Positions 1-64,000 of a DNA stretch of 64,000 nt are shown here, one piece after another. Both the position numbers and the translations under genes were made by a program. The notes under the pieces were generated by a model, which was not told the origin of the DNA, searched no databases, and was given only the letters and a program-made list of their open reading frames with translations. How positions within the stretch are numbered: the stretch's first letter is position 1; each line of letters opens with the position of its first letter. The DNA is from an uncultured Oscillospiraceae bacterium. GTDB taxonomy: Bacteria > Bacillota > Clostridia > Oscillospirales > Oscillospiraceae. The stretch is from NCBI GenBank assembly GCA_947630375.1, contig CANRHH010000008.1, positions 8,745-72,744 of the forward strand. The letters are read 5' to 3'.

Positions 1-2
1 TG

Positions 3-572
3 GTGCGGGCCTTTATCGAAAAACCCCGCTGGGGCCGGGTGGTGACGGATCTGGTGAACACCGGCATCTATATCCTCTCCCCCCGGGCCTTGGAGCCGGT
101 GCCCCCGGGGCGGCCCTTTGACTTCGCCAAGGACCTGTTTCCCCTGCTGCTGGAGCGGGGGGAGCTGCTGCTGGGGGTACCCATGGAGGGCTACTGGTGC
201 GACGTGGGCACGCCGCTGTCCTATTACAAATGCTGCGCCGACGCCTTGGAGGGCCGGCTGAAGCTGCACCCGGGGCCGGCGTTCCGGCCTGCCCCGCCTG
301 AGGCGGAGCCGGAGCCGGAGGAGGCCACCGTGTCTCTGGACTGCGCCTGCCGCAGCCGGGCCGGACTCATGGGGGCCCTGTCCCAGGCCATGCTGGATTT
401 AGGCGCGGACTACTCCGACGGCATCCGCCTCCGGGGCCGCCGCTACGAGCTGCATATCGCCCCGCTCTCCCGCCGCTCCGCCATCCGCATCGCCGTCTCC
501 TCCCAGGATGCGGAGTTTGCCCGGGAGCTGGCCCTCTCGGCCAAGGAGCTGGCGGAGGCGCTGGACCTGTAA
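3..572 (+). CDS. C-terminal part of a sugar-phosphate nucleotidyltransferase-like protein; the 5' end lies outside the window
   Basis: The ORF is open to the window edge. The GYWCDVGTPLSYY segment is typical of NTP-transferase family proteins. The C-terminal tail is of unclear domain type. Confidence 0.55.
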   Translation: MRAFIEKPRWGRVVTDLVNTGIYILSPRALEPVPPGRPFDFAKDLFPLLLERGELLLGVPMEGYWCDVGTPLSYYKCCADALEGRLKLHPGPAFRPAPPEAEPEPEEATVSLDCACRSRAGLMGALSQAMLDLGADYSDGIRLRGRRYELHIAPLSRRSAIRIAVSSQDAEFARELALSAKELAEALDL

Positions 573-661
573 GCTCTTGCCAAAGCCCGGAGACATGGAG
601 TATAATGTCTGTCAGAAAACCGGTGTTTCCCGGGAAAAAAATACAGGCGAGGTGCTGCGAG

Positions 662-1009
662 ATGGTCAGACGCGAAAACGAGAGAACGGTAGATATCAAG
701 AATATGTTTGGCGGGCCGGGGCTTGCCAGGCTGGTGCGCATCCGGGAGGACCCGGAGGAGCTCTACGGCAAGGGCCGGGTGTTCAGCCACCTGTTTTTGG
801 AGCCCGGCTGCGGCGTGGGTTACCATGTCCACCAGGGGGACGGCGAGGTGTATTACATCCTCAAGGGCCAGGGGGAGTATGACGACAACGGCCAGACCGT
901 GACCGTGGGCCCCGGAGACGTGACCTTTGTGGAGGCGGGCGAGGGGCACGCCCTGCTGAACACCGGCAGCGAGACCCTGGAGGCCATCGCCCTGGTGCTC
1001 TACAAATAA
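662..1009 (+). CDS. Cupin domain protein
   Basis: Cupin motifs are present (GYHVHQGDGEVYYILKG ... GDVTFVEAGEGHALLNTG). I chose the internal ATG at 662, which follows GAGGTG, over the longer ORF starting at 605. Confidence 0.75.
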   Translation: MVRRENERTVDIKNMFGGPGLARLVRIREDPEELYGKGRVFSHLFLEPGCGVGYHVHQGDGEVYYILKGQGEYDDNGQTVTVGPGDVTFVEAGEGHALLNTGSETLEAIALVLYK

Positions 1010-1020
1010 ACTGATATCCG

Positions 1021-1059
1021 AAAGGCAGCCCCTCCGGCGAAGCCGGAGGGGCTGCCTTT
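1021..1059. terminator. Bidirectional rho-independent terminator between the convergent cupin and lipoprotein genes
   Basis: AAAGGCAGCCCCTCCGGC-GAAG-GCCGGAGGGGCTGCCTTT is a perfect long stem flanked by an A-run and a T-run. Confidence 0.85.
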
Positions 1060-1075
1060 CTACTATTTGGTTCGT

Positions 1076-3217
1076 TCAGCCGTATTTCTCCGCCATGTAG
1101 ATGGCGGCCCGGCTCTGGGAGGCGGCCGCCGCCTCCTGGGCCGTGACCTGCCCGGCGTAGAAGCGCTGGGCCTCCTCCCGGAGGATGGACAGCAGCTCCG
1201 GGTGTTCGCCCGCCACGGCGTGGGTGTTCTCCAGCAGGGCGCGGAACTGCTCCACGTCTGAGGCCGTCACATCCTCCGCGAACTGTACCTTGCCGCCGGA
1301 GAGAAGCGTTAGCTGCTGCTCCAGGGTGGCATTGAGGGTGGAGATCTGGGTCTGGGAGGCCCCCAAGGGGGAGGACAGGCAGTAGTCGATAAAGTCCCAG
1401 GCCCCGTCCTTATGTTCGCTGCCGGAGGAGACAGCTAATACTGTGGACAGGCTGAAAAGGCTGCCCATGGCGTTGACATAGCGGTAGTCGTCCCCGAAAA
1501 AGCTCCGGCCGTAATTGGCGCTGAATAAAGAATCGGTGTTCAGATAGCGGTACACCAGGGCGGCGCTGTCCGGGGCGTAGCTCTTCTGAAAGGCGGCGCA
1601 GGACTCCAAGAGGTTAACATAATCCTGACTGTCAAAGTCGCAGGTCCCGTTTTGCTCGTCCAGGTGGGTCCCCATGTAGACGGTGGCCAGCCAGTCAAAG
1701 AGGCTGTCCCGGGTAAAGCCGCTGGGGAACAGATCCAGCCAGCCGGTATAGCTGCTCTCGGGGAAGACCCGGGCCTCCTCGGTCTGGACCTGGGGCAGGG
1801 CATAGGAGGCGGAGAAGGGGGCGTTGGGGTCCGGCTGGAGGGCAGTGTTCTGGACAAACAGGGCCAGGATGAAGCCCAGGGGGATGGAGTACATCTCCTC
1901 CCCCGGGTTCACCGCTTCTATGAGGGAGGGGAGAAAGTCCGCCTTGCTCCGGCCGGAGGCGGCCATGTAAGGGCTTAGCTCCTCAAAGACCGTGCTGTCT
2001 GTCCAGCCCATAAAACCGTCCCCGTCGAAGGCGTACAGGTCCGGCCCCCGGCCGGCGGCCAGCTCCGTGGAGGCCTCCTGCTGGTCGATATTCTTGTAGC
2101 GGACCAGATAGGGCGCGTCGCTGATGTTGTAGCGCATGATATAGGAACTCGCCAGGTTATAATCCGCGCCGTTTATCCACATGTCGAGGGCTGTTTTCTC
2201 CGGCAGAGGCCCATATTGGAGGCAGACCAGCTCTTTGCCATAGCCGGGGAACAGATAGCCCCCGGACCAGGGGAGGACAGCGGAGCCCACATAGCCATTT
2301 TTCATCCCCGCCTCATAGAAGCTGAACAGGGTCTCCCCTAAACCGTTGGAGGGCGCCGCCTTGCAGAGCCGGTCGCCGTAAAGGTTCAGGAGCAGCTCCC
2401 CCTCCGGCGTATAGCCTATGGCGACAAGGTCCAGACCATCCTCGTAGTCCCCGGTGTGGCAGCGGAAGATCAGTTCCGGCTCCGCATCGGCGGAGGCCAG
2501 GCGCCGGACCTGCATCCAGTTCTCCTGCCCTTCATACGAATAGCACTGCACCATCAGGCCCTGGGGTCCGGCGATCATGCAGCCGCAGTTGCCGAAGTCG
2601 GAGAAGGTCCGCCGGATCTGCAGGCTGCTGTCCAGCTGAAAGAGCAGGTCGTCTCCGGCCAGGAACAGGCAGCCGTCATACCAGGCGGCGCTGCGGAGGA
2701 TGAAATTGGCGATGCCGCCGTCCACCTCCGTTTTGCCCACGCGGCCGATCTCCTCTAAGGCGGGGGTCAGGTCCTGCCGGGAGAGAAGCTGCCCTTCCCC
2801 GTCATAGAGCAGCAGCTCCCGGGGGCAGGGCTCGTCAGCGTTGTGCTCCATGATCCAGTCATACTCGCTCGGCCCGCCCAGGACTCCCATGCCCCCGCCG
2901 GAGGTGGGGAAAATGTCGCTCAACTCCTCCAGGTCCTCCGGGACCGGATAGGGAGTGAAACGCTCCCCGTCATACCGGCCTACGGTGTAGCTCCCGTCCG
3001 GGCCGATGCCGGCCAGGTAGATATAGTTTCCATCGGCGCATTGGCCCACGGTGTCCACGATGCCATCGGGCAGGGGGAGAAAGTGGATGGACCAGCCCTG
3101 TTTTCCCTCCGCCGCCAGCGGAGTCCCCTCCGGCGAACCGGAAGCGTCCTTTTTGCCGCAGGCGCACAGGGAAAGCGCCAGGGCAAGACAAAGCAAAAGA
3201 GCAAGCGCACGTTTCAT
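1076..3217 (-). CDS. Large lipoprotein with an unknown N-terminal domain and a solute-binding-protein-like C-terminal half
   Basis: It has a signal peptide with a lipobox (LALALSLCAC-G). The 713-aa ORF has normal composition. The C-terminal half looks like an extracellular solute-binding protein. It is a paralog of the next gene. Confidence 0.7.
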   Translation of the reverse strand: MKRALALLLCLALALSLCACGKKDASGSPEGTPLAAEGKQGWSIHFLPLPDGIVDTVGQCADGNYIYLAGIGPDGSYTVGRYDGERFTPYPVPEDLEELSDIFPTSGGGMGVLGGPSEYDWIMEHNADEPCPRELLLYDGEGQLLSRQDLTPALEEIGRVGKTEVDGGIANFILRSAAWYDGCLFLAGDDLLFQLDSSLQIRRTFSDFGNCGCMIAGPQGLMVQCYSYEGQENWMQVRRLASADAEPELIFRCHTGDYEDGLDLVAIGYTPEGELLLNLYGDRLCKAAPSNGLGETLFSFYEAGMKNGYVGSAVLPWSGGYLFPGYGKELVCLQYGPLPEKTALDMWINGADYNLASSYIMRYNISDAPYLVRYKNIDQQEASTELAAGRGPDLYAFDGDGFMGWTDSTVFEELSPYMAASGRSKADFLPSLIEAVNPGEEMYSIPLGFILALFVQNTALQPDPNAPFSASYALPQVQTEEARVFPESSYTGWLDLFPSGFTRDSLFDWLATVYMGTHLDEQNGTCDFDSQDYVNLLESCAAFQKSYAPDSAALVYRYLNTDSLFSANYGRSFFGDDYRYVNAMGSLFSLSTVLAVSSGSEHKDGAWDFIDYCLSSPLGASQTQISTLNATLEQQLTLLSGGKVQFAEDVTASDVEQFRALLENTHAVAGEHPELLSILREEAQRFYAGQVTAQEAAAASQSRAAIYMAEKYG

Positions 3218-3281
3218 TGGGAGAACCTCCGTTTTTCATTCGTACCGGCGGGCTGCCCTGTCGGTACGAAGTTATGTTAAC

Positions 3282-5399
3282 TTAAGAATATTGTTCTGCC
3301 AAATAGATCTTGGCCCGGCTCTGGATGGCCGCGGCGGCTTCCTCCAGAGGACGGCCGGAGGCAAAGGCTTTCTCCGCCTCCTCGGTGATGATGTCGCTGA
3401 TCACGTCGCCCCGGACCCAGCCCTTAGCCTGGGCCACGGCCTCCTTCAGCCGGTCCGCGTCCTCCTGGGTGAAGGTGGTGTAGGAGTCCGGCCCCATGAG
3501 CTTGGCGGTGTACCGGTCGAAAGCCTCCACGGTCACCGGGAAGGAGAAACCGGTGATGCTCTCGGCCTGGACCCGCACATCCAGCAGGGTCCGCAGAAAG
3601 GCCCAGGCCCCGTCCTTGTGCTGGCTGGCGGCCAGGATGCTGAAGCCGCCCAGGCCCCGGATCAGGTGCACACAGCCCTCCCGGCCGGGCAGGCCCGCAT
3701 AGAAGTAGTCCTGGCCGAACTGCTGCCGCAGGTAATTGGGCAGGCCGCCGTGGACGGTGGTCGCCTGGAGGGCGGCGCTGTCGGCGTTGGCCATCTGGTC
3801 GTCGGTATAGCTGTTCCAGATCTCCAGCCATTTGGCAAAGCTGGGATCGTCAAAAAAGCAGGTGGCGTTTTCCCGGTCCACATACTCCACGCTGGCCAGG
3901 TACAGCACGATGTCCGCCAGGCTGGAGCGGGAGTAGCCGTCAAAGAGGGTGACGCCCTCGGGCAGGGTATCCCGCAGGGCCAGGAGGGAATCCACCGTCC
4001 AGCTCTTGGCCTCCTCCGCGAGGGAGACGGGGGCCTCGATGGTATAGAGCTGGAAACCCGGATCCAGCTGGTACAGATGCCCGCCCTCCAGGGCGCTGTC
4101 CAGCAGGCCGGGGAGGAAGGCGTCCCGGTTGTAGACCGGGTCCGCGTCGATGTAGGGCAGCAGGTCCGCACACAGGCCGCTGTCCAGCCCGAAGCGGGTA
4201 AACGAACTCTCCTTATCCACCGTGCTGCCCAGGCAGAGCAGATCCGGCCCCTTGCCGGAGATCAGCTCGGTGCGGAAGGCCTCCATATCCTCGGGCATGA
4301 TCCGCCGTTCACGGACCACATAGTCCTCGCTGCTCTGGTTGAAGATGGAGATGGCCTTGTCCACGTAAATGCCCACGGCGCCCGCGCCCACGGCCAGCTC
4401 CAGCTTCTGCCGGGCCGGACCCCGGTAAGAGCTCAGGCGGAGGATCTCCGTCTCACAGGTCAGGTAGATCTCCCCGGCCGCGGTGAGGTGGACGCTGCTC
4501 AGCCAGAAGGAGTCCACGCCGGCCTCCAGCCAGTTGATGACTTCTGTCCGCTCCCCGGTGGCCGGGTCCAGGGTCCAGAGCCCGTCGGAGCTGGCCACGC
4601 AGACCGCCTCCTCGCTGGCGCAGGACTCCACATAATAGGGGCTGAAATCAGGCAGCTCCACCGGAGAGGACAGCGCGCCCTCGCCGTCCATCTCCCAGAG
4701 GGTGACGCCCTTGCCGCTCTCGCTCTCGGTATAGGCAAAGACCCGGTCCCCGGCGGTGGCGTAAACGGAGAGCAGGCCCTGGTCCGCGCCGGGGACGGTG
4801 CCCAGAGGCTCCCCCTGGAGGGAATAGAGGTGGTCAGACAGGAGGAGCTTGTCCCCTAAGAGCGTGCAGCTGTCGAACCAGAAGGACTCGGCCCCCTCTA
4901 AGACCACGCTGCCGTTGAAAGCGTCAGAGGCGTCCCAGCTGTAGAGGGTGCCGACGGTGCCCTGTTCGGTGTAGGTGCTGGTCAGCAGATAGGCGCCGCT
5001 GCCGTTCACGGCCAGCCCCGCTAAGTTCTGCCCTATGACGCCGGTCTCTTCCTCCGGCTGGGCCTCCGGGATCTCCAGCGCCTGCCAGTCGGAGCCGCTC
5101 AGGTCAGAGACGTAGAGGCTGGGGCCGGCGTCGCTGCAGTAGGCGGCGTAGAGCCTGTCCCCGGCCAGGACCATCGCGGCCACGTCGTTTTCCGGCTCGG
5201 GGGCGGGGATGGACTCCACTTTCCAGCGTGTCTCCAGACCGTCTGCGGAGACCTCCTCCGGCGCCGCCGTCTCGCTGCCGGCGGCCGGGGGATCCGTTTG
5301 CGCCGGCGGGGCGCTCTGTTTCCCGCAGCCCGTCAGGCTCACGACGAAGGCCGCCAGCAGCAGAAAGGCCAGCAGCCGCAGATAGGGGTTGTTTTTCAT
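3282..5399 (-). CDS. Large lipoprotein, paralog of 1076..3217
   Basis: It has a lipobox (VVSLTGC-G). The length and architecture match its neighbour, and the two share the C-terminal end motif AAAAIQSRAKIYLAEQY versus AAAASQSRAAIYMAEKY. Confidence 0.7.
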   Translation of the reverse strand: MKNNPYLRLLAFLLLAAFVVSLTGCGKQSAPPAQTDPPAAGSETAAPEEVSADGLETRWKVESIPAPEPENDVAAMVLAGDRLYAAYCSDAGPSLYVSDLSGSDWQALEIPEAQPEEETGVIGQNLAGLAVNGSGAYLLTSTYTEQGTVGTLYSWDASDAFNGSVVLEGAESFWFDSCTLLGDKLLLSDHLYSLQGEPLGTVPGADQGLLSVYATAGDRVFAYTESESGKGVTLWEMDGEGALSSPVELPDFSPYYVESCASEEAVCVASSDGLWTLDPATGERTEVINWLEAGVDSFWLSSVHLTAAGEIYLTCETEILRLSSYRGPARQKLELAVGAGAVGIYVDKAISIFNQSSEDYVVRERRIMPEDMEAFRTELISGKGPDLLCLGSTVDKESSFTRFGLDSGLCADLLPYIDADPVYNRDAFLPGLLDSALEGGHLYQLDPGFQLYTIEAPVSLAEEAKSWTVDSLLALRDTLPEGVTLFDGYSRSSLADIVLYLASVEYVDRENATCFFDDPSFAKWLEIWNSYTDDQMANADSAALQATTVHGGLPNYLRQQFGQDYFYAGLPGREGCVHLIRGLGGFSILAASQHKDGAWAFLRTLLDVRVQAESITGFSFPVTVEAFDRYTAKLMGPDSYTTFTQEDADRLKEAVAQAKGWVRGDVISDIITEEAEKAFASGRPLEEAAAAIQSRAKIYLAEQYS

Positions 5400-5478
5400 G
5401 GTGTGTACCCTCCATAAAATGATTTGTGCCTTGCTTTGATGCGCGTTTTGCTCTTTGCGCTCCTATCATACAACGCAC

Positions 5479-5522
5479 TTGTATCGTTTCGGTCAATTTT
5501 TTGTATCGTTTTTGTATCGTTT
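5479..5522. repeat. Three direct copies of TTGTATCGTTT upstream of the lipoprotein operon
   Basis: Copies start at 5479, 5501 and 5512, a spacing of 22 and 11 nt that keeps them in helical phase. They lie in the divergent intergenic region. Confidence 0.6.
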
Positions 5523-5567
5523 CTTAAGATTTTCTAAAATTTTCATCCGGGACGGTTTCTCCGCCGC

Positions 5568-5596
5568 TTGACAGAAAACCGGGGCGGGTGTATACT
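5568..5596 (+). promoter_or_regulatory. Sigma-A-type promoter of the thrS leader
   Basis: TTGACA, a 17-nt spacer, then TATACT. Confidence 0.7.
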
Positions 5597-5599
5597 ACG

Positions 5600-5830
5600 C
5601 TCAAATTGGCTGTGAAGGAGACCACGCCGCCGGACCCCACCCAGAGAGGGGCGCGCTTGCTGGAAGCGCCCTGTGGAAGAGGCGGGCCGTGACCGCTCCG
5701 GAGCCGGGGGGCCGAAAAGCCGTAAGCCTCCCCGCACGGCGCCCGTTAAGCGCCTGAAAAGTGAGAAATCAAGGTGGAACCGCGCCTTTGAAGCGCCCTT
5801 GGCCGTCGCCGGGGGCGCGTATTTTTTGCA
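5600..5830 (+). promoter_or_regulatory. T-box leader (tRNA-sensing riboswitch) controlling thrS
   Basis: The conserved T-box sequence AATCAAGGTGGAACCGCGCC (5767..5786) is followed by the terminator GCGCCC...GGGCGC plus TATTTTTT (5793..5827). An AGAGA-type element sits in the upstream stem region. It lies directly 5' of a tRNA synthetase gene. Confidence 0.85.
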
Positions 5831-5842
5831 TGGAGGAGAAAA

Positions 5843-7594
5843 ATGGACGAGAAAAAATACACCTTTGAGAACAAGGAGTACCGGGACACCTACCGGCACA
5901 CCACCAGTCACATCCTGGCCCAGGCCGTCAAGCGCCTGTACCCGGAGGTCAAGCTGGCCATCGGCCCGGCCATCGAGAACGGCTTCTATTATGACTTTGA
6001 CGCGCCTTTCCCCATCACCCCGGAGATCTTGGAGGCTCTGGAGGCGGAGATGCGGAAGATCTGCAAGGAGAAGCTGAAGTTAGAGCGCTTCGAGCTGCCC
6101 CGGGAAGAGGCCGTGAAGTTCATGGAGGAGCGGGAGGAGCCCTACAAGGTGGAGCTCATCCACGATCTGCCCGAGGACGCGGTCATCAGCTTCTACCGGC
6201 AGGGGGAGTTTACCGACCTGTGCGCCGGCCCCCATCTGGATTCCACCGGCCGGGTCAAGGGCAACGCCCTCAAGCTCACCTCCTGCACCGGCGCCTACTG
6301 GCGGGGGGATTCCAACCGGAAGATGCTCCAGCGGGTCTACGGCACCTGCTTTTTGAAGAAGGAAGAGCTGGACGCGTACCTGGCCCGGATCGAGGAGGCC
6401 AAGAAGCGGGACCACCGGAAGCTGGGCAAAGAGCTGGGCCTGTTCATGCTGGCCGACGAGGGGCCGGGCTTCCCCTTCTTCCTGCCCAAGGGCATGGTCC
6501 TGCGCAACACCCTGCTGGACTACTGGCGCGAGACCCACAAGAAATACGGCTATGTGGAGATCTCCACCCCCATCATCCTCAACCAGGAGCTCTGGCACCG
6601 CAGCGGTCACTGGGACCACTATAAGAACAATATGTACACCACCGTCATCGACGGAGAGGATTACGCCATCAAGCCCATGAACTGCCCCGGCGGGATGCTG
6701 GTGTACAAGTCCGAGCCCCATTCCTACCGGGATCTGCCCATGCGGGTGGCGGAGCTGGGCCTGGTCCACCGGCATGAGCTGTCTGGCGCGCTGCATGGCC
6801 TGTTCCGGGTCCGCTGCTTCACCCAGGACGACGCCCACATTTTCATGACCCCCGCCCAGATGAAGGACGAGATCAAGGGCGTGGTAAAGATCTTTGACGA
6901 GATCTACTCCACCTTTGGCCTGAGCTACCAGATAGAGCTGTCCACCATGCCGGAGGACCATATGGGGGATGAGGAAGTCTGGCACATGGCGGAAGATACC
7001 CTACAGGCTGCCATCACCGAGATGGGCAAGGACTTTGTTATCAACGCCGGGGACGGGGCTTTCTACGGCCCGAAGCTGGACTTCCATCTGGCCGACTCCC
7101 TGGGGCGCACCTGGCAGTGCGGCACCATCCAGCTGGACTTCCAGATGCCCGAGCGCTTCGAGCTGGAGTACGTGGGGGAGGACGGGCAGAAGCACCGGCC
7201 CGTCATGATCCACCGGGCGCTGCTGGGCTCCATCGAGCGCTTTATCGGCGTCATCACCGAGCACTTTGCCGGGGCCTTCCCCCTGTGGCTGTCCCCCGTG
7301 CAGGTGAAGATCCTGCCCGTCACCGACCGGGCCGCCGCCTATGCCGACCAGATCAGCCAGGCGCTGGACGCGGCCGGCTTCCGGGTGGAGACCGATCACC
7401 GCAGCGAGAAGCTGGGCTATAAGATCCGGGAGGCCCAGGGCCAGAAGGTCCCCTACATGGTGGTGGTCGGCGACAAGGACATGGAAAACGGCACCGTCTC
7501 CATCCGGGCCCGCAGCGGCAAGGACCTGGGCGCCATGAGTCTGGACGCCTTCAAGGCCCTGCTGCGGGAAGAAGTGGACAGCAAAGCCCTGTGA
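5843..7594 (+). CDS. thrS: Threonyl-tRNA synthetase (short form without an N-terminal TGS domain)
   Basis: Class II aaRS motifs, the HTTSHILAQAV editing-domain start and a C-terminal anticodon-binding domain are present. The protein is 583 aa. Confidence 0.97.
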   Translation: MDEKKYTFENKEYRDTYRHTTSHILAQAVKRLYPEVKLAIGPAIENGFYYDFDAPFPITPEILEALEAEMRKICKEKLKLERFELPREEAVKFMEEREEPYKVELIHDLPEDAVISFYRQGEFTDLCAGPHLDSTGRVKGNALKLTSCTGAYWRGDSNRKMLQRVYGTCFLKKEELDAYLARIEEAKKRDHRKLGKELGLFMLADEGPGFPFFLPKGMVLRNTLLDYWRETHKKYGYVEISTPIILNQELWHRSGHWDHYKNNMYTTVIDGEDYAIKPMNCPGGMLVYKSEPHSYRDLPMRVAELGLVHRHELSGALHGLFRVRCFTQDDAHIFMTPAQMKDEIKGVVKIFDEIYSTFGLSYQIELSTMPEDHMGDEEVWHMAEDTLQAAITEMGKDFVINAGDGAFYGPKLDFHLADSLGRTWQCGTIQLDFQMPERFELEYVGEDGQKHRPVMIHRALLGSIERFIGVITEHFAGAFPLWLSPVQVKILPVTDRAAAYADQISQALDAAGFRVETDHRSEKLGYKIREAQGQKVPYMVVVGDKDMENGTVSIRARSGKDLGAMSLDAFKALLREEVDSKAL

Positions 7595-7663
7595 AGCGAG
7601 GCCCTTCGTCTATATAAACCCCGTTTCACCGGTTTTTGTTTCAACAAAAACGAAAAAATTTTT

Positions 7664-7696
7664 CAGAGGACGCACAGTTTCGTGCGTCCTCTGTTT
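7664..7696 (+). terminator. thrS terminator
   Basis: CAGAGGACGCAC-AGTTTC-GTGCGTCCTCTG followed by TTT. Confidence 0.8.
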
Positions 7697-7788
7697 GCAG
7701 CTTGATTATTTTTCATTTGGCCCTTGAAAAATGCTTCTAAAATGTGTATTATTTATAAAGGATTTTTGTATGCAAAAGCAGGCTGCTT

Positions 7789-8538
7789 ATGGAAAGAATC
7801 AGTTCGAGACAAAACCCGTATATCCGCCAGCTGCGCGCTCTGGCCGCCGGCGGGGCGGCCCGCCGGGAGCAGGGGGAGTACCTCTGCGACGGGCGCAAAA
7901 TGCTGCGGGACGCGCTGGAGGCCGGGGCGGAGATCGTCTCCGTCCTCTGGAAGGAGCAGGCGGAGCCGGTGCCCGGCCTGGAGGGCGCGCGGCAGCTGGA
8001 GGCGGAGGCGGGGCTGTTTGACTATGCCTCGCCGCTGAAAAACAGCCCGGGCCCGCTGTTTACCGTGAAGATCCCGCCGGAGGACCGGCAGACGCCCCTT
8101 TCAAATGCGCTGATCCTGGAAAACGTGCAGGACCCGGGCAACGTGGGCACCGTCCTGCGCACCGCCAACGCCTTCGGCCTGGGGGCCGTGGTGCTGACGG
8201 GGGACTGCGCGGATCTGTACCAGCCCAAAACCGTCCGGGCCAGCATGGGGGCCATTTTCCGCCAGCGGGTGCTCCGGCTGGAGCGGCCGGAGCTGAAAGC
8301 ACTGCTGGCGCGAAACGGCCTGCCCCTGTACGGGGCGGCCCTGTCCCCCCTGGCGGTGGATCTGCGCCGGGTGGAGCTGAAGCGGGCGGCGGTGGCCGTG
8401 GGCAGCGAGGGCCGGGGCCTGAGTCCGGCGCTGCTCGCGCTGTGTGAAAAGGAGATCATCATCCCCATGGCGCCGGAGAGCGAATCGCTCAACGCGGCGG
8501 TGGCCGCGGCGCTGATCATGTGGGAGATGGCCAGATAA
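7789..8538 (+). CDS. TrmH/SpoU family RNA 2'-O-methyltransferase
   Basis: SpoU motifs are present: NVQDPGNVGTVLRTANAFG, GSEGRGLS and SLNAAVAAALIMWE. Confidence 0.85.
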   Translation: MERISSRQNPYIRQLRALAAGGAARREQGEYLCDGRKMLRDALEAGAEIVSVLWKEQAEPVPGLEGARQLEAEAGLFDYASPLKNSPGPLFTVKIPPEDRQTPLSNALILENVQDPGNVGTVLRTANAFGLGAVVLTGDCADLYQPKTVRASMGAIFRQRVLRLERPELKALLARNGLPLYGAALSPLAVDLRRVELKRAAVAVGSEGRGLSPALLALCEKEIIIPMAPESESLNAAVAAALIMWEMAR

Positions 8539-8555
8539 AGAAGAGGTGAAAAGCC

Positions 8556-9755
8556 GTGCCTGCACTGAAAACCTGGCTGTGGCTCTCCGCCGCCCCGGTG
8601 AGCGCCCGGGCGAAAGCCGCGCTCCTGCGGCATTACGGCGGCGCGGAGGCGGCTTTTTATGCCCCGGAGGGGGAATTTGCCGCGGTGGAGGGCTTAAGCG
8701 CCGCCGAGGCCGCCTTGCTGGAGCAGCGGGATGACCGCCGGGCGGGCCGGATCTTAGACGACTGCGGCGCCCAGGGGCTGCGCATCGTCACCATGCAGGA
8801 CGCGGCCTATCCGCACCGGCTGAAGCAGATCTTCGCCCCGCCGCCGGTGCTGTATGTGAAGGGGCGGCTGCCGGATGTGGACGCCAACGCCCCCATCGCG
8901 GTGATCGGCACCCGGGAGCCCAGCGTCTATGGGATCAAAATGGGCCGGGAGATCGCCTGGCAGATCAGCCGCTGCGGCGGCCTGGTGGTCTCGGGCCTCA
9001 CCCGGGGCATCGACGCCGAGGCGGCCCGGGCCGCTCTGCTGTCCGGGGGCAGCTGTTTGGGGATCTTAGGCACGGCCCACGAGCAGGAGCGGAGCGCCCT
9101 GGCCCGGGATGTAGCCGCCGCGGGGGCGCTGATCAGCGAATACCCGCCGGGGACCGTGCAGCAGCGGCACTTTTTCCGGGACCGGAACCGGATCGCCGCG
9201 GGGCTCTCGGTGGGTGTGGTGGTGGTCGAGGCGCCGGAAAAGAGCGGGACCCGGCTGTTTGCAATCGAGGCCCTGGAGCAGGGGAAGGAGATCTTCGCCG
9301 TCCCCGGCAACGCGGACGCGGCCAACAGCGCCGGCACCATCGCCCTTTTGAAGGAGGGGGCCAAGCTGGTCACCTGCGGAAAAGACGTGATGAGCGAGTT
9401 CGAGGAGCTGTATCCGGATAAGATCCGCCTGACCGACGCCCTGCCCGCCCCGGCCGAAGAGGCGCCGGAGGGCCCGGCAACCGCGGACAAACCGAAAAAC
9501 GACAAAAAAAGCGTTGACAAGGGCGGAAAAGCAAGCTATATTGGCCTGCAAGAACAGTTGGCCTCCCTGTCGGAGACCCAGCTGAAGATTGTTGCCGCCA
9601 TCGAAAAGGACGCATCCCATATCGACGATATCATCGAGGCCACCGGGCTGCCTACGGCCACGGTCCTGGCCCAGCTGACGCTGCTGGAGATCAAGGGCTA
9701 TGTGCGCCGGGAGGCGGGGAAGCGGATCGTTTTGAACACGGTGAAGAAACCCTGA
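8556..9755 (+). CDS. dprA: DNA processing protein DprA (Smf)
   Basis: It has a DprA Rossmann-like core (GTREPS.YG, GLTRGIDAEA, FAVPG) and a C-terminal winged-helix tail. It sits upstream of topA, as is usual. Confidence 0.9.
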   Translation: MPALKTWLWLSAAPVSARAKAALLRHYGGAEAAFYAPEGEFAAVEGLSAAEAALLEQRDDRRAGRILDDCGAQGLRIVTMQDAAYPHRLKQIFAPPPVLYVKGRLPDVDANAPIAVIGTREPSVYGIKMGREIAWQISRCGGLVVSGLTRGIDAEAARAALLSGGSCLGILGTAHEQERSALARDVAAAGALISEYPPGTVQQRHFFRDRNRIAAGLSVGVVVVEAPEKSGTRLFAIEALEQGKEIFAVPGNADAANSAGTIALLKEGAKLVTCGKDVMSEFEELYPDKIRLTDALPAPAEEAPEGPATADKPKNDKKSVDKGGKASYIGLQEQLASLSETQLKIVAAIEKDASHIDDIIEATGLPTATVLAQLTLLEIKGYVRREAGKRIVLNTVKKP

Positions 9756-9772
9756 AAAAGTGAGGAAAGACC

Positions 9773-11989
9773 ATGGCAAAAGCGAAGGATCTGGTCATTG
9801 TCGAATCACCGGCCAAGGCCAAGACCATTGAAAAATATCTGGGCGGGGGCTATAAGGTCACCGCCTCTATGGGACATCTGCGGGATCTGCCCAAGAGCAA
9901 AATGGGCGTGGATATAGAAAACGGCTTCGAGCCCCAGTATATCCCCGTGCGGGACAAGAAGGAGCTCATCGCCCAGCTGAAAAAAGAGGCCAAGGCCGCC
10001 GGAACGGTCTATCTGGCCACGGACCCTGACCGGGAGGGCGAGGCCATCTCCTGGCACCTGAAGGAGCTGCTGGAGCTGCCAGACGGCAAGGCCAAGCGGG
10101 TCACCTTCAATGAGATCACCAAGAAGGTGGTCACTGAGAGCATCCGGCATCCCAGGGAGATCGACCAGGACTTGGTGGACGCCCAGCAGGCCCGGCGCAT
10201 CCTGGACCGGATCGTGGGCTATAAGCTGTCGCCGCTGCTGTGGCGGAAGATCAAGACCGGCCTGTCCGCCGGGCGGGTCCAGTCCGTGGCCACCCGGATG
10301 GTGGTGGACCGGGAGGAGGAGATCCGCGCCTTTCAGAGCGAGGAGTTTTGGCATCTGGACGCCCATTTGCGCTTAGAGGACCAGGAGGGGGGCTTTGTGG
10401 CCCGCTTCCACGGCAAGGGGGAGAAGAAGCAGGAGCTGAAAAACCGGGAGCAGGTGGATGCGGTGATCGCGGCCACCCAGGACGCGCCCTTTGTTGTCGC
10501 CTCCGTCAAGCGGGGGGAGAAACAGCGCAGCCCCGCGCCCCCCTTCATCACCTCCACCTTACAGCAGGAGGCCTCCCGCCGTCTGAGCATGACGCCCCGG
10601 CGGACCATGTCCATCGCCCAGCAGCTCTATGAAGGGGTGGAGATCAGCGGCCGGGGCAGCATCGGCCTGATCACCTACATGCGGACTGACTCTCTGCGCC
10701 TGTCTGAGGAGGCCATCAGCGCCGCCCGGGCCTTTATCACCGAGCGCTATGGGGCCCGCTTCTGCCCGGCCCAGCCCCGGCGCTTCAAGACCAAGGCCGG
10801 CGCCCAGGATGCCCATGAGGCCATCCGCCCCACGGACGTGAACCTGACACCGGAGACTGTGCGCAAGGACCTGACCCAGGAGCAGTACCGGCTCTACCGG
10901 CTTATCTGGGGCCGCTTTACCGCCTGCCAGATGGCCAACGCCCTGTATGACAACGTGGCGGTGGACGTGGACTCCGCCGGGTATATCTTCAAAGCCAACT
11001 ATTCGGAGCTGAAATTCCCCGGCTATACGGCGGTGTACGAGGAGGCCAGGGACGAGGAGAGCGACGAGCTGAAAAATCCTCTGCCCTCTCTCAGCCAGGG
11101 GCAGCGGCTGCGCCTGGAGAAAATGACGCCGGACCAGCAGTTCACCCAGCCCCCCGCCCGGTACACCGAGGCCACGCTGATCCGGGCCATGGAGGAGAAG
11201 GGGATCGGCCGGCCCTCCACCTACGCCCCCACCATCTCCACCATCACCGCCCACGACTATGTGATCAAGGAGGGCAAGTACCTCCGGCCCACGCCGCTGG
11301 GCGAGGTGGTCACCGGGCTGATGAAGGAGCACTTCGCGGACATCGTGGACCTGAAGTTCACCAATCATATGGAGGAGGAGCTGGACGGGATCGAGAGCGG
11401 CAAGGCTCAATGGCGGGACGTGCTGGGCGATTTCTACCAGGACTTCAGCAAGGAGTTTGACCAGGCGGAGCAGGCCATGGACGGGGTCCGCCTGAAGGTG
11501 CCGGACGTGCTCAGCGACGAGTACTGCGAGGTCTGCGGCCGGCGGATGGTGGTCAAGAAGGGCAAGTTCGGCCATTTCCTGGCCTGCCCCGGGTTCCCGG
11601 AGTGCACCTTCACCAAGCCCATCGTGATCGAGATGCCCGGCAAATGCCCCAAGTGCGGCGGGCGCATCCTCAAGCGCACCTCCAAGAAGGGCTATGTGTT
11701 CTATGCCTGCGAGCGGGGGACCGACTGCGGCTTTATCACTTGGGACGTGCCCACCAAGGACTTCTGCCCTGCCTGCGGCAAGACGCTGTTCAAGCGCAGC
11801 GGGCGCGGGCCCTTAAAGTCCTTCTGCATCAACGAGGCCTGCCCCAACTTCGTCCCCGAGGACAAGCGGGTCTATCAGAAAAAGAGCGGCACGGAGAGTA
11901 AAAAAGAGAGCTCCGCCGCTAAAAAGACCGGGGCAAAGAAGGCCCCGGCCAGGAGGGCGGCCCCCAAGGCCGCCAAGGCAAAGGAATAA
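9773..11989 (+). CDS. topA: DNA topoisomerase I
   Basis: It has a TOPRIM N-terminus (LVIVESPAKAKTIEKYLG), the active-site region, C-terminal Cys4 zinc ribbons and a Lys-rich tail. Confidence 0.97.
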   Translation: MAKAKDLVIVESPAKAKTIEKYLGGGYKVTASMGHLRDLPKSKMGVDIENGFEPQYIPVRDKKELIAQLKKEAKAAGTVYLATDPDREGEAISWHLKELLELPDGKAKRVTFNEITKKVVTESIRHPREIDQDLVDAQQARRILDRIVGYKLSPLLWRKIKTGLSAGRVQSVATRMVVDREEEIRAFQSEEFWHLDAHLRLEDQEGGFVARFHGKGEKKQELKNREQVDAVIAATQDAPFVVASVKRGEKQRSPAPPFITSTLQQEASRRLSMTPRRTMSIAQQLYEGVEISGRGSIGLITYMRTDSLRLSEEAISAARAFITERYGARFCPAQPRRFKTKAGAQDAHEAIRPTDVNLTPETVRKDLTQEQYRLYRLIWGRFTACQMANALYDNVAVDVDSAGYIFKANYSELKFPGYTAVYEEARDEESDELKNPLPSLSQGQRLRLEKMTPDQQFTQPPARYTEATLIRAMEEKGIGRPSTYAPTISTITAHDYVIKEGKYLRPTPLGEVVTGLMKEHFADIVDLKFTNHMEEELDGIESGKAQWRDVLGDFYQDFSKEFDQAEQAMDGVRLKVPDVLSDEYCEVCGRRMVVKKGKFGHFLACPGFPECTFTKPIVIEMPGKCPKCGGRILKRTSKKGYVFYACERGTDCGFITWDVPTKDFCPACGKTLFKRSGRGPLKSFCINEACPNFVPEDKRVYQKKSGTESKKESSAAKKTGAKKAPARRAAPKAAKAKE

Positions 11990-11992
11990 GGC

Positions 11993-13318
11993 ATGGAAAA
12001 AGTGACAGTCCTGGGCGCGGGCCTGGCCGGAAGCGAGTGCGCCTGGCAGCTGGTAAAGCGGGGCATCGGCGTGCGCCTGGTGGAGATGAAGCCGGAAAAG
12101 CTGACACCGGCCCATGTCTCCCCCTATTTCGGGGAGCTGGTCTGCTCCAACTCCCTAAGAAGTGACGAGCTGACCAACGCCGTGGGCCTTTTGAAGGCCG
12201 AAATGCGGAAAATGGGCTCTCTCATCCTGGCCAGCGCGGACGCCAACCGGGTGGCCGCCGGGGGCGCCCTGGCGGTGGACCGGGAGGGCTTCGCCCAATA
12301 TATCACCCGGCATTTGGAGGAACACACCCTGGTGGAGGTGGTCCGGGCCGAGGCCAGGGAGATCCCCGAGGGGGAAGTGGTGGTGGCCACCGGCCCCCTG
12401 AGCAGCGACGCCATCGCCCAGGTCATTGCCCGGCTCTGCGGCGAGCAGGAGCTCCATTTCTACGACGCGGTGGCGCCCATCGTCACCCTGGAGAGCGTGG
12501 ACATGGACAGCGCCTATTTCGCCTCCCGCTACGACAAGGGGACAGCAGATTATGTAAACTGCCCCATGACAAAAGAGGAGTATCTGGCCTTCGTGACAGA
12601 GTTGGTCTCCGCCAAAGAGGCGGAGGTCCACGGCTTTGACGACGGCGGCGTCTTTGAGGGCTGTATGCCGGTGGAGGTCATGGCCCGCCGGGGGGTGGAC
12701 ACCCTGCGCTACGGGCCGCTGAAGCCCGTAGGGCTCCGGGACCCCCGTACCGGCCAGGAGAGCTACGCGGTGGTGCAGCTCCGGCGGGACAACGCCCAGG
12801 GCACCTTATATAATATGGTAGGCTTTCAGACCCACCTGACCTGGGGCGAGCAGAGGCGGGTGTTCTCCATGATCCCGGCGCTGCGAAACGCGGAGTTCGT
12901 GCGTTACGGGGTCATGCACCGGAACACCTATCTGGACAGCCCCCGGCTGCTGGACCGGTATTACCGGCTCCGGAGCCAGCCCCGGATCAGCTTCGCCGGG
13001 CAGATGACCGGGGTGGAGGGCTATGTGGAGTCCGCCGCGTCGGGGATGCTGGTGGGCATCGAGACGGCGGCCCGGCTGCTGGGCCTGCCGCCGGTGGACT
13101 TCCCCCAGGAGACGGCCATCGGCGCGCTGGGGCTGTACATATCCGGCGGCAGCGTGGGCGATTTTCAGCCCATGAACATCAATTTCGGCATTATCAGCCC
13201 CCTGGGCCGGAAGGTGCGGGGCAAGAGAAATAAGAACGCCGAGATCTCCCGGCGCTCTCTGGAGACAATAGACAGATTGCTGGAGAGGGAGGTATTTCGC
13301 TGTGAGGATCCTGTTTGA
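11993..13318 (+). CDS. trmFO: Methylenetetrahydrofolate--tRNA-(uracil-5-)-methyltransferase TrmFO
   Basis: It has the FAD-binding N-terminus VLGAGLAGSECAWQL and TrmFO/Gid family similarity throughout. Confidence 0.95.
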   Translation: MEKVTVLGAGLAGSECAWQLVKRGIGVRLVEMKPEKLTPAHVSPYFGELVCSNSLRSDELTNAVGLLKAEMRKMGSLILASADANRVAAGGALAVDREGFAQYITRHLEEHTLVEVVRAEAREIPEGEVVVATGPLSSDAIAQVIARLCGEQELHFYDAVAPIVTLESVDMDSAYFASRYDKGTADYVNCPMTKEEYLAFVTELVSAKEAEVHGFDDGGVFEGCMPVEVMARRGVDTLRYGPLKPVGLRDPRTGQESYAVVQLRRDNAQGTLYNMVGFQTHLTWGEQRRVFSMIPALRNAEFVRYGVMHRNTYLDSPRLLDRYYRLRSQPRISFAGQMTGVEGYVESAASGMLVGIETAARLLGLPPVDFPQETAIGALGLYISGGSVGDFQPMNINFGIISPLGRKVRGKRNKNAEISRRSLETIDRLLEREVFRCEDPV

Positions 13319-14309
13319 CGCAATGGGCGGGGACAAGGCCCCGGAAGAGATCGTAAAGGGCGCGGTCCGCGCCGGAAAGGAATTGGGGGTGGAGGTGACC
13401 CTGGTGGGCCGCCGGGAAGAGATCGAGGCCTGCCTGGGCGAGGACCGGGACCGGGTGCAGATCGTGGACGCCCGGGAGGTCATCACCATGGAGGACGACC
13501 CCAGCACCGCTACCCGCCGGAAGAAGGACGCCTCCATGACCGTGGCGCTGAACCTGCTGCGGGACGGGGCGGGGGACGCGGTGGTCTCCGCCGGCAGTAC
13601 GGGGGCCCTGCTCACCGGCGCCACGCTGATCGTCAAGCGGATCCGGGGCATCCGCCGGGCCGCTATGGCGCCGGTGCTCCCCGCCGGGGAACACGGGGTC
13701 ATACTCATCGACTGCGGGGCCAATGTGGAGTGCACGGCGGAGTACCTGCTCCAGTTCGCCTATATGGGCAGCTTTTACGCCAAAAAGATGCTGGGCTGCG
13801 CCGAGCCCCGGGTGGGGCTTCTGAACGTGGGCACCGAGGACACCAAGGGCGGAGAGCTCCAGCATGAGGCCCTGGCGCTGCTCAAACAGGCGGGGGCCGA
13901 GGGCCGCATCCGCTTCATCGGCAACGTGGAGGGCACCGACGTGTTTTCCGGCAAGGTGGATGTGGTGGTCACCGACGGCTTTACCGGCAACGTGCTGCTG
14001 AAATCCACCGAGGGCATCATCAAGGAGATGATGCGCCGGCTCAAGGGCGTGTTCTACCAGAGCACGGTCAACAAGCTGGCCGCCGCGGTGCTGAAAAAGG
14101 ACCTGAACGTCATGAAGAAGGCCCTGGATGTGAACGAGGTGGGCGGCACGGCCTTCGTGGGCATCAGCAAGCCGGTCATCAAGGCCCACGGCTCCTCCGA
14201 CGCGGGCAGCATCTTTGCCGCCACCCGGCAGGCCAAGGCCTTTGTGGAGGCCGGGGTCATTCAGGACATCGAGAAAAACATCGAATATATGCGTCTCAAG
14301 ACGGAATGA
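13302..14309 (+). CDS. plsX: Phosphate acyltransferase PlsX
   Basis: The N-terminus is RILFDAMGGDKAPEEIVKGA and a GFTGNVLLKS motif is present. The GTG start overlaps the trmFO 3' end. Confidence 0.95.
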   Translation: MRILFDAMGGDKAPEEIVKGAVRAGKELGVEVTLVGRREEIEACLGEDRDRVQIVDAREVITMEDDPSTATRRKKDASMTVALNLLRDGAGDAVVSAGSTGALLTGATLIVKRIRGIRRAAMAPVLPAGEHGVILIDCGANVECTAEYLLQFAYMGSFYAKKMLGCAEPRVGLLNVGTEDTKGGELQHEALALLKQAGAEGRIRFIGNVEGTDVFSGKVDVVVTDGFTGNVLLKSTEGIIKEMMRRLKGVFYQSTVNKLAAAVLKKDLNVMKKALDVNEVGGTAFVGISKPVIKAHGSSDAGSIFAATRQAKAFVEAGVIQDIEKNIEYMRLKTE

Positions 14310-14319
14310 AAGAAAAACC

Positions 14320-14997
14320 ATGAGCATGTTGGAAGATAAAATCGGATATCGGTTCAAGGACAGAAGCCTGCTGAAAACCGCCCTGACCCACAGCTCCTAT
14401 GCCAACGAGGAGCACCGGGACGCGCCGGAGAGCTACGAGCGGCTGGAGTTTTTGGGGGACGCCATCTTAGGGGTGACGGCGGCGGAATTTCTGTACCGGC
14501 ACCAGCCGCCGCTGGCCGAGGGCCGGATGACCCGGCTCCGGGCGGAGCTGGTCTGCGAAGAGAGCCTGCATAAGGTGGCCGAGACGCTGGGCCTGTCCAA
14601 CTATATGCGCCTGGGCAAAAGCGAGCTGAACAACGGCGTCCGGGGCCGCCGGTCCATCACGGCAGACATGGTGGAGGCCCTGATCGCCGCCATCTATCTG
14701 GACGGCGGGATGAGCCAGGCCCGGGATTTCATTATGCGCAACGTGCTCAACGAGGCCCAGGTGGAGGAGAGCCGCCGCATCGGCGACTATAAGTCCGAGC
14801 TCCAGGAGCTGGTGCAGCGCAAGACCGACCAGCGCATCAGCTATGAGCTCAGCGGGGAGTCCGGCCCGGACCACAACAAGCTCTTCCGCTACCGGGTGCT
14901 CATCAACGGCCTCTGCGCCGGAGAGGGCAGCGGCCGCTCTAAAAAAGAGGCCGAGCAGATGGCCGCCCGCCAGGCCTTGGGGGCCTTGAAGAAATGA
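14320..14997 (+). CDS. rnc: Ribonuclease III
   Basis: The RNase III signature ERLEFLGDAILG and a C-terminal dsRBD are present. The ATG at 14320 was chosen because the longer ORF from 14215 overlaps plsX. Confidence 0.93.
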   Translation: MSMLEDKIGYRFKDRSLLKTALTHSSYANEEHRDAPESYERLEFLGDAILGVTAAEFLYRHQPPLAEGRMTRLRAELVCEESLHKVAETLGLSNYMRLGKSELNNGVRGRRSITADMVEALIAAIYLDGGMSQARDFIMRNVLNEAQVEESRRIGDYKSELQELVQRKTDQRISYELSGESGPDHNKLFRYRVLINGLCAGEGSGRSKKEAEQMAARQALGALKK

Positions 14998-16013
14998 GGG
15001 CCCGGGAGGAGATCATCCCCGTCTTTGTACCCCACCTGGGCTGCCCCTATCACTGCGTTTTCTGTGACCAGCGCCGGATCTCCGGCCAGACCGAGGCCGC
15101 CACGGCCCGGACCGTCCGGGAAGCCATACAAAAAGCCGCCGCCTTGCCCCGCACCGGGGCAAAGCGGCAACTGGCCTTTTATGGGGGCAGTTTTACCGCC
15201 ATCCCCCTGCCGGAGCAGGAGGCGCTGCTGGCGGAGGCCAAGGCCGGCCTGGACCGGGGAGAGATCGACGCGGTGCGTCTCTCCACCCGGCCCGACGCGG
15301 TGGACGAGGCGGTGCTGGAGCGGCTGAAGCGCTATGGCGTGGAGACTGTGGAGCTGGGGGCCCAGTCCATGGATGAAGAGGTCCTGCGCCTGTCCGGCCG
15401 GGGGCATACGGCCCGGGCGGTGGAGACCGCCTCCCGCCTGGTGAAGGCGGCGGGGTTTCGCCTGATCCTGCAGATGATGACGGGCCTGCCCGGGGACAGC
15501 CCGGAGAAGGACCTGGAGACCGCCCGGCGGCTGATCGCCTTAAAGCCGGACGGGGTGCGGATCTATCCCACGGTGATCGTCCGGGGCACGGCCCTGTATG
15601 AGCTGTGGAAGGCCGGATGTTACCGGGAGCACAGCGTGGAGCAGGCGGTGGAGGTCTGCGCCCGGCTGCTGCCGCTGTTTGAGGAGGCGGGGGTGCCGGT
15701 GATCCGGCTGGGGCTCAACCCCACGGAGGAGCTGAGCGGCGGCCAGGCCGCCGGCGGCGCCTATCACCCGGCCCTGGGGGAGCTGGTGCGCAGCCGGATC
15801 TGGCTGGAAAAGGCCAGGACCCTGCTGGCGGAGACAGAGCCCGGCAGCGCGGTGGTTTTGGGGGCCGCGCCGGGGCAGATCTCCCAGGCGGTGGGCCAGC
15901 ACCGGGAGAATATCCGGCGGCTGTGCGCGGAATTTGCGCTCTCGGAGCTGAAAATTCGCCCCGCGGCGCTGAAAAACGGGGAAATCTCCGTGATTTCCGT
16001 TGAAAAAGCGTAA
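14994..16013 (+). CDS. Radical SAM protein (ELP3/MiaB/NifB-like)
   Basis: A CPYHCVFCDQ (CxxxCxxC) cluster motif is present. An ATGA overlap couples it to rnc. It sits in the rnc-smc position common in Clostridia. Confidence 0.8.
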   Translation: MRAREEIIPVFVPHLGCPYHCVFCDQRRISGQTEAATARTVREAIQKAAALPRTGAKRQLAFYGGSFTAIPLPEQEALLAEAKAGLDRGEIDAVRLSTRPDAVDEAVLERLKRYGVETVELGAQSMDEEVLRLSGRGHTARAVETASRLVKAAGFRLILQMMTGLPGDSPEKDLETARRLIALKPDGVRIYPTVIVRGTALYELWKAGCYREHSVEQAVEVCARLLPLFEEAGVPVIRLGLNPTEELSGGQAAGGAYHPALGELVRSRIWLEKARTLLAETEPGSAVVLGAAPGQISQAVGQHRENIRRLCAEFALSELKIRPAALKNGEISVISVEKA

Positions 16014-16063
16014 GAGATAGTGTATAATATGCCAGTTAATTTTTTTAGTTGAGGTTATCGCAC

Positions 16064-19000
16064 TTGTACCTACGGGCTTTAGAACTGCAGGGGTTCAAAT
16101 CCTTCCCGGATAAGACCCGGCTTACCTTTGAAAAAGATATCACCGCCATTGTGGGGCCCAACGGCTCCGGCAAGTCCAACATTTCCGACGCCATCCTCTG
16201 GGTCATGGGCGAGCAGCGCACCAAGGCCCTCCGGGGCGCCAAGATGGAGGACGTGATTTTTGGCGGCACCGAGAAGCGGAGCGCCCTGGGCTTTGCCCAG
16301 GTCTCTCTGGTGATCGACAATTCTGCCCGGATCTTTGATTCTGACAGCAGCGAGGTCATGCTGACCCGCCGCTATTACCGCAGCGGCGAGAGCGAGTATT
16401 TCATCAACCGGGAGCCGGTCCGGCTCAAGGACATCCACGCCCTGCTGATGGACACCGGTTTAGGCCGGGACGGGTACTCCATCATCGGCCAGGGCCGCAT
16501 CGCGGAGATCGTCTCCACCCGCAGCACCGACCGGCGGGAGGTCTTTGAGGAGGCGGCGGGCATCTCCCGCTTCCGTTACCGGAAGGAGGAGGCGGAGCGG
16601 AAGCTCCAGCGGACGGAAGAGAACCTCCTGCGGATCAAGGACAAGATCGAGGAGCTGGAGCTGCAGGTGGGGCCCCTGAAAAAACAGGCGGAGACCGCCC
16701 GGCGCTATCTGGTCCTCCGGGAGGAACTGCGGCTGCAGGAGGTCTCCGTCTGGATGGAGAGCCTGGACCGGCTGCGGGCCCAGAGCGAGGGGATCCGCCT
16801 GGAGCAGGAGCAGGCCCGGCAGAATCTGGAGCAGGCCAAGGCGGAGCTGGAGGCGCTGTACGCCTCCTCCGGCAGCCTCACCGAGCGGATGCACCAAAAG
16901 GATATCGACAGCGAGCGGGCCAGAGACCGCTTGTCCGCCGTAGAGGCTCAGGCCGCCGCCGCGGAGGCCCAGGCCGCCGCCGCGCAGGCCAATGTGCAGA
17001 GCGCCGGGGAGAGCCTGAAGAGGCTGCTCCAGGAGCTGGGCCAGCAGGAGAGCCGGGCCGCCCAGGTCCGCGCCGGCATCGACGAGGGCCGGGAGAAGAT
17101 CCGACGCATTGACGCGGAGCTGGACCGGCTGCGGCAGGAGAGCCGGCAGAACGCCAACAGCATCGACGGCTGCCGGATGAAGCTCCAGGGCCGGCAGGAG
17201 CTGCTGGACCAGCTCACCGCCAAGGCCAACGGCCTGACGGTGGAGCTGCGCAGCACGGAGGCCCGGATCGCCATGCTCTCGGCTATGGAGCGGGATTTTG
17301 AGGGCTATTCCAAGGCGGTGAAAACCGTCATGCGGGAGAAGGAGCGGGGGAGCCTGAAGGGCATCCACGCCCCGGCGGCCAACCTCCTCCGGGCGGAGGA
17401 GGACTGCGCCCTGGCCATCGAGACGGCCTTAGGCGCCGCCGCCCAGAACATCGTGGTGGACAACCAGGCCGCCGGCCGCCAGGCCATCGAGCTGCTGAAG
17501 CGGCAGGACGCCGGCCGGGCCACCTTCCTGCCCCTGGACGTGATCTCGGGCACGGTGCTGGATGAGCGGCAGATCAAAGGGCCGGGCATCGTGGGCGTGG
17601 CCGTGGATCTGGTCCGGTTTGACAGCGCCTATAAGGGCATTTTTGAAAATCTGCTGGGCAGGACCGTGGTGGCCGAGACCCTGGCCGACGCGGTGAAGAT
17701 CTCCGCCGCCAACGGCAACCGGCTGCGGATCGTCAGCCTGGACGGGCAGCTCATCAGCCCCGGCGGAGCCATGACCGGCGGCAGCGCCGCCAAGGGCAGC
17801 GGCATCCTCTCCCGGGCCAACGAGCTGGAGAAGCTGCAAAAGCAGAAGGACCGGCTCTCCGGCGAGGAGAAGCGCTGCGCCGGGGAGCTGGAGCGGGCCA
17901 GGTCCAACCTGGCCGGCCTCCGCTATCAGCTGGATATGGCCCTGGAGGACCAGGCGGAGCTGAGAAGCCAGGTCTCCTCCCAGGAGGCGGAATCCCGGGC
18001 CACGGGGGACTCGGTGCTCCAGCTGGAGCGCCTGCTGGACAGTCTCACCGGGGACGAGGCGGGCCGCCGCCAGGCGGTGGAGGCCGCCCAGCGGCAGATC
18101 ACCCGCTTCCGGGAGCAGCAGCGGGAGCAGGAGCGCCAGGCCGCTTCCATCCGGGAGCAGGCCGCCGGCATCCGGGAGGAGATCGCCCGGATCAGCCAGA
18201 GCAAGCTGGAGCTGGAGGGCAGGCGCACCAAGGCCGAAAAGGACGCCCAGAGCCGCAACGCCGACATTTTGGAGCTGGAGCGGCAGTCCGCCCGCATCGA
18301 GCAGAAACGGCTGTCCGCCGAGTTGGAGGAGAAGCAGCTGCTGGACAAGCTCTGGGAGCACTATGAACTGAGCCACAGCGAGGCCCAGGCCCTGCGCCGG
18401 CCCATAGAGAATATGCAGAAGTCCGCCCGGGATATCGCCGCCCTGCGCCGGGAGATCGGCGCGCTGGGCACGCCCAATTTAGGGGCCATCGAGGAATATG
18501 AGCGGGTCAACAGCCGCTTTGAGTTTCTCTCCGGCCAGCGGGACGATATCGAGAAGGCCAAGGGCGAGCTCGCCGGCATCATCGCGGAGATCACCGGGGA
18601 GATGGAGAGCCTTTTCCGGGAGCGCTTCCAGGAGATCGACAAGGCTTTCCGCCAGACCTTCCTGGAACTCTTCGGCGGCGGCAAAGCCGCCCTGGTGCTG
18701 GAGGACGAGAAGAACGTGCTGGAATGCGGCATCGATATCCGGGTCCAGCCGCCGGGCAAAGCGCTGTCCACTATCAGCCTGCTCTCCGGCGGAGAGATGG
18801 CTTTTGTGGCCATCGCCCTGTACTTTGCCATTTTGAAGGTGCGGCCCACGCCGTTTTGCGTGATGGACGAGATCGAGGCCGCCTTGGACGAGGCCAATGT
18901 GGGCCGCTACGCCGCCTATATGCGCCGCATGTCCGGCAAGACCCAGTTCCTGGTCATCACCCACCGGCGGGGGACCATGGAGGAGGCGGACATGCTCTAC

Positions 19001-19081
19001 GGCGTGACCATGCAGGAGAAGGGCGTCTCCACCGTGATCGAGCTGGATCTGGAGGCCGCTCAGAAGGCCATTGAGGAGTGA
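16064..19081 (+). CDS. smc: Chromosome partition protein SMC (short-armed, about 1005 aa)
   Basis: It has an N-terminal Walker A (GPNGSGKSN), a central hinge, and C-terminal LSGGE signature and Walker B (FCVMDEIEAALD) motifs. I prefer the TTG at 16064 (M-YLRALELQGFKSF, GAGG 9 nt upstream) over 16049. Confidence 0.93.
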   Translation: MYLRALELQGFKSFPDKTRLTFEKDITAIVGPNGSGKSNISDAILWVMGEQRTKALRGAKMEDVIFGGTEKRSALGFAQVSLVIDNSARIFDSDSSEVMLTRRYYRSGESEYFINREPVRLKDIHALLMDTGLGRDGYSIIGQGRIAEIVSTRSTDRREVFEEAAGISRFRYRKEEAERKLQRTEENLLRIKDKIEELELQVGPLKKQAETARRYLVLREELRLQEVSVWMESLDRLRAQSEGIRLEQEQARQNLEQAKAELEALYASSGSLTERMHQKDIDSERARDRLSAVEAQAAAAEAQAAAAQANVQSAGESLKRLLQELGQQESRAAQVRAGIDEGREKIRRIDAELDRLRQESRQNANSIDGCRMKLQGRQELLDQLTAKANGLTVELRSTEARIAMLSAMERDFEGYSKAVKTVMREKERGSLKGIHAPAANLLRAEEDCALAIETALGAAAQNIVVDNQAAGRQAIELLKRQDAGRATFLPLDVISGTVLDERQIKGPGIVGVAVDLVRFDSAYKGIFENLLGRTVVAETLADAVKISAANGNRLRIVSLDGQLISPGGAMTGGSAAKGSGILSRANELEKLQKQKDRLSGEEKRCAGELERARSNLAGLRYQLDMALEDQAELRSQVSSQEAESRATGDSVLQLERLLDSLTGDEAGRRQAVEAAQRQITRFREQQREQERQAASIREQAAGIREEIARISQSKLELEGRRTKAEKDAQSRNADILELERQSARIEQKRLSAELEEKQLLDKLWEHYELSHSEAQALRRPIENMQKSARDIAALRREIGALGTPNLGAIEEYERVNSRFEFLSGQRDDIEKAKGELAGIIAEITGEMESLFRERFQEIDKAFRQTFLELFGGGKAALVLEDEKNVLECGIDIRVQPPGKALSTISLLSGGEMAFVAIALYFAILKVRPTPFCVMDEIEAALDEANVGRYAAYMRRMSGKTQFLVITHRRGTMEEADMLYGVTMQEKGVSTVIELDLEAAQKAIEE

Positions 19082-19088
19082 GAAGAAT

Positions 19089-19994
19089 ATGGGCTTTTTT
19101 GACAAGATCTTTTCCGGGCTGAGCAAGACCCGCTCCAACCTGGAGTTGGAGGAGCTGTTCCAGGGCTACCAGCCGGACAGCGAGGACTTTTACGAGGAAT
19201 TGGAGGAGCTGCTGGTCCTGGCCGACGTAGGCGCCGCCACCGCGGAGAAGGTGGTGGCGGGGATGAAGAAGCTCACCTGGGAACGGCGCTTCCGGAAGGG
19301 GAGCGAGGCCCGGGAGGGGCTCATCGAGCTGCTGAGCAAAATGCTCCAGGCCGGGGACACCGCCCTGAAGCTGGACACCAGGCCCTCCGTGATCCTGATG
19401 ACCGGGGTCAACGGCGTGGGCAAGACCACCACCATCGGCAAGCTCTCCAACCAGCTCCGGCAGCAGGGGAAGAAAGTCCTCCTCTGCGCGGGGGACACCT
19501 TCCGGGCCGCCGCGGCGGAGCAGCTGGCCATCTGGGCCGAGCGCTCCGGGGCGGACTTAGTGCGCCACGAGGAGGGCAGCGACCCGGCCGCCGTGGTCTT
19601 TGACGGCATCAACGCCGCCAAGGCCCGGGGCTCCGATGTGGTGATCATCGACACCGCGGGGCGGCTGCACAACAAGCAGAACCTGATGAACGAGCTGGCC
19701 AAGATCCGCCGTATCATTTCCCGGGAGCTGCCGGAGGCGGATGTGGAGTCCCTGATGGTGCTGGACGCCACCACCGGCCAGAATGGGCTGATCCAGGCCC
19801 GGCAGTTTTTGGAGACCTCCGGCGTCACCGGCATCGTGCTGACCAAGTTAGACGGCACCGCCAAGGGCGGCATCGTCTTTGCCATCGCCCAGGAGCTGGG
19901 CGTGCCGGTGAAATTCGTGGGGGTAGGCGAGGGGATGGACGATCTGCTGCCCTTCGACCCCCAGGACTTTGTGACGGCGCTGTTCAAAGCGTAA
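19089..19994 (+). CDS. ftsY: Signal recognition particle receptor FtsY
   Basis: SRP GTPase motifs are present: GVNGVGKTTTIGKL, DTAGR and TKLDGTAKGG. ATG 19089 is preferred. Confidence 0.95.
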   Translation: MGFFDKIFSGLSKTRSNLELEELFQGYQPDSEDFYEELEELLVLADVGAATAEKVVAGMKKLTWERRFRKGSEAREGLIELLSKMLQAGDTALKLDTRPSVILMTGVNGVGKTTTIGKLSNQLRQQGKKVLLCAGDTFRAAAAEQLAIWAERSGADLVRHEEGSDPAAVVFDGINAAKARGSDVVIIDTAGRLHNKQNLMNELAKIRRIISRELPEADVESLMVLDATTGQNGLIQARQFLETSGVTGIVLTKLDGTAKGGIVFAIAQELGVPVKFVGVGEGMDDLLPFDPQDFVTALFKA

Positions 19995-20005
19995 AGGAGA
20001 AGACA

Positions 20006-20314
20006 ATGGCACTGACAAGCAAACAGCGCGCCCAGCTGCGGGGCCTGGCCGCAGGGGAGGACACCATCATCCAGATCGGCAAGGGGGGCGTGACCCCCGC
20101 CGTCACCGCCTCCGTCAGCGCGGCGCTGGCCGCCCGGGAGCTGGTCAAGGGTAAGGTGCTGGAAAACGCCATGCTCACCGCCCGGGAGGCCTGCGAGATC
20201 CTGTCCCAGCGCTGCCGGGCCGAGCAGGTGCAGGTGATCGGGACCAAGTTCGTTTTGTATAAGCGCAACGAGCAGGCCCCGAAGATCGTCCTGGTCAAGG
20301 AAAAGAAGAAATGA
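20006..20314 (+). CDS. yhbY: YhbY/CRM-domain RNA-binding ribosome assembly protein
   Basis: LTSKQRAQLRGLA...IQIGKGGVT is the typical CRS1/YhbY domain. It occupies the conserved position before nadD. Confidence 0.85.
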   Translation: MALTSKQRAQLRGLAAGEDTIIQIGKGGVTPAVTASVSAALAARELVKGKVLENAMLTAREACEILSQRCRAEQVQVIGTKFVLYKRNEQAPKIVLVKEKKK

Positions 20315-21474
20315 AGGTCGCAATCTACGGCGGCAGCTTCAATCCGCCCCATTTAGGCCACGTGGAGGCGGCGCTCTCGGTTTACAAAGAGCTCGCGCCG
20401 GACATATTTCTTATTATCCCGGACCGTATGCCGCCTCACAAGGAGATGGCGGAGGGCAGCCCCACCGCGGAGGAGCGGCTGGAGCTGTGCCGCCTGGCCT
20501 TTCGGACCGTTCCCGGGGCCCAGGTCTCGGATATGGAGATCCGGCGCGGCGGAAAAAGCTACACGGCGGACACGGTGGCCGCGCTGAGGGCCCAATATCC
20601 GGACGCGGAGCTGCTGCTGGTGGTGGGCTCCGACATGCTCTTGAGCTTTGAGCAGTGGTATCGATTCGAATACCTGCTGCGAAACTGCACCTTGGCCGTC
20701 CTCTCCCGGGAGGAGGGGGACAAGCCGGATTTAAAAGCGCGCGCCGCCGCCCTGGAGGCAAAATACGGGGCCCGGGTCGTGCTGCTGCGGCACGAGGCCC
20801 TGCCCATGAGCTCCGGAGAGCTCCGGCAGCTGCTGCGCCTGCGCATGGGGGCCGACCGGCTGGACGGCGCGGTGTATGAGGAGATCATCCGCCGCCGCTT
20901 TTACGACGCCCTGCCGGAGCTGAGCTGGCTGCGGGAGCGGGCCTACGAATATCTGGAGCCACGGCGGGTGGGCCATGTGGCCGGCTGCGAGAGCGAGGCG
21001 GTGGCCCTGGCTATGCGCTGGGGGGAGCTGCCCGAGCGGGCCGCTACCGCGGCGATCCTTCATGACATCACAAAAAAATTTCGTTTTGAGGAACAGTTGC
21101 ACTTGTGCCGGGAATATGGTATGATTTGCAGCAACGGGGAGTTGGAGCACCCCCGCATCCTCCACGCCATCACCGGCGCGGCCCTGGCGCAGGCCCGCTT
21201 CGGCGTGTCGGACGCCATTGCCGGCGCCATCCGCTGGCATACCACCGGCAAGCCGGATATGACGCTGCTGGAAAAGATCCTCTATCTGGCCGATTATATC
21301 GAGCCCAACCGGGATTTCCCCGGCGTGGAGGGCCCCCGGGCGCTGGCCTACCAGGATCTGGACGCGGCCCTGGCTCTGGCCCTGAAAAACACCCTGGACG
21401 AACTGCGGGACCTGGGCGAAGAGCCTTTTATAGATACCGTGGAGGCGTACCGCTGGTACAGCCGTGAAAACTGA
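20311..21474 (+). CDS. nadD: Fusion of nicotinate-nucleotide adenylyltransferase NadD and the YqeK HD-domain phosphohydrolase
   Basis: The N-terminus is GGSFNPPHLGHVEAA (the (H/T)IGH nucleotidyltransferase motif). The C-terminal half has HD-domain motifs (ILHDITKK, RWHTTG, LYLADYIEPNR). Confidence 0.9.
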   Translation: MKVAIYGGSFNPPHLGHVEAALSVYKELAPDIFLIIPDRMPPHKEMAEGSPTAEERLELCRLAFRTVPGAQVSDMEIRRGGKSYTADTVAALRAQYPDAELLLVVGSDMLLSFEQWYRFEYLLRNCTLAVLSREEGDKPDLKARAAALEAKYGARVVLLRHEALPMSSGELRQLLRLRMGADRLDGAVYEEIIRRRFYDALPELSWLRERAYEYLEPRRVGHVAGCESEAVALAMRWGELPERAATAAILHDITKKFRFEEQLHLCREYGMICSNGELEHPRILHAITGAALAQARFGVSDAIAGAIRWHTTGKPDMTLLEKILYLADYIEPNRDFPGVEGPRALAYQDLDAALALALKNTLDELRDLGEEPFIDTVEAYRWYSREN

Positions 21475-21489
21475 CAAGGAGGAGAGAAG

Positions 21490-21849
21490 ATGCTTACACC
21501 CGCTGAGATCGCCTCTATCGCCGTGAAAGCGCTGGAGGAAAAGAAGGCAAAGGACATCAAGGTCCTCAACACCACCGAGCAGACCGTGCTGGCGGACTAT
21601 TTTGTCCTGTGCAGCGGCTCCTCCGCGCCCCATATCAAGGCGCTGGTGGACGAGGTGGACCGGCAGCTCACCGAGGCCGGAGAACCGCCCCGCCGCCGGG
21701 AGGGGATGCGCTCGGATATCTGGGTGCTGATGGACTTCGGCTGCGTGGTGGTCCACGTGTTCACCGAGGAAGCCCGGAAATTCTATGACCTGGAGCGCCT
21801 CTGGAGCGACTCCCGGGCGGTGCCGCCGGCGGAGCTGCCGGAAATTTAA
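21490..21849 (+). CDS. rsfS: Ribosome silencing factor RsfS
   Basis: The typical RsfS/YbeB sequence (ALEEKKAKDIKVLN...ADYFVLCSGSS..H) is present. Confidence 0.9.
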   Translation: MLTPAEIASIAVKALEEKKAKDIKVLNTTEQTVLADYFVLCSGSSAPHIKALVDEVDRQLTEAGEPPRRREGMRSDIWVLMDFGCVVVHVFTEEARKFYDLERLWSDSRAVPPAELPEI

Positions 21850-21900
21850 GCGCGCATACAGAACGAATTTGCTTTTTCACATAAAGGAGATCATGGAAAG

Positions 21901-24327
21901 ATGAAGTATGACTTTGCGGCCATAGAGAAAAAGTGGCAGCAGCGCTGGGAGGAGACCAAGCCCTACGCGGCGGAGACCTTCAGCGACAAGCCCAAGTTTT
22001 ACGGGCTCATCGAGTTCCCCTATCCCTCCGGCCAGGGCCTGCATGTGGGCCATCCCCGGCCTTTCACGGCCATGGACATCGTCACCCGGAAAAAGCGGAT
22101 GGAGGGCTACAACGTTCTGTTCCCCATCGGGTTTGACGCCTTCGGCCTGCCCACGGAGAACTATGCCATCAAGAACCACATCCACCCGGCGGAGGTGACG
22201 AGGAAGAACATTGTCAACTTCACCAACCAGCTGAAGATGTTGGGCTACGGCTTTGACTGGGACCGCTGTGTGGACACCACGGACCCCAACTATTACAAGT
22301 GGACCCAGTGGATCTTCCTGCAGCTGTATAAGAAGGGGCTGGCCTATAAGACCACCATGCCCGTCAACTGGTGCACCAGCTGCAAATGCGTCCTGGCCAA
22401 CGAGGAAGTGGTCAACGGCGTGTGCGAACGCTGCGGCAGCGAGGTCATCCGCAAGGAGAAGAGCCAGTGGATGCTGGCCATCACTAAGTACGCCCAGCGT
22501 CTCATCGACGATCTGGACGATCTGGACTACATCGAGCGGGTAAAGATCCAGCAGCGCAACTGGATCGGCCGCTCCACCGGCGCGGAGGTCACCTTCAAGA
22601 CCACCGCCGGGGACGATCTGGTGGTCTACACCACCCGGCCGGACACCCTTTTTGGCGCCACCTATATGGTTCTGGCCCCGGAGCATGGCTATGTGAACAA
22701 GTGGAAGCCCCTGATCCAAAACTGGGACGCCGTGGCCGCCTATGTGGACGACGCGGCCCACAAGTCCGACTTTGAGCGCTCCGAGCTGAACAAGGAAAAG
22801 ACCGGCGTGATGCTGGAGGGCGTGAAGGCCGTCAACCCGGTCAACGGACGGGAGATCCCCATCTTCATCTCCGACTATGTCCTGGTCACCTACGGCACCG
22901 GTGCCATCATGGCCGTGCCTGCCCACGACGACCGTGACTGGGAGTTTGCGAAAAAGTTCGGCTGCGAGATCGTGGAAGTGGTCAAGGGCGGCAACATCGA
23001 GGAGGGCGCCTTTACCCTCAAGGACGATACCGGCGTCATGGTCAACTCCGGCTTCCTGGACGGGCTCACCGTCAAGCAGGCCATCCCCGCCATGAAAAAA
23101 TGGCTGGTGGAGCAGGGCGTAGGCGTGGAGAAGGTCAACTACAAGCTGCGGGACTGGGTGTTCTCCCGCCAGCGGTACTGGGGCGAGCCGATCCCCCTGG
23201 TCAACTGCGAAAAATGCGGCTGGGTTCCCCTGCCGGAGAGCGAGCTGCCCCTGGTCCTGCCCCAGGTGGAGTCCTATGAGCCCACCGACGACGGGGAGTC
23301 CCCCCTGTCCAAAATGACCGACTGGGTCAACACCACCTGCCCCTGCTGCGGCGGCCCCGCCAAGCGGGAGACGGACACCATGCCCCAGTGGGCCGGCTCC
23401 AGCTGGTATTTCCTGCGCTATATGGACCCCCACAACGACAAGGAGCTGGTCTCCAAGGCGGCCGAGGAGTACTGGGGTCCGGTGGACTGGTATAACGGCG
23501 GCATGGAGCACACCACGCTCCACCTGCTCTACAGCCGCTTCTGGCACAAGTTCCTGTACGATATCGGCGTGGTGCACACCAAGGAGCCCTACGCCAAGCG
23601 CACCTCCCATGGCATGATCTTAGGCGAGGGCGGCGAGAAGATGTCCAAGTCCCGGGGCAACGTGGTCAACCCCAACGACATCGTCAACCAGTACGGGGCG
23701 GACACCATGCGTCTGCACATCATGTTCATCGGCGACTTTGAGAAGGCGGTCACCTGGTCCAACGAGGCGGTGAAGGGCTCCAAGCGCTTCCTGGACCGCT
23801 GCTGGAACCTGATGGACATCGCGGAGGACAGCGAGGCCGTCTCCGCCAAAAACGAGGCCATCATCCACAAGACCATCAAGAAGGTCACCGAGGATATCGA
23901 CAACCTGAAGATGAACACAGCCATCGCCGCGCTGATGACCATGGTCAACGAGTTCTACGCCAAGGGTCTCACCAAGGGTGATCTGGAGCAGCTGCTTCTG
24001 CTGCTCAGCCCCTTCGCCCCCCATATGGTGGAGGAGATGTGGGAGCTGACAGGCTACGCCGCCAAGTACGGCTGCATGGCCATGCAGCGGCCCTGGCCGG
24101 AATACGAGCACGCCAAGACCCTGGACGCGGAGAAGGAGATGGCCGTGCAGGTCAACGGAAAACTGCGGGCCACGGTGATCGTCCCCGCCGACGCGGAGGA
24201 TCAGACGGTGCTGGACGCGGCGCTGAAGGAAGAAAAGATCCAGCGCCAGATGCAGGGAATGCAGCTTGTAAAGACCATTGTAGTCAAGAATAAATTAATA
24301 AATTTAATTCTTAAGCCTGCAAAGTGA
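21901..24327 (+). CDS. leuS: Leucyl-tRNA synthetase
   Basis: It has the class I HIGH-type motif (HVGHPR), KMSKS, and CP1 editing and zinc-binding segments. The protein is 808 aa. Confidence 0.97.
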
Positions 24328-24330
24328 ACC

Positions 24331-24359
24331 TTGACAAGAACTGTTTTCCCGGCTATAAT
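24331..24359 (+). promoter_or_regulatory. Consensus sigma-A promoter for rpsU
   Basis: TTGACA, a 17-nt spacer, then TATAAT. Confidence 0.75.
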
Positions 24360-24427
24360 TAGCATGATAAAAGCCAATTCTTTGGCCCTTTAAGCGTCTT
24401 TGTGCGTTTTTGGAGGGAGGGAAATAA

Positions 24428-24613
24428 ATGTCTGAAATATACGTCAAGGAGAACGAGTCTCTGGACAACGCGCTCAAGCGTTTCAAGCGCAGCTGCGCCA
24501 AGTCCGGCGTCCTGGCCGACCTGAGGAAGAAGGAGTATTACCAGAGCCCCAGCGTCAAGCGCCGCAAGAAATCCGAGGCGGCCCGCAAAAATAAGAACAA
24601 GCGGTATTATTGA
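24428..24613 (+). CDS. rpsU: 30S ribosomal protein S21
   Basis: The 61-aa basic protein contains [14 protein letters not shown], typical of bS21. Confidence 0.95.
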
Positions 24614-24656
24614 TCCAAAAACGATTCAACATTTCCAAAATTTCATCCAAGATGTC

Positions 24657-24684
24657 AAAAGGCAGCGCTTTCGCGCTGCCTTTT
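24657..24684. terminator. Bidirectional terminator between rpsU and the gtrA-like gene
   Basis: AAAAGGCAGCGC-TTTC-GCGCTGCCTTTT. Confidence 0.85.
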
Positions 24685-24703
24685 GGCCTGTTTTAAGGCA
24701 CTC

Positions 24704-25126
24704 TTATTTTTTAACGGCGGTGTCGATGGATTTGCCGAAGACGAAAAAGCGCTGGAACAGAAACTCCGTAGAGAAGTTGAGCAGCATGTTGATAATAGTC
24801 ACCAGATACTCGTTCCAGAGCAGGGTATCCGCCAGGTAGCTGCCCAACAGGGTGGACAGGGGCGTGAACACCGCGTAGTACCCCAACACCTTCAGCATGG
24901 CCACCGGCACATTGGCGGCGGATTTGAAGGTGAACTTCCGGTTCAGCGTAAAATTCCAGAGCACGGACAGCACCAGAGCGATCAGGTAACAGGGCCAGTA
25001 GCTCCAGCCGGTCAGCTCATTGAGCAGCGCGAAGCTCCCCATCTCCACCAACGCCGCGCTGGCGGAAAACAGCGCGAATTTGACAAAGCGCCACAGCTCC
25101 TGGATCTTATTGCTCATTGAGATCAC
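24704..25126 (-). CDS. GtrA family membrane protein
   Basis: It is a 4-TM, roughly 140-aa protein with the GtrA-like pattern (FVKFALFSASAALVE..., NFTLNRKFTF). Confidence 0.75.
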   Translation of the reverse strand: MISMSNKIQELWRFVKFALFSASAALVEMGSFALLNELTGWSYWPCYLIALVLSVLWNFTLNRKFTFKSAANVPVAMLKVLGYYAVFTPLSTLLGSYLADTLLWNEYLVTIINMLLNFSTEFLFQRFFVFGKSIDTAVKK

Positions 25127-25197
25127 CTCCCTTTGCCTTCTTACTATACCCTATTCCGGCCGGGAAGTAAAGATAAAAATGTTCAAATTTTTGGACT

Positions 25198-26364
25198 TTA
25201 TACATAACTCCGGTCGATGTGCACCACCGGATACCGGTCCGGCCAGGCAGCGCCCACCAGAGAACGGACCCGGGCGGCCAGGTCCCGGTCGGTCCGGGGG
25301 TCGGAGACGGGAAAGACCGCGTCAAAGATCAAATTGGTGTGGGTGGGGCCGGGGACGATGCGCAGATCGTGGATGCTCAGGTCCGGGGAGAGGGCGCGGA
25401 GCAGCTCCTCCAACTCCTGCCGGACCCGGGTCAGCTCCCCGTCGTCGGGCAGCAGCGGATCCATATGGATGGTGGCCTGGCAGCCGAAGCGCTCCTGGAT
25501 CTCCCGCTCCGCGCTGTCGATGGCGTCATGGAGTTGGAACACATCCCCCCGGCCGTCCACCTCCGCGTGGAGGGAGACCATCAGCCGGCCCGGGCCATAG
25601 TCGTGGACCAGCAGATCGTGGACCCCCAGGACCTCCGGCCGGGCCAGGACCGTCTCCCGGATGTGGCGCACAAGCTCCGGGTCCGGGGCCTGGCCCAGCA
25701 GGGGGGAGACCGTATCCCGGACGGAGCAGACGCCGGAGTATACGATGAAGCAGGCCACCGCCAAACCGGCCCAGCCGTCGATCACCCGGCCGGTGAACCG
25801 GGCCAGGAGCATGGACAGGAGCACCACGGTGGTGGACACGGCGTCCGTCAGGGAATCTATACCCACAGCCTTCATAGAGGAGGAGCCGATCCTGGCCCCG
25901 ATCCGCCGGTTATAGGCGGCCATGTACAGCTTGACGGCGATGGAGGCGGCCAGGATGACTGCCGGCAGCAGCCCCGCGGCGACCGGCTGCGGGTGCAGGA
26001 TCTTGTCGATGGCGCTGTGGCCCAGCTCCACCCCTAACAGGACGATCAGCAGGGACAGGCCCAGCCCGGCCAGATATTCCGCCCGGCCGTGGCCGTAGGG
26101 GTGGTCCGGGTCCGGCCGCTTTCCGGCCAGGACGAAGCCCAGCAGGGAGATCACGGAGGAGGCCGCGTCAGACAGGTTGTTGAAGGCGTCCGCCGTGACG
26201 GCCACCGAGCCGGAGAGGATCCCCGCGAAGCTTTTGGCCCCGAAGAGCAGAAAATTCAAAAAGATCCCGTAGGCCCCGCAGAGGACTCCGTAGGCCCGCC
26301 GGACGGCGTTGTCCTGCACGTCGTCCCGGCGGGGGATCAGGCGTTTGATGAGAAAATTGAGCAT
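25198..26364 (-). CDS. Cation diffusion facilitator (CDF) family metal efflux transporter
   Basis: It has a six-TM N-terminal half with SGSVAVTADAFNNLSDA and HGHGRAEY-like motifs, plus a C-terminal cytoplasmic domain. Confidence 0.9.
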   Translation of the reverse strand: MLNFLIKRLIPRRDDVQDNAVRRAYGVLCGAYGIFLNFLLFGAKSFAGILSGSVAVTADAFNNLSDAASSVISLLGFVLAGKRPDPDHPYGHGRAEYLAGLGLSLLIVLLGVELGHSAIDKILHPQPVAAGLLPAVILAASIAVKLYMAAYNRRIGARIGSSSMKAVGIDSLTDAVSTTVVLLSMLLARFTGRVIDGWAGLAVACFIVYSGVCSVRDTVSPLLGQAPDPELVRHIRETVLARPEVLGVHDLLVHDYGPGRLMVSLHAEVDGRGDVFQLHDAIDSAEREIQERFGCQATIHMDPLLPDDGELTRVRQELEELLRALSPDLSIHDLRIVPGPTHTNLIFDAVFPVSDPRTDRDLAARVRSLVGAAWPDRYPVVHIDRSYV

Positions 26365-26379
26365 AATGGCACTCCCGGA

Positions 26380-27354
26380 TCAAAAATCCAGCGTTTGCAG
26401 ACCGAAATAAGTCTCCGCGAAATCCACCTTACGTACCCGAAACTCCCTGCCCCGCAGATATTCCAGGGGCCCCGCGTCCGTGGGAAAGGAGAAAAACAGC
26501 TTATAGGAACAGAGGGCCTGGCGGCTCTCCCCGTAGTTTTTGTTGAAGCGCTCGCTGCCGTATTTCCCGTCCCCCAGCAGGGGCCAGCCCGCCGCGGCCA
26601 TCTGGGCCCGGATCTGATGGGTCCGCCCGGTGAGCAGCCGGCACTCCACCAGGGACAGAGGCCCTTTGGTGACCAGGGTCCGGTATTCGGTGACGGCGGT
26701 CTTGGCCCCCGGCTCGGGCCGCTTCTTCACATAGACCTGGTTGGAGGCCGCGTCCTTGAACAGGTAATTTTCCAGCCGGCCCGCGGCGGGAGAGGGCCGG
26801 CCCCGGACGGCGCAGAGGTAATATTTCTCGATCTCCCGGTCCCGGATCTTGCTGTTGAGCACCCGCAGGGCCTCCGCGTTCTTGGCGGCGATGACGATGC
26901 CGCCGGTGTTCCGGTCGATCCGGTTGCACAGGGCCGGGGCGAAGGAGGCCTCGTCCCGGGGATCCCACTCTTTTTTCTGGTACAGATAGGCCTGGATATG
27001 GGCGATGAGGGTGTTATAATCCCAGACCCCGGCGCTGTGGCAGAGCTGGCCCGGCTTCTTATCCGCCAGGAGGATGTTCTCGTCCTCATAGACGATATCC
27101 AGCCGGGGCGTGCCCACCTTCAGAAAGGCGTTGTCCTCCCGGGGCTTTTCGAAAAACTCGTCGTTGATATACAGCTGCACCGTATCCCCGGCGGCCAGGC
27201 GCGTATCCCGCTTGGCGCCCTTGCCGTTGAGCTTGACGCGCTTGAGGCGGATATATTTTTGCAGCAGAGACTCCGGCAGCAAGGGCACCGCCTTGCCCAC
27301 AAAGCGGTCCAGCCGCTGGCCCGCGTCGTTAGGGCGGATGCTCAGCTCTTTCAT
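26380..27354 (-). CDS. RluA family pseudouridine synthase with an S4 domain
   Basis: It has an N-terminal S4-like segment, the catalytic-region RIDRNTGG motif and HQIRAQMAAAGWPLLGDGKYG. Confidence 0.9.
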   Translation of the reverse strand: MKELSIRPNDAGQRLDRFVGKAVPLLPESLLQKYIRLKRVKLNGKGAKRDTRLAAGDTVQLYINDEFFEKPREDNAFLKVGTPRLDIVYEDENILLADKKPGQLCHSAGVWDYNTLIAHIQAYLYQKKEWDPRDEASFAPALCNRIDRNTGGIVIAAKNAEALRVLNSKIRDREIEKYYLCAVRGRPSPAAGRLENYLFKDAASNQVYVKKRPEPGAKTAVTEYRTLVTKGPLSLVECRLLTGRTHQIRAQMAAAGWPLLGDGKYGSERFNKNYGESRQALCSYKLFFSFPTDAGPLEYLRGREFRVRKVDFAETYFGLQTLDF

Positions 27355-27416
27355 GGAAAAGACCTCCAGGAAGCATTTTTTTGCTGATTTTGATTATACT
27401 ATAGAAAATTTCTGTT

Positions 27417-27445
27417 GACAAGACTTGACAGTTCAACTATAATGT
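27417..27445 (+). promoter_or_regulatory. Consensus sigma-A promoter for yceD-rpmF
   Basis: TTGACA, a 17-nt spacer, then TATAAT. Confidence 0.7.
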
Positions 27446-27490
27446 TTAGGCGACTGCGGAGACTTTCCTACCCACCGCGAGGTATTTTTT

Positions 27491-27982
27491 ATGCGGCTTG
27501 ACCTGCGAGAAATCATGGACAACCCCGGCGCGTCCGTCCCGTTCCAATGTGAACTGGAGACAGAGCGGCTGGATTTCCCCTCGGTGAAGGGCTACCGGGC
27601 GAAGCCCCGGGCCTCGGGCCGGGTGTTCAACGAGGCGGGCATCCTCCGTCTGGAGGGGACCGTCACGGCGGAAATGATCTGCATTTGTGACCGCTGCGGC
27701 ATGGATTTTGACAGCGTCAAAGAGACGGCGGTGGACGCGGTGCTGGTGGAAGAAAACACCGGGGACGACCCGGAGCTCTTTGTCTTGGAGGGTGAGGAGG
27801 TCGACCTGGACGAGGTGCTCTCCACCTGCTTCATCCTGGATATGGAGACCAAGTTCCTCTGCCGGGAGGACTGCAAGGGCCTCTGCGACCGCTGCGGTAA
27901 AAATCTCAATCTCGGCCCCTGCGGATGCAGGAAACAGATCGATCCAAGATTTGCTGTGCTTGAGCAGCTTTTGGATAAGTAA
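27491..27982 (+). CDS. YceD/DUF177 family protein
   Basis: It has the typical acidic sequence with CDRCG...CDRCGKNLN Cys pairs. It lies directly upstream of rpmF, as in most bacteria. Confidence 0.85.
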   Translation: MRLDLREIMDNPGASVPFQCELETERLDFPSVKGYRAKPRASGRVFNEAGILRLEGTVTAEMICICDRCGMDFDSVKETAVDAVLVEENTGDDPELFVLEGEEVDLDEVLSTCFILDMETKFLCREDCKGLCDRCGKNLNLGPCGCRKQIDPRFAVLEQLLDK

Positions 27983-28032
27983 CAAAGTACAATAAGAGCT
28001 GCTCAAAACAGCTTGTATCAGGAGGTGTCAAC

Positions 28033-28221
28033 ATGGCAGTCCCAAAAGGAAAGGTATCACGGCAGAGACGTGACAAGAGACGCTCTTCCACCTGGAAGCT
28101 TACCGCTCCCGACATCATCAAGTGCCCCAACTGCGGAGCTTTCTGCGTGCCCCATCGCGCCTGCAAGGCCTGCGGGCAGTATAATGGCCGCGTCGTTTTG
28201 AAGGTTGAGGAGAGCAAGTAA
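28033..28221 (+). CDS. rpmF: 50S ribosomal protein L32
   Basis: MAVPKGKVSRQRRDKRRS plus a CxxC...CxxC zinc ribbon. Confidence 0.95.
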   Translation: MAVPKGKVSRQRRDKRRSSTWKLTAPDIIKCPNCGAFCVPHRACKACGQYNGRVVLKVEESK

Positions 28222-28274
28222 ACGAAGCTCGAGGAGGAGAGGTTAGCCTTTCCTCCTTTTGCTTTAAAAACGCT

Positions 28275-29642
28275 ATGAGAGATCGAAACATCATCAAGTC
28301 CATAGATGCCGGCAGCCCTCTGCGGCACAAGGCCCGGCCGGGGGATGCGCTGGTCTCCATCAACGGGCACCGGATCCTGGACGTGCTGGACTATAAGTTC
28401 TTCGCCTACGATCCCCGGCTGGAGGTGGTGCTGCGCCGCCCCGGCGGGGAAGAGGTCTGTGTCCACGTGCGAAAAAGCGAGGGCGGGGACCTGGGCCTGG
28501 ATTTTGAGAGCTATCTGATGGACGCGCCCCGCTCCTGCGCCAACAACTGCGTCTTTTGCTTTATCGACCAGCTGCCCAAGGGCATGCGCCCCACGCTGTA
28601 TTTTAAGGATGACGACGCCCGGCTGAGCTTCCTGCTGGGCAACTACATCACCCTTACCAATCTCTCCCCCCGAGAGATCGAGCGGATCATCGCCCTGCGT
28701 GTCAGCCCGGTGAACGTCTCGGTGCATACCACCAACCCGGAGCTGCGCGTCCGGATGCTCCGCAACCCCCGGGCGGGGGAGAGCATCGCCGTGATGCGGC
28801 GGCTGGCAGAGGCGGGCATCACCATGAACTGCCAGATCGTCTGCTGCCCCGGCTTAAACGACGGGGCGGAGCTGCAGCGGACCATGGAGGACCTGGCGGA
28901 GATGTTCCCGGCGGTGCACAGCGTGTCTGTGGTGCCGGTGGGGCTGACCCGGTTCCGGGAGGGGCTCTATCCGCTGACCCCCTTCACGGCGGAGCACGCC
29001 GCCGGGACCATCGATCTGGTCACCGCCTTCGGGGACCGGTGCCTGGAAAAGCTGGGCAGCCGGGTCTTCTTCTGCGGGGACGAGCTGTATCTGAAGGCCG
29101 GGCGGCCTCTGCCGCCGGACGAATTTTATGAGGAGTATACCCAGCTGGAGAACGGCGTGGGGATGCTGCGCCTGATGGAGACGGAGTTTCGCTCCGCCCT
29201 CAAATTGGGGGGAGAGCCGGACGGACGGCCCTTCTCCATCGCCACCGGCACCTCCGCGGCCCCCTTCTTCCGGCAGCTCTTAGAGCTGGCGGAGAAGGAA
29301 TATGGGCAGATCCGGGGCCGGGTCTATCCCATCGAGAACGACTTCTTCGGCCGCAGCATCAACGTGACCGGGCTGGTCACCGGCGGGGACCTGATCCGCC
29401 AGCTGCAGGGGCGGGAGCTGGGAGAGCGCCTGTTTATCTCCTGGAACATGCTCCGGCGCCAGGAGCAGGATTTTTTGGACGATGTGACGCTGGAGGAGGC
29501 CTCTGCCGCCCTGGGCCTGCCGGTGATCCCCACCGAGGCGGACGGCTTTGCGCTGTTCGACGCCATGTGCGGCGTCCTGCCCCGGATCCCCCCGCCGGAC
29601 CGGCGGGAGAGCGGCGAGCAGTATTACCGGTACAATAATTAG
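28275..29642 (+). CDS. DUF512 protein (PDZ-like N-terminus plus a radical-SAM-like core)
   Basis: It has a CANNCVFCF motif and the conserved position upstream of der seen in Clostridia. Confidence 0.8.
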   Translation: MRDRNIIKSIDAGSPLRHKARPGDALVSINGHRILDVLDYKFFAYDPRLEVVLRRPGGEEVCVHVRKSEGGDLGLDFESYLMDAPRSCANNCVFCFIDQLPKGMRPTLYFKDDDARLSFLLGNYITLTNLSPREIERIIALRVSPVNVSVHTTNPELRVRMLRNPRAGESIAVMRRLAEAGITMNCQIVCCPGLNDGAELQRTMEDLAEMFPAVHSVSVVPVGLTRFREGLYPLTPFTAEHAAGTIDLVTAFGDRCLEKLGSRVFFCGDELYLKAGRPLPPDEFYEEYTQLENGVGMLRLMETEFRSALKLGGEPDGRPFSIATGTSAAPFFRQLLELAEKEYGQIRGRVYPIENDFFGRSINVTGLVTGGDLIRQLQGRELGERLFISWNMLRRQEQDFLDDVTLEEASAALGLPVIPTEADGFALFDAMCGVLPRIPPPDRRESGEQYYRYNN

Positions 29643-29657
29643 AATGAGGAGAAAGGC

Positions 29658-30983
29658 ATGGCAAGACCGCTTGTAGCCATAGTGGGCAGGCCCAATGTGG
29701 GCAAATCCCTGCTGTTCAACCGGCTGACCGGGCAGAGGCTGTCCATCGTGGAGGACACCCCGGGCGTCACCCGGGACCGGCTCTATGCCGAGTGCGAGTG
29801 GCGGGGCCGGAAATTTGACCTGGTGGACACCGGGGGCATCGAGCCTCAGACCGACAGCGAGATTTTGCTGTTCATGCGCCGGCAGGCCCAGATCGCCATC
29901 GACGCGGCCACGGTGATCGTCTTAGTGACGGATATCCGCACCGGAGTCACCGCCGCGGACAAGGACGTGGCGAATCTGCTGCTGCGCTCCAAGAAGCCGG
30001 TGGTCTTAGCGGTAAACAAGGCGGACTCCACCGGTACGGTGGACCCGGCGGTCTATGAGTTCTATTCCCTGGGATTAGGGGACCCGATCCCGGTCTCGGC
30101 GGTCCACGGCCACGGCACCGGGGACCTGCTGGACGAGTGTTTCCGCTATTTCCCGCCCCAGGAGCAGGAGGCGGAGGAGGACGACTGCATCAAGGTGGCC
30201 GTCATCGGCAAGCCCAATGTGGGCAAGTCCTCTCTGATCAACCGGATCCTGGGCCAGGACCGGGTCATCGTCAGCGACATGGCCGGCACCACCCGGGACG
30301 CGGTGGACACCCCCTTTGAAAACCGCTTCGGCCGCTACCGGCTGATCGACACCGCCGGCATCCGCCGCAAGTCCCGGGTGGACGAGCGGGTGGAGAAGTT
30401 CTCCGTGCTCCGGGCTCAGATGGCCATTGAGCGGGCCGACGTGTGCCTGGTCCTGATCGACGCCCGGGACGGCGTCACCGAGCAGGACACCAAGATCGCC
30501 GGCCTGGCCCACGAGGCGGGCAAGGCCAGCATCATCGTGGTGAACAAATGGGACCTGGTGGAAAAAGAGACCGGGACCATGGAGAAAATGCGCAAAGACG
30601 TGATGCGGGACCTGAGTTTTATGAGCTACGCGCCGGTGCTCTTTATCTCGGCTCTGACGGGGCAGCGGGTGGACCGGCTTTTTGAGCTGATCAACTTTGT
30701 CAACGACCAGAGCAGTATGCGCATCAGCACCGGGATGCTCAACAACGTTCTGGCGGACGCCCAGGCCCGGGTCCAGCCGCCTACAGACAAGGGCCGCCGC
30801 CTGAAGATCTACTACATGACCCAGACCGGCGTCAAGCCCCCCAACTTTGTGATCTTCTGCAATTCCCGGGAGCTGTTTCACTTCTCCTATCAGAGATATA
30901 TTGAGAACCAGATCCGCGCCGTGTTTGGCCTGGAGGGGACGCCGGTACGCCTTGTCGTGCGGCAGAAAGGGGATAAGGAATGA
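29658..30983 (+). CDS. der: Ribosome-associated GTPase Der (EngA)
   Basis: It has two tandem GTPase domains (GRPNVGKSLLFN and GKPNVGKSSLIN) and a KH-like C-terminus. Confidence 0.97.
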   Translation: MARPLVAIVGRPNVGKSLLFNRLTGQRLSIVEDTPGVTRDRLYAECEWRGRKFDLVDTGGIEPQTDSEILLFMRRQAQIAIDAATVIVLVTDIRTGVTAADKDVANLLLRSKKPVVLAVNKADSTGTVDPAVYEFYSLGLGDPIPVSAVHGHGTGDLLDECFRYFPPQEQEAEEDDCIKVAVIGKPNVGKSSLINRILGQDRVIVSDMAGTTRDAVDTPFENRFGRYRLIDTAGIRRKSRVDERVEKFSVLRAQMAIERADVCLVLIDARDGVTEQDTKIAGLAHEAGKASIIVVNKWDLVEKETGTMEKMRKDVMRDLSFMSYAPVLFISALTGQRVDRLFELINFVNDQSSMRISTGMLNNVLADAQARVQPPTDKGRRLKIYYMTQTGVKPPNFVIFCNSRELFHFSYQRYIENQIRAVFGLEGTPVRLVVRQKGDKE

Positions 30984-31627
30984 ATGTCTATTGGTTCCTG
31001 CTGCTGCCGACGGCGCTGGCGGCCTATCTCTTCGGCAGCCTGAGGTCCACGGTGCTCGCTTCCAACTTTGTTTTTCACAGGAGTCTGGCCCGGCTGGGGA
31101 AGGGCAGCGTGTGGCTGTCCAACTTTCTCCGGCTGTACGGGGTCCCGGGGCTTATCAAGCTGGCCCTGATCGAGCTGGTCAAAGACCTGCTGCCCGTTCT
31201 CATCGGCGGCTGGCTCCTGGGCACGAGGGACCACGCCATCACGGGCCGGGCCTTTGCCGGCTTCTGCACGACGCTGGGGGCGCTCTATCCGGCGTTTTAC
31301 CGGTTCCGGGGCGGGCACGCCGCCGCCTGCGCGGTGGTAGCCGCCATCAGCGTGGAGAGTTCCCTGGGGATCGCCGTGCTCGTGGTGGGGGCCGCGGTGG
31401 CCTGGTTTTCCCGGTATGAGTCGCTGGGTGTGATCGTGGGGGCCCTGGTGCTGGTGGCCGCCTCGATCCTGCTGGTGGACGACCGGCCCGCCATGATCCT
31501 GTGCGTCCTGACCGGGTCCCTGATCCTGCTCAGGCATCTCCCCGCCGCTTTCCGCCTGCTGACAGGCCGGGAAGAGAAATTCAGCCTGAAGGAAGACCTG
31601 AGCTATAAATTTGACGAGAGGTTATGA
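30980..31627 (+). CDS. PlsY-family-like membrane protein with divergent catalytic motifs
   Basis: Its position after der, its length and its TM pattern fit PlsY, and AYLFGS and FRGG resemble PlsY motifs. The SGNxGATN-type motif, however, reads GKGSVWLSN. Confidence 0.6.
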   Translation: MNVYWFLLLPTALAAYLFGSLRSTVLASNFVFHRSLARLGKGSVWLSNFLRLYGVPGLIKLALIELVKDLLPVLIGGWLLGTRDHAITGRAFAGFCTTLGALYPAFYRFRGGHAAACAVVAAISVESSLGIAVLVVGAAVAWFSRYESLGVIVGALVLVAASILLVDDRPAMILCVLTGSLILLRHLPAAFRLLTGREEKFSLKEDLSYKFDERL

Positions 31628-31634
31628 GGGGCAG

Positions 31635-33206
31635 ATGGAACGTCTGGGATCGGAGGCCGGCCGCCTGCTGCGAAAGGCAGTTTTTTGGTTCTATATAAGC
31701 GTTGAAGCGGCCGCCCTGATGGTAGTGCTGCTTTTTCGGGATGGGACAGATTATAGGTTCAAGCTGCTTTATCCGGTCCCGACCTGGCTTTTCCTGCTGG
31801 TAGGGACCGGGGCCGCTGTCCTGTGTGCCCTTCTGCTCCGCCGGTACGGAAGCCTGCTGGAGCGTTTCCGGCCGGCCCTGTTCTTTTTCCTCTTTTTCCT
31901 GGCCCAGGTCTATATCTGCTATAACTGTTATTTTGAGACCGGCTGGGACGTAGAGACGGTGATGATCTACGCCAGGATGCTCTCCGGAGGGGAGAGCTTA
32001 GGGGAAAGCGCGTATTTGAGCAAATATCCGAACAACATTTTTTTGACCTGGCTGCTCACTTCTTTTCTCCGGTTGCACCAGGCGGCCGGCATCCTGGACG
32101 CGGACAGCGGCTCTTCCATGGCTGTGATCGTCGTCCAGTGCGCCTTGTCCTCCTGCACCGGGCTGCTGGTGTGGAAGACGGCCCTGCGGCTCTGGAAGAG
32201 CCCCAAGGCGGCCTGGGCTGCCGCCCTGTTTTACTGTGTTCTGGTGGGAATCTCTCCCTGGATGATGATCCCTTACTCGGATTCTCTGGGCCTGATCATC
32301 CCGATGCTGGCCCTGTACCTGTATCTCTCCATGAAAAATGGGCGGCGTCTGCCATGGAAATGGGCCCTGATAGGGCTGTTGGCCTATTGGGGATACCGGC
32401 TCAAGCCCACATGCGTTATCTGTGTCATTGCGATCGCCGGGGTAGAGGCTTTGAAGCTCCTTGGCGGCGGCCTGACGCTTCTCAAAGAGCGCTGGAAAAG
32501 CCTGGCCGTCTCCGGCGTGGCCTTCGCCGCCGCGATTTTTTTGAGCGGGGGGATATTTTCCTATGTAATGCTGCCCTCCCTGGGCGTGGAGCTGGACAGA
32601 AAAGCGGCCTTTGGCCCCAGCCATTTCTTCATGATGGGGCTGAATGAGACCACAAACGGCTCATTTGACTTTGGGGATGTGATCCTGTCCGAGTCAGCCG
32701 CGACCCGGCAGGAGCGGACCCGGATCGATCTGCAGACGGCCGGAGAGCGGATCCGGGAGAACAAGGAGGGTATGCCGCGGCACACCCTGAAAAAGGCTTT
32801 GGTGAACTTCGGGGACGGGACCTTTGCCTGGAGCTTTGAGGGGAGTTTTTACAAAGAGATCTTCCCGCTCAAAAACAAGGTGATCTCGCCGCTGCTGCGG
32901 GAGATCTATTATCAGGGCGGCCGGTTTTTCGGGCTTTTTGCCGGGTTTGAGCAGTCGGTCTGGCTGTTTGCTCTGCTGGCGCCCTTGGGTCTGCTGTTCA
33001 TACATAAGCGCGGCTTTGGCGACACCGAGACAGTCATGATGCTGTCTTTGTTCGGCCTGACGCTGTTTAATATGCTGTTTGAAGCGAGGGCCCGGTATCT
33101 GTATATCTACGCGCCCTATTATGTCTTGCTTGCCTCCGCCGGATGGTGGGAGGTGCTCACGCGTTTCCGCATCCGCCGGACGAAAACCGCGGCTGCGGCC
33201 GTATAA
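31635..33206 (+). CDS. Polytopic membrane protein, possibly a GT-C-fold glycosyltransferase
   Basis: The 520-530-aa ORF has more than 10 hydrophobic segments and looks like the ArnT/PMT type. The start is ambiguous (TTG 31611 or ATG 31635). Confidence 0.5.
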   Translation: MERLGSEAGRLLRKAVFWFYISVEAAALMVVLLFRDGTDYRFKLLYPVPTWLFLLVGTGAAVLCALLLRRYGSLLERFRPALFFFLFFLAQVYICYNCYFETGWDVETVMIYARMLSGGESLGESAYLSKYPNNIFLTWLLTSFLRLHQAAGILDADSGSSMAVIVVQCALSSCTGLLVWKTALRLWKSPKAAWAAALFYCVLVGISPWMMIPYSDSLGLIIPMLALYLYLSMKNGRRLPWKWALIGLLAYWGYRLKPTCVICVIAIAGVEALKLLGGGLTLLKERWKSLAVSGVAFAAAIFLSGGIFSYVMLPSLGVELDRKAAFGPSHFFMMGLNETTNGSFDFGDVILSESAATRQERTRIDLQTAGERIRENKEGMPRHTLKKALVNFGDGTFAWSFEGSFYKEIFPLKNKVISPLLREIYYQGGRFFGLFAGFEQSVWLFALLAPLGLLFIHKRGFGDTETVMMLSLFGLTLFNMLFEARARYLYIYAPYYVLLASAGWWEVLTRFRIRRTKTAAAAV

Positions 33207-33209
33207 AAA

Positions 33210-33259
33210 ATAGCCTGTGGCCCCGCCGGCGAAGCTTCGCCGGCGGGGCCACAGGCTAT
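33210..33259. terminator. Bidirectional terminator (perfect 23-bp stem)
   Basis: ATAGCCTGTGGCCCCGCCGGCGAAGCTTCGCCGGCGGGGCCACAGGCTAT lies between convergent genes. Confidence 0.85.
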
Positions 33260-33273
33260 AAACGGTCAACGGC

Positions 33274-33666
33274 TTAGAAATGATACACCTTCGGGGGCTC
33301 GGTGAAGGAGGAGATGGTAGCGGTCCCCTTGCGGAGATACCAGACCTCCGTGTTCCCGTCGTCCGGCGAGTACATGGCCTGGAGAGAGGGATAGGCCTCC
33401 AGCATACTCACCCGGGCGTCCCGGTCGTCATCCTCCACGGCGGTGGCCTCCACCCGGATCCAGCTGCCGCCCACCATGGCGCAGAGCTCCAATTTGGGGT
33501 TGGTATGCAGCTGGCGGGAGACGGCCTTGGACTTGCCGGTCTGGATATAGAGCCGGTCCTTATAGATGTGGACGGTGCCGAAGGGACGGACCCGGGGCTG
33601 GCCGTTTTCGCAGGTGGCCAGATAATAGGTCCCCGCCTGCTTCAGAAATTCGTATACTTCTTCCAT
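33274..33666 (-). CDS. Pyridoxamine 5'-phosphate oxidase-like (split-barrel flavin-binding) family protein
   Basis: The YYLATCENGQPRVRPFG...LYIQTGKSK pattern is present. I chose the ATG at 33666, which follows AAGGAGGA, over the longer ORF. Confidence 0.75.
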   Translation of the reverse strand: MEEVYEFLKQAGTYYLATCENGQPRVRPFGTVHIYKDRLYIQTGKSKAVSRQLHTNPKLELCAMVGGSWIRVEATAVEDDDRDARVSMLEAYPSLQAMYSPDDGNTEVWYLRKGTATISSFTEPPKVYHF

Positions 33667-33822
33667 GTTTTCCTCCTTATATGCTTTATACGGGTTCTGT
33701 TCCTTTCCGGTCATGGGAGCGCGGTTTGATCACACAATGTATCATATCATATTTTTCCCCTCATGACAAGCACTTGCCACCGGGCCCGGCGGGGGGTATA
33801 ATAAAACCGAGGTGATGTGAAA

Positions 33823-34491
33823 ATGAGAGTGCTTATCGTGGAAGATGACCCGGTCATTGCCGGCGTCGTAGCCCGGCAGATCGGGGCCTGGGGCTGTGAG
33901 GCCCGCATCGCCCAGGATTTTAAAGACATCACCGGGGAGTTCGCCCGCTATGACCCCCAGCTGGTGCTGCTGGATATCGCGCTGCCCTTTTATAACGGGT
34001 TCTACTGGTGCGGCCAGATCCGCCAGGTCTCCAAGGTGCCTATCATCTTCATATCCTCCGCCGCTGACAACATGAACATCGTGATGGCGGTGAATATGGG
34101 CGCCGATGATTTTATCGCCAAACCCTTTGACCTGGAGGTGCTCACCGCCAAGGTCCAGGCCCTGCTGCGCCGGACCTATGACTTTCAGCTCTCCGGCCGC
34201 CTGCTGGAGCACCGGGGCGTGCTGCTGAACACGGACGACGGCACGGTGAGCTATCAGGGGCGGCGCCTGGAGCTGACGAAGAACGAATACCGGATCATGC
34301 AGATGCTGCTGGAGAACAACGGCCGCATGGTGTCCCGGGAGCGGCTGATGCAGCGGCTGTGGGAGTCGGACAGTTTTGTGGATGAGAATACCCTCAGCGT
34401 CAATGTGGCCCGGCTGCGCAAGAAATTGGAGAGCGCGGGGCTGACAGACTTTATTCTCACCAAAAAAGGCATGGGCTATATCATAGAATAG
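33823..34491 (+). CDS. OmpR-family response regulator (BceR-like)
   Basis: It has a receiver domain (RVLIVEDD, LLDIALP) and a winged-helix output domain (LTKNEYRIMQML...GMGY). Confidence 0.9.
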   Translation: MRVLIVEDDPVIAGVVARQIGAWGCEARIAQDFKDITGEFARYDPQLVLLDIALPFYNGFYWCGQIRQVSKVPIIFISSAADNMNIVMAVNMGADDFIAKPFDLEVLTAKVQALLRRTYDFQLSGRLLEHRGVLLNTDDGTVSYQGRRLELTKNEYRIMQMLLENNGRMVSRERLMQRLWESDSFVDENTLSVNVARLRKKLESAGLTDFILTKKGMGYIIE

Positions 34492-34504
34492 GAAAAATGT
34501 TGGC

Positions 34505-35494
34505 ATGAAACTGTTTTGGGGATATCTCAAAGCCCGGTGGGGGACCGCGGCCCTGGCCGTGCTGCTGTGCGGCCTGTTCCTGCTTTTGGGCTGGGCCGGA
34601 GGTTTGGAGACGGAGCTGCTGTGGTACAGCCTGCTGCTCTGGGCGGCGGTCTGCGCGGCGGGGCTGGCCTGGGGCTTTGCCCGTTATCGGGGGCGGCACC
34701 GGGCCCTGGAGGAGGCCAAGACCCGGCTGCTGCTGACGCCGGACTGCCTGCCCCCGGCGGGGGACCTGCTGGAGGAGGACTATCAAAGCCTGCTGGACCT
34801 GGCCCTGGCCGACCGGGCCCTTCTTCGGACCCAGGCCGACCGGCAGGGCCGGGAGCTGGAGGAGACCTTTGGCCTTTGGGCCCACCAGATCAAGAACCCC
34901 TTGGCCGCGATGCGGCTGATCCTGCAGCAGGGGGAGCCTATCGAGGCCGGGGAGCTGGAGCAGGAGCTGTTCGAGACCGAGCAATACGTGGAGATGGCGC
35001 TGAACTATCTGCGCCTGGGCAGCGAGTCCACAGACTATGTGTTCCGCCCCTGCCCCCTGGACCAGGTTATCCGCCGGGCGGTAAAAAAGTACGCCCGCCA
35101 GTTTATCCGCCGCCGGATCCGCCTGGACTATGAGGGGACGGAGCTGACGGTAGTGACAGACGAGAAATGGCTGGGCTTCGTGCTGGAGCAGCTGCTGTCC
35201 AACGCCCTGAAATATACCCTCTCGGGCAGCGTGTCCATCCGGACCGGGGAGAACAGCCTCACGATCGCGGACACCGGGATCGGCATCGCCCCGGAGGATC
35301 TGCCCCGGGTCTTTGAAAAGGGCTACACCGGCTATAACGGGCGGGCCCAGCAGAAATCCACCGGCCTGGGTCTCTGGCTCTGCCGCCAGGTGCTGAATCG
35401 TCTGGGCCATGAGATCCGCCTCAGCTCCGTCCCCGGCGAGGGCACGGAGGCCACCGTTATCTTCGGCCAGGCAAAGGCGGAGAGCTGGGAGTAA
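34505..35494 (+). CDS. Intramembrane-sensing histidine kinase (BceS-like)
   Basis: It has two N-terminal TM helices with almost no extracellular loop, an H-box (WAHQIKNPLAAM) and an ATPase domain (ADTGIGI, GLGLWLC). Confidence 0.88.
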   Translation: MKLFWGYLKARWGTAALAVLLCGLFLLLGWAGGLETELLWYSLLLWAAVCAAGLAWGFARYRGRHRALEEAKTRLLLTPDCLPPAGDLLEEDYQSLLDLALADRALLRTQADRQGRELEETFGLWAHQIKNPLAAMRLILQQGEPIEAGELEQELFETEQYVEMALNYLRLGSESTDYVFRPCPLDQVIRRAVKKYARQFIRRRIRLDYEGTELTVVTDEKWLGFVLEQLLSNALKYTLSGSVSIRTGENSLTIADTGIGIAPEDLPRVFEKGYTGYNGRAQQKSTGLGLWLCRQVLNRLGHEIRLSSVPGEGTEATVIFGQAKAESWE

Positions 35495-35637
35495 AGAGTT
35501 GACATAATATAATAAAAGGTGTAAAATAAAAACGCCCGAACGGGCAAGGCGCTGCCGTATACGGTGCGCGGTTGGTCCCTCCTGAGATGGAGGGGCAGCT
35601 TCTTTCCCTCCGTCTTTTGTACGAAGGGGGTGATGCT

Positions 35638-35724
35638 GTGCATGTTACATATTCAGAGCTTTTTCAGCTTTGTCTTGTGATCATTGGCATCGTAAATCTG
35701 TTTCTACAGATCAAAAAGAAGTAA
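35638..35724 (+). CDS. 28-codon hydrophobic peptide resembling putative holin-like toxin (Hol-Tox type) small proteins
   Basis: A GTG start lies 7 nt after GAAGGGGGTG. The translation is VHVTYSELFQLCLVIIGIVNLFLQIKKK, and its own terminator lies at about 35775..35803. It is too short for the ORF track, so I found it by hand. Confidence 0.5.
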   Translation: MHVTYSELFQLCLVIIGIVNLFLQIKKK

Positions 35725-35859
35725 CCGCCTGATCCCTTCACAAATCGGCGATTACTTCTCCGCGTTTATGAGGGGCTGACCGCTTACCGGCAGCGCCTTT
35801 TTCTATGCTGAGTATAGCATGAAGAAGGCCGGCTGTCAACTTCCTTTCCCCCACTGAAT

Positions 35860-35875
35860 CTTACAAAACTGTAAG
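35860..35875 (+). promoter_or_regulatory. Inverted repeat CTTACA-N4-TGTAAG, a candidate BceR-type operator upstream of the ABC transporter genes
   Basis: It is a perfect 6-4-6 palindrome about 90 nt upstream of the ATPase start, with a TATACT -10-like hexamer downstream at 35928..35933. Confidence 0.55.
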
Positions 35876-35965
35876 CCAGGGGGCTGAAACCGTAAGGCAG
35901 GGAAATGGCGGAAGCTTTTTTTCCGCGGTATACTTTTTTCAAACGGAAAAAGGAGACATACGCTT

Positions 35966-36733
35966 ATGCCTATGCTGGAAGTAAACAATCTGAAAAAAGT
36001 ATACACCACCCGCTTCGGCGGCAGCAGCGTCCAGGCGCTGACCAACGTGAGCTTCACGGTGGAGCAGGGGGAGTATGTGGCCATCATGGGGGAGTCCGGC
36101 TCCGGGAAGACGACGCTGCTGAACATCCTGGCCACGCTGGACAAGCCCAGCTCCGGCAGCGTCCTGCTCAACGGCCAGGACCTGGCGGCCATTCGGGAGC
36201 GGGACGCGGCGGCCTTCCGCCGGGACAACCTGGGCTTTGTGTTCCAGGATTTCAACCTGCTGGATACCTTCTCCGTCCGGGACAATATTTTTCTGCCTCT
36301 GGTCCTGTCCGGCAAAAAGTACGACGAGATGAGCCGCCGGCTCCAGCCCATTGCCCAGAAGCTGGGCATTGCGGACATCCTGGGCAAGTTCCCCTATGAG
36401 ATCTCCGGCGGCCAGAAGCAGCGGACCGCCGTGGCCCGGGCCCTGATCACCGGTCCCCAGCTGATCCTGGCGGACGAACCCACCGGGGCCCTGGACTCCA
36501 AGGCCACCGACCAGCTGCTGCGGCTGTTCGGCAGCATCAACGGCGAGGGGCAGACCATCCTCATGGTGACCCACTCGGTAAAGGCCGCCAGCCACGCCAA
36601 GCGGGTCCTGTTTATCAAGGACGGCCAGGTGTTCCACCAGCTGTACCGGGCCCAGCTCAGCGAGAGCGAGATGTTCGGCCGCATTTCCGACGCCTTAACG
36701 GTGCTCCAGAGAGGCGGGGATGACCGTGCGTAA
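35966..36733 (+). CDS. ABC transporter ATP-binding protein (BceA/MacB-type)
   Basis: Walker A (GESGSGKTTLLN), the signature motif (ISGGQKQR) and Walker B (LILADEPTGALD) are present. Confidence 0.93.
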   Translation: MPMLEVNNLKKVYTTRFGGSSVQALTNVSFTVEQGEYVAIMGESGSGKTTLLNILATLDKPSSGSVLLNGQDLAAIRERDAAAFRRDNLGFVFQDFNLLDTFSVRDNIFLPLVLSGKKYDEMSRRLQPIAQKLGIADILGKFPYEISGGQKQRTAVARALITGPQLILADEPTGALDSKATDQLLRLFGSINGEGQTILMVTHSVKAASHAKRVLFIKDGQVFHQLYRAQLSESEMFGRISDALTVLQRGGDDRA

Positions 36734-38786
36734 GAGCTTCTATCCCCAACTGGCCCTGCAGAACATGATGAAAAACGGGAAGTTTTACTTTCCCTATCTG
36801 CTCACCGTGATCTGCACCGCCGCCGCCTTCTATATCTGCGAAGCGCTGTCTTCGTCCCCCTGGGCCGTCGAGGAGGATGCGGTCCGCTACGACTACCTGA
36901 CCATGTTCATGACCATCGGCACCGGGATCCTGGGCCTCTTTATCTTCATTTTCCTGCTGTACACCAACAGCTTCCTGATGAAGCGCCGGGTCCGGGAACT
37001 GGGACTGTACAATGTGCTGGGCATGGGCAAGGGGCATATCGCCCTGGTGCTCATTTACGAGAGCCTCTATACCTGGATCTTAGGCGCAGGGGTGGGCATC
37101 CTGCTGGGGATGCTGCTGCAAAGGCTGGTGATCCTGCTGGCCCGGCGGCTGATGCGGGTGGACCCGCTGGTCCGCTTCAGCATCGTGCCGGAGGCGATCT
37201 GGACCACGCTGGCCTTTTTCGGCCTGTGCCTGCTGCTGACCCTGGCGGTCAATCTGCGGCGGGTCCACGCCCAGAGGCCGGTGGAGCTGCTGCGGGGCGG
37301 CCAGGTGGGGGAGCGGCAGCCCAAGACCCGCTTTTTCATCGCCTTGCTGGCCCTGGTCACCCTGGGCTGGGGCTACGGCATTGCCGTCACCGTCAAAAAC
37401 CCCATCGACGCGCTGGCAATGTATTTTGTCGCCGTGGGGCTGGTGATGATCGGCACCTATTGCCTGTTCTCCGCTTTGAGCATCTTGGTGTTGAAGCTGC
37501 TGCGCTTTAACCGGGGCTATTATTACAAGACCTCCCATTTTATCAGCGTGTCCGGCATGATCCACCGGATGAACCGGAACGCCGTGGGTCTGGGGAACAT
37601 CTGCATTCTGTCCACCATGGTGATGGTGATGATCTCCGGCACCCTCTCCCTCTATGCCGGCACCGAGGACGCGCTGCATGACCGGTACCCGGCCCAGCTG
37701 AACGTCCGGGCCCGCAGCCGCCTGGAGCAGTATTTTGACGTAGAGCAGTTGAAAGAGCGGCTGACAGAGCGGGCGGAGGAGCTGGGCATGAAAATAACGG
37801 GCAGCACCGCCTATCAGGTGACCGCCATGGAGCTCTGCCGGGATGGAGACAGCTTCCGTACCCGATCCAAAGAAGAGAAAAACGGTCCTCTGGACCCGCA
37901 GAACGCCCCTCTGACCGCGGTCTTCATGACCGCCGAGGGTTATACCAGCCTCACCGGGGAGCCGCTGGCTCTGGGCGAGGGAGAGCTGGCCTCCACGGTC
38001 CGCTTCAAGTCCGGCGCGGTCCGCTTTGCAGGCCCCGATGGCGGAGAAGCGCTGGAGTACCGGCAGGCCGGCACTCTGAAAAGCGATTTCTACCTGGCGG
38101 ACTACGGCGTGATGGCTCTGAACACGGTCTACTTTGTCCTGCCGGACGCGGACAGCCTGACGGAGCTGATGCAGCGGACGGCTACGGGCGCTGCCAATTG
38201 GAAAAACGGCTCTGTCACCTGGTATCTGGGCCTGGATACAGATGGGGATGCCGCCGCCCAGCAGCGCCTGGAGGACGCATGCATGGAGCTGCTCGCCTGG
38301 AAGGGAGAACTGACGGACGACAGCGGCCGGCCCTTAGAGTGGGACCTGCTCCAGATCGAGGCCCGGGAGGGCGTGAACACTGAGGACTTCTATGCCCTGA
38401 ACGGCGGCTTTTCCTTCCTGGGGATCTTCCTGGGATTCATCTTCATCGTGGCCATGGCGCTCATTATGTACTACAAGCAGATCTCCGAGGGCTACGAGGA
38501 CCGGGAGCGCTTTCGGATCATGCAGCAGGTGGGGCTTACCAAGCGGGAGATCAAAAAGAGCATCAACGCCCAGGTGCTCATCGTGTTCTTTGCCCCGCTG
38601 CTGGTGGCGGGAGTCCATCTGGCCTTTGACTTCGGCCTGGTGAAGATGCTGCTGACGCTGTTCGGTGTCTACAACAACGCCCTGACCGCCTGGTGCAGCC
38701 TGGCCACCCTCGGCGCTTTTACGCTGGTGTACGCGCTGATGTATATGGCCACGGCCCGGACCTACTATAAGATCGTAAGTGAATAA
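36720..38786 (+). CDS. FtsX-family ABC permease with a large extracellular domain (BceB-type)
   Basis: The 688-aa protein has about 10 TM segments and a roughly 220-aa loop between TM7 and TM8. It overlaps the ATPase gene. Confidence 0.9.
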   Translation: MTVRKSFYPQLALQNMMKNGKFYFPYLLTVICTAAAFYICEALSSSPWAVEEDAVRYDYLTMFMTIGTGILGLFIFIFLLYTNSFLMKRRVRELGLYNVLGMGKGHIALVLIYESLYTWILGAGVGILLGMLLQRLVILLARRLMRVDPLVRFSIVPEAIWTTLAFFGLCLLLTLAVNLRRVHAQRPVELLRGGQVGERQPKTRFFIALLALVTLGWGYGIAVTVKNPIDALAMYFVAVGLVMIGTYCLFSALSILVLKLLRFNRGYYYKTSHFISVSGMIHRMNRNAVGLGNICILSTMVMVMISGTLSLYAGTEDALHDRYPAQLNVRARSRLEQYFDVEQLKERLTERAEELGMKITGSTAYQVTAMELCRDGDSFRTRSKEEKNGPLDPQNAPLTAVFMTAEGYTSLTGEPLALGEGELASTVRFKSGAVRFAGPDGGEALEYRQAGTLKSDFYLADYGVMALNTVYFVLPDADSLTELMQRTATGAANWKNGSVTWYLGLDTDGDAAAQQRLEDACMELLAWKGELTDDSGRPLEWDLLQIEAREGVNTEDFYALNGGFSFLGIFLGFIFIVAMALIMYYKQISEGYEDRERFRIMQQVGLTKREIKKSINAQVLIVFFAPLLVAGVHLAFDFGLVKMLLTLFGVYNNALTAWCSLATLGAFTLVYALMYMATARTYYKIVSE

Positions 38787-38798
38787 TAGATATAAAAA

Positions 38799-38840
38799 CC
38801 TGCCAGGGAAGGGTCAAAACGGCCCTTCTCTGGCAGGTTT
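38799..38840. terminator. Terminator after the Bce permease gene
   Basis: CCTGCCAGGGAAGGG-TCAAAACGG-CCCTTCTCTGGCAGG followed by TTT. Confidence 0.8.
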
Positions 38841-38850
38841 GCGATGTTAT

Positions 38851-38979
38851 TCAGCCTTTAGCAACGTCCAGGGCGCCGAGAAACAGGTCCCGGATGGCGT
38901 CCGGGTCCGGGAAATTGTGGGTCTGGATATAGACCCGCTTTCCCCGGCAGTAGTCGATCAGGTCCAGAAATTCTTTCAT
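38851..38979 (-). pseudogene. 42-codon remnant of the N-terminus of a DHH-family phosphoesterase (NrnA-like)
   Basis: The hand translation is MKEFLDLIDYCRGKRVYIQTHNFPDPDAIRDLFLGALDVAKG*. HNFPDPDA matches DHH motif I. The ORF stops just before the convergent terminator with no continuation in any frame. Confidence 0.4.
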
Positions 38980-39012
38980 AAAAGGAAGCACTCCTTTTCG
39001 TCTGATACAGTG

Positions 39013-40650
39013 TCAGTTGAAAGCCGTGAAGGCTGAGACGGACAGCGCCTTGGCAAAGGCGCCGCAGGCGTCGTCCGGGAGGCGGCCGTCCCCCTCCGCG
39101 TCCAGAGAGGCGCGGAGCGCCCCCATAAAGGCCCGGAGGGCCTGCCCGCCGCCATCTTCTCCAAAGGCGCCGTCCGCTCCGGCGGCAGCCGGGGCCGGCG
39201 CACTCTCTGTCTCCGCGCTTTCCACCGCGGGGGAGGCGGCCGGCTGGGGGGCGCTGTCCGCCGAAGGCTCCGCCTCCGCCGGGGGCGGGGGTAGGATCTG
39301 CTCACAGGCGGGGATCCGCTCTGCCAGATAGGCAAAGAAGCGCTCCCGCTCGGCCGCGCAGCGGATATAAGCGGGGCTTGTCCGTCCGGCACCGCTGGTC
39401 ATGTTGCCGAAGCAGACCGGCAGCTGTTCCTCCCCCTGCCCGGCGCGAACCGTGAGCAGGACGCCCAGATCGGCGATCAGCTCCTCCCGGCTTTGCCCGG
39501 GCGCTTCGCCGTTGAAGGAGAACAGGCTGCTGACCAGATCCCGGGAAGCCTTGGTCTCCACCGCCTCGGCCTTCACCAGGCTGTCCAGCGGATAGGCCTC
39601 GGAAATCTCCCTGCCGCCCTGGCGGAGCACATGGAAGAGCCCCCGCTCCTCATGGATCTCCAGCCGCTCGTTCATGCCAAAGCTGAGGGTATAGCCCTCG
39701 GTGCGTTCTTTTATGTAAGGGGCGACGGCAGACTCCAGGAAAGCGCGCAGCTCGTCCTGGACCTCCTTATCTACCGTATAGGTCTTGGTGGAGGCATTGG
39801 TCAGATCCGCCGTGAGGGAGCCACCAGAGACGGCAAAGGAGCGGATCTCCCGAAAAGCCACGGTCTCGCTCTGCCCGGCCTCGGCGGTGTAAACCAGCCG
39901 GTCGGCATAGACATGGAGCGTCCCCTTCCCAAAGCCCTGGCCGCTCAGCATGGAGAAGTAGATCCCCTGGGCCAGCAGCGCCGCCTTCCGCTCCTCCAGA
40001 AACGGGCGCAGCGCCTCCGAAAGAAAGGAGCCAAGCTCCTCCCGGAGCTCCTTATCCACGGTAAAGGCCCTTTTGCTCCCGTCAAGGAAGCTCAGCTCCA
40101 GCGACCCGGCGGGAGAGACGCGGGCGGACCGCATGTCCCGGTAAAACAGCGTGTCGCTCTTGCCGGCGGGGGAGAGGTATTCCGCCCGGTCCTCCAGCAG
40201 GTTCAGCACGCCGCCGCCGAGCACTCCGCCCAGGCCGGAGGGGCTGCTGGGGAAGGAGTATCGGATGCCCTGGGCCAAAAGCCGCTCCCGGCGCTGGGCC
40301 AGGAAGGGCCTGCTGGCCTGCTCGATGCTGTAATATGCCTCGTGCAGGTTCTTCCGGCTCACGGAGCAGGACTCGGTCCGCCCGTCCTCCATCAGGAAGT
40401 TGATCCGGTCCAGCCCCTTTTTCAGGGACACCAGCGAAGCGTAGGGGAGGACCATCTTCTGCACCCGGCTGAACACAAACTCCGTCCGGTCCCGGTAGAC
40501 CAGCAGCTGGCCGGACTTGAGCAGGCCCTTGACCTCACACTGGTAGAGAGGCCGGTCCTCTCCCGGAGCTCCGGGCAGAAGTTTCCCTCCGCAATAGGGG
40601 CAGACCGCCGTCCCCTCCGCTACTTCTTTTCCACAGGTATCGCATCGCAT
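39013..40650 (-). CDS. Zinc-ribbon protein with three to four tandem PH-like repeats and an Ala/Pro/Glu-rich tail (function unknown)
   Basis: The ATG at 40650 follows GAGGAGGA. The N-terminus is a CxxC...CxxC ribbon (MRCDTCGKEV...CPYCGG). Internal repeats of about 95 aa each end in ...RPFLxxRxxxLLAQGIxxS. Confidence 0.8.
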   Translation of the reverse strand: MRCDTCGKEVAEGTAVCPYCGGKLLPGAPGEDRPLYQCEVKGLLKSGQLLVYRDRTEFVFSRVQKMVLPYASLVSLKKGLDRINFLMEDGRTESCSVSRKNLHEAYYSIEQASRPFLAQRRERLLAQGIRYSFPSSPSGLGGVLGGGVLNLLEDRAEYLSPAGKSDTLFYRDMRSARVSPAGSLELSFLDGSKRAFTVDKELREELGSFLSEALRPFLEERKAALLAQGIYFSMLSGQGFGKGTLHVYADRLVYTAEAGQSETVAFREIRSFAVSGGSLTADLTNASTKTYTVDKEVQDELRAFLESAVAPYIKERTEGYTLSFGMNERLEIHEERGLFHVLRQGGREISEAYPLDSLVKAEAVETKASRDLVSSLFSFNGEAPGQSREELIADLGVLLTVRAGQGEEQLPVCFGNMTSGAGRTSPAYIRCAAERERFFAYLAERIPACEQILPPPPAEAEPSADSAPQPAASPAVESAETESAPAPAAAGADGAFGEDGGGQALRAFMGALRASLDAEGDGRLPDDACGAFAKALSVSAFTAFN

Positions 40651-40873
40651 AGAGGCATCCTCCTCTCGCGGGAAAACGCAAGACGCGCCGCGTTTTGATT
40701 GTTTCACGTATAAATATACAGGATTTTCCGCCGGTTTTCAAGCCCCGGCGCCCCATTCGTCCCGGCCTTTTTGCGGAGAGCCGGAGCAAACCGGAACGGT
40801 TGACAGGAGGCCGGGAATGGGCAGCAAATAGAAAACAGGGCCGCCTGTTGAGGGCGGCCCTGCTTGCCGGTTT

Positions 40874-41122
40874 TCAGCCGGCAGAGGCGAATTTCTGCTT
40901 GACCTGCTGGATCTTCTGGGGCTGGGCCTGCTCGGCGGCATACCAGCCGTGGTCGGCCATCTGCTTGTAGATGGCGCTCTGCATACACAAAGCGTCGTTC
41001 AGAGCCGTGTTGAACGCCTGGTGGATGTTGGGCGTACCGGACTCGATGGACCCGTGCAGATACAGGTCGCAGACGCCCTTGGTCGTCAGCAGGATGCCTT
41101 CCATGAGTTCTTTGTCATTCAT
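40874..41122 (-). CDS. Spore coat protein F-like (Coat_F domain)
   Basis: The pattern MNDKELMEGILLTTKGVCDLYLHGSIES..P.I...F...L......Q..IY..M...GWY fits the CotF family. Confidence 0.8.
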   Translation of the reverse strand: MNDKELMEGILLTTKGVCDLYLHGSIESGTPNIHQAFNTALNDALCMQSAIYKQMADHGWYAAEQAQPQKIQQVKQKFASAG

Positions 41123-41134
41123 CGGGGTTCCTCC

Positions 41135-41308
41135 TTATACCAGGTTGTAGAACTGGGTAAACAGCTTCTGGTTGCCGTTTACAAGCTGCTGCACCTGCTG
41201 GCGCAGGGCAGGATCGGAAAGCTGGCTGGCCGCGGTGCGGCACTGGTTCATGAGAAACTGGGTGTGGCCGAGCGCGTCTTCAATATAAAGCAGCTCTTTA
41301 GGACTCAT
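41135..41308 (-). CDS. 57-aa helical protein co-transcribed upstream of the CotF-like gene
   Basis: The hand translation is MSPKELLYIEDALGHTQFLMNQCRTAASQLSDPALRQQVQQLVNGNQKLFTQFYNLV. The RBS is GAGGTGAT. It ends 12 nt before the cotF-like start. Confidence 0.55.
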   Translation of the reverse strand: MSPKELLYIEDALGHTQFLMNQCRTAASQLSDPALRQQVQQLVNGNQKLFTQFYNLV

Positions 41309-41600
41309 TTTTTATCACCTCGGCCTTAGTATCTGCGCGCGGAAGACCCTTAACCCAGGCAAATTCTGCTTTTTTGTCCAATACTGACAAAACGGCGGCC
41401 GGAAAATGTGAAAAATCACGGTTGGCAAGGGCGGAAGTTTCTGCTAAAATAAAAAGCGAATAAACTTGGAAAGAAAGGGGTAAGAGTATGAAAAAGCTCA
41501 GCATCGCCACCTTTATCGGCTGCCTCGCCACGCTTATAATCTATTACCATCAGCATACCACGGCCTGAACCGGGCCGGATCTCACCGGGAGGAAGCGGAA

Positions 41601-41879
41601 ATGGACATTTTGCCGGGCGTGCTGGCGGGCCTGGTCTGGGGCGCGCTGGCCGCGCTGCTCAACGGCGCCATCAGCAAAAGCTGCATGAAAAAGAACACGG
41701 CCACTGCCATGATGGCGGCCAATACCGCCCGGATGGCGGTGGATATCGCCGCGCTGGCGGCGGTGTTTCTGCTGCGCAGGCGGCTGCCCTTCCGCTATGA
41801 GGCCGCTCTGATCGGCACGGCCATCGCCCTGTCGGTGGTGACGATCGTGGTGACCTTCCGCCTGACCAGACCGAAATAA
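41601..41879 (+). CDS. Small membrane protein (three hydrophobic segments, AtpI-like pattern, uncertain)
   Basis: The 92-aa ORF has normal hydrophobic composition. The RBS GGGAGGAAG lies upstream. Confidence 0.5.
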   Translation: MDILPGVLAGLVWGALAALLNGAISKSCMKKNTATAMMAANTARMAVDIAALAAVFLLRRRLPFRYEAALIGTAIALSVVTIVVTFRLTRPK

Positions 41880-42242
41880 GACCAACATGATTCAAATGCG
41901 ACCCGCTTCGCTGGGCTCGCATTTGATACTCGCGCTTATCGCCCTTCGGTTGGTCGGCGTGGCGTCAGAACAAGGCTGTAAAGCCATTTAGCGGTCCAAG
42001 GCCCGCCAAATCGGCGGTCAGCCTTGTTCTTCCTTACCAAAACCAAAGCATATGCTTTGGTTTTGAGAGGAGGCAGAGTGGAGCAAATGAGCTTTCCCGT
42101 TTACGGGGAAGCGAATGCGTGGAGCTTCTGCCGACGACATGCGGCTCAGAGTGTTTTTGAGGCGGCAAAGCTGCCTCAAAAACAAATTTAATTCTATATT
42201 GCTACGCTTCGGCAGACTTAGAACAGCTATGTCCACAATCTG

Positions 42243-42280
42243 AAATACTCCCATGCGCACAGCGCATGGGAGTATTTTTT
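42243..42280. terminator. Strong hairpin terminator downstream of the SPFH gene
   Basis: AATACTCCCATGCGC-ACA-GCGCATGGGAGTATT has a T-run on the plus strand and an A-rich 5' flank. Confidence 0.75.
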
Positions 42281-42292
42281 AGCCCCGCGGCT

Positions 42293-43156
42293 TTAGCTCA
42301 GATCTTCCAGAGGGACGTTGATCAGATTGCCGCCGGACTCCCCGGTGACCTTGGGCAGAGCCCCGTCCCAGGTGTCATAAAAGCGGTTTTGCAAAATCTC
42401 GTCGGTGAGGGACTCGGCAATGCGCCGGTTGGCCTCGGCCTCGGCCTCCGCCTCGATCAGACGGGCGTCCGCCTCTGCCTGGGCCTCGATGCGGACCACC
42501 GCGGCGTCCGCCTCCGCCTCGATCTTGGCCCGCTCGGCCTCGGTCTCGGCCCGGAGCTTGTTCTGCTGGGCTACCTGCTTCTCCTCCACAGCGGTGGTGA
42601 AGGCGTCGGTAAAGTCCATGTCCTCGATGGAGGTGCTCACCAGCTCGATGTTGAAGGCCTTCAGCTTCTCCGCCAGCTCCACCTCGATGGCGCTGGCCAG
42701 GCTGGAGCGCTGGCTCACCAAGTTCTCGGCGGTGTATTTAGCGGTGATGACCTTGGTGGACTCGGTGATGCAGGGGACGATCACGGTGTTATAGTACTCG
42801 GTGCCGATGCTGCGGTAGATGTTCTGAGCATTGGCCTGGTTGATCTGGTAGTTCACCGTGTAGACCATGCTGACCTCCTGGATATCCGAGGAGAAGCAGG
42901 ACAGGTCCACGGTCTGCTTCTGGATCCGGTTGTCCATCATGACCACCCGCTGCCAGGGCAGCTTGAAGTGCACGCCGGAGTCATAGGTGTAATTCTCCAC
43001 GGAGCCGAAGGTGGTCACCACCCCGGTGTGCCCGGTGGGGACGGTGGTCACGCAGGACATGCCCACCACCGCGACGATAAACAGAATGAGCAGGACGGTG
43101 ATGACGACGCCGAACTTGCGGCCCGCGTGGCGGGGGGACGGATTTTCAAAGGGCAT
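42293..43156 (-). CDS. SPFH/Band 7 (prohibitin-like) membrane protein
   Basis: It has an N-terminal TM anchor, an SPFH core (GHTGVVTTFG...) and an Ala/Glu-rich coiled-coil (EAEAEAERAKIEAEA). Confidence 0.9.
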   Translation of the reverse strand: MPFENPSPRHAGRKFGVVITVLLILFIVAVVGMSCVTTVPTGHTGVVTTFGSVENYTYDSGVHFKLPWQRVVMMDNRIQKQTVDLSCFSSDIQEVSMVYTVNYQINQANAQNIYRSIGTEYYNTVIVPCITESTKVITAKYTAENLVSQRSSLASAIEVELAEKLKAFNIELVSTSIEDMDFTDAFTTAVEEKQVAQQNKLRAETEAERAKIEAEADAAVVRIEAQAEADARLIEAEAEAEANRRIAESLTDEILQNRFYDTWDGALPKVTGESGGNLINVPLEDLS

Positions 43157-43244
43157 AACAGATCTCCTTTCTTCCCGGCGGGAATTATAATTTTTACTAT
43201 GTAGGCTATTTTACCACAGAACGAAAGAAATGACAAGGGACGGG

Positions 43245-44354
43245 CTATCCGCGCAGCAGCGCCGCCGCCTGGCGCAGCTCCGCCTCCAGGGCCTCCCGGT
43301 TCCGGACAAAGTCCGCCTCCGCCTCCGGCAGATGGGGGCTCTGCGTCCGGCTGATCTCCAGCAGCAGCGCGGCGAGGGGCGAGCCCCCTTCCATACTCCC
43401 GACAGCCAGGGCGGGGACCAGGCCGCCGGAGAGGGCGGCTTCCGCCGGCCGTTCAGCGGCGCAGAGCCAGGCGAGAAAGTCCGCCGCCGGCCGCTCCCGG
43501 CCGGGCCGGGCGGTGAAGGCCAGGCCCCAGCCTCTGGCCAGGTAGATGTCTCCGTCCTCCATCCGGGGCAGCCGGGTGACCGTCCGGTCCCCCAAGTCCC
43601 GCCCGGCCAGGGCGGAGGAGGCCAGCGCCGCGCAGGATACATACCCCGCCTCCACCAGCTCCGCCGCGGGGGCCTCAAAGGCGGCCAGGCCGCCGGTGTA
43701 CGCCGCCTGGGCCAGCTGATTATAGGTGTTTACATAATTCTCTTCCGCCAGATCCAGCTGCCGGAGGCCGTGGAGCTGGGTCCCCTGGGAGAGCAGGGCC
43801 TCATACAGCAGGCCGGAGAAGGAGTCCGCCGTCAGGAAGGGCAGGCCGGTCTCGGCTCCATAGGCTTCGGCCCGCTCCGAAAGGGCGGGGAGCCGGTCAA
43901 AGCTGCCCGCCTCGGGCCGGGCGTAGAGCAGCTGGGCCTCAAAGCCTAAGGGAAAATAGCTCTGGCCAATGCAGGGGGAGTACAGAGCCAGCGCCTCCGG
44001 GTAGGAGGGCGTGTCCGGCCCCAAAAAGGAGACCACGCCGGACAGGGCGCCGGAGGCATAGAGGGAGAAGGCCCGCTCGTGGGAGCACAGGAGCAGGTCG
44101 GGCCGGGCCGTGTCAAAGGCGGCGGCCAGAGCCGCCTCGTCCGCAAAGCTGCGGACCTCCACCGGAGTCCCCTTCCGGCCCAGGGGGGCGTTATAGTCCG
44201 CCGCGAGACGGGCCAGCTCCCCGGCCAGAGGCTGCCCCTCCGCCACCCAGAGAGATACGGCGTCCTTCGTACCCCCGGCACCGCCGCAGGCCCCCAAGGC
44301 CGGGCAGAGCAGCAGGAGCAGCAGGGCCACCAGGGCCCGGATCTTTCGTTTCAT
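43245..44354 (-). CDS. Lipoprotein resembling an extracellular solute-binding protein
   Basis: It has a lipobox (LLLCPALGAC-G) and SBP-like length and composition. No permease genes are adjacent. Confidence 0.65.
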   Translation of the reverse strand: MKRKIRALVALLLLLLCPALGACGGAGGTKDAVSLWVAEGQPLAGELARLAADYNAPLGRKGTPVEVRSFADEAALAAAFDTARPDLLLCSHERAFSLYASGALSGVVSFLGPDTPSYPEALALYSPCIGQSYFPLGFEAQLLYARPEAGSFDRLPALSERAEAYGAETGLPFLTADSFSGLLYEALLSQGTQLHGLRQLDLAEENYVNTYNQLAQAAYTGGLAAFEAPAAELVEAGYVSCAALASSALAGRDLGDRTVTRLPRMEDGDIYLARGWGLAFTARPGRERPAADFLAWLCAAERPAEAALSGGLVPALAVGSMEGGSPLAALLLEISRTQSPHLPEAEADFVRNREALEAELRQAAALLRG

Positions 44355-44487
44355 AGGCGAGACTCTCTTTCCGCTTTTTTGCTTACCTTTCCTCTTTTAT
44401 ATCACGAACCGGACAAAAAAACAAGCCGCTTGCCAAAAGGCGGCAGCGGGGGTATACTGTGACAAAAGAAAACGGGGGGATGCGGCT

Positions 44488-45141
44488 GTGAAGAAAAAGG
44501 CTGTGCTGTTTGATATGGACGGGACCGTGCTGGACACCTTGGAGGATCTGGCCCGGGCGGTGAACCGGGCGCTGGAGGAGTTCGGCCTGCCGGCGGTAGG
44601 CCGGGGACAGGTCCGGGCAGCTTTGGGAAACGGGGCGGCCCGGCTGATCGGGGCCTGCGTCCCCGCCGGGACGGCGCCGGAGCTGACAGAACAGGTGCTG
44701 GCCTGGTATAAGCCCTGGTACGCCGCTCACTGCCGGGAGGAGACCCGGCCTTATGAAGGGATCCTGCCTCTGATGGAGCATCTGAAGGCGGCAGGGGTCC
44801 GGATGGCCGTGGTCTCCAATAAGCCGGACGGGGCGGTGCAGGAGCTGGCGGCGGCCTTTTTCCCGGGGCTGCTGGAGGCCGCCGTGGGCGAGCGGCCGGG
44901 CGTGGGCCGCAAGCCGGACCCGGCCTCGGTACTGGCGGCGGCGGAGCTGCTGGGCGCCGGGCGGGAGGAATGCGTCTATGTGGGGGACTCGGAGGTGGAT
45001 GTCCGCACGGCGGAAAACGCGGGCATGGCCTGCGTGGCAGTCACCTGGGGCTTCCGGGACGAGCCGGAGCTGCGCGCCGCCGGGGCGGAACGCCTGGCCC
45101 ACAGCCCGGCGGAGCTGGAAAAGCTTTTACTGTCAGAATAA
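44488..45141 (+). CDS. HAD-superfamily hydrolase (phosphoglycolate phosphatase-like)
   Basis: HAD motif I (VLFDMDGTVLDT), motif II (VSNK) and motif IV (YVGDSEVD) are present. Confidence 0.85.
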   Translation: MKKKAVLFDMDGTVLDTLEDLARAVNRALEEFGLPAVGRGQVRAALGNGAARLIGACVPAGTAPELTEQVLAWYKPWYAAHCREETRPYEGILPLMEHLKAAGVRMAVVSNKPDGAVQELAAAFFPGLLEAAVGERPGVGRKPDPASVLAAAELLGAGREECVYVGDSEVDVRTAENAGMACVAVTWGFRDEPELRAAGAERLAHSPAELEKLLLSE

Positions 45142-45144
45142 TAT

Positions 45145-45180
45145 AAACAGATCCCGGCGCTTTTGCGCCGGGATCTGTTT
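45145..45180. terminator. Bidirectional terminator between the HAD hydrolase gene and rsmG
   Basis: AAACAGATCCCGGCGC-TTTT-GCGCCGGGATCTGTTT. Confidence 0.85.
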
Positions 45181-45883
45181 ATAATGGTTTGCTTTTGATC
45201 TGGGCCCAGCGGCGGGGGTACTTGGCCGGGGTGGGGGAGACCTTGCGGATCAGCACCGCGCTGTGCACCGCGTCCGTGCCGGGGATGGGGTACTTCTCCA
45301 CCTTCTCCACCCGGCCGCCCAGCAGGGCCAGGCCCCGTTTGGCCTCCCTGATCTCCTCCTCCGGGTCCGGCCCCTTCATGGCGATGAACAGTCCGCCGGG
45401 CTTTACAAAGGGCAGGCACAGCTCTCCCAGCAGATTCAGCCGGGCCACCGCCCGGGCCGTGGCGATGTCAAAGGCCTCCCGCAGCGCCGGCGGCGCCTCC
45501 TCCGCCCGGGCGTGGACGCAGTTTACGTCCTCCAGGCCCAGCCGGCCGCAGAGCTCCCGGAGAAAGCGCACGCGCTTGTCCAGGCTGTCCAACAGGGTCA
45601 GATCCAGCCGGGGCCGGGCGATCTTCAGGACAAGACCCGGGAAACCTGCCCCGGAGCCCACGTCGATGAGAGACTTGCCCTCGAGATCCGCCAGCGCCAG
45701 CAGGGCGGCGCAGTCCAAAAAATGCAGCCGGGCCACGTCCTGCTCCCCGGAGATGGCCGTCAGGTTCATGACCCGGTTGACCTCCTCCAGGTATTCGTAA
45801 TAGCCCCGGTAACGGCCCAGGGCCGTTTCGTCCAGAGACAGGCCCAGGCCGGCGAACCCGTCGGTCAGCAGCGATTCCAGCAT
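45179..45883 (-). CDS. rsmG: 16S rRNA (guanine527-N7)-methyltransferase RsmG
   Basis: GidB family similarity is present (HFLDC..L, the SAM motif IDVGSGAGFPGLVLKI). Confidence 0.93.
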   Translation of the reverse strand: MLESLLTDGFAGLGLSLDETALGRYRGYYEYLEEVNRVMNLTAISGEQDVARLHFLDCAALLALADLEGKSLIDVGSGAGFPGLVLKIARPRLDLTLLDSLDKRVRFLRELCGRLGLEDVNCVHARAEEAPPALREAFDIATARAVARLNLLGELCLPFVKPGGLFIAMKGPDPEEEIREAKRGLALLGGRVEKVEKYPIPGTDAVHSAVLIRKVSPTPAKYPRRWAQIKSKPL

Positions 45884-45899
45884 GGCGTTCTCCTCAAGA

Positions 45900-46832
45900 T
45901 CAGTTTACATAAAAATGATGCAGCCCGATGGTGACGGTGGGGGTCAGATCCTCCTCGAACCAGGGGCTGATGCCCTTGTCCGGGTTGGCGAAAAAGAGGC
46001 TGCTGCCCACGGTGTTGTAGCCCTCCAGGCACAGGCAGGCGGCGATGACGGGCAGCTCCTCCGGCTCGTCCAGCACACCGCCGCCTAAGATGGGCTCAAA
46101 CTGGACGGCATATTCCCGGTCATAGACCACGTCATAGACCGTGTCCGGGAAGCGGTCGCTGGCCACCCGGTTCAAAACCACGTTGCCCACGCCGATCATC
46201 CCGGCCAGGGGCTCGTCCTTGGCCTCGGCGTTGATGATATGGGAGAGCCAGAACAGATCCTCGGTGGGGAAGCTGCGCTCATAGTAGTCCTCCCCGCCTT
46301 CGGGAAACACGATGCCGCCTCCGGCGATCTCCGCCTTTTCGCCGCCCTCCTGATAGAGAACGCGGACGCCCAGCAGCCGCTCCACCGCGTCCGCCGGCAG
46401 ATAGACCCGCCCGCCGGTCTCAAACCAGCCCAGGGGGGTGTAGAAATAGCGGCTGTTGGCCCGGATATACTCCAGGCCGGTAATGGCGTAGAGCTCCAGC
46501 CCGTCGCCGGTCATGAGCACCCCGTCGGCAGAGACGGTAGTCTCCAGTTCCTCTCCGAAAAGGGCGCAGACAGAGGCGGGGGAGAGATAGAGCGTATCTT
46601 CCACCAGATAGCCCTTGCCGCTGAGCAGTCCGTCAAAAAACACGGGAACGTCCGGATAGCCGGGGCCCTGGACAGGCTCCGGCGGACTGGGCAGGGGAAA
46701 AGGGGTGGCCTCCGGCGCCTCGGAGGGCCCGGCCGGCTCCGGCGGGCCAAAGAACAGCGCGCAGCCGCCCAGGGGCAGGCAAAAAAGCAGCGCCAGGCAC
46801 AGGAGCAAGCGGCGGACGCCGCCTCCGCTCAT
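45900..46832 (-). CDS. Lipoprotein with a C-terminal SleB-like cell wall hydrolase domain
   Basis: It has a lipobox (CLPLGGC-A). The C-terminus contains INAEAKDEPLAGMIGVGNVVLNRV...YAVQFEP, typical of the Hydrolase_2/SleB family. Confidence 0.8.
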   Translation of the reverse strand: MSGGGVRRLLLCLALLFCLPLGGCALFFGPPEPAGPSEAPEATPFPLPSPPEPVQGPGYPDVPVFFDGLLSGKGYLVEDTLYLSPASVCALFGEELETTVSADGVLMTGDGLELYAITGLEYIRANSRYFYTPLGWFETGGRVYLPADAVERLLGVRVLYQEGGEKAEIAGGGIVFPEGGEDYYERSFPTEDLFWLSHIINAEAKDEPLAGMIGVGNVVLNRVASDRFPDTVYDVVYDREYAVQFEPILGGGVLDEPEELPVIAACLCLEGYNTVGSSLFFANPDKGISPWFEEDLTPTVTIGLHHFYVN

Positions 46833-47083
46833 TTTCCGGCGGCCAGGCTGAGTTTCAGGGCCTGGGCCAACTGATCGGGGCAGGAGGTGGATTTATAGCC
46901 GCAGCGGATGCCCTCCATCCGGCGGATGGCCTCCTCCACGTCCATCCCCACCACCAGGGCGGAGATGCCCTGGAGATTGCCGCTACAGCCGCCCTGGACA
47001 GACAGGTGCTTGATCTTGCCGTCCTCTGTCTCAATCTCCATCAGCTGGGAGCAGACGCCCTTGGGCCGGTATGTGAATTTCAT
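46829..47083 (-). CDS. TSCPD-domain small protein (TIGR03905-like, four Cys)
   Basis: The 84-aa protein has GGCSGN and STSCPDQ motifs. The RBS is AAAGGAGGAAC. Only the last 84 codons of the 259-aa track ORF are credible. Confidence 0.8.
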   Translation of the reverse strand: MKFTYRPKGVCSQLMEIETEDGKIKHLSVQGGCSGNLQGISALVVGMDVEEAIRRMEGIRCGYKSTSCPDQLAQALKLSLAAGK

Positions 47084-47264
47084 AGTGGTTCCTCCTTTGT
47101 ATCTCTTGCTCGGACGGCCGGCCCCTGACGGGACCCCGCCGCCGGCTCTGCTCAAATCATACCACGCCCGGCCCCGTTTTGCAAGGGCGGGCGCACTTTT
47201 GAGCATAGAAGGACCGGGCGGCGCATAGAGTGGATTGGAAAAGCCATACGAAGGGGGTGGTCCC

Positions 47265-48365
47265 GTGGGACCTGCCAAAAGACTGGCGGTGTTGGGGCTG
47301 GCGGCGGTGTGCATGTACATGCTGTGCGTGACGGGGATCTTTCCCGCGCTGCGCAGGGGCCTGGCGGAGCGTATGGAGGCGGAGCGGGCGAAAGAGGAGA
47401 CGGTCTCCGAAGGACCGGCGGTCTCCGCCGGGCCGGAGACGGCGGAGCCTACGGAGGCGCCGCCCCCGGTCCCGACGCCTGAAGCGGGCCCCCGGCCTCT
47501 GGACGCGCTGCCGGAGGAGCCGGAGCTGCGGCCCGTGGCGGCGGTGCTGGACAGCGGAGGCAGTGAGGGGGTCATGACCACCACCATCCAGGGCGGGCTC
47601 ACCATCAAAAATGAGACCCATTATACCATCGACCCGGATAAACTGCTTGCCCAGGGGCCCCAGGTGACTCTGCCGGAGGGGGAGGTCCAGATCCTCATCG
47701 TGCACACCCACGGCAGCGAGGCCTATACCCAGGCGGGGCTGGACCACTATGAGGCCAACGACTCCAACCGGACCGCCGACACGGAGTACAACATCATCCG
47801 GGTGGGGGATGAACTGGCAAAGCTCTTAGAGGCGTCCGGGCTGCGGGTGCTCCATGACCGTGAGATCTACGACTACCCCAGCTACACCGGCTCCTACACC
47901 CGCTCCGGCGCGGCGGTGGAGAAGTATCTGGAGGACTACCCCAGCATCACCGTGGTCATTGACCTGCACCGGGACGCTCTGGGCTCGGATGACGTGATCT
48001 ATAAGACCATGGCGGAGGAGGAGGGGGTCTGCGCCAGTCAGGTGATGCTCCTGGTGGGCAGCGATGACAGCGGCCTGGAGCACCCCAACTGGCGGACCAA
48101 TCTGTCCCTGGCCCTGTACCTCCAGCAGGCGGTGACCGCCAAGCACCCCACGCTGATGCGGCCGGTGTCCCTGGTGCGGGAGCGCTATAACCAGCATCTG
48201 ACCCCCGGCTCCATGATCATCGAGGTGGGCAGCAGCGGCAACACCCTCCAGGAGGCTTTGGCCGCCATCCGCCTCTTTGCCGACGCGGCGGGCCCCGCCC
48301 TGGCGGACCTGATCCGGCCCCCGGAGGACGGGAGCGGGGGAGAGCCGCCGGCGCTGGCAGAATAA
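47265..48365 (+). CDS. spoIIP: Stage II sporulation protein P
   Basis: It has an N-terminal TM anchor and the SpoIIP amidase-like core (ILIVHTHGSEAY, VIDLHRD, GSSGNT). I prefer the GTG at 47265 after GAAGGGGGTGG; the track ORF begins at 47235. Confidence 0.85.
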   Translation: MGPAKRLAVLGLAAVCMYMLCVTGIFPALRRGLAERMEAERAKEETVSEGPAVSAGPETAEPTEAPPPVPTPEAGPRPLDALPEEPELRPVAAVLDSGGSEGVMTTTIQGGLTIKNETHYTIDPDKLLAQGPQVTLPEGEVQILIVHTHGSEAYTQAGLDHYEANDSNRTADTEYNIIRVGDELAKLLEASGLRVLHDREIYDYPSYTGSYTRSGAAVEKYLEDYPSITVVIDLHRDALGSDDVIYKTMAEEEGVCASQVMLLVGSDDSGLEHPNWRTNLSLALYLQQAVTAKHPTLMRPVSLVRERYNQHLTPGSMIIEVGSSGNTLQEALAAIRLFADAAGPALADLIRPPEDGSGGEPPALAE

Positions 48366-48391
48366 AAACAGGAAAAAATCGAAAAAACCTC

Positions 48392-48420
48392 TTTACAAAA
48401 CGGCAGGTTTATATTATACT
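48392..48420 (+). promoter_or_regulatory. Promoter of the Fur-family regulator gene
   Basis: TTTACA, a 17-nt spacer, then TATACT. Confidence 0.6.
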
Positions 48421-48432
48421 GTGGTCAATAAT

Positions 48433-48445
48433 AAGAATGATTCTT
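48433..48445 (+). promoter_or_regulatory. Fur/PerR-type operator (AAGAAT-G-ATTCTT)
   Basis: It is a perfect 6-1-6 inverted repeat immediately downstream of the -10 element, which suggests autoregulation. Confidence 0.6.
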
Positions 48446-48458
48446 GATTTATGACAGA

Positions 48459-48869
48459 ATGATGAACGAAAGCAGAAGGAAAAACAGCAAAAAACGGGCT
48501 GCCCTGCTGGAGGTCCTGCGGTCAACGCGGGAGCACCCCACGGCGGAGAGCCTCTACCTGGCGCTGAAGCCGGCGTATCCGGAGCTGAGCTTAGGGACCG
48601 TGTACCGGAACCTGGCGGTGATGGCGGAGGAGGGGCAGGCGGCCGCGGTGGCCACGGTGGATGGGCAGCTGCGGTATGACGGGCGCACGGAGCCCCATGC
48701 CCATTTTATCTGCCGCCGCTGCCACCGGGTGCTGGATCTGGATCTGCCGGACGCGGTGACGCCCATGTATCCGGCGGTGGCCTCGGCCCTGGGCTGCGCG
48801 CCCGAGGGGCACTCCCTGTGCTTCAGCGGCCTGTGCGCCGCCTGCAGCCGGGAGCCGGGGCGGGTTTAA
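48459..48869 (+). CDS. Fur family transcriptional regulator (PerR-like)
   Basis: It has a winged-helix N-terminus and CxxC...CxxC structural zinc motifs ([15 protein letters not shown]). It neighbours rubrerythrin. Confidence 0.85.
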
Positions 48870-48939
48870 CTGGTTTTTTATTGCCGACGCAATAAAAATA
48901 TACATCCATACTTTGAGAAACGATCAGGAGGAAAAGATC

Positions 48940-49506
48940 ATGAAGAAATGGGTCTGTCCCGTATGCGGTTATGTCCATGAGGGCGATACGCCCCCCGAGT
49001 TCTGCCCCCAGTGCAAGGTCCCCGGCTCCAAGTTCACCGAGCAGAAGAGCGATCTGACCTGGGCCGCCGAGCATGTGGTCGGCGTGGGCAAGCAGTTCGG
49101 CGCCGATGTGCCCGAAGAGGTCCAGAAGGAGATCATCGCCGGTCTGAAGGCCAACTTTGAGGGCGAATGCACCGAAGTGGGCATGTATCTGGCGATGGCC
49201 CGGGTCGCCCACCGGGAGGGCTATCCCGAGATCGGCATGTACTGGGAGAAGGCCGGCCTGGAGGAGGCCGAGCACGCCGCCAAGTTTGCCGAGCTCTTGG
49301 GCGAAGTGGTCACCGACAGCACCAAGAAGAACCTGCAGCTGCGGGTGGACGCGGAAAACGGCGCCACCGCCGGCAAGACTGAGCTGGCCAAGCTGGCCAA
49401 GAAGTACAACCTGGACGCCATCCACGACACCGTCCATGAGATGGCCCGGGATGAGGCCCGCCACGGCAAGGCCTTCAAGGGCCTGCTGGAGCGCTACTTC
49501 GGCTGA
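48940..49506 (+). CDS. rbr: Reverse rubrerythrin (N-terminal rubredoxin-like domain plus a ferritin-like diiron domain)
   Basis: CPVCGY...CPQCKV lies at the N-terminus. It is followed by [10 protein letters not shown]...EEAEH...EARH diiron ligand patterns. Confidence 0.9.
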
Positions 49507-49520
49507 GCGGAGGGAAAACG

Positions 49521-49655
49521 ATGAAATACGTTTGCAATCTGTGCGGCTGGGTCTATGACGAGGAAGAGACCGGCGTCAAGTGGGAAGATCTGCCGGAGGA
49601 CTTCGCCTGCGAGCTGTGCGGCGCGGGCAAGGATGAATTCAGCCCCGAGGAATAA
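49521..49655 (+). CDS. Rubredoxin (44 aa)
   Basis: The hand translation is [44 protein letters not shown], with CxxCG...CxxCG motifs. It is below the ORF-track size cut-off. Confidence 0.85.
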
Positions 49656-49672
49656 ACCCTGAAAGAAGCAAG

Positions 49673-49710
49673 AACAGTCCGGAAATCTCTGATTTCCGGA
49701 CTGTTTTCTT
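49673..49710 (+). terminator. Terminator of the rbr-rubredoxin operon
   Basis: AACAGTCCGGAAAT-CTCTG-ATTTCCGGACTGTT followed by TTCTT. Confidence 0.8.
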
Positions 49711-49796
49711 GTTAGACCTTGCGTGAAGGGGTAAAATATGGTATAGTTTCTGTATCTGAAAAAACACGCCGCCGGGCGGCTGGTCAAGGAGGATCC

Positions 49797-51032
49797 ATGG
49801 AAGAAAACATTCTCAGAAACTACGCAAGGCTGATCGTTCGTTCAGGCATCAACGTGGTGCCGGGGCAGGAAGTGAGCATTGCCGCACCGGTGGAACAGCC
49901 GGATTTCGCGGAGATGCTGACCGAGGAGTGTTATCTGGCCGGGGCCGGAGAAGTGCGGGTGGACTGGGTGTCCCAGAACGTGAGCCGGCTGCACTACAAG
50001 TACCGGAGCCTGGAGAGCCTGAGCCATGTGAAGAAATGGGAAGAGGAAAAGTATAAGCACACGGCCGAGGCCCGGCCGGCCCGGATCCACCTCAGCGCGG
50101 AGGACCCGGACGGCATGAAGGATATCGATCAGGCCAAGTACGCCAAGGCCCAGCAGGCCAGGTATACGGTGCTGAAGCCCTACCGGCAGGCCATGGAAAA
50201 CGGGGCCCAGTGGTGCGTGGCGGCGGTGCCGGGGCTGAAATGGGCCCGGAAGGTCTTCCCCGGCGTGAGCGACGGGGAGGCCATGGAGCGGCTCTGGCAG
50301 GCGATCCTCCACTGTGCCCGGGCCGACGGGCCGGACCCGGTGGCCGATTGGGAGGCCCACAGCGCCAACGTCCACCGGCGCTGCGACTGGCTCAACTCCC
50401 TGCAGCTGCGCCGTCTGATCTATAAGAGCGAGAGCACGGGGACGGATTTCAGCGTGGGGCTGATCCCGGATATGCTCTTTTGCGGCGGTTCGGAGCGGGC
50501 CGCCGTCCAGGGGGTGGAGTATAACCCCAATATCCCCTCCGAGGAGGCGTTCACCACGCCGATGCGGGGCCAGGCCGAGGGCATTGTCTACGCCACGATG
50601 CCCCTGTCCTACCAGGGGGTGCTGATCGAGGACTTCTCCCTCCGGTTTGAAAACGGCCGTGTGGCGGAGGTCCACGCCGGAAAGAACGAAGAGGCCCTGC
50701 GGCTGATGGTGGGGATGGACGAAGGCTCCGCCATGCTGGGCGAGTGCGCATTGGTGCCCTGGCAGAGCCCCATCCGGGAGAGCGGCATTTTGTTCTACAA
50801 CACCCTGTTTGACGAGAACGCCGCCTGCCACCTGGCCCTGGGCCGGGGGTACAGCAGCTGCATGAAGGATTTTGAAAAATACAGCCGGGAGGATTTCGCG
50901 GCTTTGGGCGTCAACGAGTCTATGATCCATGTGGATTTCATGATCGGCGCGGCGGATCTGAACATCACGGGGATCACGGCCGGGGGCGAAGAGGTGCCGA
51001 TCTTCAGAGACGGCGGCTGGGCGGCAGACTGA
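49797..51032 (+). CDS. M29 family aminopeptidase (AmpS/PepS-like)
   Basis: The N-terminus NYARLIVRSGINVVPGQEV is typical of M29. I chose the ATG at 49797, which follows AAGGAGGA. Confidence 0.9.
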   Translation: MEENILRNYARLIVRSGINVVPGQEVSIAAPVEQPDFAEMLTEECYLAGAGEVRVDWVSQNVSRLHYKYRSLESLSHVKKWEEEKYKHTAEARPARIHLSAEDPDGMKDIDQAKYAKAQQARYTVLKPYRQAMENGAQWCVAAVPGLKWARKVFPGVSDGEAMERLWQAILHCARADGPDPVADWEAHSANVHRRCDWLNSLQLRRLIYKSESTGTDFSVGLIPDMLFCGGSERAAVQGVEYNPNIPSEEAFTTPMRGQAEGIVYATMPLSYQGVLIEDFSLRFENGRVAEVHAGKNEEALRLMVGMDEGSAMLGECALVPWQSPIRESGILFYNTLFDENAACHLALGRGYSSCMKDFEKYSREDFAALGVNESMIHVDFMIGAADLNITGITAGGEEVPIFRDGGWAAD

Positions 51033-51069
51033 ACCGGCCGGAAAGAGAGAACAGAAAGCGGGGGCGGAG

Positions 51070-51837
51070 ATGGAAGAGAAAACCGGAAGCGCGCATAAGG
51101 TAAAATTTTATGTGGAGCGGCAGAGCTTTTGGGTCCAGGCGGCGGTCATTTTGATGCTGCTGTCGGCCACGTTCCGGCTCATCGGCTGCTGGGGCCTGTG
51201 GGGGGATTCCTTCTTTGCGGCCACCCAGATCGCCCTGCCCCTGATCTGCAACGTGCTGTTCATCCTGTGCATCCTGCTGCTGGGCCGGCGCTTCTTCGGC
51301 GCCACGGCGCTGCCGGTGCTGCTGGGCGTGGTGTTCTTTATCATCAAGTCCTTCAGCTTTGACAGCTGGCTGCACACGGTGCTGTGCATCATGCTGTATC
51401 TGCTGGTGGCGGTGCTGTATACGGCCACGGCTTTTGGGGCCGTGCGGACCAAGTGGCTGCTGGTGCCCCTGTTCGCGCTGCCGTTCGCGTACCATATCTT
51501 TGTGGAGGATCTGCCCGCTTTAGGGGCCGGGACCTTGAGCTTCTCTGCTGGGATGCAGGAGATGTCGGTCCTGTGCGTGATGCTGGCGCTGCTGGCCACG
51601 GCCTTCGGCATGAAGAAGAAAAAGCCGGAGGAGCCGAAGAACAAGGAGAAGGACAAGAACAAGGCCCCGGCCAAGGGGCCGGAGAAGCAGGAGCCGGAGG
51701 CGGCCGGGACCCCGGCCCAGGCGGAGGCCCCGGCAAAGGCGGAGTCTTCCGCCAAGACAGAGAGCGCTGCCCAGCCGGCGCCGGAGCAGGCTCCCGCCGG
51801 GGAGGCAGAGCCGGCGGAGACCAAGAGCGCGCCGTGA
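51070..51837 (+). CDS. Membrane protein with a Lys/Pro/Glu/Ala-rich C-terminal tail (unknown function)
   Basis: It has about 6 hydrophobic segments followed by a low-complexity tail, KKKKPEEPKNKEKDKNKAPAKGPEKQEPEAA. Confidence 0.6.
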   Translation: MEEKTGSAHKVKFYVERQSFWVQAAVILMLLSATFRLIGCWGLWGDSFFAATQIALPLICNVLFILCILLLGRRFFGATALPVLLGVVFFIIKSFSFDSWLHTVLCIMLYLLVAVLYTATAFGAVRTKWLLVPLFALPFAYHIFVEDLPALGAGTLSFSAGMQEMSVLCVMLALLATAFGMKKKKPEEPKNKEKDKNKAPAKGPEKQEPEAAGTPAQAEAPAKAESSAKTESAAQPAPEQAPAGEAEPAETKSAP

Positions 51838-52031
51838 AACAGGCCGGCGGCAAAGCTGGAAAAATTTTCTGTTTTACACAAAAATGCCGGTGCTCCACGG
51901 TGATTTGTGACGATTTTTGCGTTTTTAACAAAAAGTGCTTCTATTTATTTCGGATTTGTGCTACAATCTTTACAAGAGGACAGGCGCGGGCCTGTCAGGC
52001 ATGAACAGGCAGCAGAAAGGAGCTGAAACAA

Positions 52032-52577
52032 ATGAAATTTACGTTTACCGAGAAAAGGATGGATTCCTCCGAGGAGCTGCGGGCGTATGCGGTCAAGAAG
52101 ATCGGCAAGCTGGACAAGCTCTTCAAGAACGAGGCGGAGGCCATGGTCACCTTCAGCATTGAGCGGGGCCGGTTCCTGGCTGAAATCACCATCCACAGCA
52201 ACGGCATGTTTTACCGTGCCAGTGAGCTGACCAACGATATGTACGCCTCTGTGGATTCCGGCGTGGCCGCCATCGAGCGGCAGATCCGCCGGAACAAGAC
52301 CCGGCTTGAAAAGCGCCTGCGGGAGGGCGCGATCCCCGCGGGCCCGGCCTTTGCCCCGGGGGAGGACGATGGGGACGAGGAGTTCAAGATCGTGCGCAGC
52401 AAGCGCTTCTCCATCAAACCTATGTCTGCCGAGGAGGCCATTTTGCAGATGAATCTGCTGGGGCATGAGTTCTTCGTGTTCAAGAACATGGACGCGGAGG
52501 ACGCCATCTCCGTGGTGTATAAGCGCCGCCAGGGGGGCTACGGCCTCATCTGCGACGACGGCGAGAACGAGGACTGA
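52032..52577 (+). CDS. hpf: Ribosome hibernation promoting factor (long form)
   Basis: It has the S30AE/YfiA N-domain and the C-terminal dimerisation domain (KPMSAEEAILQMNLLGHEFFVFKN). Confidence 0.93.
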   Translation: MKFTFTEKRMDSSEELRAYAVKKIGKLDKLFKNEAEAMVTFSIERGRFLAEITIHSNGMFYRASELTNDMYASVDSGVAAIERQIRRNKTRLEKRLREGAIPAGPAFAPGEDDGDEEFKIVRSKRFSIKPMSAEEAILQMNLLGHEFFVFKNMDAEDAISVVYKRRQGGYGLICDDGENED

Positions 52578-52720
52578 GACCCGGCCCTGCCCCTGCCGGT
52601 CCGGCGATAAATGCCCATTTTTCCCCGTTTTTAGCGTGATTTGTCTTGCCTGCCCTCCGAAAGTTCCGGGGGGCAGGTTTTATGCAGCCTCCATCTTTTT
52701 TATAAAATTATAAAAATTTT

Positions 52721-52749
52721 TTGACTTGCGCGAAAACCTGTATTATAAT
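52721..52749 (+). promoter_or_regulatory. Consensus promoter for the TetR-family gene, preceded by an AT-rich UP-like tract
   Basis: TTGACT, a 17-nt spacer, then TATAAT. Confidence 0.7.
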
Positions 52750-52797
52750 TTAAAACAATGCAAGGGTCGAGACCTGAAAAAGGGGGGAAGAACGACA

Positions 52798-53355
52798 ATG
52801 GCGTCTTCCACAAAAGAGGCTCTGGCCGCCTCCTTAAAACAGATGATGAAAATGAAGCCCATCGAGAAGATCACCGTCAAGGACCTGGTGGAGCTGTGCG
52901 GGGTCAACCGGCAGACCTTTTACTATCATTTTGACGATGTGTACGATCTGCTGGAGTGGGTTTTCGAGCAGGATGCCAACCGGGTGCTGCCCAAGGAAGT
53001 GGTATACAGCCACTGGCGGGAAGACGTGGTGATCTTCTTCGAATATCTCTATGAAAACAGCACCTTTGCCCTGAACGTATACAATTCCAACAGCCGCCTG
53101 TATATGCTGCGCTATCTGAAAGACCGGCTCCAGAGCTGCATTTACAGCTTTGCCATCATCGTATCCGAAGGGCGCAACATCGACCGGCAGGATTTCGACT
53201 TTGTGGTGGAGTTCTACGCCAACGGCGTCATCGGCCTGATCGCCCAATGGATGGATGTAGGGATGCAGCTGCCCAAAGGCTTCACCAAGGAGCGCTTCCT
53301 CCGCCTGCTGGACAACAGCGTGGAGAACATGCTGGAGCGCTTCCAGCTGGATTAA
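52798..53355 (+). CDS. TetR/AcrR family transcriptional regulator (DhaS-like subgroup)
   Basis: The HTH reads ITVKDLVELCGVNRQTFYYHFDDVYDLLEW. The ATG at 52798 is preferred over the longer track ORF. Confidence 0.85.
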   Translation: MASSTKEALAASLKQMMKMKPIEKITVKDLVELCGVNRQTFYYHFDDVYDLLEWVFEQDANRVLPKEVVYSHWREDVVIFFEYLYENSTFALNVYNSNSRLYMLRYLKDRLQSCIYSFAIIVSEGRNIDRQDFDFVVEFYANGVIGLIAQWMDVGMQLPKGFTKERFLRLLDNSVENMLERFQLD

Positions 53356-53391
53356 CAAAAAATCTCCCGATCATCTCGGGAGATTTTTTTG
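53356..53391. terminator. Bidirectional terminator between the TetR and acyltransferase genes
   Basis: CAAAAAATCTCCCGA-TCATC-TCGGGAGATTTTTTTG. Confidence 0.85.
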
Positions 53392-54279
53392 TTAATTGTA
53401 ATCAAATCCACTGGGCTCACCCAAAGGCTTTTCCAGCAGCTCGGGGTTTGCGAAGATGTACTTGATCAACTTCAGGCTCCGGGCAAAATAGAAGCCGTCC
53501 CCGATGCGCTCGTCCAGGGTGGCGCCGATGTCCACCATGTCCCGGACCTCCTTGTGCCCGTCGGGCATGACGACCTCCGCCTTGTGCAGCGCGCCGATGG
53601 TCACCATGATGCTGTTGGTGCCGTAATTGTTCAGGTGGTGATACACCGAGGGGCATTTGATGCTGCCCAGGTTGCTGACCAGAATGGTGGTAAAGTTGGG
53701 GTCCCCGTCGGTGAGGAATTTGGGGTTGATGCCCCAGAAATCCATCCAGCGGATCACCCGGATCACCAGCATCAGCAGCGGCCGGGGGATCTTGGCAAAG
53801 GCGTCCAGCGTGGCGTCCACCCCGCCGGTGGCGTGCTCACTCTTGCGGGTCTCCCGCACGTCGCCCACGATCTTGCGGCTGATCTCGTTGATGGTGTCGG
53901 TGTCCTTGGGCGTCAGCACCATCAGCGCCTCCTCCGCGTTGTCGGCAAAACGGCGCTTGCAAACGAAGCTCAGGCTGATGTCATAACGCTCATAGGTCCG
54001 GCGGCCCTGAATAAAGCGGTTCATTTTGGGCCGCTCCCGGACCATACGGGCCAGGCCCGTAATGGCACAGTGAAACAGCGTCATCTTATAATCCAGCGTT
54101 TCGTTTTTCTTCTCGATGAATTTCAGCAGCTCGGTGGCGTCGATCTCATCATGCAGATAGACCTCGCTGTCCGTCCGGTTGGGCATCAGGTGGGGCATGA
54201 TCGCCTGCAGGCCCGGCACATCCTTGACCCAGCGCCCGTCCCAGCGGTCGCCCCAGTGTTTTTCTCTCTTTTCAGCCAT
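53392..54279 (-). CDS. Protein like the catalytic domain of 2-oxoacid dehydrogenase E2 / CAT-fold acyltransferases, without a lipoyl domain
   Basis: The C-terminal motif region TLDERIGDGFYFARSLKLIKYIFANPELL aligns to the E2 DHRxxDG...F motif, with Glu in place of His. Confidence 0.75.
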   Translation of the reverse strand: MAEKREKHWGDRWDGRWVKDVPGLQAIMPHLMPNRTDSEVYLHDEIDATELLKFIEKKNETLDYKMTLFHCAITGLARMVRERPKMNRFIQGRRTYERYDISLSFVCKRRFADNAEEALMVLTPKDTDTINEISRKIVGDVRETRKSEHATGGVDATLDAFAKIPRPLLMLVIRVIRWMDFWGINPKFLTDGDPNFTTILVSNLGSIKCPSVYHHLNNYGTNSIMVTIGALHKAEVVMPDGHKEVRDMVDIGATLDERIGDGFYFARSLKLIKYIFANPELLEKPLGEPSGFDYN

Positions 54280-54291
54280 GTGATCCTCTCC

Positions 54292-55989
54292 TTATTCGTC
54301 GTTGGCGGCTTCCTGCAGCCCGTTGGCCTCGTCCTCCAGCCGCCGGTAGGCCACTTTGCCCACCAAAGTCTTGGGCAGCTCCCGGCGGAACTCGATCTCC
54401 TTGGGCAGGGCATATTTGGCTACATGGTGCTCCAAATACGCCATGATGCGCTTTTTGCAGTCCTCATCCGGCAAAACACCGTCCCGCAGCACGATGTATG
54501 CCTTGACCCGCTGCATACGCCGGGGGTCCTTGACCCCGATCACACAGCTGTAGGACACATCCGGATGGGAGTCGATGCAGTTCTCCACCTGGCCGGGGTA
54601 GACATTGTACCCGTTGGTGATGATCAGGCGCTTGATCCGGCGGCTGTAATACACAAAGCCGTCCTCGTCCATTTTCCCCAGGTCGCCGGTATAGAGCCAG
54701 GTGCGCCCGTCACGGAGGACCCGGAGGGTGTCCGCCGTCTCCTTGGGGTTGTCCAGATAGCCCAGCATGACGGTGGGCCCGGTGAGGATGATCTCCCCTT
54801 CCTCGCCCCGGGGCAGCTCCTCATCGGTGCCCGGGTGGACGATGCAGTATTGCGTGTCCGGGAAGGGCAGGCCGATGCTGTGCTCCCGGTAATCGTCCCG
54901 GGGGGTCAGGCAGCTGGCGGTGACGCACTCGGTAAGCCCGTAGCCCTCCCGGACCTGGATGCTGGCCCCGTGGGCCTTCAAAAAGGCGTCCACCTTTTTC
55001 TTGAGCTCCACAGACAGAGAGTCGCCTCCGCAGAACATGCCGTGGAGAAAGCTCAGATCCACCTTTTCCAGCTCCGGAATGTGCAGCAGCGCCTCAAAGA
55101 TGGTGGGCACGCCGGCGATGAAGTTGGGCTTTTTCTTGGCCAGCATATGGGCGTAGCTCTTGCCGTTGAAGGTGGGCATCAGGATGCAGCGGCCGCCGTA
55201 GACCAGCACCGCGTGCAGGTTGATGCCCAGGCCGAAGCCGTGGAAACAGGGCATACAGCTGAGCATGGACAGCCCCACGCCTAAGCGCACGCCGATGGCC
55301 TCCCGGGCCTGCATGGCCAGGGCGTTGAAATTCAGGTCACTGAGGCAGATACCCTTGGGCATACCGCTGGTGCCGCCGCTGTAGAGAATGACCGCCGTGC
55401 GCTTGGGGTCGAAGCTGGGCGGGGGGAGGGGGATGTCCTTGTCGCCCCGCCGGAGGAATTTCTTCCACAGCACAGCGTGATCGGTGTTGGGGTATTTCAG
55501 ATAAGCCCTGCCCGCCTTCAGGGTGTACGCCGCGGCCAGAACGGGGTTGAGCACATCCTGCATCCGGGCCACCAAAACAGTCACCGGATGGTCCACCTCC
55601 GCCAGGGCCGCCTCCACCTTCTCACAGAACATGTCCACCGTCAGGATGACCTTGCTCTTGGATAGATTCAGATAGAAGCTGATCTCGCTGCGGGCGGACA
55701 GCGGGTGCACCATGTTGGCCACCGCGCCCACCCGGTTGATGGCGTAAAAACAGTCCAGCGCCTGGGGAATGTTGGGCATACACACCGTCACCACATCCCC
55801 CTGGCCGATGCCCATGTCCGCAAAGGCCCTGGCCGCCCGGTCGATCTTTTTCAAAAACGTCCCATAGCTGGTTTTGTGGTTATAAAATTCATAGGCGGGC
55901 TCTTTGGGATACTGCTCCGCGATTCGCCTGACCATCTGGTACATGGTCAGCTCAGGATATTCCAGATGCTCTCTCGGTCTGTAGGCCAT
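54292..55989 (-). CDS. AMP-forming acyl-CoA synthetase / AMP-binding enzyme
   Basis: It has the AMP-binding signature ILYSGGTSGMPKG, a GYGLTE motif and TGDLG...DRxK-like C-terminal motifs. Confidence 0.9.
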   Translation of the reverse strand: MAYRPREHLEYPELTMYQMVRRIAEQYPKEPAYEFYNHKTSYGTFLKKIDRAARAFADMGIGQGDVVTVCMPNIPQALDCFYAINRVGAVANMVHPLSARSEISFYLNLSKSKVILTVDMFCEKVEAALAEVDHPVTVLVARMQDVLNPVLAAAYTLKAGRAYLKYPNTDHAVLWKKFLRRGDKDIPLPPPSFDPKRTAVILYSGGTSGMPKGICLSDLNFNALAMQAREAIGVRLGVGLSMLSCMPCFHGFGLGINLHAVLVYGGRCILMPTFNGKSYAHMLAKKKPNFIAGVPTIFEALLHIPELEKVDLSFLHGMFCGGDSLSVELKKKVDAFLKAHGASIQVREGYGLTECVTASCLTPRDDYREHSIGLPFPDTQYCIVHPGTDEELPRGEEGEIILTGPTVMLGYLDNPKETADTLRVLRDGRTWLYTGDLGKMDEDGFVYYSRRIKRLIITNGYNVYPGQVENCIDSHPDVSYSCVIGVKDPRRMQRVKAYIVLRDGVLPDEDCKKRIMAYLEHHVAKYALPKEIEFRRELPKTLVGKVAYRRLEDEANGLQEAANDE

Positions 55990-56036
55990 GTTTTCTGTTC
56001 TTCCCGTGTATAAAAGTAAATAGTTTTAGCTTTTAA

Positions 56037-56065
56037 AGTATAGTACAGGCCCCGGTAAATTGCAA
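56037..56065 (-). promoter_or_regulatory. Promoter of the acyl-CoA synthetase operon
   Basis: On the minus strand it reads TTGCAA, a 17-nt spacer, then TATACT. Confidence 0.6.
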
Positions 56066-56159
56066 CCTTGTTTTTTTGCCGGGATCTGTGATTTTTTCCC
56101 CGGCGGGACCGGCGTCGCCCGCGATCCCCGCCGGGGGAATTTTTTTATATGGTCTTCGC

Positions 56160-56188
56160 TTGACAAATCCCGGCAGACAAGGTATGCT
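56160..56188 (+). promoter_or_regulatory. Promoter of the mgtE leader
   Basis: TTGACA, a 17-nt spacer, then TATGCT. This leaves an untranslated leader of about 190 nt before mgtE. Confidence 0.6.
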
Positions 56189-56383
56189 GAACGTATGGCG
56201 GTTGCCAAATTTTATGAAACAGGAGGAGACGTCATGGACGGTGGAAGTAGCGGCGGCACATCAACAGGCCGAAGTTTTTTCGCGGAGCGCCAGGGTGCCT
56301 CCGCCTGCCAATTGCATCGCTGAGCTTTGGCCTGCGTGTCGGCTTCCAAATCTGGACGCGTTCCAAAAGAGGAGGAAAAACCG

Positions 56384-57760
56384 ATGGCAGAATACAATGC
56401 GCTTTTAAAGAAGACTTTGAAGACCCTGCTCGACGAAAAGAAGTACTCTACCCTGAAGGACGTTCTGGTGACCATGAATCCGGCGGACGTAGCCGCCGTC
56501 TTCGAGGAATTGGGGGAGGAGCGGGTCCCGCTGCTGTTCCGGCTGCTGCCTAAGGAGCTGGCGGCGGAGTGCTTCGTGGAGATGGAGCCGGACCGGCAGG
56601 AGCTGCTGATCCGGGGCTTCTCCGATCTGGAGCTGAGGGACCTGATCGGCGAGCTGTATGTAGACGACGCCGCGGACCTGGTGGAGGAGATGCCCGCCAA
56701 CGTGGTCAAGCGGATCCTCTCCCAGGCGGACCCCCAGACCCGCCGGGAGATCAACCAGATCCTACGCTATCCCGAGAACTCCGCCGGCTCCATCATGACC
56801 ACCGAGTATGTCTCCCTCCGGCCGGCCATGACCGTAGCGGAGGCCATTGCCCGCATCCGTAAGACAGGGGTGGACAAGGAGACGATCTACACCTGCTACA
56901 TCACCGAGGACCGGCGGCTTTTAGGCTTCGTGACGGTCAAGGATCTGCTGCTGACCGAGAACGACGACACGCCCGTCTCCGAGGTGATGGATGAGAACGT
57001 GATCTCCGTGAGCACCATGGCCGACCAGGAAGAGGTGGCCCAGATGCTCTCCCGGTACAACTTCCTGGCCCTGCCCGTGGTGGATACCGACGGGCGGATG
57101 GTGGGCATCGTCACCTTTGACGACGCGATGGATGTCCTGGAGGAAGAGACCACCGAGGATATGGAGCTCATGGCGGGCATCACGCCCACGGAAAAGCCCT
57201 ATCTGCGCTCCAACGCCTGGGAGCTTTTCAAGCACCGCATCCCCTGGCTGTGCCTGCTGATGGTGTCGGCCACCTTTACGGGGATGATCATCACCGGTTT
57301 CGAGAGCGCGCTGGCGGCCCAGGTGATCCTGACGGCTTTTATCCCCATGCTGATGGATACCGGCGGCAACTCCGGCTCCCAGTCCTCGGTCACGGTGATC
57401 CGGGCCCTGTCCCTGGGGGAGCTGGCGTTTAAGGACCTGCCCGCGGTCATCTGGAAGGAGATCCAGACGGCGGTGCTGTGCGGGACCGCGCTGGCGGTGC
57501 TGTGCTTTGCCAAGATCATGCTGGTGGACAAGCTGCTGCTGGGCAACCTGGATATCACGGTCATGACAGCGCTGGTGGTGTGCTTTACCATGGCGGTGAC
57601 GGTGCTGGTGGCCAAGGTGATCGGCTGCACGCTGCCCATGTGCGCCAAGAGGCTGGGCTTTGACCCGGCGGTGATGGCCAGCCCCTTTATCACCACCATG
57701 GTGGACGCTCTGTCCCTGCTGGTCTATTTCGGCGTGGCCCAGGCCCTGTTATTCCACTGA
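56384..57760 (+). CDS. mgtE: Magnesium transporter MgtE
   Basis: It has the MgtE N-domain, tandem CBS domains and a 5-TM channel domain (PMLMDTGGNSGSQS). The ATG at 56384 follows GAGGAGGA. Confidence 0.95.
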   Translation: MAEYNALLKKTLKTLLDEKKYSTLKDVLVTMNPADVAAVFEELGEERVPLLFRLLPKELAAECFVEMEPDRQELLIRGFSDLELRDLIGELYVDDAADLVEEMPANVVKRILSQADPQTRREINQILRYPENSAGSIMTTEYVSLRPAMTVAEAIARIRKTGVDKETIYTCYITEDRRLLGFVTVKDLLLTENDDTPVSEVMDENVISVSTMADQEEVAQMLSRYNFLALPVVDTDGRMVGIVTFDDAMDVLEEETTEDMELMAGITPTEKPYLRSNAWELFKHRIPWLCLLMVSATFTGMIITGFESALAAQVILTAFIPMLMDTGGNSGSQSSVTVIRALSLGELAFKDLPAVIWKEIQTAVLCGTALAVLCFAKIMLVDKLLLGNLDITVMTALVVCFTMAVTVLVAKVIGCTLPMCAKRLGFDPAVMASPFITTMVDALSLLVYFGVAQALLFH

Positions 57761-57775
57761 AAAGATTTTTCTGAA

Positions 57776-57814
57776 GCCTCAAAAAAGCGGCCGAAAGGCC
57801 GCTTTTTTTGAGGC
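57776..57814 (+). terminator. mgtE terminator
   Basis: GCCTCAAAAAAGCGGCC-GAAA-GGCCGCTTTTTTTGAGGC. Confidence 0.85.
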
Positions 57815-57836
57815 TTGAGTAGACCTTAATAAATAC

Positions 57837-57880
57837 ACGTAAAAATACGTACATTTATCTTGACATACGTAAAAATACGT
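57837..57880 (+). promoter_or_regulatory. Two copies of the palindromic 14-mer ACGTAAAAATACGT flanking the -35 of the hicAB promoter (candidate HicB operators)
   Basis: There are exact copies at 57837..57850 and 57867..57880. Each is an ACGTA-N4-TACGT palindrome. Confidence 0.65.
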
Positions 57881-57888
57881 GCTACAAT
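57860..57888 (+). promoter_or_regulatory. hicAB promoter
   Basis: TTGACA, a 17-nt spacer, then TACAAT. Confidence 0.7.
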
Positions 57889-57917
57889 GAGGCCGTAATA
57901 GAGATAAAGAGGGTGAT

Positions 57918-58106
57918 CTGATCAAGTATTCAGAGCTGGAAAAGATACTAAAGCAAGCGGGCTGTACCGTGAGAAGAGAAGGAAAATCGCATACACTATG
58001 GTATAGCCCTAAGACTGGAAAGGTGTTCACAGTAGGCCGGCACAAGACGCAGGATGTGCCGGTCGGAACGTTAAAGTCGATTAAAGTGAGCGCAGGGCTT
58101 GAATAA
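57918..58106 (+). CDS. hicA: HicA mRNA-interferase toxin (no canonical start codon in frame)
   Basis: The hand translation is (L)IKYSELEKILKQAGCTVRREGKSHTLWYSPKTGKVFTVGRHKTQDVPVGTLKSIKVSAGLE. The frame is closed by a TGA at 57888..57890. Only CTG 57918 or ATC 57921 follow the AAGAGGGTGA RBS. Confidence 0.7.
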   Translation: MIKYSELEKILKQAGCTVRREGKSHTLWYSPKTGKVFTVGRHKTQDVPVGTLKSIKVSAGLE

Positions 58107-58138
58107 AGCCCAAACTCTCCCGCAAATAAAGGAGGAAA

Positions 58139-58531
58139 ATGGTGATGAAGTATTTGTACCCTGCCGTGTTCAAGAAGGAAGAAGGCGGTTACAGCGTTAT
58201 CTTCCCGGACCTGGACATTGCCACTTCCGGGGAAACGCTGGAAGAGGCCATGGATATGGCGAAGGATGCTTTGTGTTTAATGCTCTATGATCTGGAAGAA
58301 AGAAAGCAGCCTGTTCCCGCCGCATCGGACATGAGAAAACTGTCATGCCCGGACGACGCCTTTTTGAGCCTTGTTGCCTGTGACACGATGGAGTACCGGC
58401 GTTTTTACAGCAGCAAGGCCGTGAAGAAAACGCTGAGCATTCCGGCATGGCTGAACACGATGGCCGAGAAAGAGGATATCAATTTCTCGGCAGTGCTGCA
58501 AAAGGCGCTGAAGGCAGAGTTGCGGCTCTGA
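58139..58531 (+). CDS. hicB: HicB antitoxin with a C-terminal ribbon-helix-helix-like tail
   Basis: KYLYPAVFKKEEGGYSVIFPDLDIATSGETLEEAMDMAKDAL is the typical HicB RNase-H-like fold. It lies downstream of hicA. Confidence 0.85.
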   Translation: MVMKYLYPAVFKKEEGGYSVIFPDLDIATSGETLEEAMDMAKDALCLMLYDLEERKQPVPAASDMRKLSCPDDAFLSLVACDTMEYRRFYSSKAVKKTLSIPAWLNTMAEKEDINFSAVLQKALKAELRL

Positions 58532-58698
58532 GTCCCACGGCCGCCTAAAATTTGGGAGTATGCCCGCCTGCGGATTTCGTGGGGCGAGGGCGAGAGGGGA
58601 TGGGATTCCCCTCTCGCAAAATTGAGCGAAGCGGATCATACGCTGCGAAGCGGCGCCGCAAAAAAAGGCCCATCCACGAAGTGGACGGGCCTTTTTTG

Positions 58699-58719
58699 TG
58701 GTGCTCCAGCGGGGATTCG
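58699..58719. repeat. att-type direct repeat copy 1 (TGGTGCTCCAGCGGGGATTCG)
   Basis: It is a 21-nt exact duplicate of 58849..58869. It is the reverse complement of a tRNA acceptor/CCA end and is preceded by the hairpin terminator at 58660..58697. Confidence 0.75.
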
Positions 58720-58848
58720 CCCGCCTGCGGGCGGGCCGGGTCGCGGGGCAAACGTGCCACTGGCACGTTTGCTAACACCGCTCCCTTCGAATCCCCCGCT
58801 TCCGCACATGAAAAAATCCTGCACCCGCTATGCGGGTACAGGATTTTT

Positions 58849-58869
58849 TGGTGCTCCAGCGGGGATTCG
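58849..58869. repeat. att-type direct repeat copy 2 (TGGTGCTCCAGCGGGGATTCG)
   Basis: It is an exact copy, preceded by the hairpin terminator at 58811..58849 and adjacent to the integrase gene. Confidence 0.75.
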
Positions 58870-58895
58870 AACCCCGGACACCCTGCTTAAAAGGG
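58849..58895 (-). other. 3' fragment of a tRNA gene (T-arm, acceptor 3' strand, encoded CCA); not a complete tRNA
   Basis: The minus strand reads ...GTGTC-CGGGG-TTCGAAT-CCCCG-CTGGAGC-A-CCA. Upstream sequence lacks a D-arm and a properly paired anticodon arm. Confidence 0.7.
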
Positions 58896-58938
58896 ATGTG
58901 GGGGAAAATGGGGAAATTGCTTAGAGCGCGTAAGAAAA

Positions 58939-60147
58939 TCAGGTTCTTTGTGCTTGGCCGTTACCCCTTTGCTTACCCCCAAAGGCAGCAGAGACGGCCT
59001 TCACCGTGTCGCTGGGGCGGTTGGCCATGAGATGGGTGTAGACGTTGAGCGTCAGGTTGGCGGTGGCGTGACCGGCCAAGTATTGCACCGTCTTGATGTC
59101 GGCCCCGGACATCACCAGCTCCGTGATGTAAGTGTGCCGCAATTGATGCGGGGTCACCTTAAAATCAAGGGAGATCTCCACCCCATGATTACGGATCCGG
59201 TCACCGAGCTGGAGCATCTTGCGATATGGCTTGCCGTTTTCCATGCCTTGGATCTCCCGGACGCTGCGAACCCGGATCGCGTCCCAGGCCCGACGAAAGG
59301 ATGTGGCGCTCATGGGCCTGCCTTTCTGGTCAGGGACCACATAGAGGTTTTTGCTTTTCGTCTTTTCCTTCTCCAGCAGCTCCACCAGCGGCTCTGGGAT
59401 GGGGATGTCCCGCTTCGCCGCACGGCTTTTTAAGGCATCGTCCACGATGGGCTTGTTTTTCCCTTCCCATCGCAGAGCCCGCCGCACGGAGATGTATGGC
59501 GGGACGGCGTCAAGGAAAACACAATCCCATTGCAGGGCAAGGATCTCTTCCCGCCGAAGCCCCGCATAGAGAGCAAGGGCGGCGATCAGGCCCGCCTTCG
59601 TCCCGGACAGCGCGTCCATGAGGCGCCGCTGCTGTTCCGCCGTCAAGGGGATCTTTTCGGCCGATGCCTTTCCCGCCGCCTTCAGGTCCCGGCAAGGGGA
59701 CCGGGCAATCAAATCATTGTTTTCCGCCGCGGCGAAGATCCTCTTTAGTGTAGTGACAATTTTTTGCTGTGAGGATTTGGACAGGTGCGCGGCAGCGGCC
59801 ATGACGGCCTGGATGTCATCCGGCGTTATGCTCCGGAGGGGGCGGGGGCCGATGATGGGGCAGATGTGATTATTGATCGCATTGCGGTAATCCTCTTTTC
59901 GCTTTGCGCTGAGACCCTCGGCATTCAGCGCGTACCAGCGGGCGGCGTACTGATAGATAAGGGGATCCTCCGCCGTCTGCCGGGTGCGGCTGAGCTGGAG
60001 CTGCCGGGCTTTGACCTTTTCCCTCAGCTCCGGTTTGGTCTTGCCGTAGACATCGACCCAGCGGCCGCTGTTTTCGTCTTTGATGCGCTTACGGTAGAGC
60101 CTGGTCTTTTCGCTATACGAAAATTCCGGGGCGTTTTTTCGCGGCAT
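58939..60147 (-). CDS. Tyrosine-type site-specific integrase
   Basis: The catalytic region is HQLRHTYITELV...LAGHATANLTLNVYTH (R..H..R..Y pattern). The ATG at 60147 follows AAAGGAGGAAAA. Confidence 0.92.
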   Translation of the reverse strand: MPRKNAPEFSYSEKTRLYRKRIKDENSGRWVDVYGKTKPELREKVKARQLQLSRTRQTAEDPLIYQYAARWYALNAEGLSAKRKEDYRNAINNHICPIIGPRPLRSITPDDIQAVMAAAAHLSKSSQQKIVTTLKRIFAAAENNDLIARSPCRDLKAAGKASAEKIPLTAEQQRRLMDALSGTKAGLIAALALYAGLRREEILALQWDCVFLDAVPPYISVRRALRWEGKNKPIVDDALKSRAAKRDIPIPEPLVELLEKEKTKSKNLYVVPDQKGRPMSATSFRRAWDAIRVRSVREIQGMENGKPYRKMLQLGDRIRNHGVEISLDFKVTPHQLRHTYITELVMSGADIKTVQYLAGHATANLTLNVYTHLMANRPSDTVKAVSAAFGGKQRGNGQAQRT

Positions 60148-60300
60148 TTTTCCTCCTTTTCTCTTGCGCCCCGGCCCGCGGTGTGCTAAGATAAAAGGGC
60201 AGACCAAGGCCTTGGTTTTGATCGACGGGGTTTTTCTGCGTGGCCGGCTTGAGCTTCCACCTTCAAGCCGGCCTTTTTTGTGTCCAAATCGGACACGGGG

Positions 60301-60597
60301 TCAGGCTTTCTTCAGTTCAGCCACGTCCTGGGCCAGGGTCCGGACGACGGTCTTCAGAAAGACGACCTCATCCTCCAGGGCCTCCACCCGGCTTTTGGGG
60401 GCCAGGGTCTCCAGAATAGTCTGCTGCCCTTCGGCCAGCAGCTGAAGCTGGGGCTGGATGGCGGACTCATAGAAGGCCATCCAGCGGTCCTCCGCGGCGT
60501 TGATCTCGGCGCGGACGGCGCCGATCTCGCCATGGGTGCGGCTCTCCGAGTCCGTAAGCAGCTTCTGAATGGCCTGTAGATCTTTGTCTTCCAGCAT
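60301..60597 (-). CDS. 98-aa all-helical/coiled-coil protein (unknown function), second gene of the int-proximal operon
   Basis: The ATG at 60597 follows GAGAGGAGA. The protein begins MLEDKDLQAIQKLLTDSESRTHGEIGAVRAEI. Its composition is normal. Confidence 0.55.
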   Translation of the reverse strand: MLEDKDLQAIQKLLTDSESRTHGEIGAVRAEINAAEDRWMAFYESAIQPQLQLLAEGQQTILETLAPKSRVEALEDEVVFLKTVVRTLAQDVAELKKA

Positions 60598-60637
60598 AAT
60601 GGTCTCCTCTCTTTCTGTGTCCGAAGTGGACACGGGG

Positions 60638-61378
60638 TTATTCTATATCTTTACTGTAGACGACGGTCACGTCAGCGCGGTATATGTAGTCCGCCGCGCT
60701 CCGGGGACGGTCGTCAAATTCGTCGTTATCCTCCGGGCGGAAGCGCTCAACATCCAAGCGGGCCGAGGTGAGGCGGTCCACAACATCCAGAAAGGCTTGG
60801 ACCTGGGGCGCGGGCACGTTGCCGATGCCCATGTCGTTATAGGTGATAAGGACAGCGTCTTTTCCCTTATAATCGTAGGACTCAAAGCCAATGGTCCCTT
60901 CTCCGTCGTTTGCCAGGGCTTCTTTCAGGACCCGCTGTCGACTGCTGCCGTCATCGTTATCATAGGTGACACCGGCGACCCGAAAGCGCAGACGGCCGTG
61001 GGTTCGTTCAAACTCGGCCTGCCGGGCGGATGCCTCCTTGCGATCATTTTCTATCTTTTCCTTTAATTCGGCAATCTCTTTTTCCGTTTTGGCTGCTTTT
61101 TCCTGAAGTTCAGCTTGCTTCTCTTTTAGTCGGTGGATGCGCTCAGCTTTTTCTGCTTCCGCTTTCTGCCGAGCAGCCTCACGCGCCTTCCCCTGCCGGT
61201 GAAAATTCAGTGTATAGCTGACAGCCCACCACACGACCAGAGCAAAGACAATGATGCCGACGATCAAGCCTCCAAGATTTCCCTGCCACCATGCATTTGA
61301 AATCAGGGTCATGGGCAGTACAAGGAGCACGATCCGCAAGGCCACGCCCCAAATTGTATAGGTTTTATCGTTTTTCAT
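60638..61378 (-). CDS. Membrane-anchored coiled-coil protein with a C-terminal HIRAN-like domain
   Basis: It has two N-terminal TM helices, a Lys/Glu/Ala coiled coil, then RFRVAGVTYDNDDG...IGNVPAPQVQAFL, which resembles HIRAN. The ATG at 61378 follows AGAGGAGAG. Confidence 0.65.
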   Translation of the reverse strand: MKNDKTYTIWGVALRIVLLVLPMTLISNAWWQGNLGGLIVGIIVFALVVWWAVSYTLNFHRQGKAREAARQKAEAEKAERIHRLKEKQAELQEKAAKTEKEIAELKEKIENDRKEASARQAEFERTHGRLRFRVAGVTYDNDDGSSRQRVLKEALANDGEGTIGFESYDYKGKDAVLITYNDMGIGNVPAPQVQAFLDVVDRLTSARLDVERFRPEDNDEFDDRPRSAADYIYRADVTVVYSKDIE

Positions 61379-61411
61379 CCATTTCTCTCCTCTATCCAAA
61401 ATCTACGTAGA

Positions 61412-61792
61412 TTATATTGCCGACTCGCCGTCTGATTCGGGAGGGCCGGCCTTGTATTCGTCCATGGCATTTAGCCCGCGGGCATCTACCAAAAGATGCT
61501 GCTGGCCAGCATCGTTTAAATTGTGGTATATAGTATCAATTTCTTCAAACCTTTTGTCCTTGCCATTTACTGGTGAGGATTTTTTTTCATTCTCCGGCAT
61601 TCCGTTCAAATACTCCAGAGAAACGCCAAGGCCATCAGACAATTTAAAAGCTACGTCAAGGGATACCTTGTTTTGCTTGCGGACGACAATGCCTCTGATC
61701 GTCGAGTCGGCTACACCTGAAAGCCGGGCAACGTCAGCCACAGTCAAATTTCTTTCCTGCATTATGGAACTAAGCACACGGTAAATCTCCAT
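61412..61792 (-). CDS. XRE-family HTH repressor (phage cI-like)
   Basis: The HTH reads LTVADVARLSGVADSTIRGIV. The ATG at 61792 follows GGAGGA. It is divergent from a Cro-like gene. Confidence 0.85.
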   Translation of the reverse strand: MEIYRVLSSIMQERNLTVADVARLSGVADSTIRGIVVRKQNKVSLDVAFKLSDGLGVSLEYLNGMPENEKKSSPVNGKDKRFEEIDTIYHNLNDAGQQHLLVDARGLNAMDEYKAGPPESDGESAI

Positions 61793-61865
61793 CAAATTTT
61801 CCTCCGCTGTAAACATATCATAACACGCATTATCGCGCATTGCAAGATTTTTTTCACGCAAAGTA

Positions 61866-61894
61866 TTGACAAATCTTTTATTGAGTGATTAAAT
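61866..61894 (+). promoter_or_regulatory. Rightward (Cro-side) promoter of the switch region
   Basis: TTGACA, a 17-nt spacer, then TTAAAT. Confidence 0.55.
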
Positions 61895-61938
61895 TAAGAG
61901 GAAATCACGCAATGCGCGATTTTTAAGGGGGTGTTTTT

Positions 61939-62160
61939 TTGAAACCAAACGGGATAGTTTACTCTAACCTTCGCGCAGAGATGAGTCGGACTAATATCGG
62001 CATAAAGGATATCGCCAAGGCTTGCGATTTTAACCGGGACACTCTCGCAAGAAAACTTGCGAAGAAATCTCCGCTTTACCTTGACGAGGCATTTAAAATT
62101 CAGCAGGCATTTTTCCCGGACAAAGAGCTCCGGTATCTTTTCGATTGTGCTGCTGAGTAA
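61939..62160 (+). CDS. Small XRE/Cro-like HTH protein
   Basis: The 73-aa protein contains IGIKDIAKACDFNRDTLARKLAKKSPLYLDEAF. It has a TTG start after AAGGGGG. Confidence 0.7.
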   Translation: MKPNGIVYSNLRAEMSRTNIGIKDIAKACDFNRDTLARKLAKKSPLYLDEAFKIQQAFFPDKELRYLFDCAAE

Positions 62161-62203
62161 CCCGCCCCGCATCGGCGGGGCGTATGAAAGGAGGTGGAAG
62201 AGC

Positions 62204-62311
62204 GTGGGAGGCAAAAACACGGACCGGCTTATTACCTTCAGCATCGTCACCAGCACTGCCCTTATTCTGCTGAACCTTCTGAGGCTGTTGAGGATCTTTG
62301 GCCTCACTTAA
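62204..62311 (+). CDS. Candidate 35-aa single-TM peptide (P1)
   Basis: The GTG follows GAAAGGAGGTGG. The translation is VGGKNTDRLITFSIVTSTALILLNLLRLLRIFGLT. The leader (hairpin plus SD) is duplicated at 62641..62684. Confidence 0.35.
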   Translation: MGGKNTDRLITFSIVTSTALILLNLLRLLRIFGLT

Positions 62312-62612
62312 AAAAGGTAAAAAGCAGCATTGATATTTCAACAAAGATTGCAATGGTTGAAAGCAGCGCCCCATAAGTTGCCCTCTGCTCTGTGCGCTTC
62401 ATCATCCGATATGCTTCAAACTCTTCCTGACCTGCGGGGCTCAGGGTCACAACGGTGTCTGCCTCAAAGCGATAGTCCGAGAAGGACAGGCGGCCAGGCC
62501 CGGCAAGTTCCTGAAGCTGCTGATAGTTCTGGAGGTTTGCAGCCTTCATGATCGCGCCCAGCGTTTTATGGCGGAGGACAGTTTTACAGACCTTATAGCT
62601 TTTTGCAGTCAT
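62304..62612 (-). CDS. 102-aa protein with a soluble N-domain and a C-terminal TM anchor (unknown function)
   Basis: The RBS is GGAGG. The C-terminus ALLSTIAIFVEISMLLFTFFK is hydrophobic. The 3' end overlaps P1 by 8 nt. Confidence 0.55.
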   Translation of the reverse strand: MTAKSYKVCKTVLRHKTLGAIMKAANLQNYQQLQELAGPGRLSFSDYRFEADTVVTLSPAGQEEFEAYRMMKRTEQRATYGALLSTIAIFVEISMLLFTFFK

Positions 62613-62681
62613 AGCAGGACCTCCAGGGTTTAAATTACTTCACGCCGCCCATCGGCGGGTCATGTGAAAGGAGGGGAGACG

Positions 62682-62762
62682 GTGGACTATCTGAAAAAGC
62701 ATATCTTTGACATTGGCGTTTTGATCGTCGGGTTGGTCGCACTCATAAGAACGTTCTTATAA
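62682..62762 (+). CDS. Candidate 26-aa single-TM peptide (P2)
   Basis: The GTG follows GAAAGGAGGGGAG. The translation is VDYLKKHIFDIGVLIVGLVALIRTFL. Confidence 0.35.
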   Translation: MDYLKKHIFDIGVLIVGLVALIRTFL

Positions 62763-62793
62763 GGGCGATAGCTGAAGAAAGGGAGGGAAGACG

Positions 62794-62889
62794 GTGGGCA
62801 GAGATCCCTTATATGGCTGGCGCTTTGTGATCTGGTCGATGATCGGCGGCATTGTGGGGACGGTCATAATTGCAGTTTGTTTCGGATAA
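62794..62889 (+). CDS. Candidate 31-aa single-TM peptide (P3)
   Basis: The GTG follows AAAGGGAGGGAAG. The translation is VGRDPLYGWRFVIWSMIGGIVGTVIIAVCFG. The 3' end overlaps the convergent gene by 26 nt. Confidence 0.3.
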   Translation: MGRDPLYGWRFVIWSMIGGIVGTVIIAVCFG

Positions 62890-63220
62890 AAGCGACCAGC
62901 ACGGAGACCGCAACGCCGGCTATAAAGCCATACAGCCGTTCCAGCCATTTGTCCCTCTCCTCCATGCGGCGGATCTCTTTGTAGGCCTTCCCGCCCTGGG
63001 TAAGGGAGGCCCCGGCGATGGCCCCGGAGGAATAGTAGGCCAGCTCAACAAGCGCCTTGTCCGCAAGGCCCTTCAAGATGCGGCGGGTTTCATCCTCTGC
63101 ATACCCAAAGGTTTGCTCAAGATATTCATATGTGTAGACGCGTTGCGGCCCGCCGGGGCCTCCGGCAATCAGGCGGTCCAGCATTCTTTTAGATTCTTTA
63201 TCCAGGTACACGGCCTGCAC
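62864..63220 (-). CDS. Winged-helix-like (YjcQ-like, tentative) protein with a C-terminal TM anchor
   Basis: It has the LDRLIAGG...YEYLEQTFGYAEDETRRILKGLADKALVE pattern and then the hydrophobic segment LYGFIAGVAVSVLVAFI. The start is GTG 63220 or GTG 63211. Confidence 0.55.
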   Translation of the reverse strand: MQAVYLDKESKRMLDRLIAGGPGGPQRVYTYEYLEQTFGYAEDETRRILKGLADKALVELAYYSSGAIAGASLTQGGKAYKEIRRMEERDKWLERLYGFIAGVAVSVLVAFIRNKLQL

Positions 63221-63326
63221 CCCCTTTCAGTTTATTGTATCACAGGGCCGGGAGCGGGCGCAAGGTAGCAGATTTACAGTATTTCGAGAAAAAGCCCAAA
63301 GAGGGCTACAGGGAAAGGAGGAAACC

Positions 63327-63656
63327 ATGCAGCGGAATACTATCAAGCTGACACGGAAGACGGCCCAGGCCATTGTGAAGCAGGAGTTGGGGATCTCCGG
63401 CGCGGCCCTGGTGCGGGAGGATACCCCGTCCTTTATGCAGCGGTACACCATGAAGCTGGGGGTGCTGGAGGTCACGGTGGATAACGGGGCCTATGAAAAC
63501 AACGGCTGCTTCCTGCTGAAGCTGGCCCACAATTTCCAGGGGGAGCTGCGTATCTACATAGACCCGAAGACCCTGGCCGAAAACGATGAGGCGGGGGACC
63601 GGTACAGGGCGGAGTGCCGCCGGGAGATGTGCGAGTGCTGCTTCAAGGGGGCGTGA
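63327..63656 (+). CDS. Hypothetical phage protein (109 aa)
   Basis: The RBS is AAAGGAGGAAACC. Composition is normal. The stop overlaps the start of the next gene. Confidence 0.55.
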   Translation: MQRNTIKLTRKTAQAIVKQELGISGAALVREDTPSFMQRYTMKLGVLEVTVDNGAYENNGCFLLKLAHNFQGELRIYIDPKTLAENDEAGDRYRAECRREMCECCFKGA

Positions 63657-63657
63657 C

Positions 63658-64000
63658 ATGGAGGATAAGGTGCGGAACGTGTGCCGGATCGCGCGGGCGG
63701 TGGCCGGGCAGACCCAGGAGCGCTGGGCAGAGTCCATCGACGTGAGCGTGGAGAGTGTGCGGCTCTATGAGAGCGGCCGGGTGATCCCGTCGGACGACGT
63801 GGTGACCCGGATGGCCGAAGTGTCCGGGCACCAGATCATATGCTACTGGCATCTGCTCAATAAAAGCCGGGTGGCGTCGTCTCTGCTGCCGGAGGTGGAG
63901 CAGCTGCCCTTAGAGCAGGCGGTGCTTCGGCTGCTGCGCCGGATGAAGAGCTTCTTTGACCGGCATCGGGACGATGCCTTGATGGAGATCGCCGAGGACG
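63658..64000 (+). CDS. HTH (XRE-like) phage regulatory protein; the 3' end lies outside the window
   Basis: The hand translation is MEDKVRNVCRIARAVAGQTQERWAESIDVSVESVRLYESGRVIPSDDVVTRMAEVSG... and runs open to the window edge. It is coupled to the previous gene (TGACATG). Confidence 0.65.
   Translation, partial: MEDKVRNVCRIARAVAGQTQERWAESIDVSVESVRLYESGRVIPSDDVVTRMAEVSGHQIICYWHLLNKSRVASSLLPEVEQLPLEQAVLRLLRRMKSFFDRHRDDALMEIAED

What the first reader, a model, noticed from the sequence alone, without database searches (positions are those of the whole stretch)
60280..61378. The int-cI moron operon encodes a membrane-anchored coiled-coil HIRAN-like protein and a 98-aa helical partner, each ORF followed by the same hairpin (candidate phage-defence or exclusion module)
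A two-gene minus-strand operon lies between the integrase and the cI-like repressor, the classical slot for lysogen-expressed defence and superinfection-exclusion genes. Gene 1 (60638..61378) has two TM helices and a ~65-aa Lys/Glu/Ala coiled coil. It then has a domain whose core (RFRVAGVTYDNDDG...KGKDAVLITYNDMGIGNVPAPQVQAFL) resembles HIRAN, a module known from HLTF/Rad5 to bind 3' DNA ends. I do not know of a characterised system with a HIRAN domain tethered to the membrane by a coiled-coil stalk. Gene 2 (60301..60597) is an all-helical 98-aa protein. Both stop codons are followed immediately by nearly the same element on the coding strand: A-CCCCGTGTCC-ACTTC-GGACAC (60617..60638) and A-CCCCGTGTCC-GATTT-GGACAC (60280..60301). 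This is a conserved 6-bp hairpin with a CCCC leader. It could be an RNA processing or stability site, or a protein-binding site. After the second copy comes a GC-rich hairpin (60242..60272) whose T-run is on the opposite strand, so termination of this operon is also atypical.
Basis: partly seen in the sequence, partly recalled or inferred. Interest (0 to 1): 0.65.

Follow-up and report, generated by a model that had tools for sequence, protein, structure and literature searches.

The report
Prophage exclusion-slot genes with boundary hairpins
Two unrelated accessory genes sit in the slot between a prophage's repressor and integrase; one is a membrane-anchored, distantly HIRAN-like protein that swaps places with a known superinfection-exclusion gene in sister phages, and the shared hairpin is a 17-bp palindrome that marks gene-cassette boundaries in this phage group.

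Summary
The interpretation needs revision.

- **Not a two-gene system.** Gene 1 and gene 2 occur together only in copies of this same prophage. Elsewhere each occurs alone.
- **Gene 1.** It has two TM helices, a variable coiled coil and a C-terminal domain. It belongs to a large unannotated family (about 1,100 clusters). In every lineage sampled it lies between a cI-type repressor and an integrase or recombinase. In one backbone that is 92-97% identical, it alternates with an Ltp superinfection-exclusion lipoprotein. HIRAN is the only Pfam family that matches, and always below threshold. No solved HIRAN structure is recovered.
- **Gene 2.** It is a free-standing two-helix moron (phrog_33872).
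- **The hairpin.** GTGTCC-N5-GGACAC is not specific to these genes. It follows cassettes of many kinds in related lysogeny operons. Homology between phages breaks at it. Four stem variants keep the pairing through compensatory changes.
- **The GC-rich hairpin.** It is an intrinsic terminator facing the antisense direction.

The most likely reading is a lysogen-expressed exclusion or defence candidate in a hairpin-delimited cassette slot. No function has been tested.

The parts
58939..60147 (-). Tyrosine integrase, the distal gene of the lysogeny operon
   Evidence: Pfam Phage_integrase E 8.6e-21 and phrog_1 E 1.8e-57. The ATG at 60145-60147 is preceded by AAAGGAGG.
60242..60279 (+). GC-rich stem-loop plus T6: an intrinsic terminator facing the + strand, antisense to the operon
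   Evidence: The terminator scan lists it on the + strand with 12 pairs followed by TTTTTT. Fold energies are given. On the coding strand it is preceded by A6 and has no U-tract.
60280..60300 (-). Palindrome copy 2: CCCC-GTGTCC-GATTT-GGACAC on the coding strand, directly after the gene 2 stop codon
   Evidence: The 6-bp stem appears in the minimum-energy fold. The homology block shared with L007 ends here.
60301..60597 (-). Gene 2: a 98-aa two-helix coiled-coil protein of the phrog_33872 family, an independent moron
   Evidence: phrog_33872 E 1.3e-15. 286 homologs. AF2 predicts two helices. No PDB fold match. Homologs sit in varied contexts.
60617..60637 (-). Palindrome copy 1: CCCC-GTGTCC-ACTTC-GGACAC on the coding strand, between the gene 1 stop codon and the gene 2 ribosome-binding site
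   Evidence: Fold energy is -9.5 kcal/mol. The homology block shared with L007 starts here.
60641..61003 (-). Gene 1 C-terminal domain (residues 126-246) with the motif AGVTYxNDDGSSRQ; a beta-rich, distantly HIRAN-like fold
   Evidence: 1,105 representative clusters at E<=1e-3. AF2 pLDDT 89.9. PF08797 matches only below threshold.
61004..61201 (-). Gene 1 Lys/Glu/Ala coiled-coil stalk (residues about 60-125), variable in length among homologs
   Evidence: Alignment A1 shows a 43-residue deletion or an extension in homologs. Only coiled-coil-type family hits are found.
61211..61354 (-). Gene 1 membrane anchor: two predicted TM helices (residues about 9-27 and 34-56). The charge distribution places the C-terminal domain in the cytoplasm.
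   Evidence: Hydropathy scan. The charge reading is mine from the sequence: the loop after TM2 carries five Lys/Arg and one His, while the loop between the helices carries none.
61412..61792 (-). cI-like HTH repressor, the first gene of the operon
   Evidence: Pfam HTH_3 E 5.7e-9. Divergent promoter-like sites lie at 61817-61895. Operator-like repeats at 61833-61919 differ from the GTGTCC palindrome.

Best explanation
The region is the variable accessory slot of the lysogeny operon (cI, accessory genes, int) of an Oscillospiraceae-type prophage. It holds two independent single-gene cassettes.

**Gene 1.** It belongs to a large unannotated family of membrane-anchored proteins. A coiled-coil stalk holds a cytoplasm-facing beta-rich domain against the inner face of the membrane. 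The domain is distantly HIRAN-like. It is most likely expressed in the lysogen together with the repressor. It most likely acts as a superinfection-exclusion or defence protein on nucleic acid entering the cell. It fills the same role in the genome as Ltp or Sie proteins. This function is inferred, not shown.

**Gene 2.** It is a small coiled-coil moron of unknown role. It is not a partner of gene 1.

**The hairpin.** The shared element is a 17-bp palindrome, GTGTCC-N5-GGACAC. In most copies it extends to 7 bp + 3 nt + 7 bp. In this phage lineage it follows each cassette and lies just upstream of the next ribosome-binding site. Compensatory changes maintain its pairing, and homology between phages breaks at it. 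I therefore read it as an intercistronic stem-loop, probably acting in RNA. It also serves as the short conserved joint at which cassettes are exchanged.

**The GC-rich hairpin upstream of int.** It is a terminator that stops transcription coming from the host side, antisense to the operon. Such transcription would otherwise run on into the lytic genes.
For: **Position of gene 1**
- Relatives lie directly between an HTH repressor and a tyrosine integrase (L001, L219-223) or a serine recombinase (L003-6, L224).
- In viral contigs, at least 20 of 43 have a recombinase downstream and 25 of 48 have a cI-like gene upstream, on the same strand. None has a recombinase elsewhere in the locus.

**Allelic replacement**
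- In the L440-L450 backbone the flanks are 92-97% identical. The slot holds either an Ltp lipoprotein (PF07553, E 5.9e-27; 10 loci in this backbone, plus the reference L432, which has a different integrase) or a TM plus HIRAN-like protein (L442, L447 and L449; L434 and L451, which also carry one, were not shown to share this backbone).
- Other cassettes in the slot target nucleic acids: RNase_T exonuclease, NYN, HSDR_N, and TM + coiled coil + T5orf172.

**Independence of gene 2**
-. In 80 viral loci, almost all gene 2 homologs appear to end with ordinary terminator-like GC-rich hairpins. Only one carries the intact palindrome and one a degenerate copy.

**The hairpin**
- It follows stop codons by 0-55 nt in L001, L007, L017, L018 and L023, downstream of cassettes of different kinds. 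In L022 no qualifying ORF end was found upstream.
- The arrangement stop, hairpin, SD-ATG is 20-fold enriched over random positions in viral contigs.
- The window-L007 homology block runs from hairpin to hairpin, within 3 nt at both ends in both sequences. The L001-L017 cI homology ends exactly at the hairpin.
- With only GTG...CAC fixed, 36 of 45 post-stop sites have all three inner pairs Watson-Crick, in four types: CCC/GGG, TCC/GGA, TTC/GAA and TCT/AGA. At stem position 4 there are 241 paired contexts against 6 unpaired.

**Antisense terminators**
-.
Against: - No function has been tested for any part.
- The HIRAN link is below threshold. No solved HIRAN structure is recovered, so nucleic-acid binding is only an inference.
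- PADLOC gives only a 22-bit match over the TM and coiled-coil region.
- The stem sequence is nearly invariant within a genome, the spacing is fixed at N5, and the loops show no strand bias. These features fit a dimeric DNA-binding protein as well as they fit an RNA hairpin. Palindromic protein sites would also change symmetrically.
- Lineage structure inflates the covariation counts.
- Many viral-contig matches to the palindrome lie in what looks like coding sequence and may be chance.
- Transcription of the operon from the cI promoter through int is inferred only from the absence of a minus-strand terminator.
Confidence: 0.55

Rival explanations
1. Genes 1 and 2 form one two-component defence system, and the shared hairpins are processing or stability sites specific to that system.
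For: The two genes are adjacent and co-oriented. Only 40 nt separate them, and each is followed by the same CCCC-led hairpin.
Against: The pair occurs only in copies of this same prophage (L217, L218). All other gene 1 relatives lack gene 2. Gene 2 relatives occur next to other cassettes, or alone in tail or other regions. The hairpin follows unrelated genes in other phages. PADLOC has no model for either gene.
Confidence: 0.07
2. The 17-bp palindrome is a double-stranded DNA site for a dimeric phage or host protein. It would be comparable to the 17-bp dyad repeats of Cluster O mycobacteriophages or to stoperators. The hairpin-forming potential would then be incidental.
For: The half-sites are sequence-conserved, with few one-mismatch variants. 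Spacing is a strict N5 in all 21 copies found with a pattern that allowed N3-7. Most loops extend the palindrome to 7+3+7. Copies within one genome share the same variant. The loops show no strand bias (my tally). The Cluster O repeats have the same 7+3+7 geometry, and their authors predict a dimeric binder (PMC4351075).
Against: Four different stem variants all keep their pairing, which would require repeated changes in the protein's specificity. Some copies are extended by non-conserved complementary flanks into real terminators, which argues that the sequence does fold. The sites lie inside operons, between a stop codon and the next ribosome-binding site, not at promoters. They differ from the operator-like repeats between cI and cro. 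No candidate binding protein was identified.
Confidence: 0.25
3. The palindromes in the lysogeny operon are weak intrinsic terminators that face the antisense direction. Like the GC-rich hairpin at 60242-60279, they would insulate the repressor region and lytic genes from transcription entering at the int end.
For: On the + strand both window copies extend by G-U pairs with the GGGG run and are followed by U-rich sequence. The scan calls 60613-60637 a + strand terminator. In L001 and L007 the copies are preceded on the coding strand by A-tracts. Other lineages have unrelated hairpins with an upstream A-tract at the same post-stop positions.
Against: Copies in structural operons of other phages lack such tracts. 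The stems are short, -9.5 to -13.7 kcal/mol, and the z-scores are modest. This model does not explain why the stem sequence is conserved.
Confidence: 0.15
4. The gene 1 C-terminal domain is not functionally HIRAN-like. It would bind a protein or a small molecule. The family would then serve lysogeny itself, for example by sensing or controlling induction, rather than exclusion.
For: The family's invariant motif GVTFxNxDGxSRQ has no counterpart that I know of in HIRAN (with my knowledge of the HLTF sequence). Neither sequence nor fold searches recover a solved HIRAN structure. All database names are 'hypothetical protein'.
Against: HIRAN is the only Pfam family matched, and the match is in the right register. 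One family member is fused to the DNA-binding FtsK_gamma domain. The gene is allelic with Ltp and sits beside cassettes that target nucleic acids.
Confidence: 0.3

Closest known systems
Superinfection-exclusion genes of Gram-positive temperate phages (Ltp of S. thermophilus TP-J34; Sie2009 of lactococcal P335 phages)
   Same: They lie between the repressor and the integrase in the lysogeny module, are membrane-associated, and are expressed in the lysogen. Here a Pfam Ltp gene and the gene 1 family alternate in the same slot of one phage backbone (PMC3952083 for Ltp).
   Different: There is no sequence similarity. Ltp is a surface-exposed lipoprotein, whereas gene 1 has two TM helices and a domain predicted to face the cytoplasm. 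No exclusion phenotype has been shown.
[quoted passage not shown]
   Same: The described architecture and the location in the lysogeny module are the same.
   Different: The paper only names the gene and reports no function. No relative of the gene 1 domain was found in the 50,697 deposited phage records.
HIRAN domain of HLTF/Rad5 (Pfam PF08797)
   Same: The strand-helix order is similar: b1, b2-b4, helix, b5, b6. The core PAI-V...G..IGN.P resembles NAI-V...G..VGH. PF08797 is the only Pfam family matched.
   Different: All scores are below the Pfam cut-off. There is an extra helix and a family-specific NxDGxSRQ loop after b1. Foldseek gives no match to the solved HLTF HIRAN structures. Binding of DNA 3' ends is untested.
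PeSL motifs of T4-type phages (PMC2839356, PMC4122927)
   Same: Both are short conserved stem-loop motifs at the borders of variable genes, and insertions and replacements between related phages start and end at them.
   Different: PeSLs combine an early promoter with a terminator stem-loop. The palindrome here is 17 bp, has no promoter, and sits inside a polycistronic lysogeny operon.
17-bp dyad-symmetric repeats of Cluster O mycobacteriophages (PMC4351075)
   Same: The geometry is the same, a 7-bp inverted repeat with a 3-bp spacer. The arms are invariant, the centre is variable and A/T-rich, the sites are mostly intergenic, and the function is unknown.
   Different: The sequence, host phylum and phage lifestyle differ. 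The authors state that the Cluster O repeats are rarely involved in rearrangements, whereas here homology breaks at the palindrome. The copy number per genome is unknown here.
Integron gene cassettes with attC sites
   Same: Both are arrays of promoterless genes. Each gene is followed by a palindromic element, the array lies next to a tyrosine recombinase gene, and it is read from one upstream promoter.
   Different: attC sites are 57-141 bp imperfect palindromes with defined boxes, recombined as folded single strands by IntI. Here the element is a 17-bp perfect palindrome, the integrase is an ordinary phage type, and it sits at the distal end in the same orientation. Site-specific recombination is not indicated.

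Membership tests
HIRAN domain (Pfam PF08797) | Sequence match to the family profile above its gathering score (24.7 bits) | tested here: not met
   The window domain has no hit at E<=10. Family consensus sequences score 12.3 and 17 bits. Among members the best E-values are 0.011 and 0.0013. None of the 120 homologs listed (170 found) has a precomputed Pfam domain.
HIRAN domain (Pfam PF08797) | Fold superposable on solved HIRAN structures (HLTF 4S0N/4XZF, Rad5 6L8N) | tested here: inconclusive
   The AF2 model has pLDDT 89.9. Foldseek against the PDB finds nothing at E<=1e-3. Rad5 appears at E 1.3-1.6 with TMq 0.27-0.34, and HLTF is not in the top 50. A phage protein annotated as HIRAN matches at E 0.017 with TMq 0.51.
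HIRAN domain (Pfam PF08797) | Pocket that binds a free DNA 3'-OH end | not testable with these tools
   This needs binding assays or a reliable residue-level superposition.
Prophage superinfection-exclusion genes of the lysogeny module (Ltp/Sie type) | Encoded between repressor and integrase, on the repressor's strand | tested here: met
   Seen in the window and in all sampled lineages.
Prophage superinfection-exclusion genes of the lysogeny module (Ltp/Sie type) | Membrane-associated protein | tested here: met
   Gene 1 has two predicted TM helices. One or two occur in most family members.
Prophage superinfection-exclusion genes of the lysogeny module (Ltp/Sie type) | Sequence homology to Ltp (PF07553) or another known Sie family | tested here: not met
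   Pfam, PHROGs, NCBIfam and PADLOC give no such hit. The only link is positional alternation with Ltp.
Prophage superinfection-exclusion genes of the lysogeny module (Ltp/Sie type) | Blocks infection or DNA entry by other phages | not testable with these tools
   This needs phage challenge of a clone or a lysogen.
Two-gene defence system (PADLOC-type) | Both genes conserved together across genomes | tested here: not met
   The pair co-occurs only in L217 and L218, which are the same prophage. Elsewhere the genes are separate.
Two-gene defence system (PADLOC-type) | Match to a known defence-system protein model | tested here: not met
   Gene 1 gives only LeoBC at 22 bits, over the TM and coiled-coil region. 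Gene 2 gives nothing.
Intrinsic (Rho-independent) terminator of the operon | GC-rich stem followed by a U-tract on the transcribed strand | tested here: not met
   No minus-strand terminator-like site lies between cI and int. The sites at 60242-60273 and 60613-60637 score only on the + strand.
PeSL-like boundary motifs | A conserved motif lies at the ends of segments that differ between related phages | tested here: met
   Shown for window vs L007 and for L001 vs L017, and for the L440/L442/L449 backbone.
PeSL-like boundary motifs | The motif carries a promoter together with a terminator stem-loop | tested here: not met
   No promoter-like site lies at either copy. The element is only 17 bp long.
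Integron attC site | Imperfect palindrome of 57-141 bp with conserved boxes, next to an IntI-type integrase | tested here: not met
   The element is a 17-bp perfect palindrome. The integrase matches ordinary phage integrase families. IntI-specific features were not examined.
Structured RNA family in Rfam | Match to a curated covariance model | tested here: not met
   An Rfam scan of 56000-64000 at E<=1 gives nothing at 60200-60700.

The most novel reading that the evidence does not exclude
The repressor-integrase slot of these gut Clostridia prophages is a hairpin-delimited cassette array. The conserved 17-bp palindromes would be the actual exchange points, through short homology or a dedicated factor, at which prophages swap exclusion and defence genes. 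One common cargo would be a membrane-tethered HIRAN-like protein that captures the ends of incoming DNA at the inner face of the membrane.
Probability: 0.25. Interest if true: 0.75.

Novelty: new variant of a known kind. Interest (0 to 1): 0.5.

Why it matters
- **A large uncharacterised candidate family.** Gene 1 belongs to about 1,100 sequence clusters, all labelled hypothetical. The family holds a fixed place in the lysogeny module of many Firmicutes prophages and trades places with a known exclusion gene. If it blocks incoming DNA from the cytoplasmic side of the membrane, that would be a new exclusion mechanism. It would also be a direct experimental handle on phage resistance in gut Clostridia.
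- **A practical marker for accessory cargo.** The boundary palindrome locates variable cargo in these prophages. It is also a testable case of how short conserved stem-loops shape phage mosaicism.
- **Limits.** None of this is shown functionally. Both ideas have precedents: Sie genes and thaL for the protein, and PeSLs and the Cluster O repeats for the palindrome.

Tried and rejected
**Searches that gave nothing useful**
- Pfam, PHROGs, PADLOC and NCBIfam on both genes gave only coiled-coil or composition hits: spanin, TolA, SMC and LeoBC. I rejected the spanin reading because the gene is not in a lysis cassette.
- Profile searches of the PDB with A2 and A3 found no HIRAN.
- hhalign of A3 against the HLTF HIRAN sequence aligned the expected core, but at 2.5% probability.
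- tblastn of the domain against deposited phage genomes found nothing.
- Foldseek of gene 2 against the PDB found nothing.
- Cluster look-ups returned only 'hypothetical protein'.
- A full-text search for the palindrome sequence found no paper.

**Tests of the hairpin that were uninformative**
- Testing RNA against DNA by G-U versus A-C mismatches failed. Only 6 one-mismatch variants lay upstream of genes.
- The loop strand-bias test was confounded by related copies. The GAAAC:GTTTC ratio of 7:1 comes mostly from one gene family.
- A six-frame 'inside an ORF' test did not discriminate in this GC-rich DNA.

**Ideas tested and rejected**
- The CCCC leader is not a general feature.
- The hairpin does not travel with gene 2 or with gene 1 (3 copies in 513 kb).

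**Not possible**
- More of this prophage could not be fetched. Only contigs of 3-4 kb carry gene 1.
Full report
**1. Observation**

The minus strand carries four genes in this order:
- a cI-like HTH repressor, 61412..61792;
- gene 1, 60638..61378 (246 aa);
- gene 2, 60301..60597 (98 aa);
- a tyrosine integrase, 58939..60147.

The integrase is followed by two remnants of a tRNA 3' end, so this is the attL end of a prophage.

CCCCGTGTCC-N5-GGACAC occurs exactly twice in the 64 kb. Each copy begins right after a stop codon, and 0.05 copies are expected by chance. The core GTGTCC-N3-7-GGACAC gives 2 matches against 0.00 expected. The GC-rich stem-loop at 60242-60273 has its T-run on the + strand.

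**2. Gene 1**

The protein has two hydrophobic helices (residues about 9-27 and 34-56), a Lys/Glu/Ala helical stretch, and a C-terminal domain.
- The loop after the second helix is rich in Lys and Arg, while the loop between the helices is uncharged. The C-terminal domain should therefore face the cytoplasm. This is my inference from the positive-inside rule.
- Close homologs are few (9), and their coiled coil varies in length.
- A profile of the C-terminal domain finds 1,105 representative clusters at E<=1e-3. Most are proteins of 160-250 aa with one or two N-terminal TM segments, a linker, and the domain at the C-terminus.
- The invariant or near-invariant residues define the motif GVT[FY]xNxDGxSRQ, followed by PA..V and G..IGN.P.
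- None of the 120 homologs listed (170 found) has a precomputed Pfam domain, and those with a name are called hypothetical protein.

**3. Is the domain HIRAN?**

Evidence for a remote relationship:
- PF08797 is the most frequent sub-threshold hit among members. It hits 6 of 51 (best E 0.011) and 7 of 82 (best E 0.0013).
- It is the only Pfam family hit by two family consensus sequences, at 12.3 and 17 bits against a cut-off of 24.7.
- An AlphaFold model built on 51 sequences is confident (pLDDT 89.9). Its order of elements is b1, loop plus helix, b2-b4, helix, b5, b6. This matches the HIRAN order with one inserted helix, as far as I know the HLTF structure.
- Against predicted viral structures, the model matches family members (E 8e-9) and a protein annotated as HIRAN (E 0.017, TMq 0.51).
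- hhalign against the HLTF HIRAN sequence aligns the expected core, but at only 2.5% probability.

Evidence against:
- The window domain has no Pfam hit at E<=10.
- Profiles find no solved HIRAN structure.
- Foldseek against the PDB finds nothing at E<=1e-3. Rad5 appears only at E 1.3-1.6, and HLTF is not in the top 50.

I conclude that the domain is a distinct family, probably a remote relative of HIRAN (about two chances in three). It is not a demonstrated member.

**4. Where the family lives**

In every lineage looked up, the gene lies directly between a cI-type repressor and the recombinase, on the same strand.
- Tyrosine integrase: L001, L219-223.
- Serine recombinase: L003-6, L224.

In viral contigs, at least 20 of 43 loci have a recombinase downstream and 25 of 48 have a cI-like gene upstream. 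These are lower bounds from a small query set. No locus has a recombinase anywhere else.

The strongest clue comes from the L440-L450 group, whose flanks are 92-97% identical. There the slot holds either a 290-aa Lipoprotein_Ltp protein (PF07553, E 5.9e-27; 10 loci in this backbone, plus the reference L432, which has a different integrase) or a TM plus HIRAN-like protein (L442, L447 and L449; L434 and L451, which also carry one, were not shown to share this backbone). Ltp is the prototype of a superinfection-exclusion lipoprotein family (PMC3952083).

Related phages carry other cargo in the slot:
- RNase_T exonuclease with BRCT;
- NYN;
- HSDR_N;
- a TM + coiled coil + T5orf172 protein;
- DUF4352.

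[quoted passage not shown] No function is reported for it (PMC12637031).

**5. Gene 2**

- It matches phrog_33872, a family of unknown function, and has more than 286 homologs.
- The N-terminus and C-terminal half are conserved, and the middle is a variable repeat region.
- It is predicted as two long helices and has no PDB fold match.
- Homologs lie next to an integrase after different cargo (L007-9), beside a bPH_1 gene (L010-12), or alone on the opposite strand between tail genes and a giant MuF protein (L013-16).
- Gene 1 relatives lack it.

The pair is therefore a chance neighbourhood of two cassettes, not a system.

**6. The hairpin**

*Distribution.* The same GTGTCC-N5-GGACAC follows other genes in the lysogeny operons of related prophages:
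- four copies in L007, after cI, after DUF4352, after the exonuclease pair, and after the gene 2 homolog;
- two copies in L001, after cI and after the gene 1 homolog;
- further copies in L017, L018 and L022-24.

The copies start 0-55 nt after a stop codon, mostly 0-8 nt, and usually lie a few bases upstream of the next ribosome-binding site. In L022 no qualifying ORF end was found upstream.

The loops GATTC and GAATC, which extend the palindrome to 7+3+7, are strongly over-represented. The copies lie between genes of all kinds, including structural genes. The arrangement stop, hairpin, SD-ATG on one strand is 20-fold enriched over random positions.

The element does not travel with gene 2 or with gene 1. 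Only 1-2 of 80 gene 2 loci carry it, and there are only 3 copies in 513 kb of gene 1 family loci.

*Cassette boundaries.* Homology between phages breaks at the hairpin.
- The window-L007 block (87% identity) runs from hairpin to hairpin, within 3 nt at both ends in both sequences.
- The L001-L017 cI block ends exactly at the hairpin.
- In the L440 group the variable slot lies between two such hairpins.

*Pairing is conserved.*
- A large sister group uses GTGCCC...GGGCAC at the same positions.
- At stem position 4 there are 206 T/A and 35 C/G contexts, against 6 unpaired.
- With only GTG...CAC fixed, 36 of 45 post-stop sites have all three inner pairs Watson-Crick, in four types. The shuffle mean is 19 and the maximum 28.
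- Lineage structure inflates these counts, and a palindromic protein site would also change symmetrically.

No Rfam family matches and no paper contains the sequence.

**7. Mechanism of the hairpin**

I favour an intercistronic stem-loop that acts in RNA, either as an end-protecting or processing element or as a weak attenuator. It would also act as the short conserved joint at which cassettes recombine, as described for PeSL motifs in T4-type phages (PMC2839356, PMC4122927).

A dimeric DNA-binding protein remains a serious rival. The arms are invariant, the spacing is fixed, copies within a genome are uniform, and the geometry is that of the Cluster O 17-bp repeats (PMC4351075).

A third reading is that the copies are antisense-facing weak terminators.
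- On the + strand, both window copies extend through G-U pairs with the GGGG run and are followed by U-rich sequence.
- In other lineages, unrelated hairpins with an upstream A-tract occupy the same post-stop positions.

The element at 60242-60279 is clearly an antisense-facing terminator. The operon probably reads on into int, while transcription entering from the host side is stopped.

**8. Verdict**

- Gene 1 is a credible but untested exclusion or defence candidate from a large unannotated family.
- The HIRAN label is only a lead.
- Gene 2 is not a partner of gene 1.
- The hairpin is a lineage-wide cassette-boundary palindrome, not a feature of this pair.

The novelty is moderate. The locus is a new variant of known kinds: Sie-slot morons, and boundary stem-loops in phages.

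Noticed in passing
window 58661-58869: There are two direct copies (96% identical, 150 nt apart) of TTTTKTGGTGCTCCAGCGGGGATTCG, the reverse complement of a tRNA 3' end. Each is preceded by a terminator-like inverted repeat with A/T runs on both sides. The window contains no intact tRNA. These look like attL-type remnants, perhaps of two successive integrations.
   Followed up: partly
window 61400-61413: A perfect 14-bp palindrome, AATCTACGTAGATT, overlaps the cI stop codon just upstream of gene 1 and is unique in the window. Related TACGTA palindromes lie about 60 nt upstream of int in L017, L019 and L020. It may be a regulatory site.
   Followed up: partly
window 60148-60279 (+ strand): The antisense-facing terminator could end a short + strand RNA that overlaps the int leader. 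A possible extended -10 element (TGcTAAGAT) lies at about 60178-60188. This was read by eye, and the promoter scan did not flag it.
   Followed up: no
L023 3985-5694; L159 (reverse strand, near 8243): Other cargo in the same slot shares the plan of membrane anchor, long coiled coil and a nucleic-acid-related domain. L023 has a 569-aa TM + coiled coil + DUF4041/T5orf172 protein. L159 has an S24 repressor, then the palindrome, then a 260-aa TM/coiled-coil protein with a LAGTSY motif.
   Followed up: partly
L432-L453, L471, L481: A sister phage group carries the compensated variant GTGCCC-N5-GGGCAC at three fixed places: after a 181-aa TM protein downstream of the repressor, just upstream of int, and 13 nt after a 60-aa ORF 2-4 kb beyond int.
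   Followed up: partly
P0130-P0278 (family members): Some members fuse the domain to FtsK_gamma (E 2.2e-20), TM2 or DUF4236, or carry it in tandem.
   Followed up: no
window 58139-58531 (+), 57969-58106 (+): Two small ORFs that look like a HicA/HicB toxin-antitoxin pair lie on the host side next to attL and are transcribed towards the prophage. This rests on reading the ORF translations only. NCBIfam gave no hit for the larger ORF.
   Followed up: no
L100, L110, L120, L156, L206, L208, L211: In several viral contigs the same 17-bp palindrome forms the top of a longer, ordinary two-way terminator (AAAAGCC-palindrome-GGCTTTTCT) after one conserved gene.
   Followed up: no

Follow-up and report, generated by a model that had tools for sequence, protein, structure and literature searches.

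Immediately to the right of a Cro-like gene in the window (the whole 64-kb stretch of DNA analysed here), tiny open reading frames (ORFs) with strong Shine-Dalgarno (SD) sequences converge with two genes of the opposite strand. Does this arrangement represent a genetic module, and if so, at which level do its parts act on each other? The original prediction described a duplicated cassette, in which a hairpin leader drives small hydrophobic peptides that face membrane-anchored, winged-helix-like proteins, and proposed a novel toxin/immunity or exclusion module. Overall, our results partly support this interpretation. The layout itself was borne out, with the hairpins, the strong SDs, the small ORFs P1 to P3 and the two convergent minus-strand genes located as follows:

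61412-61861, direction opposite to the Cro-like gene: HTH_3 repressor gene
61866-61895, between the HTH_3 repressor gene and the Cro-like gene: promoter TTGACA-18-TAAATT
61939-62160, plus strand: Cro-like HTH gene, 73 aa, TTG start, with weak matches to HTH_26 / Phage_CP76 and to PHROG repressors
62163-62182: GC hairpin 1, CGCCCCGC-ATCG-GCGGGGCG, 8-bp stem, about -18 kcal/mol
62204-62311, plus strand: P1, GTG start at 62204, 35 aa, one transmembrane (TM) helix, preceded by SD AAAGGAGG at 62187-62194
62304-62612, minus strand: 102-aa gene, encoding a soluble N-terminal part, a basic linker and a C-terminal TM helix
62645-62658: GC hairpin 2, CCGCC-CATC-GGCGG, 5-bp stem, loop CATC
62682-62762, plus strand: P2, GTG start at 62682, 26 aa, one TM helix, preceded by SD AAAGGAGG at 62667-62674
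62794-62889, plus strand: P3, GTG start at 62794, 31 aa, preceded by SD GGGAGGG at 62781-62787, with GGAGG 7 nt upstream of the start
62864-63211, minus strand: 115-aa tail-anchored winged-helix gene, GTG start at 63211 matching its SD
63234-63263, minus strand: promoter of the 115-aa gene, extended -10 TGATACAAT at 63234-63242, -35 TTGCGC at 63258-63263
63293-63307, minus strand: terminator-like hairpin AGCCCTCTTTGGGCT with TTTTC after it, a short distance upstream of the 115-aa promoter and kept in the related locus L005

P1 and the 102-aa gene make up cassette 1; P2, P3 and the 115-aa gene make up cassette 2. Of the genes on the rightward (lytic) transcript, the Cro-like gene comes first. 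Several elements of the layout are statistical outliers within the window. The octamer AAAGGAGG has seven copies in the 64 kb (both strands), and two of these seven are those of the two leaders. P1, P2 and P3, each a tiny ORF with a single TM helix, have 17-residue hydropathies of 2.01, 2.18 and 2.32, respectively, and a value of at least 2.0 was reached by 1.9% of the 261 mechanical ORFs of 20–40 aa in the window. In addition, the leader is repeated over 32 nt at 84% identity (62163-62194 versus 62643-62674), and a second, 19-nt direct repeat running from SD to GTG precedes both P2 and P3. The leader duplication claimed earlier is therefore real, but the coding parts of the two cassettes lack demonstrable homology, and the leader is their only homologous part.

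A family of tail-anchored winged-helix proteins

The 115-aa protein belongs to an unannotated protein family. A word-index homology search returned almost nothing for either minus-strand protein, and only an exhaustive HMMER search, seeded from the 115-aa protein and used here to define the family, exposed its relatives. The family comprises about 65 cluster representatives with a total length of approximately 105–125 aa, built from an N-terminal winged helix, a juxtamembrane/TM segment YKE..LE...RWKER..GFxxG and a C-terminal tail anchor. All of these features are found in the 115-aa protein, both in the alignments and in its structural model. The residues L11, G74, W89, R92 and G95 are near-invariant in one aligned set of members, and Y77, G95, F96 and G99 in a second, and the tail carries G...[GAS] in 37 of 39 family members.

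The AF2 model of the 115-aa protein has a pLDDT of 86.8 and the order H-H-H-beta-beta-long-helix. Foldseek matched this model to MarR, MepR, ArsR, LexA-N and TFE, and the profile of the protein matched TubR and MarR among PDB sequences. The C-terminal helix reaches residue 112 of 115, with at most ~6 residues beyond the TM segment, and the family members stop within a few residues of the TM segment. The gene shows a dN/dS of 0.11. Its ORF spans 62864-63220, where an alternative GTG at 63220 would yield a protein of 118 aa. The predicted combination of a winged helix with a C-terminal TM anchor is thus supported for the 115-aa protein by profile, AF2 and Foldseek, whereas the model of the 102-aa protein is poor (pLDDT 62.6).

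The minus-strand proteins had also been regarded as putative DNA-binding proteins. This role is doubtful, because the winged-helix domains of the family are mostly acidic, with a mean net charge of -2.3 and no positive net charge in 85% of them. In combination with a recognition helix that lacks conservation across the family, this acidity makes an autoregulating DNA-binding antitoxin not the obvious reading.

The winged-helix gene has a conserved extended -10 promoter of its own. Ten convergent-locus sequences were examined, and in 8 of them the extended -10 motif TGnTAnnAT is placed 28 to 35 nt upstream of the start codon. The terminator-like hairpin at 63293-63307 may insulate the 115-aa promoter.

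A micropeptide partner in two gene orders

A partner peptide of 26–36 aa with the motif W..IGxxxG adjoins the winged-helix gene in 13 of 15 distinct loci. The two genes are convergent in eight loci (the window, L005, L021, L008, L009, L015, L022-24 and L028), with a 3' overlap of 13–41 nt. They stand in tandem in five loci (L011, L019/20, L012-14, L017/18 and L026/27), where the peptide gene lies upstream on the same strand and is translationally coupled to the winged-helix gene by a 4-nt stop/start overlap. The L022 peptide, FDWLIGVLVG, combines the convergent arrangement with a tandem-type motif, and hence both gene orders represent one family. Peptide type and TM type co-vary between loci, which shared descent could explain without any contact between the products. 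In L025, a member with 32% identity, the convergent partner is an 85-aa Cys-rich ORF without a TM helix instead of a peptide.

P3 is the member of this W..IGxxxG micropeptide family in the window. Homologues of P3 are kept in frame in L005, L021, L008, L009, L015 and L022-24, and the 23 codons free of overlap give a dN/dS of 0.24. The last 26 nt of P3 overlap the 115-aa gene and contain no part of the motif. Given this in-frame conservation, the dN/dS and the homologues that adjoin relatives of the 115-aa gene at 13 of 15 loci, the claim that the small ORFs are real functional units holds for at least P3.

The convergent pairs have a typical location. Seven of the eight convergent loci lie within a lysogeny module (integrase or serine recombinase, repressor, cro), the exception being L021, a contig of 766 nt. 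The pair usually follows cro directly; in L023 and L024 it follows a Bro-N gene. The tandem members are remote from any switch; those of L011-L014, for instance, lie upstream of the terminase. A superinfection-exclusion (sie) lipoprotein of the Ltp type occupies a neighbouring slot in L005.

The original prediction compared the convergent layout with type I toxin-antitoxin (TA) loci of prophages. Such loci are known from B. subtilis (bsrG/SR4, txpA/RatA, yonT/SR6) and from Clostridia (PMC3834814, PMC3531473, PMC5848175, PMC6563280). In a type I-like explanation, P1 to P3 would be membrane-damaging toxins, the 3' part of the convergent mRNAs would be the antitoxin, blocking toxin translation or triggering RNase III decay by antisense pairing as in these three systems, and the winged-helix protein would be incidental. 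The geometry is indeed shared: small hydrophobic single-TM peptides are encoded in a prophage and overlapped at the 3' end by an opposite transcription unit, and the minus-strand transcript would span the whole P3 and P2 ORFs with their SDs up to the hairpin, such that antisense control of the peptide mRNA can be expected. However, the antitoxin of a type I system is a non-coding antisense RNA, while the antisense partner here is the mRNA of a conserved protein with a confident fold and under strong purifying selection (dN/dS 0.11). Searches of Rfam, with E up to 1, gave no match, including no antitoxin RNA. Moreover, what is conserved in the peptides is a motif for helix packing, and the TM helix of the partner has a matching one. 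Transcript overlap, integral to type I systems, amounts to 8 and 26 nt of coding sequence in the window, and it is absent from the five distinct relatives in which the peptide gene is co-directional and coupled by 4 nt, making antisense pairing impossible. The antisense overlap is therefore dispensable, and type I TA does not describe the core of the system; we consider a type I-like mode of action very unlikely. The existence of two gene orders indicates that the partnership is probably between proteins, through contacts between the TM helices, with the antisense overlap as an optional regulatory layer.

An alternative explanation might be a membrane-tethered regulator of the lysis/lysogeny switch, comparable to a minimal ToxR/ToxS pair or to a transcription factor (TF)-smORF module. 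Its winged helix would bind phage DNA or a phage or host protein, and the micropeptide would stabilise, release or inactivate it, such that a membrane signal feeds into the cI/Cro decision. In its favour, the fold has its matches among transcription regulators, the pair directly follows cro at the switch, and a variable recognition helix would suit phage-specific targets. Phage modules that combine a TF with a small ORF to control induction are known: in those described by Silpe et al. (2023), the TF is a soluble protein that switches on a small gene beside it, and the product of this gene inactivates cI (PMC10432266). Our locus shares with them a TF-like phage gene beside a small ORF, diverse sequences with a common logic and a tie to the lysis/lysogeny decision, but its TF-like protein is membrane-anchored, its small product is a TM peptide, and its gene order is convergent or tandem. 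Similarly, a cytoplasmic winged helix at the N terminus, one TM helix and a small membrane partner that would modulate the protein recall the membrane-bound one-component regulators ToxR/ToxS, TcpP/TcpH and CadC (PMC5430869 for CadC). In contrast to these proteins, the fold is of the MarR/ArsR/LexA-N type and not the OmpR/PhoB winged helix, an extracytoplasmic (periplasmic) sensor domain after the TM helix is lacking, the partner counts only ~30 aa, and the setting is a phage. The acidity of the winged-helix domains and the tandem members far from any switch also speak against this explanation. We found no repeated operator-like site common to the promoters of the locus. A 16-bp palindrome at 62745-62760 was considered as a shared operator and rejected, as it has a single copy in the window. 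A switch regulator of this kind thus seems quite improbable.

The location of the convergent pair would also fit an exclusion or defence moron, in which the lysogen makes a tail-anchored protein that stops incoming phage at the membrane. The peptide, as an early product of the lytic transcript, would lift this block in order to spare the prophage's own lytic cycle, or it would be an accessory subunit. As with superinfection-exclusion proteins of the Ltp and Sie2009 type (PMC3952083), the gene for a small membrane protein is placed within the lysogeny module, with a promoter of its own and in an orientation opposite to that of the lytic operon; the model places the protein in the membrane, and an Ltp-type lipoprotein is the neighbour in L005. 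Yet, the protein bears no sequence or domain similarity to Ltp or Sie2009, nor to exclusion or defence families of PADLOC, PHROG or Pfam. Its bulk is cytoplasmic and, in contrast to Ltp or Sie2009, no more than ~6 residues protrude from the membrane; its peptide partner is obligatory. Furthermore, the tandem loci co-express both partners, which is a poor fit to an off-switch, and the need for a winged helix is left without explanation. An exclusion function is accordingly unlikely in our estimation.

The GC hairpins

The hairpins had been interpreted as part of a leader of the small ORFs. This interpretation did not hold. A leader hairpin is missing from L008, L009 and L015, and the hairpin of L022 and L024 is a canonical intrinsic terminator on the strand of the convergent winged-helix gene (GCCCGCUC-GAAA-GAGCGGGC-UUUUCU; z of -4.5 and -3.4). 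On these two observations, we rejected the idea of a conserved translational leader. Both hairpins of the window are more stable on the winged-helix (minus) strand, with z of -2.0 on the plus strand and -3.2 on the minus strand for hairpin 1, and of -0.6 and -1.9, respectively, for the much weaker hairpin 2. Hairpin 1 immediately follows the stop codon of cro; seen from the 102-aa gene, it is 120 nt downstream of the stop. Hairpin 2 lies between the start of the 102-aa gene and P2, 205 nt downstream of the stop of the 115-aa gene, and its homologue follows cro in L005. A more plausible role for the 'leader hairpin' is that of a terminator, or another structure at the 3' end, of the convergent gene. 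Because the hairpins of the window and of L005 lack a U tract, which is absent after hairpins 1 and 2 on either strand, termination at these sites is only putative.

A proposed membrane module

Our results identify cassette 2 as a member of a conserved, unnamed two-gene phage module of gut bacteria. In our preferred reading, to which we assign an even chance, its products are protein partners that meet in the membrane, are probably antagonistic, and are wired convergently in this prophage. One gene encodes a single-pass peptide of ~30 aa (P3) with the core W..IGxxxG, and the other a tail-anchored protein of ~110 aa with a cytoplasmic winged helix, which the conserved amphipathic helix YKE..LE...RWKER joins to a C-terminal TM helix with GFxxG. 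Helix packing of the GxxxG type would bring both products together. The winged-helix gene, with its own extended -10 promoter, runs in the same direction as the repressor and integrase genes and should therefore be on in the lysogen. Its transcript would extend as far as the GC hairpin and on the way cover P3 and P2, together with their SDs, in antisense. Conversely, P3 would be carried by the cro (lytic) transcript, which would run antisense through the winged-helix gene. Such convergent antisense wiring would make the expression of the partners reciprocal and tie it to the cI/Cro switch. Functionally, the tail-anchored protein may restrain a membrane peptide of the early lytic phase, or this peptide may switch the protein. 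The protein would then be an immunity- or antitoxin-like guard for which the antisense overlap would be a second, optional layer. Cassette 1 would then be a second, orphan copy of the layout, inserted at the same hairpin-SD junction.

Co-expression in the tandem loci and reciprocal expression in the convergent loci are different regulatory logics, which is a counterpoint to our preferred reading. An alternative is an obligate peptide/protein complex that acts only at infection.

A bolder version, which we put forward tentatively and consider somewhat unlikely, is that the pair represents a new class of phage membrane switch. The tail-anchored winged helix made by the lysogen would be gated through GxxxG packing by a peptide of ~30 residues, the first product after Cro, and the convergent RNAs would act as a toggle. 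This would couple the cI/Cro decision to the membrane, for instance if a factor were sequestered or released, or an exclusion or abortive function armed or disarmed, and the class would have spread among phages of gut Clostridia in two interchangeable gene orders.

Should the module act in the membrane as a guard or as a switch tied to cI/Cro, the decision or immunity circuits of phages would gain a new component, and micropeptide-protein interactions a new type. Should it prove to serve TA-like addiction or exclusion, these classes would come to include a protein antagonist that is anchored in the membrane. The pair is concrete, conserved and easily testable, as it combines a motif-defined micropeptide, a confidently modelled partner with a matching TM motif and a conserved promoter. 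In addition, the convergent and tandem orders offer a natural experiment that separates protein-level from RNA-level coupling.

Comparison with other known systems

The tandem relatives resemble toxin-first type II TA systems (higBA-like), as they consist of two small coupled genes of which the second encodes a DNA-binding-type fold and a possible partner-binding segment. They differ from these systems in that the putative toxin is a TM micropeptide, the putative antitoxin is tail-anchored and its winged helix is acidic. Moreover, a two-gene operon is found in the tandem relatives, whereas the pair of the window is convergent.

Pinholins pack through glycine-zipper TM motifs and are restrained by a membrane antagonist. 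Glycine-motif packing and a membrane antagonist would be common to pinholin/antiholin pairs and our module; in contrast to those pairs, it lies outside the lysis cassette, and its peptides have a single TM helix of ~20 residues. In lambda, cII is the first gene after cro, and its 3' end is overlapped by the convergent OOP transcript, which is non-coding. The convergent 3' overlap after cro is the feature that our locus shares with cII/OOP.

A membrane-anchored DNA-binding protein is known from phi29, where p16.7 organises phage replication (PMC4974454). It is likewise an early phage protein with a single TM anchor and a nucleic-acid-binding-type domain, but its anchor is N-terminal, its fold is different, its phage is lytic, and it has no micropeptide partner.

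Cassette 1 and P2

The original prediction attributed one design to both cassettes. Their layouts are alike, with cassette 1 as an orphan, but cassette 1 has no relatives, and the sameness of design therefore rests on one sequence and a poor model. We found no homologue of P1, which also lacks the W..IGxxxG motif, and P1 overlaps the 102-aa gene by 8 nt. A search of 5.8 billion proteins matched the 102-aa protein to itself alone. Its single-sequence AF2 model (pLDDT 62.6) contains helices at 18-24 and 30-37 and a long helix at 59-101. Compared with the cassette-2 family, hhalign gave a probability of 22% and BLASTP 28% identity over 32 aa (E 0.024). The 102-aa protein ranked top among the window ORFs in a search with the family HMM, but with an E of 0.72. 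By the hhalign and family-HMM tests the protein thus falls outside the family of micropeptide-associated, tail-anchored winged helices. In view of these weak BLASTP, hhalign and HMM scores and the poor single-sequence model, we regard its homology to the 115-aa family as possible.

P2 occupies an intermediate position. Its core FD-IGVLIVG resembles the peptide family (FDWLIGVLVG in L022; 26 aa in L028), but its glycines are spaced G-x4-G. P3 thus fits the family motif, P2 fits it loosely through FD-IG, and P1 does not fit.

These properties raise the question of whether cassette 2 alone is functional. In that case, recombination at the hairpin-SD junction would have left P1, P2 and perhaps the 102-aa ORF as by-products that are recent, decaying or due to chance. 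We rate this explanation as rather unlikely. P2 lies in a 112-nt segment that is absent from L005, and this indel is flanked by the 19-nt direct repeat; neither P1 nor the 102-aa protein has relatives; P2 has G-x4-G instead of GxxxG, and P1 lacks the family motif altogether; and we recognised no promoter for the 102-aa gene itself. On the other hand, P1 and P2 each have the full AAAGGAGG SD at 7–9 nt from their GTG, an octamer with just seven copies in 64 kb, and all of the peptides are hydropathy outliers. The 102-aa gene has a good SD (GGAGG 7 nt before its ATG), leads the window ORFs in the family HMM search, and has an uninterrupted frame in each of the four metagenome contigs where it occurs (L001-L004).

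Occurrence in databases

The original prediction did not recognise the combination as a described system, and this was confirmed. The 102-aa and 115-aa proteins and P1 to P3 have no significant match in Pfam, PHROGs, PADLOC or NCBIfam, Rfam gave none either, and we found no description of a pairing between a micropeptide and a tail-anchored winged helix in the literature. A PHROG 'holin' match (E 0.006) was dismissed, as it covers the TM helix alone. We found no relatives among the viral contigs of IMG/VR, and no match by DNA or protein among GenBank phages. Searches of GTDB genomes returned no relative for the 115-aa protein itself, and searches of JGI metagenomes none for the close subfamily; for the tandem subfamily they returned one metagenome-assembled genome and four loci, respectively. 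Lysogeny modules of phages of gut Firmicutes are full of unannotated small genes, and gene callers routinely miss micropeptides. ORFs of the P3 type are annotated as genes in only a few of the contigs examined.

Genomic setting of the cassettes

At its right end, the window carries the lysogeny module of an integrated temperate element, and both cassettes lie immediately right of cro. The features in this region are as follows:

58939-60207, minus: tyrosine integrase
after the integrase, minus: 110-aa PHROG_33872 protein, first of two small genes
60638-61399, minus: 253-aa protein, the second small gene, between integrase and repressor
61412-61861, minus: HTH_3 repressor
61939-62160, plus: Cro-like gene (73 aa, TTG start), with the promoter TTGACA-18-TAAATT in front
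62163-62182: hairpin 1 of cassette 1, 8-bp stem, about -18 kcal/mol, solid
62204-62311, plus: P1 (35 aa), cassette 1
62304-62612, minus: 102-aa protein, cassette 1
62645-62658: hairpin 2 of cassette 2, 5 bp only, marginal
62682-62762, plus: P2 (26 aa), cassette 2
62794-62889, plus: P3 (31 aa), cassette 2
62864-63211, minus: 115-aa protein, cassette 2
63234-63242, minus: extended -10 of the 115-aa gene, TGATACAAT, with TTGCGC 18 nt upstream

The 253-aa protein combines two TM helices at its N terminus with a long coiled coil and a C-terminal domain, and is a candidate exclusion or defence protein; its only matches, to spanin PHROGs and to PADLOC LeoBC (E 1e-5), are weak coiled-coil ones. In L005, one of the compared loci, an Ltp-type superinfection-exclusion lipoprotein occupies the equivalent slot.

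Six short metagenome contigs (L001-L004, L006, L007) match this region at 99.5-100% identity. The element thus recurs in several samples, yet these contigs provide no variation to use. On three identical ones (L002-L004), a 137-aa ORF antisense to cro (61894-62307, minus) was called automatically in place of the Cro-like gene. This call is probably a mis-annotation, which also hid P1.

All features claimed by the original prediction were found in the sequence at the coordinates it gave, and the layout of the cassettes is beyond a chance pattern. Their hairpin-plus-SD leaders form a 32-nt repeat with 84% identity, and a 19-nt SD-to-GTG repeat precedes both P2 and P3. The octamer AAAGGAGG has only seven copies in 64 kb, two of which are the cassette leaders. 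Hydrophobicity equal to that of P1, P2 and P3 was reached by only 1.9% of 261 mechanical 20-40-aa ORFs of the window. Good SDs precede both minus-strand ORFs, and the SD-matched start of the second is the GTG at 63211, which yields 115 aa.

A family of tail-anchored winged-helix proteins

A word-index search with the 115-aa protein yielded, apart from the query, a single relative (84%), and an exhaustive HMMER search returned 65 cluster representatives of its family, nearly all of 100-130 aa. In the family alignment, the N-terminal domain (LD..I...PD....FYT) is followed by a wing (LT..G), and the best-conserved stretch, YKE...LE...RWKER..GF..G, continues into the C-terminal TM helix. The AlphaFold2 model of the 115-aa protein (31 homologues) is confident (pLDDT 86.8), in which three helices (5-16, 28-35 and 39-51) are followed by a beta hairpin (55-70) and a single long helix (77-112). 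Foldseek matched this model to MarR/MepR, ArsR, LexA-N and TFE winged helices (probability about 1), while the family sequence profile matched PDB chains of TubR and MarR. Hence, the winged helix with a TM anchor that had been proposed is correct for this protein. The family lies outside the coverage of Pfam, PHROG, PADLOC and NCBIfam, and was not found in GenBank phages or IMG/VR contigs; it is present in one GTDB genome, a Provencibacterium MAG.

Acidic winged-helix domains prevail across the family alignment (mean net charge -2.3; zero or lower in 85%), while the linker and TM helix are basic; conservation is lacking in the recognition helix. The acidic domains and the unconserved recognition helix make DNA binding by the family uncertain. 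Winged helices that bind DNA do not usually look like this, a hint that the role of these domains may be to bind proteins.

Conserved peptide partners

We surveyed the DNA around 15 distinct family members. Eight of these loci are convergent, with a 26-33-aa TM ORF that has a strong SD and overlaps the 3' end of the winged-helix gene by 13-41 nt. Their peptides are:

Window: P3
L005: VERDPLYGWRFVIWAAIGAVVGSIIIAVYFG
L021: MDKKDPLSEWRSVFWYVIGVLVGLIIVRAWIL
L008: MKNDDDMNRLRYWIWYLIGAIVGAILIRLLAR
L009: MMNDDKDLWIGIRFAVWYIIGGIIGALILRFFL
L015: MFDYLKRNWRFWLWYMIGGVTAKVILDALLHS
L022-L024: MKSSGFDWLIGVLVGAAVVMLLLKFAFHVI
L028: MRYYLEGFLIGVVFLIVVNLIEKFVL

Five loci (L011, L019/20, L012-14, L017/18 and L026/27) are tandem: on the strand of the winged-helix gene, a 30-36-aa TM ORF comes immediately before it, with 4 nt shared between the stop of the ORF and the winged-helix start. 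Examples typical of the tandem peptides are MKSKAFDWFIGFLTG... and MKYKLKLDWLSGALVG... All 13 aligned peptides have the core W-x(1-2)-[IS]G-x3-G in common. The L022 peptide is convergent but has FDW-IG, the motif typical of the tandem peptides, which joins both gene orders in one peptide family. In the partner TM helix, G95-F96-x-x-G99 is nearly invariant, with G...[GAS] at this position in 37 of 39 members. Conservation of the small ORFs, the check suggested with the original prediction, is borne out for P3, where dN/dS is 0.24 (dS 0.67; window versus L005, 23 non-overlapping codons) and the family motif is kept. Because the motif sits outside the overlap, its conservation is not a by-product of the overlapping gene.

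Two of the 15 loci, L025 and L029, have no adjacent peptide. The L029 member looks truncated, and the member in L025 (Provencibacterium MAG JAAWDS010000036.1) converges on an 85-aa Cys-rich ORF with a 66-nt overlap. In the lysogeny module of L025 (3281-5345), the family member is one of three distinct small proteins with a C-terminal TM anchor, the others being of 117 aa and 132 aa. In L026/L027 (about 1680-2070 and 3620-4005), extra small membrane ORFs upstream of the tandem pair, of 62 aa (glycine-rich TM, CxxC tail) and 21 aa, create a cluster of micro-membrane genes.

Wiring of the convergent lineage

Of 10 convergent-locus sequences examined, 8 have an extended -10 (TGnTAnnAT) located 28-35 nt ahead of the start codon of the winged-helix gene, which indicates that this gene is an independent unit. 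It runs in the direction of the repressor and integrase genes, opposite to the lytic operon. All but one of the eight convergent peptide loci belong to a module that comprises an integrase or serine recombinase, a repressor and cro; the exception is a 766-nt contig (L021). In these seven, the peptide gene directly follows cro, or a Bro-N gene in L023/L024.

The GC hairpin had been interpreted as a peptide leader. However, it is absent from L008, L009 and L015, where the peptide SD follows cro by 15-45 nt, and in L022/L024 it is a textbook intrinsic terminator of the opposite, winged-helix strand (GCCCGCUC-GAAA-GAGCGGGC-UUUUCU, z -4.5 and -3.4), placed just past the peptide SD. We therefore abandon the leader interpretation. 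In the window and L005, the hairpins sit at the corresponding place and the minus strand gives the more stable fold, but they have no U tract; they may plausibly be terminators of the winged-helix strand.

Another terminator-like hairpin, AGCCCTCTTTGGGCT followed by TTTTC (63293-63307, minus), lies just upstream of the 115-aa promoter and is kept in L005. Since no gene pointing leftward can be seen to the right of this hairpin, it may insulate this promoter or end an unseen antisense transcript.

A proposed protein-level pair

Our results establish real genes forming a conserved pair, with their fold, motifs, promoter and positions, best described as a new, conserved module of temperate phages that consists of a micropeptide and a tail-anchored winged-helix protein. 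Both products stay while the gene order flips, which suggests a link between the proteins as the essential one, and the matching small-xxx-small motifs suggest that the peptide and the winged-helix protein pack TM to TM. Given such a protein-level link, the antisense overlap would add a further layer of regulation to the convergent lineage. If the winged-helix mRNA ends at the hairpin, its 3' UTR would be antisense to the whole P3/P2 coding region and its SDs, while the cro transcript would be antisense to the winged-helix gene, and such mutually antisense transcripts would lead to reciprocal expression of peptide and protein.

The two products might be an antagonistic pair that meets in the membrane. 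Antagonists occur both co-expressed from operons and under mutual antisense control, so such a pair would fit either gene order. We favor a tail-anchored protein that would guard against, or be switched by, an early lytic membrane peptide. The original prediction was right in its observations, and its interpretation is supported in part only. The geometry it had compared with type I TA loci does resemble bsrG/SR4, txpA/RatA and yonT/SR6 (PMC3834814, PMC3531473, PMC5848175), but the tandem relatives keep both products, and we therefore do not class the locus as a type I TA system, whose defining tests it fails. An Rfam search of the locus gave no match.

Alternatively, the module may serve exclusion or defence; the locus belongs to none of the described families of either kind, and Ltp-type exclusion (PMC3952083) is among the closest published logics. 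It may also be a membrane-tethered regulator. The defining tests for a ToxR-type regulator failed, although ToxR/ToxS-type regulators (PMC5430869) likewise rank among the closest logics, as do TF-smORF modules (PMC10432266), whose membership is decided by function, and phi29 p16.7 (PMC4974454).

Cassette 1 and the repeated junction

The term duplicated cassette holds for the junction, with its 32-nt leader repeat, but the cargo is analogous and its homology unproven. No relatives of the 102-aa protein were found, and its structure model is poor. Its likeness to the family is confined to the wing/linker/TM region (28% over 32 aa; hhalign probability 22%), and it is the top-ranked window ORF against the family HMM, though at E 0.72. 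Its gene has no recognisable promoter of its own, and hence may be transcribed by read-through from the 115-aa gene. The family motif is absent from P1, and the P2 core, FD-IGVLIVG, is family-like but with G-x4-G spacing.

P2 lies in a 112-nt segment that is bounded by the 19-nt direct repeat and missing in L005. Three homologous leaders (two in the window, one in L005) precede three different peptides, which makes the hairpin-SD junction look like a cassette-exchange point. Within the same segment, a perfect 16-bp AT-rich palindrome, ATAAGAACGTTCTTAT (62745-62760), overlies the final codons of P2. No second copy exists in the 64 kb, and a match with at most 3 mismatches occurred in only 3 of 100 shuffles; the palindrome may represent an operator or a scar of recombination. 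After the cassette, a 109-aa gene without a family match (63327-63656, plus) has an internal 24-nt repeat (63327 and 63435, 83% identical). L005 lacks this gene and has a conserved HTH_31 gene directly after the cassette; this is one more indel at a module junction.
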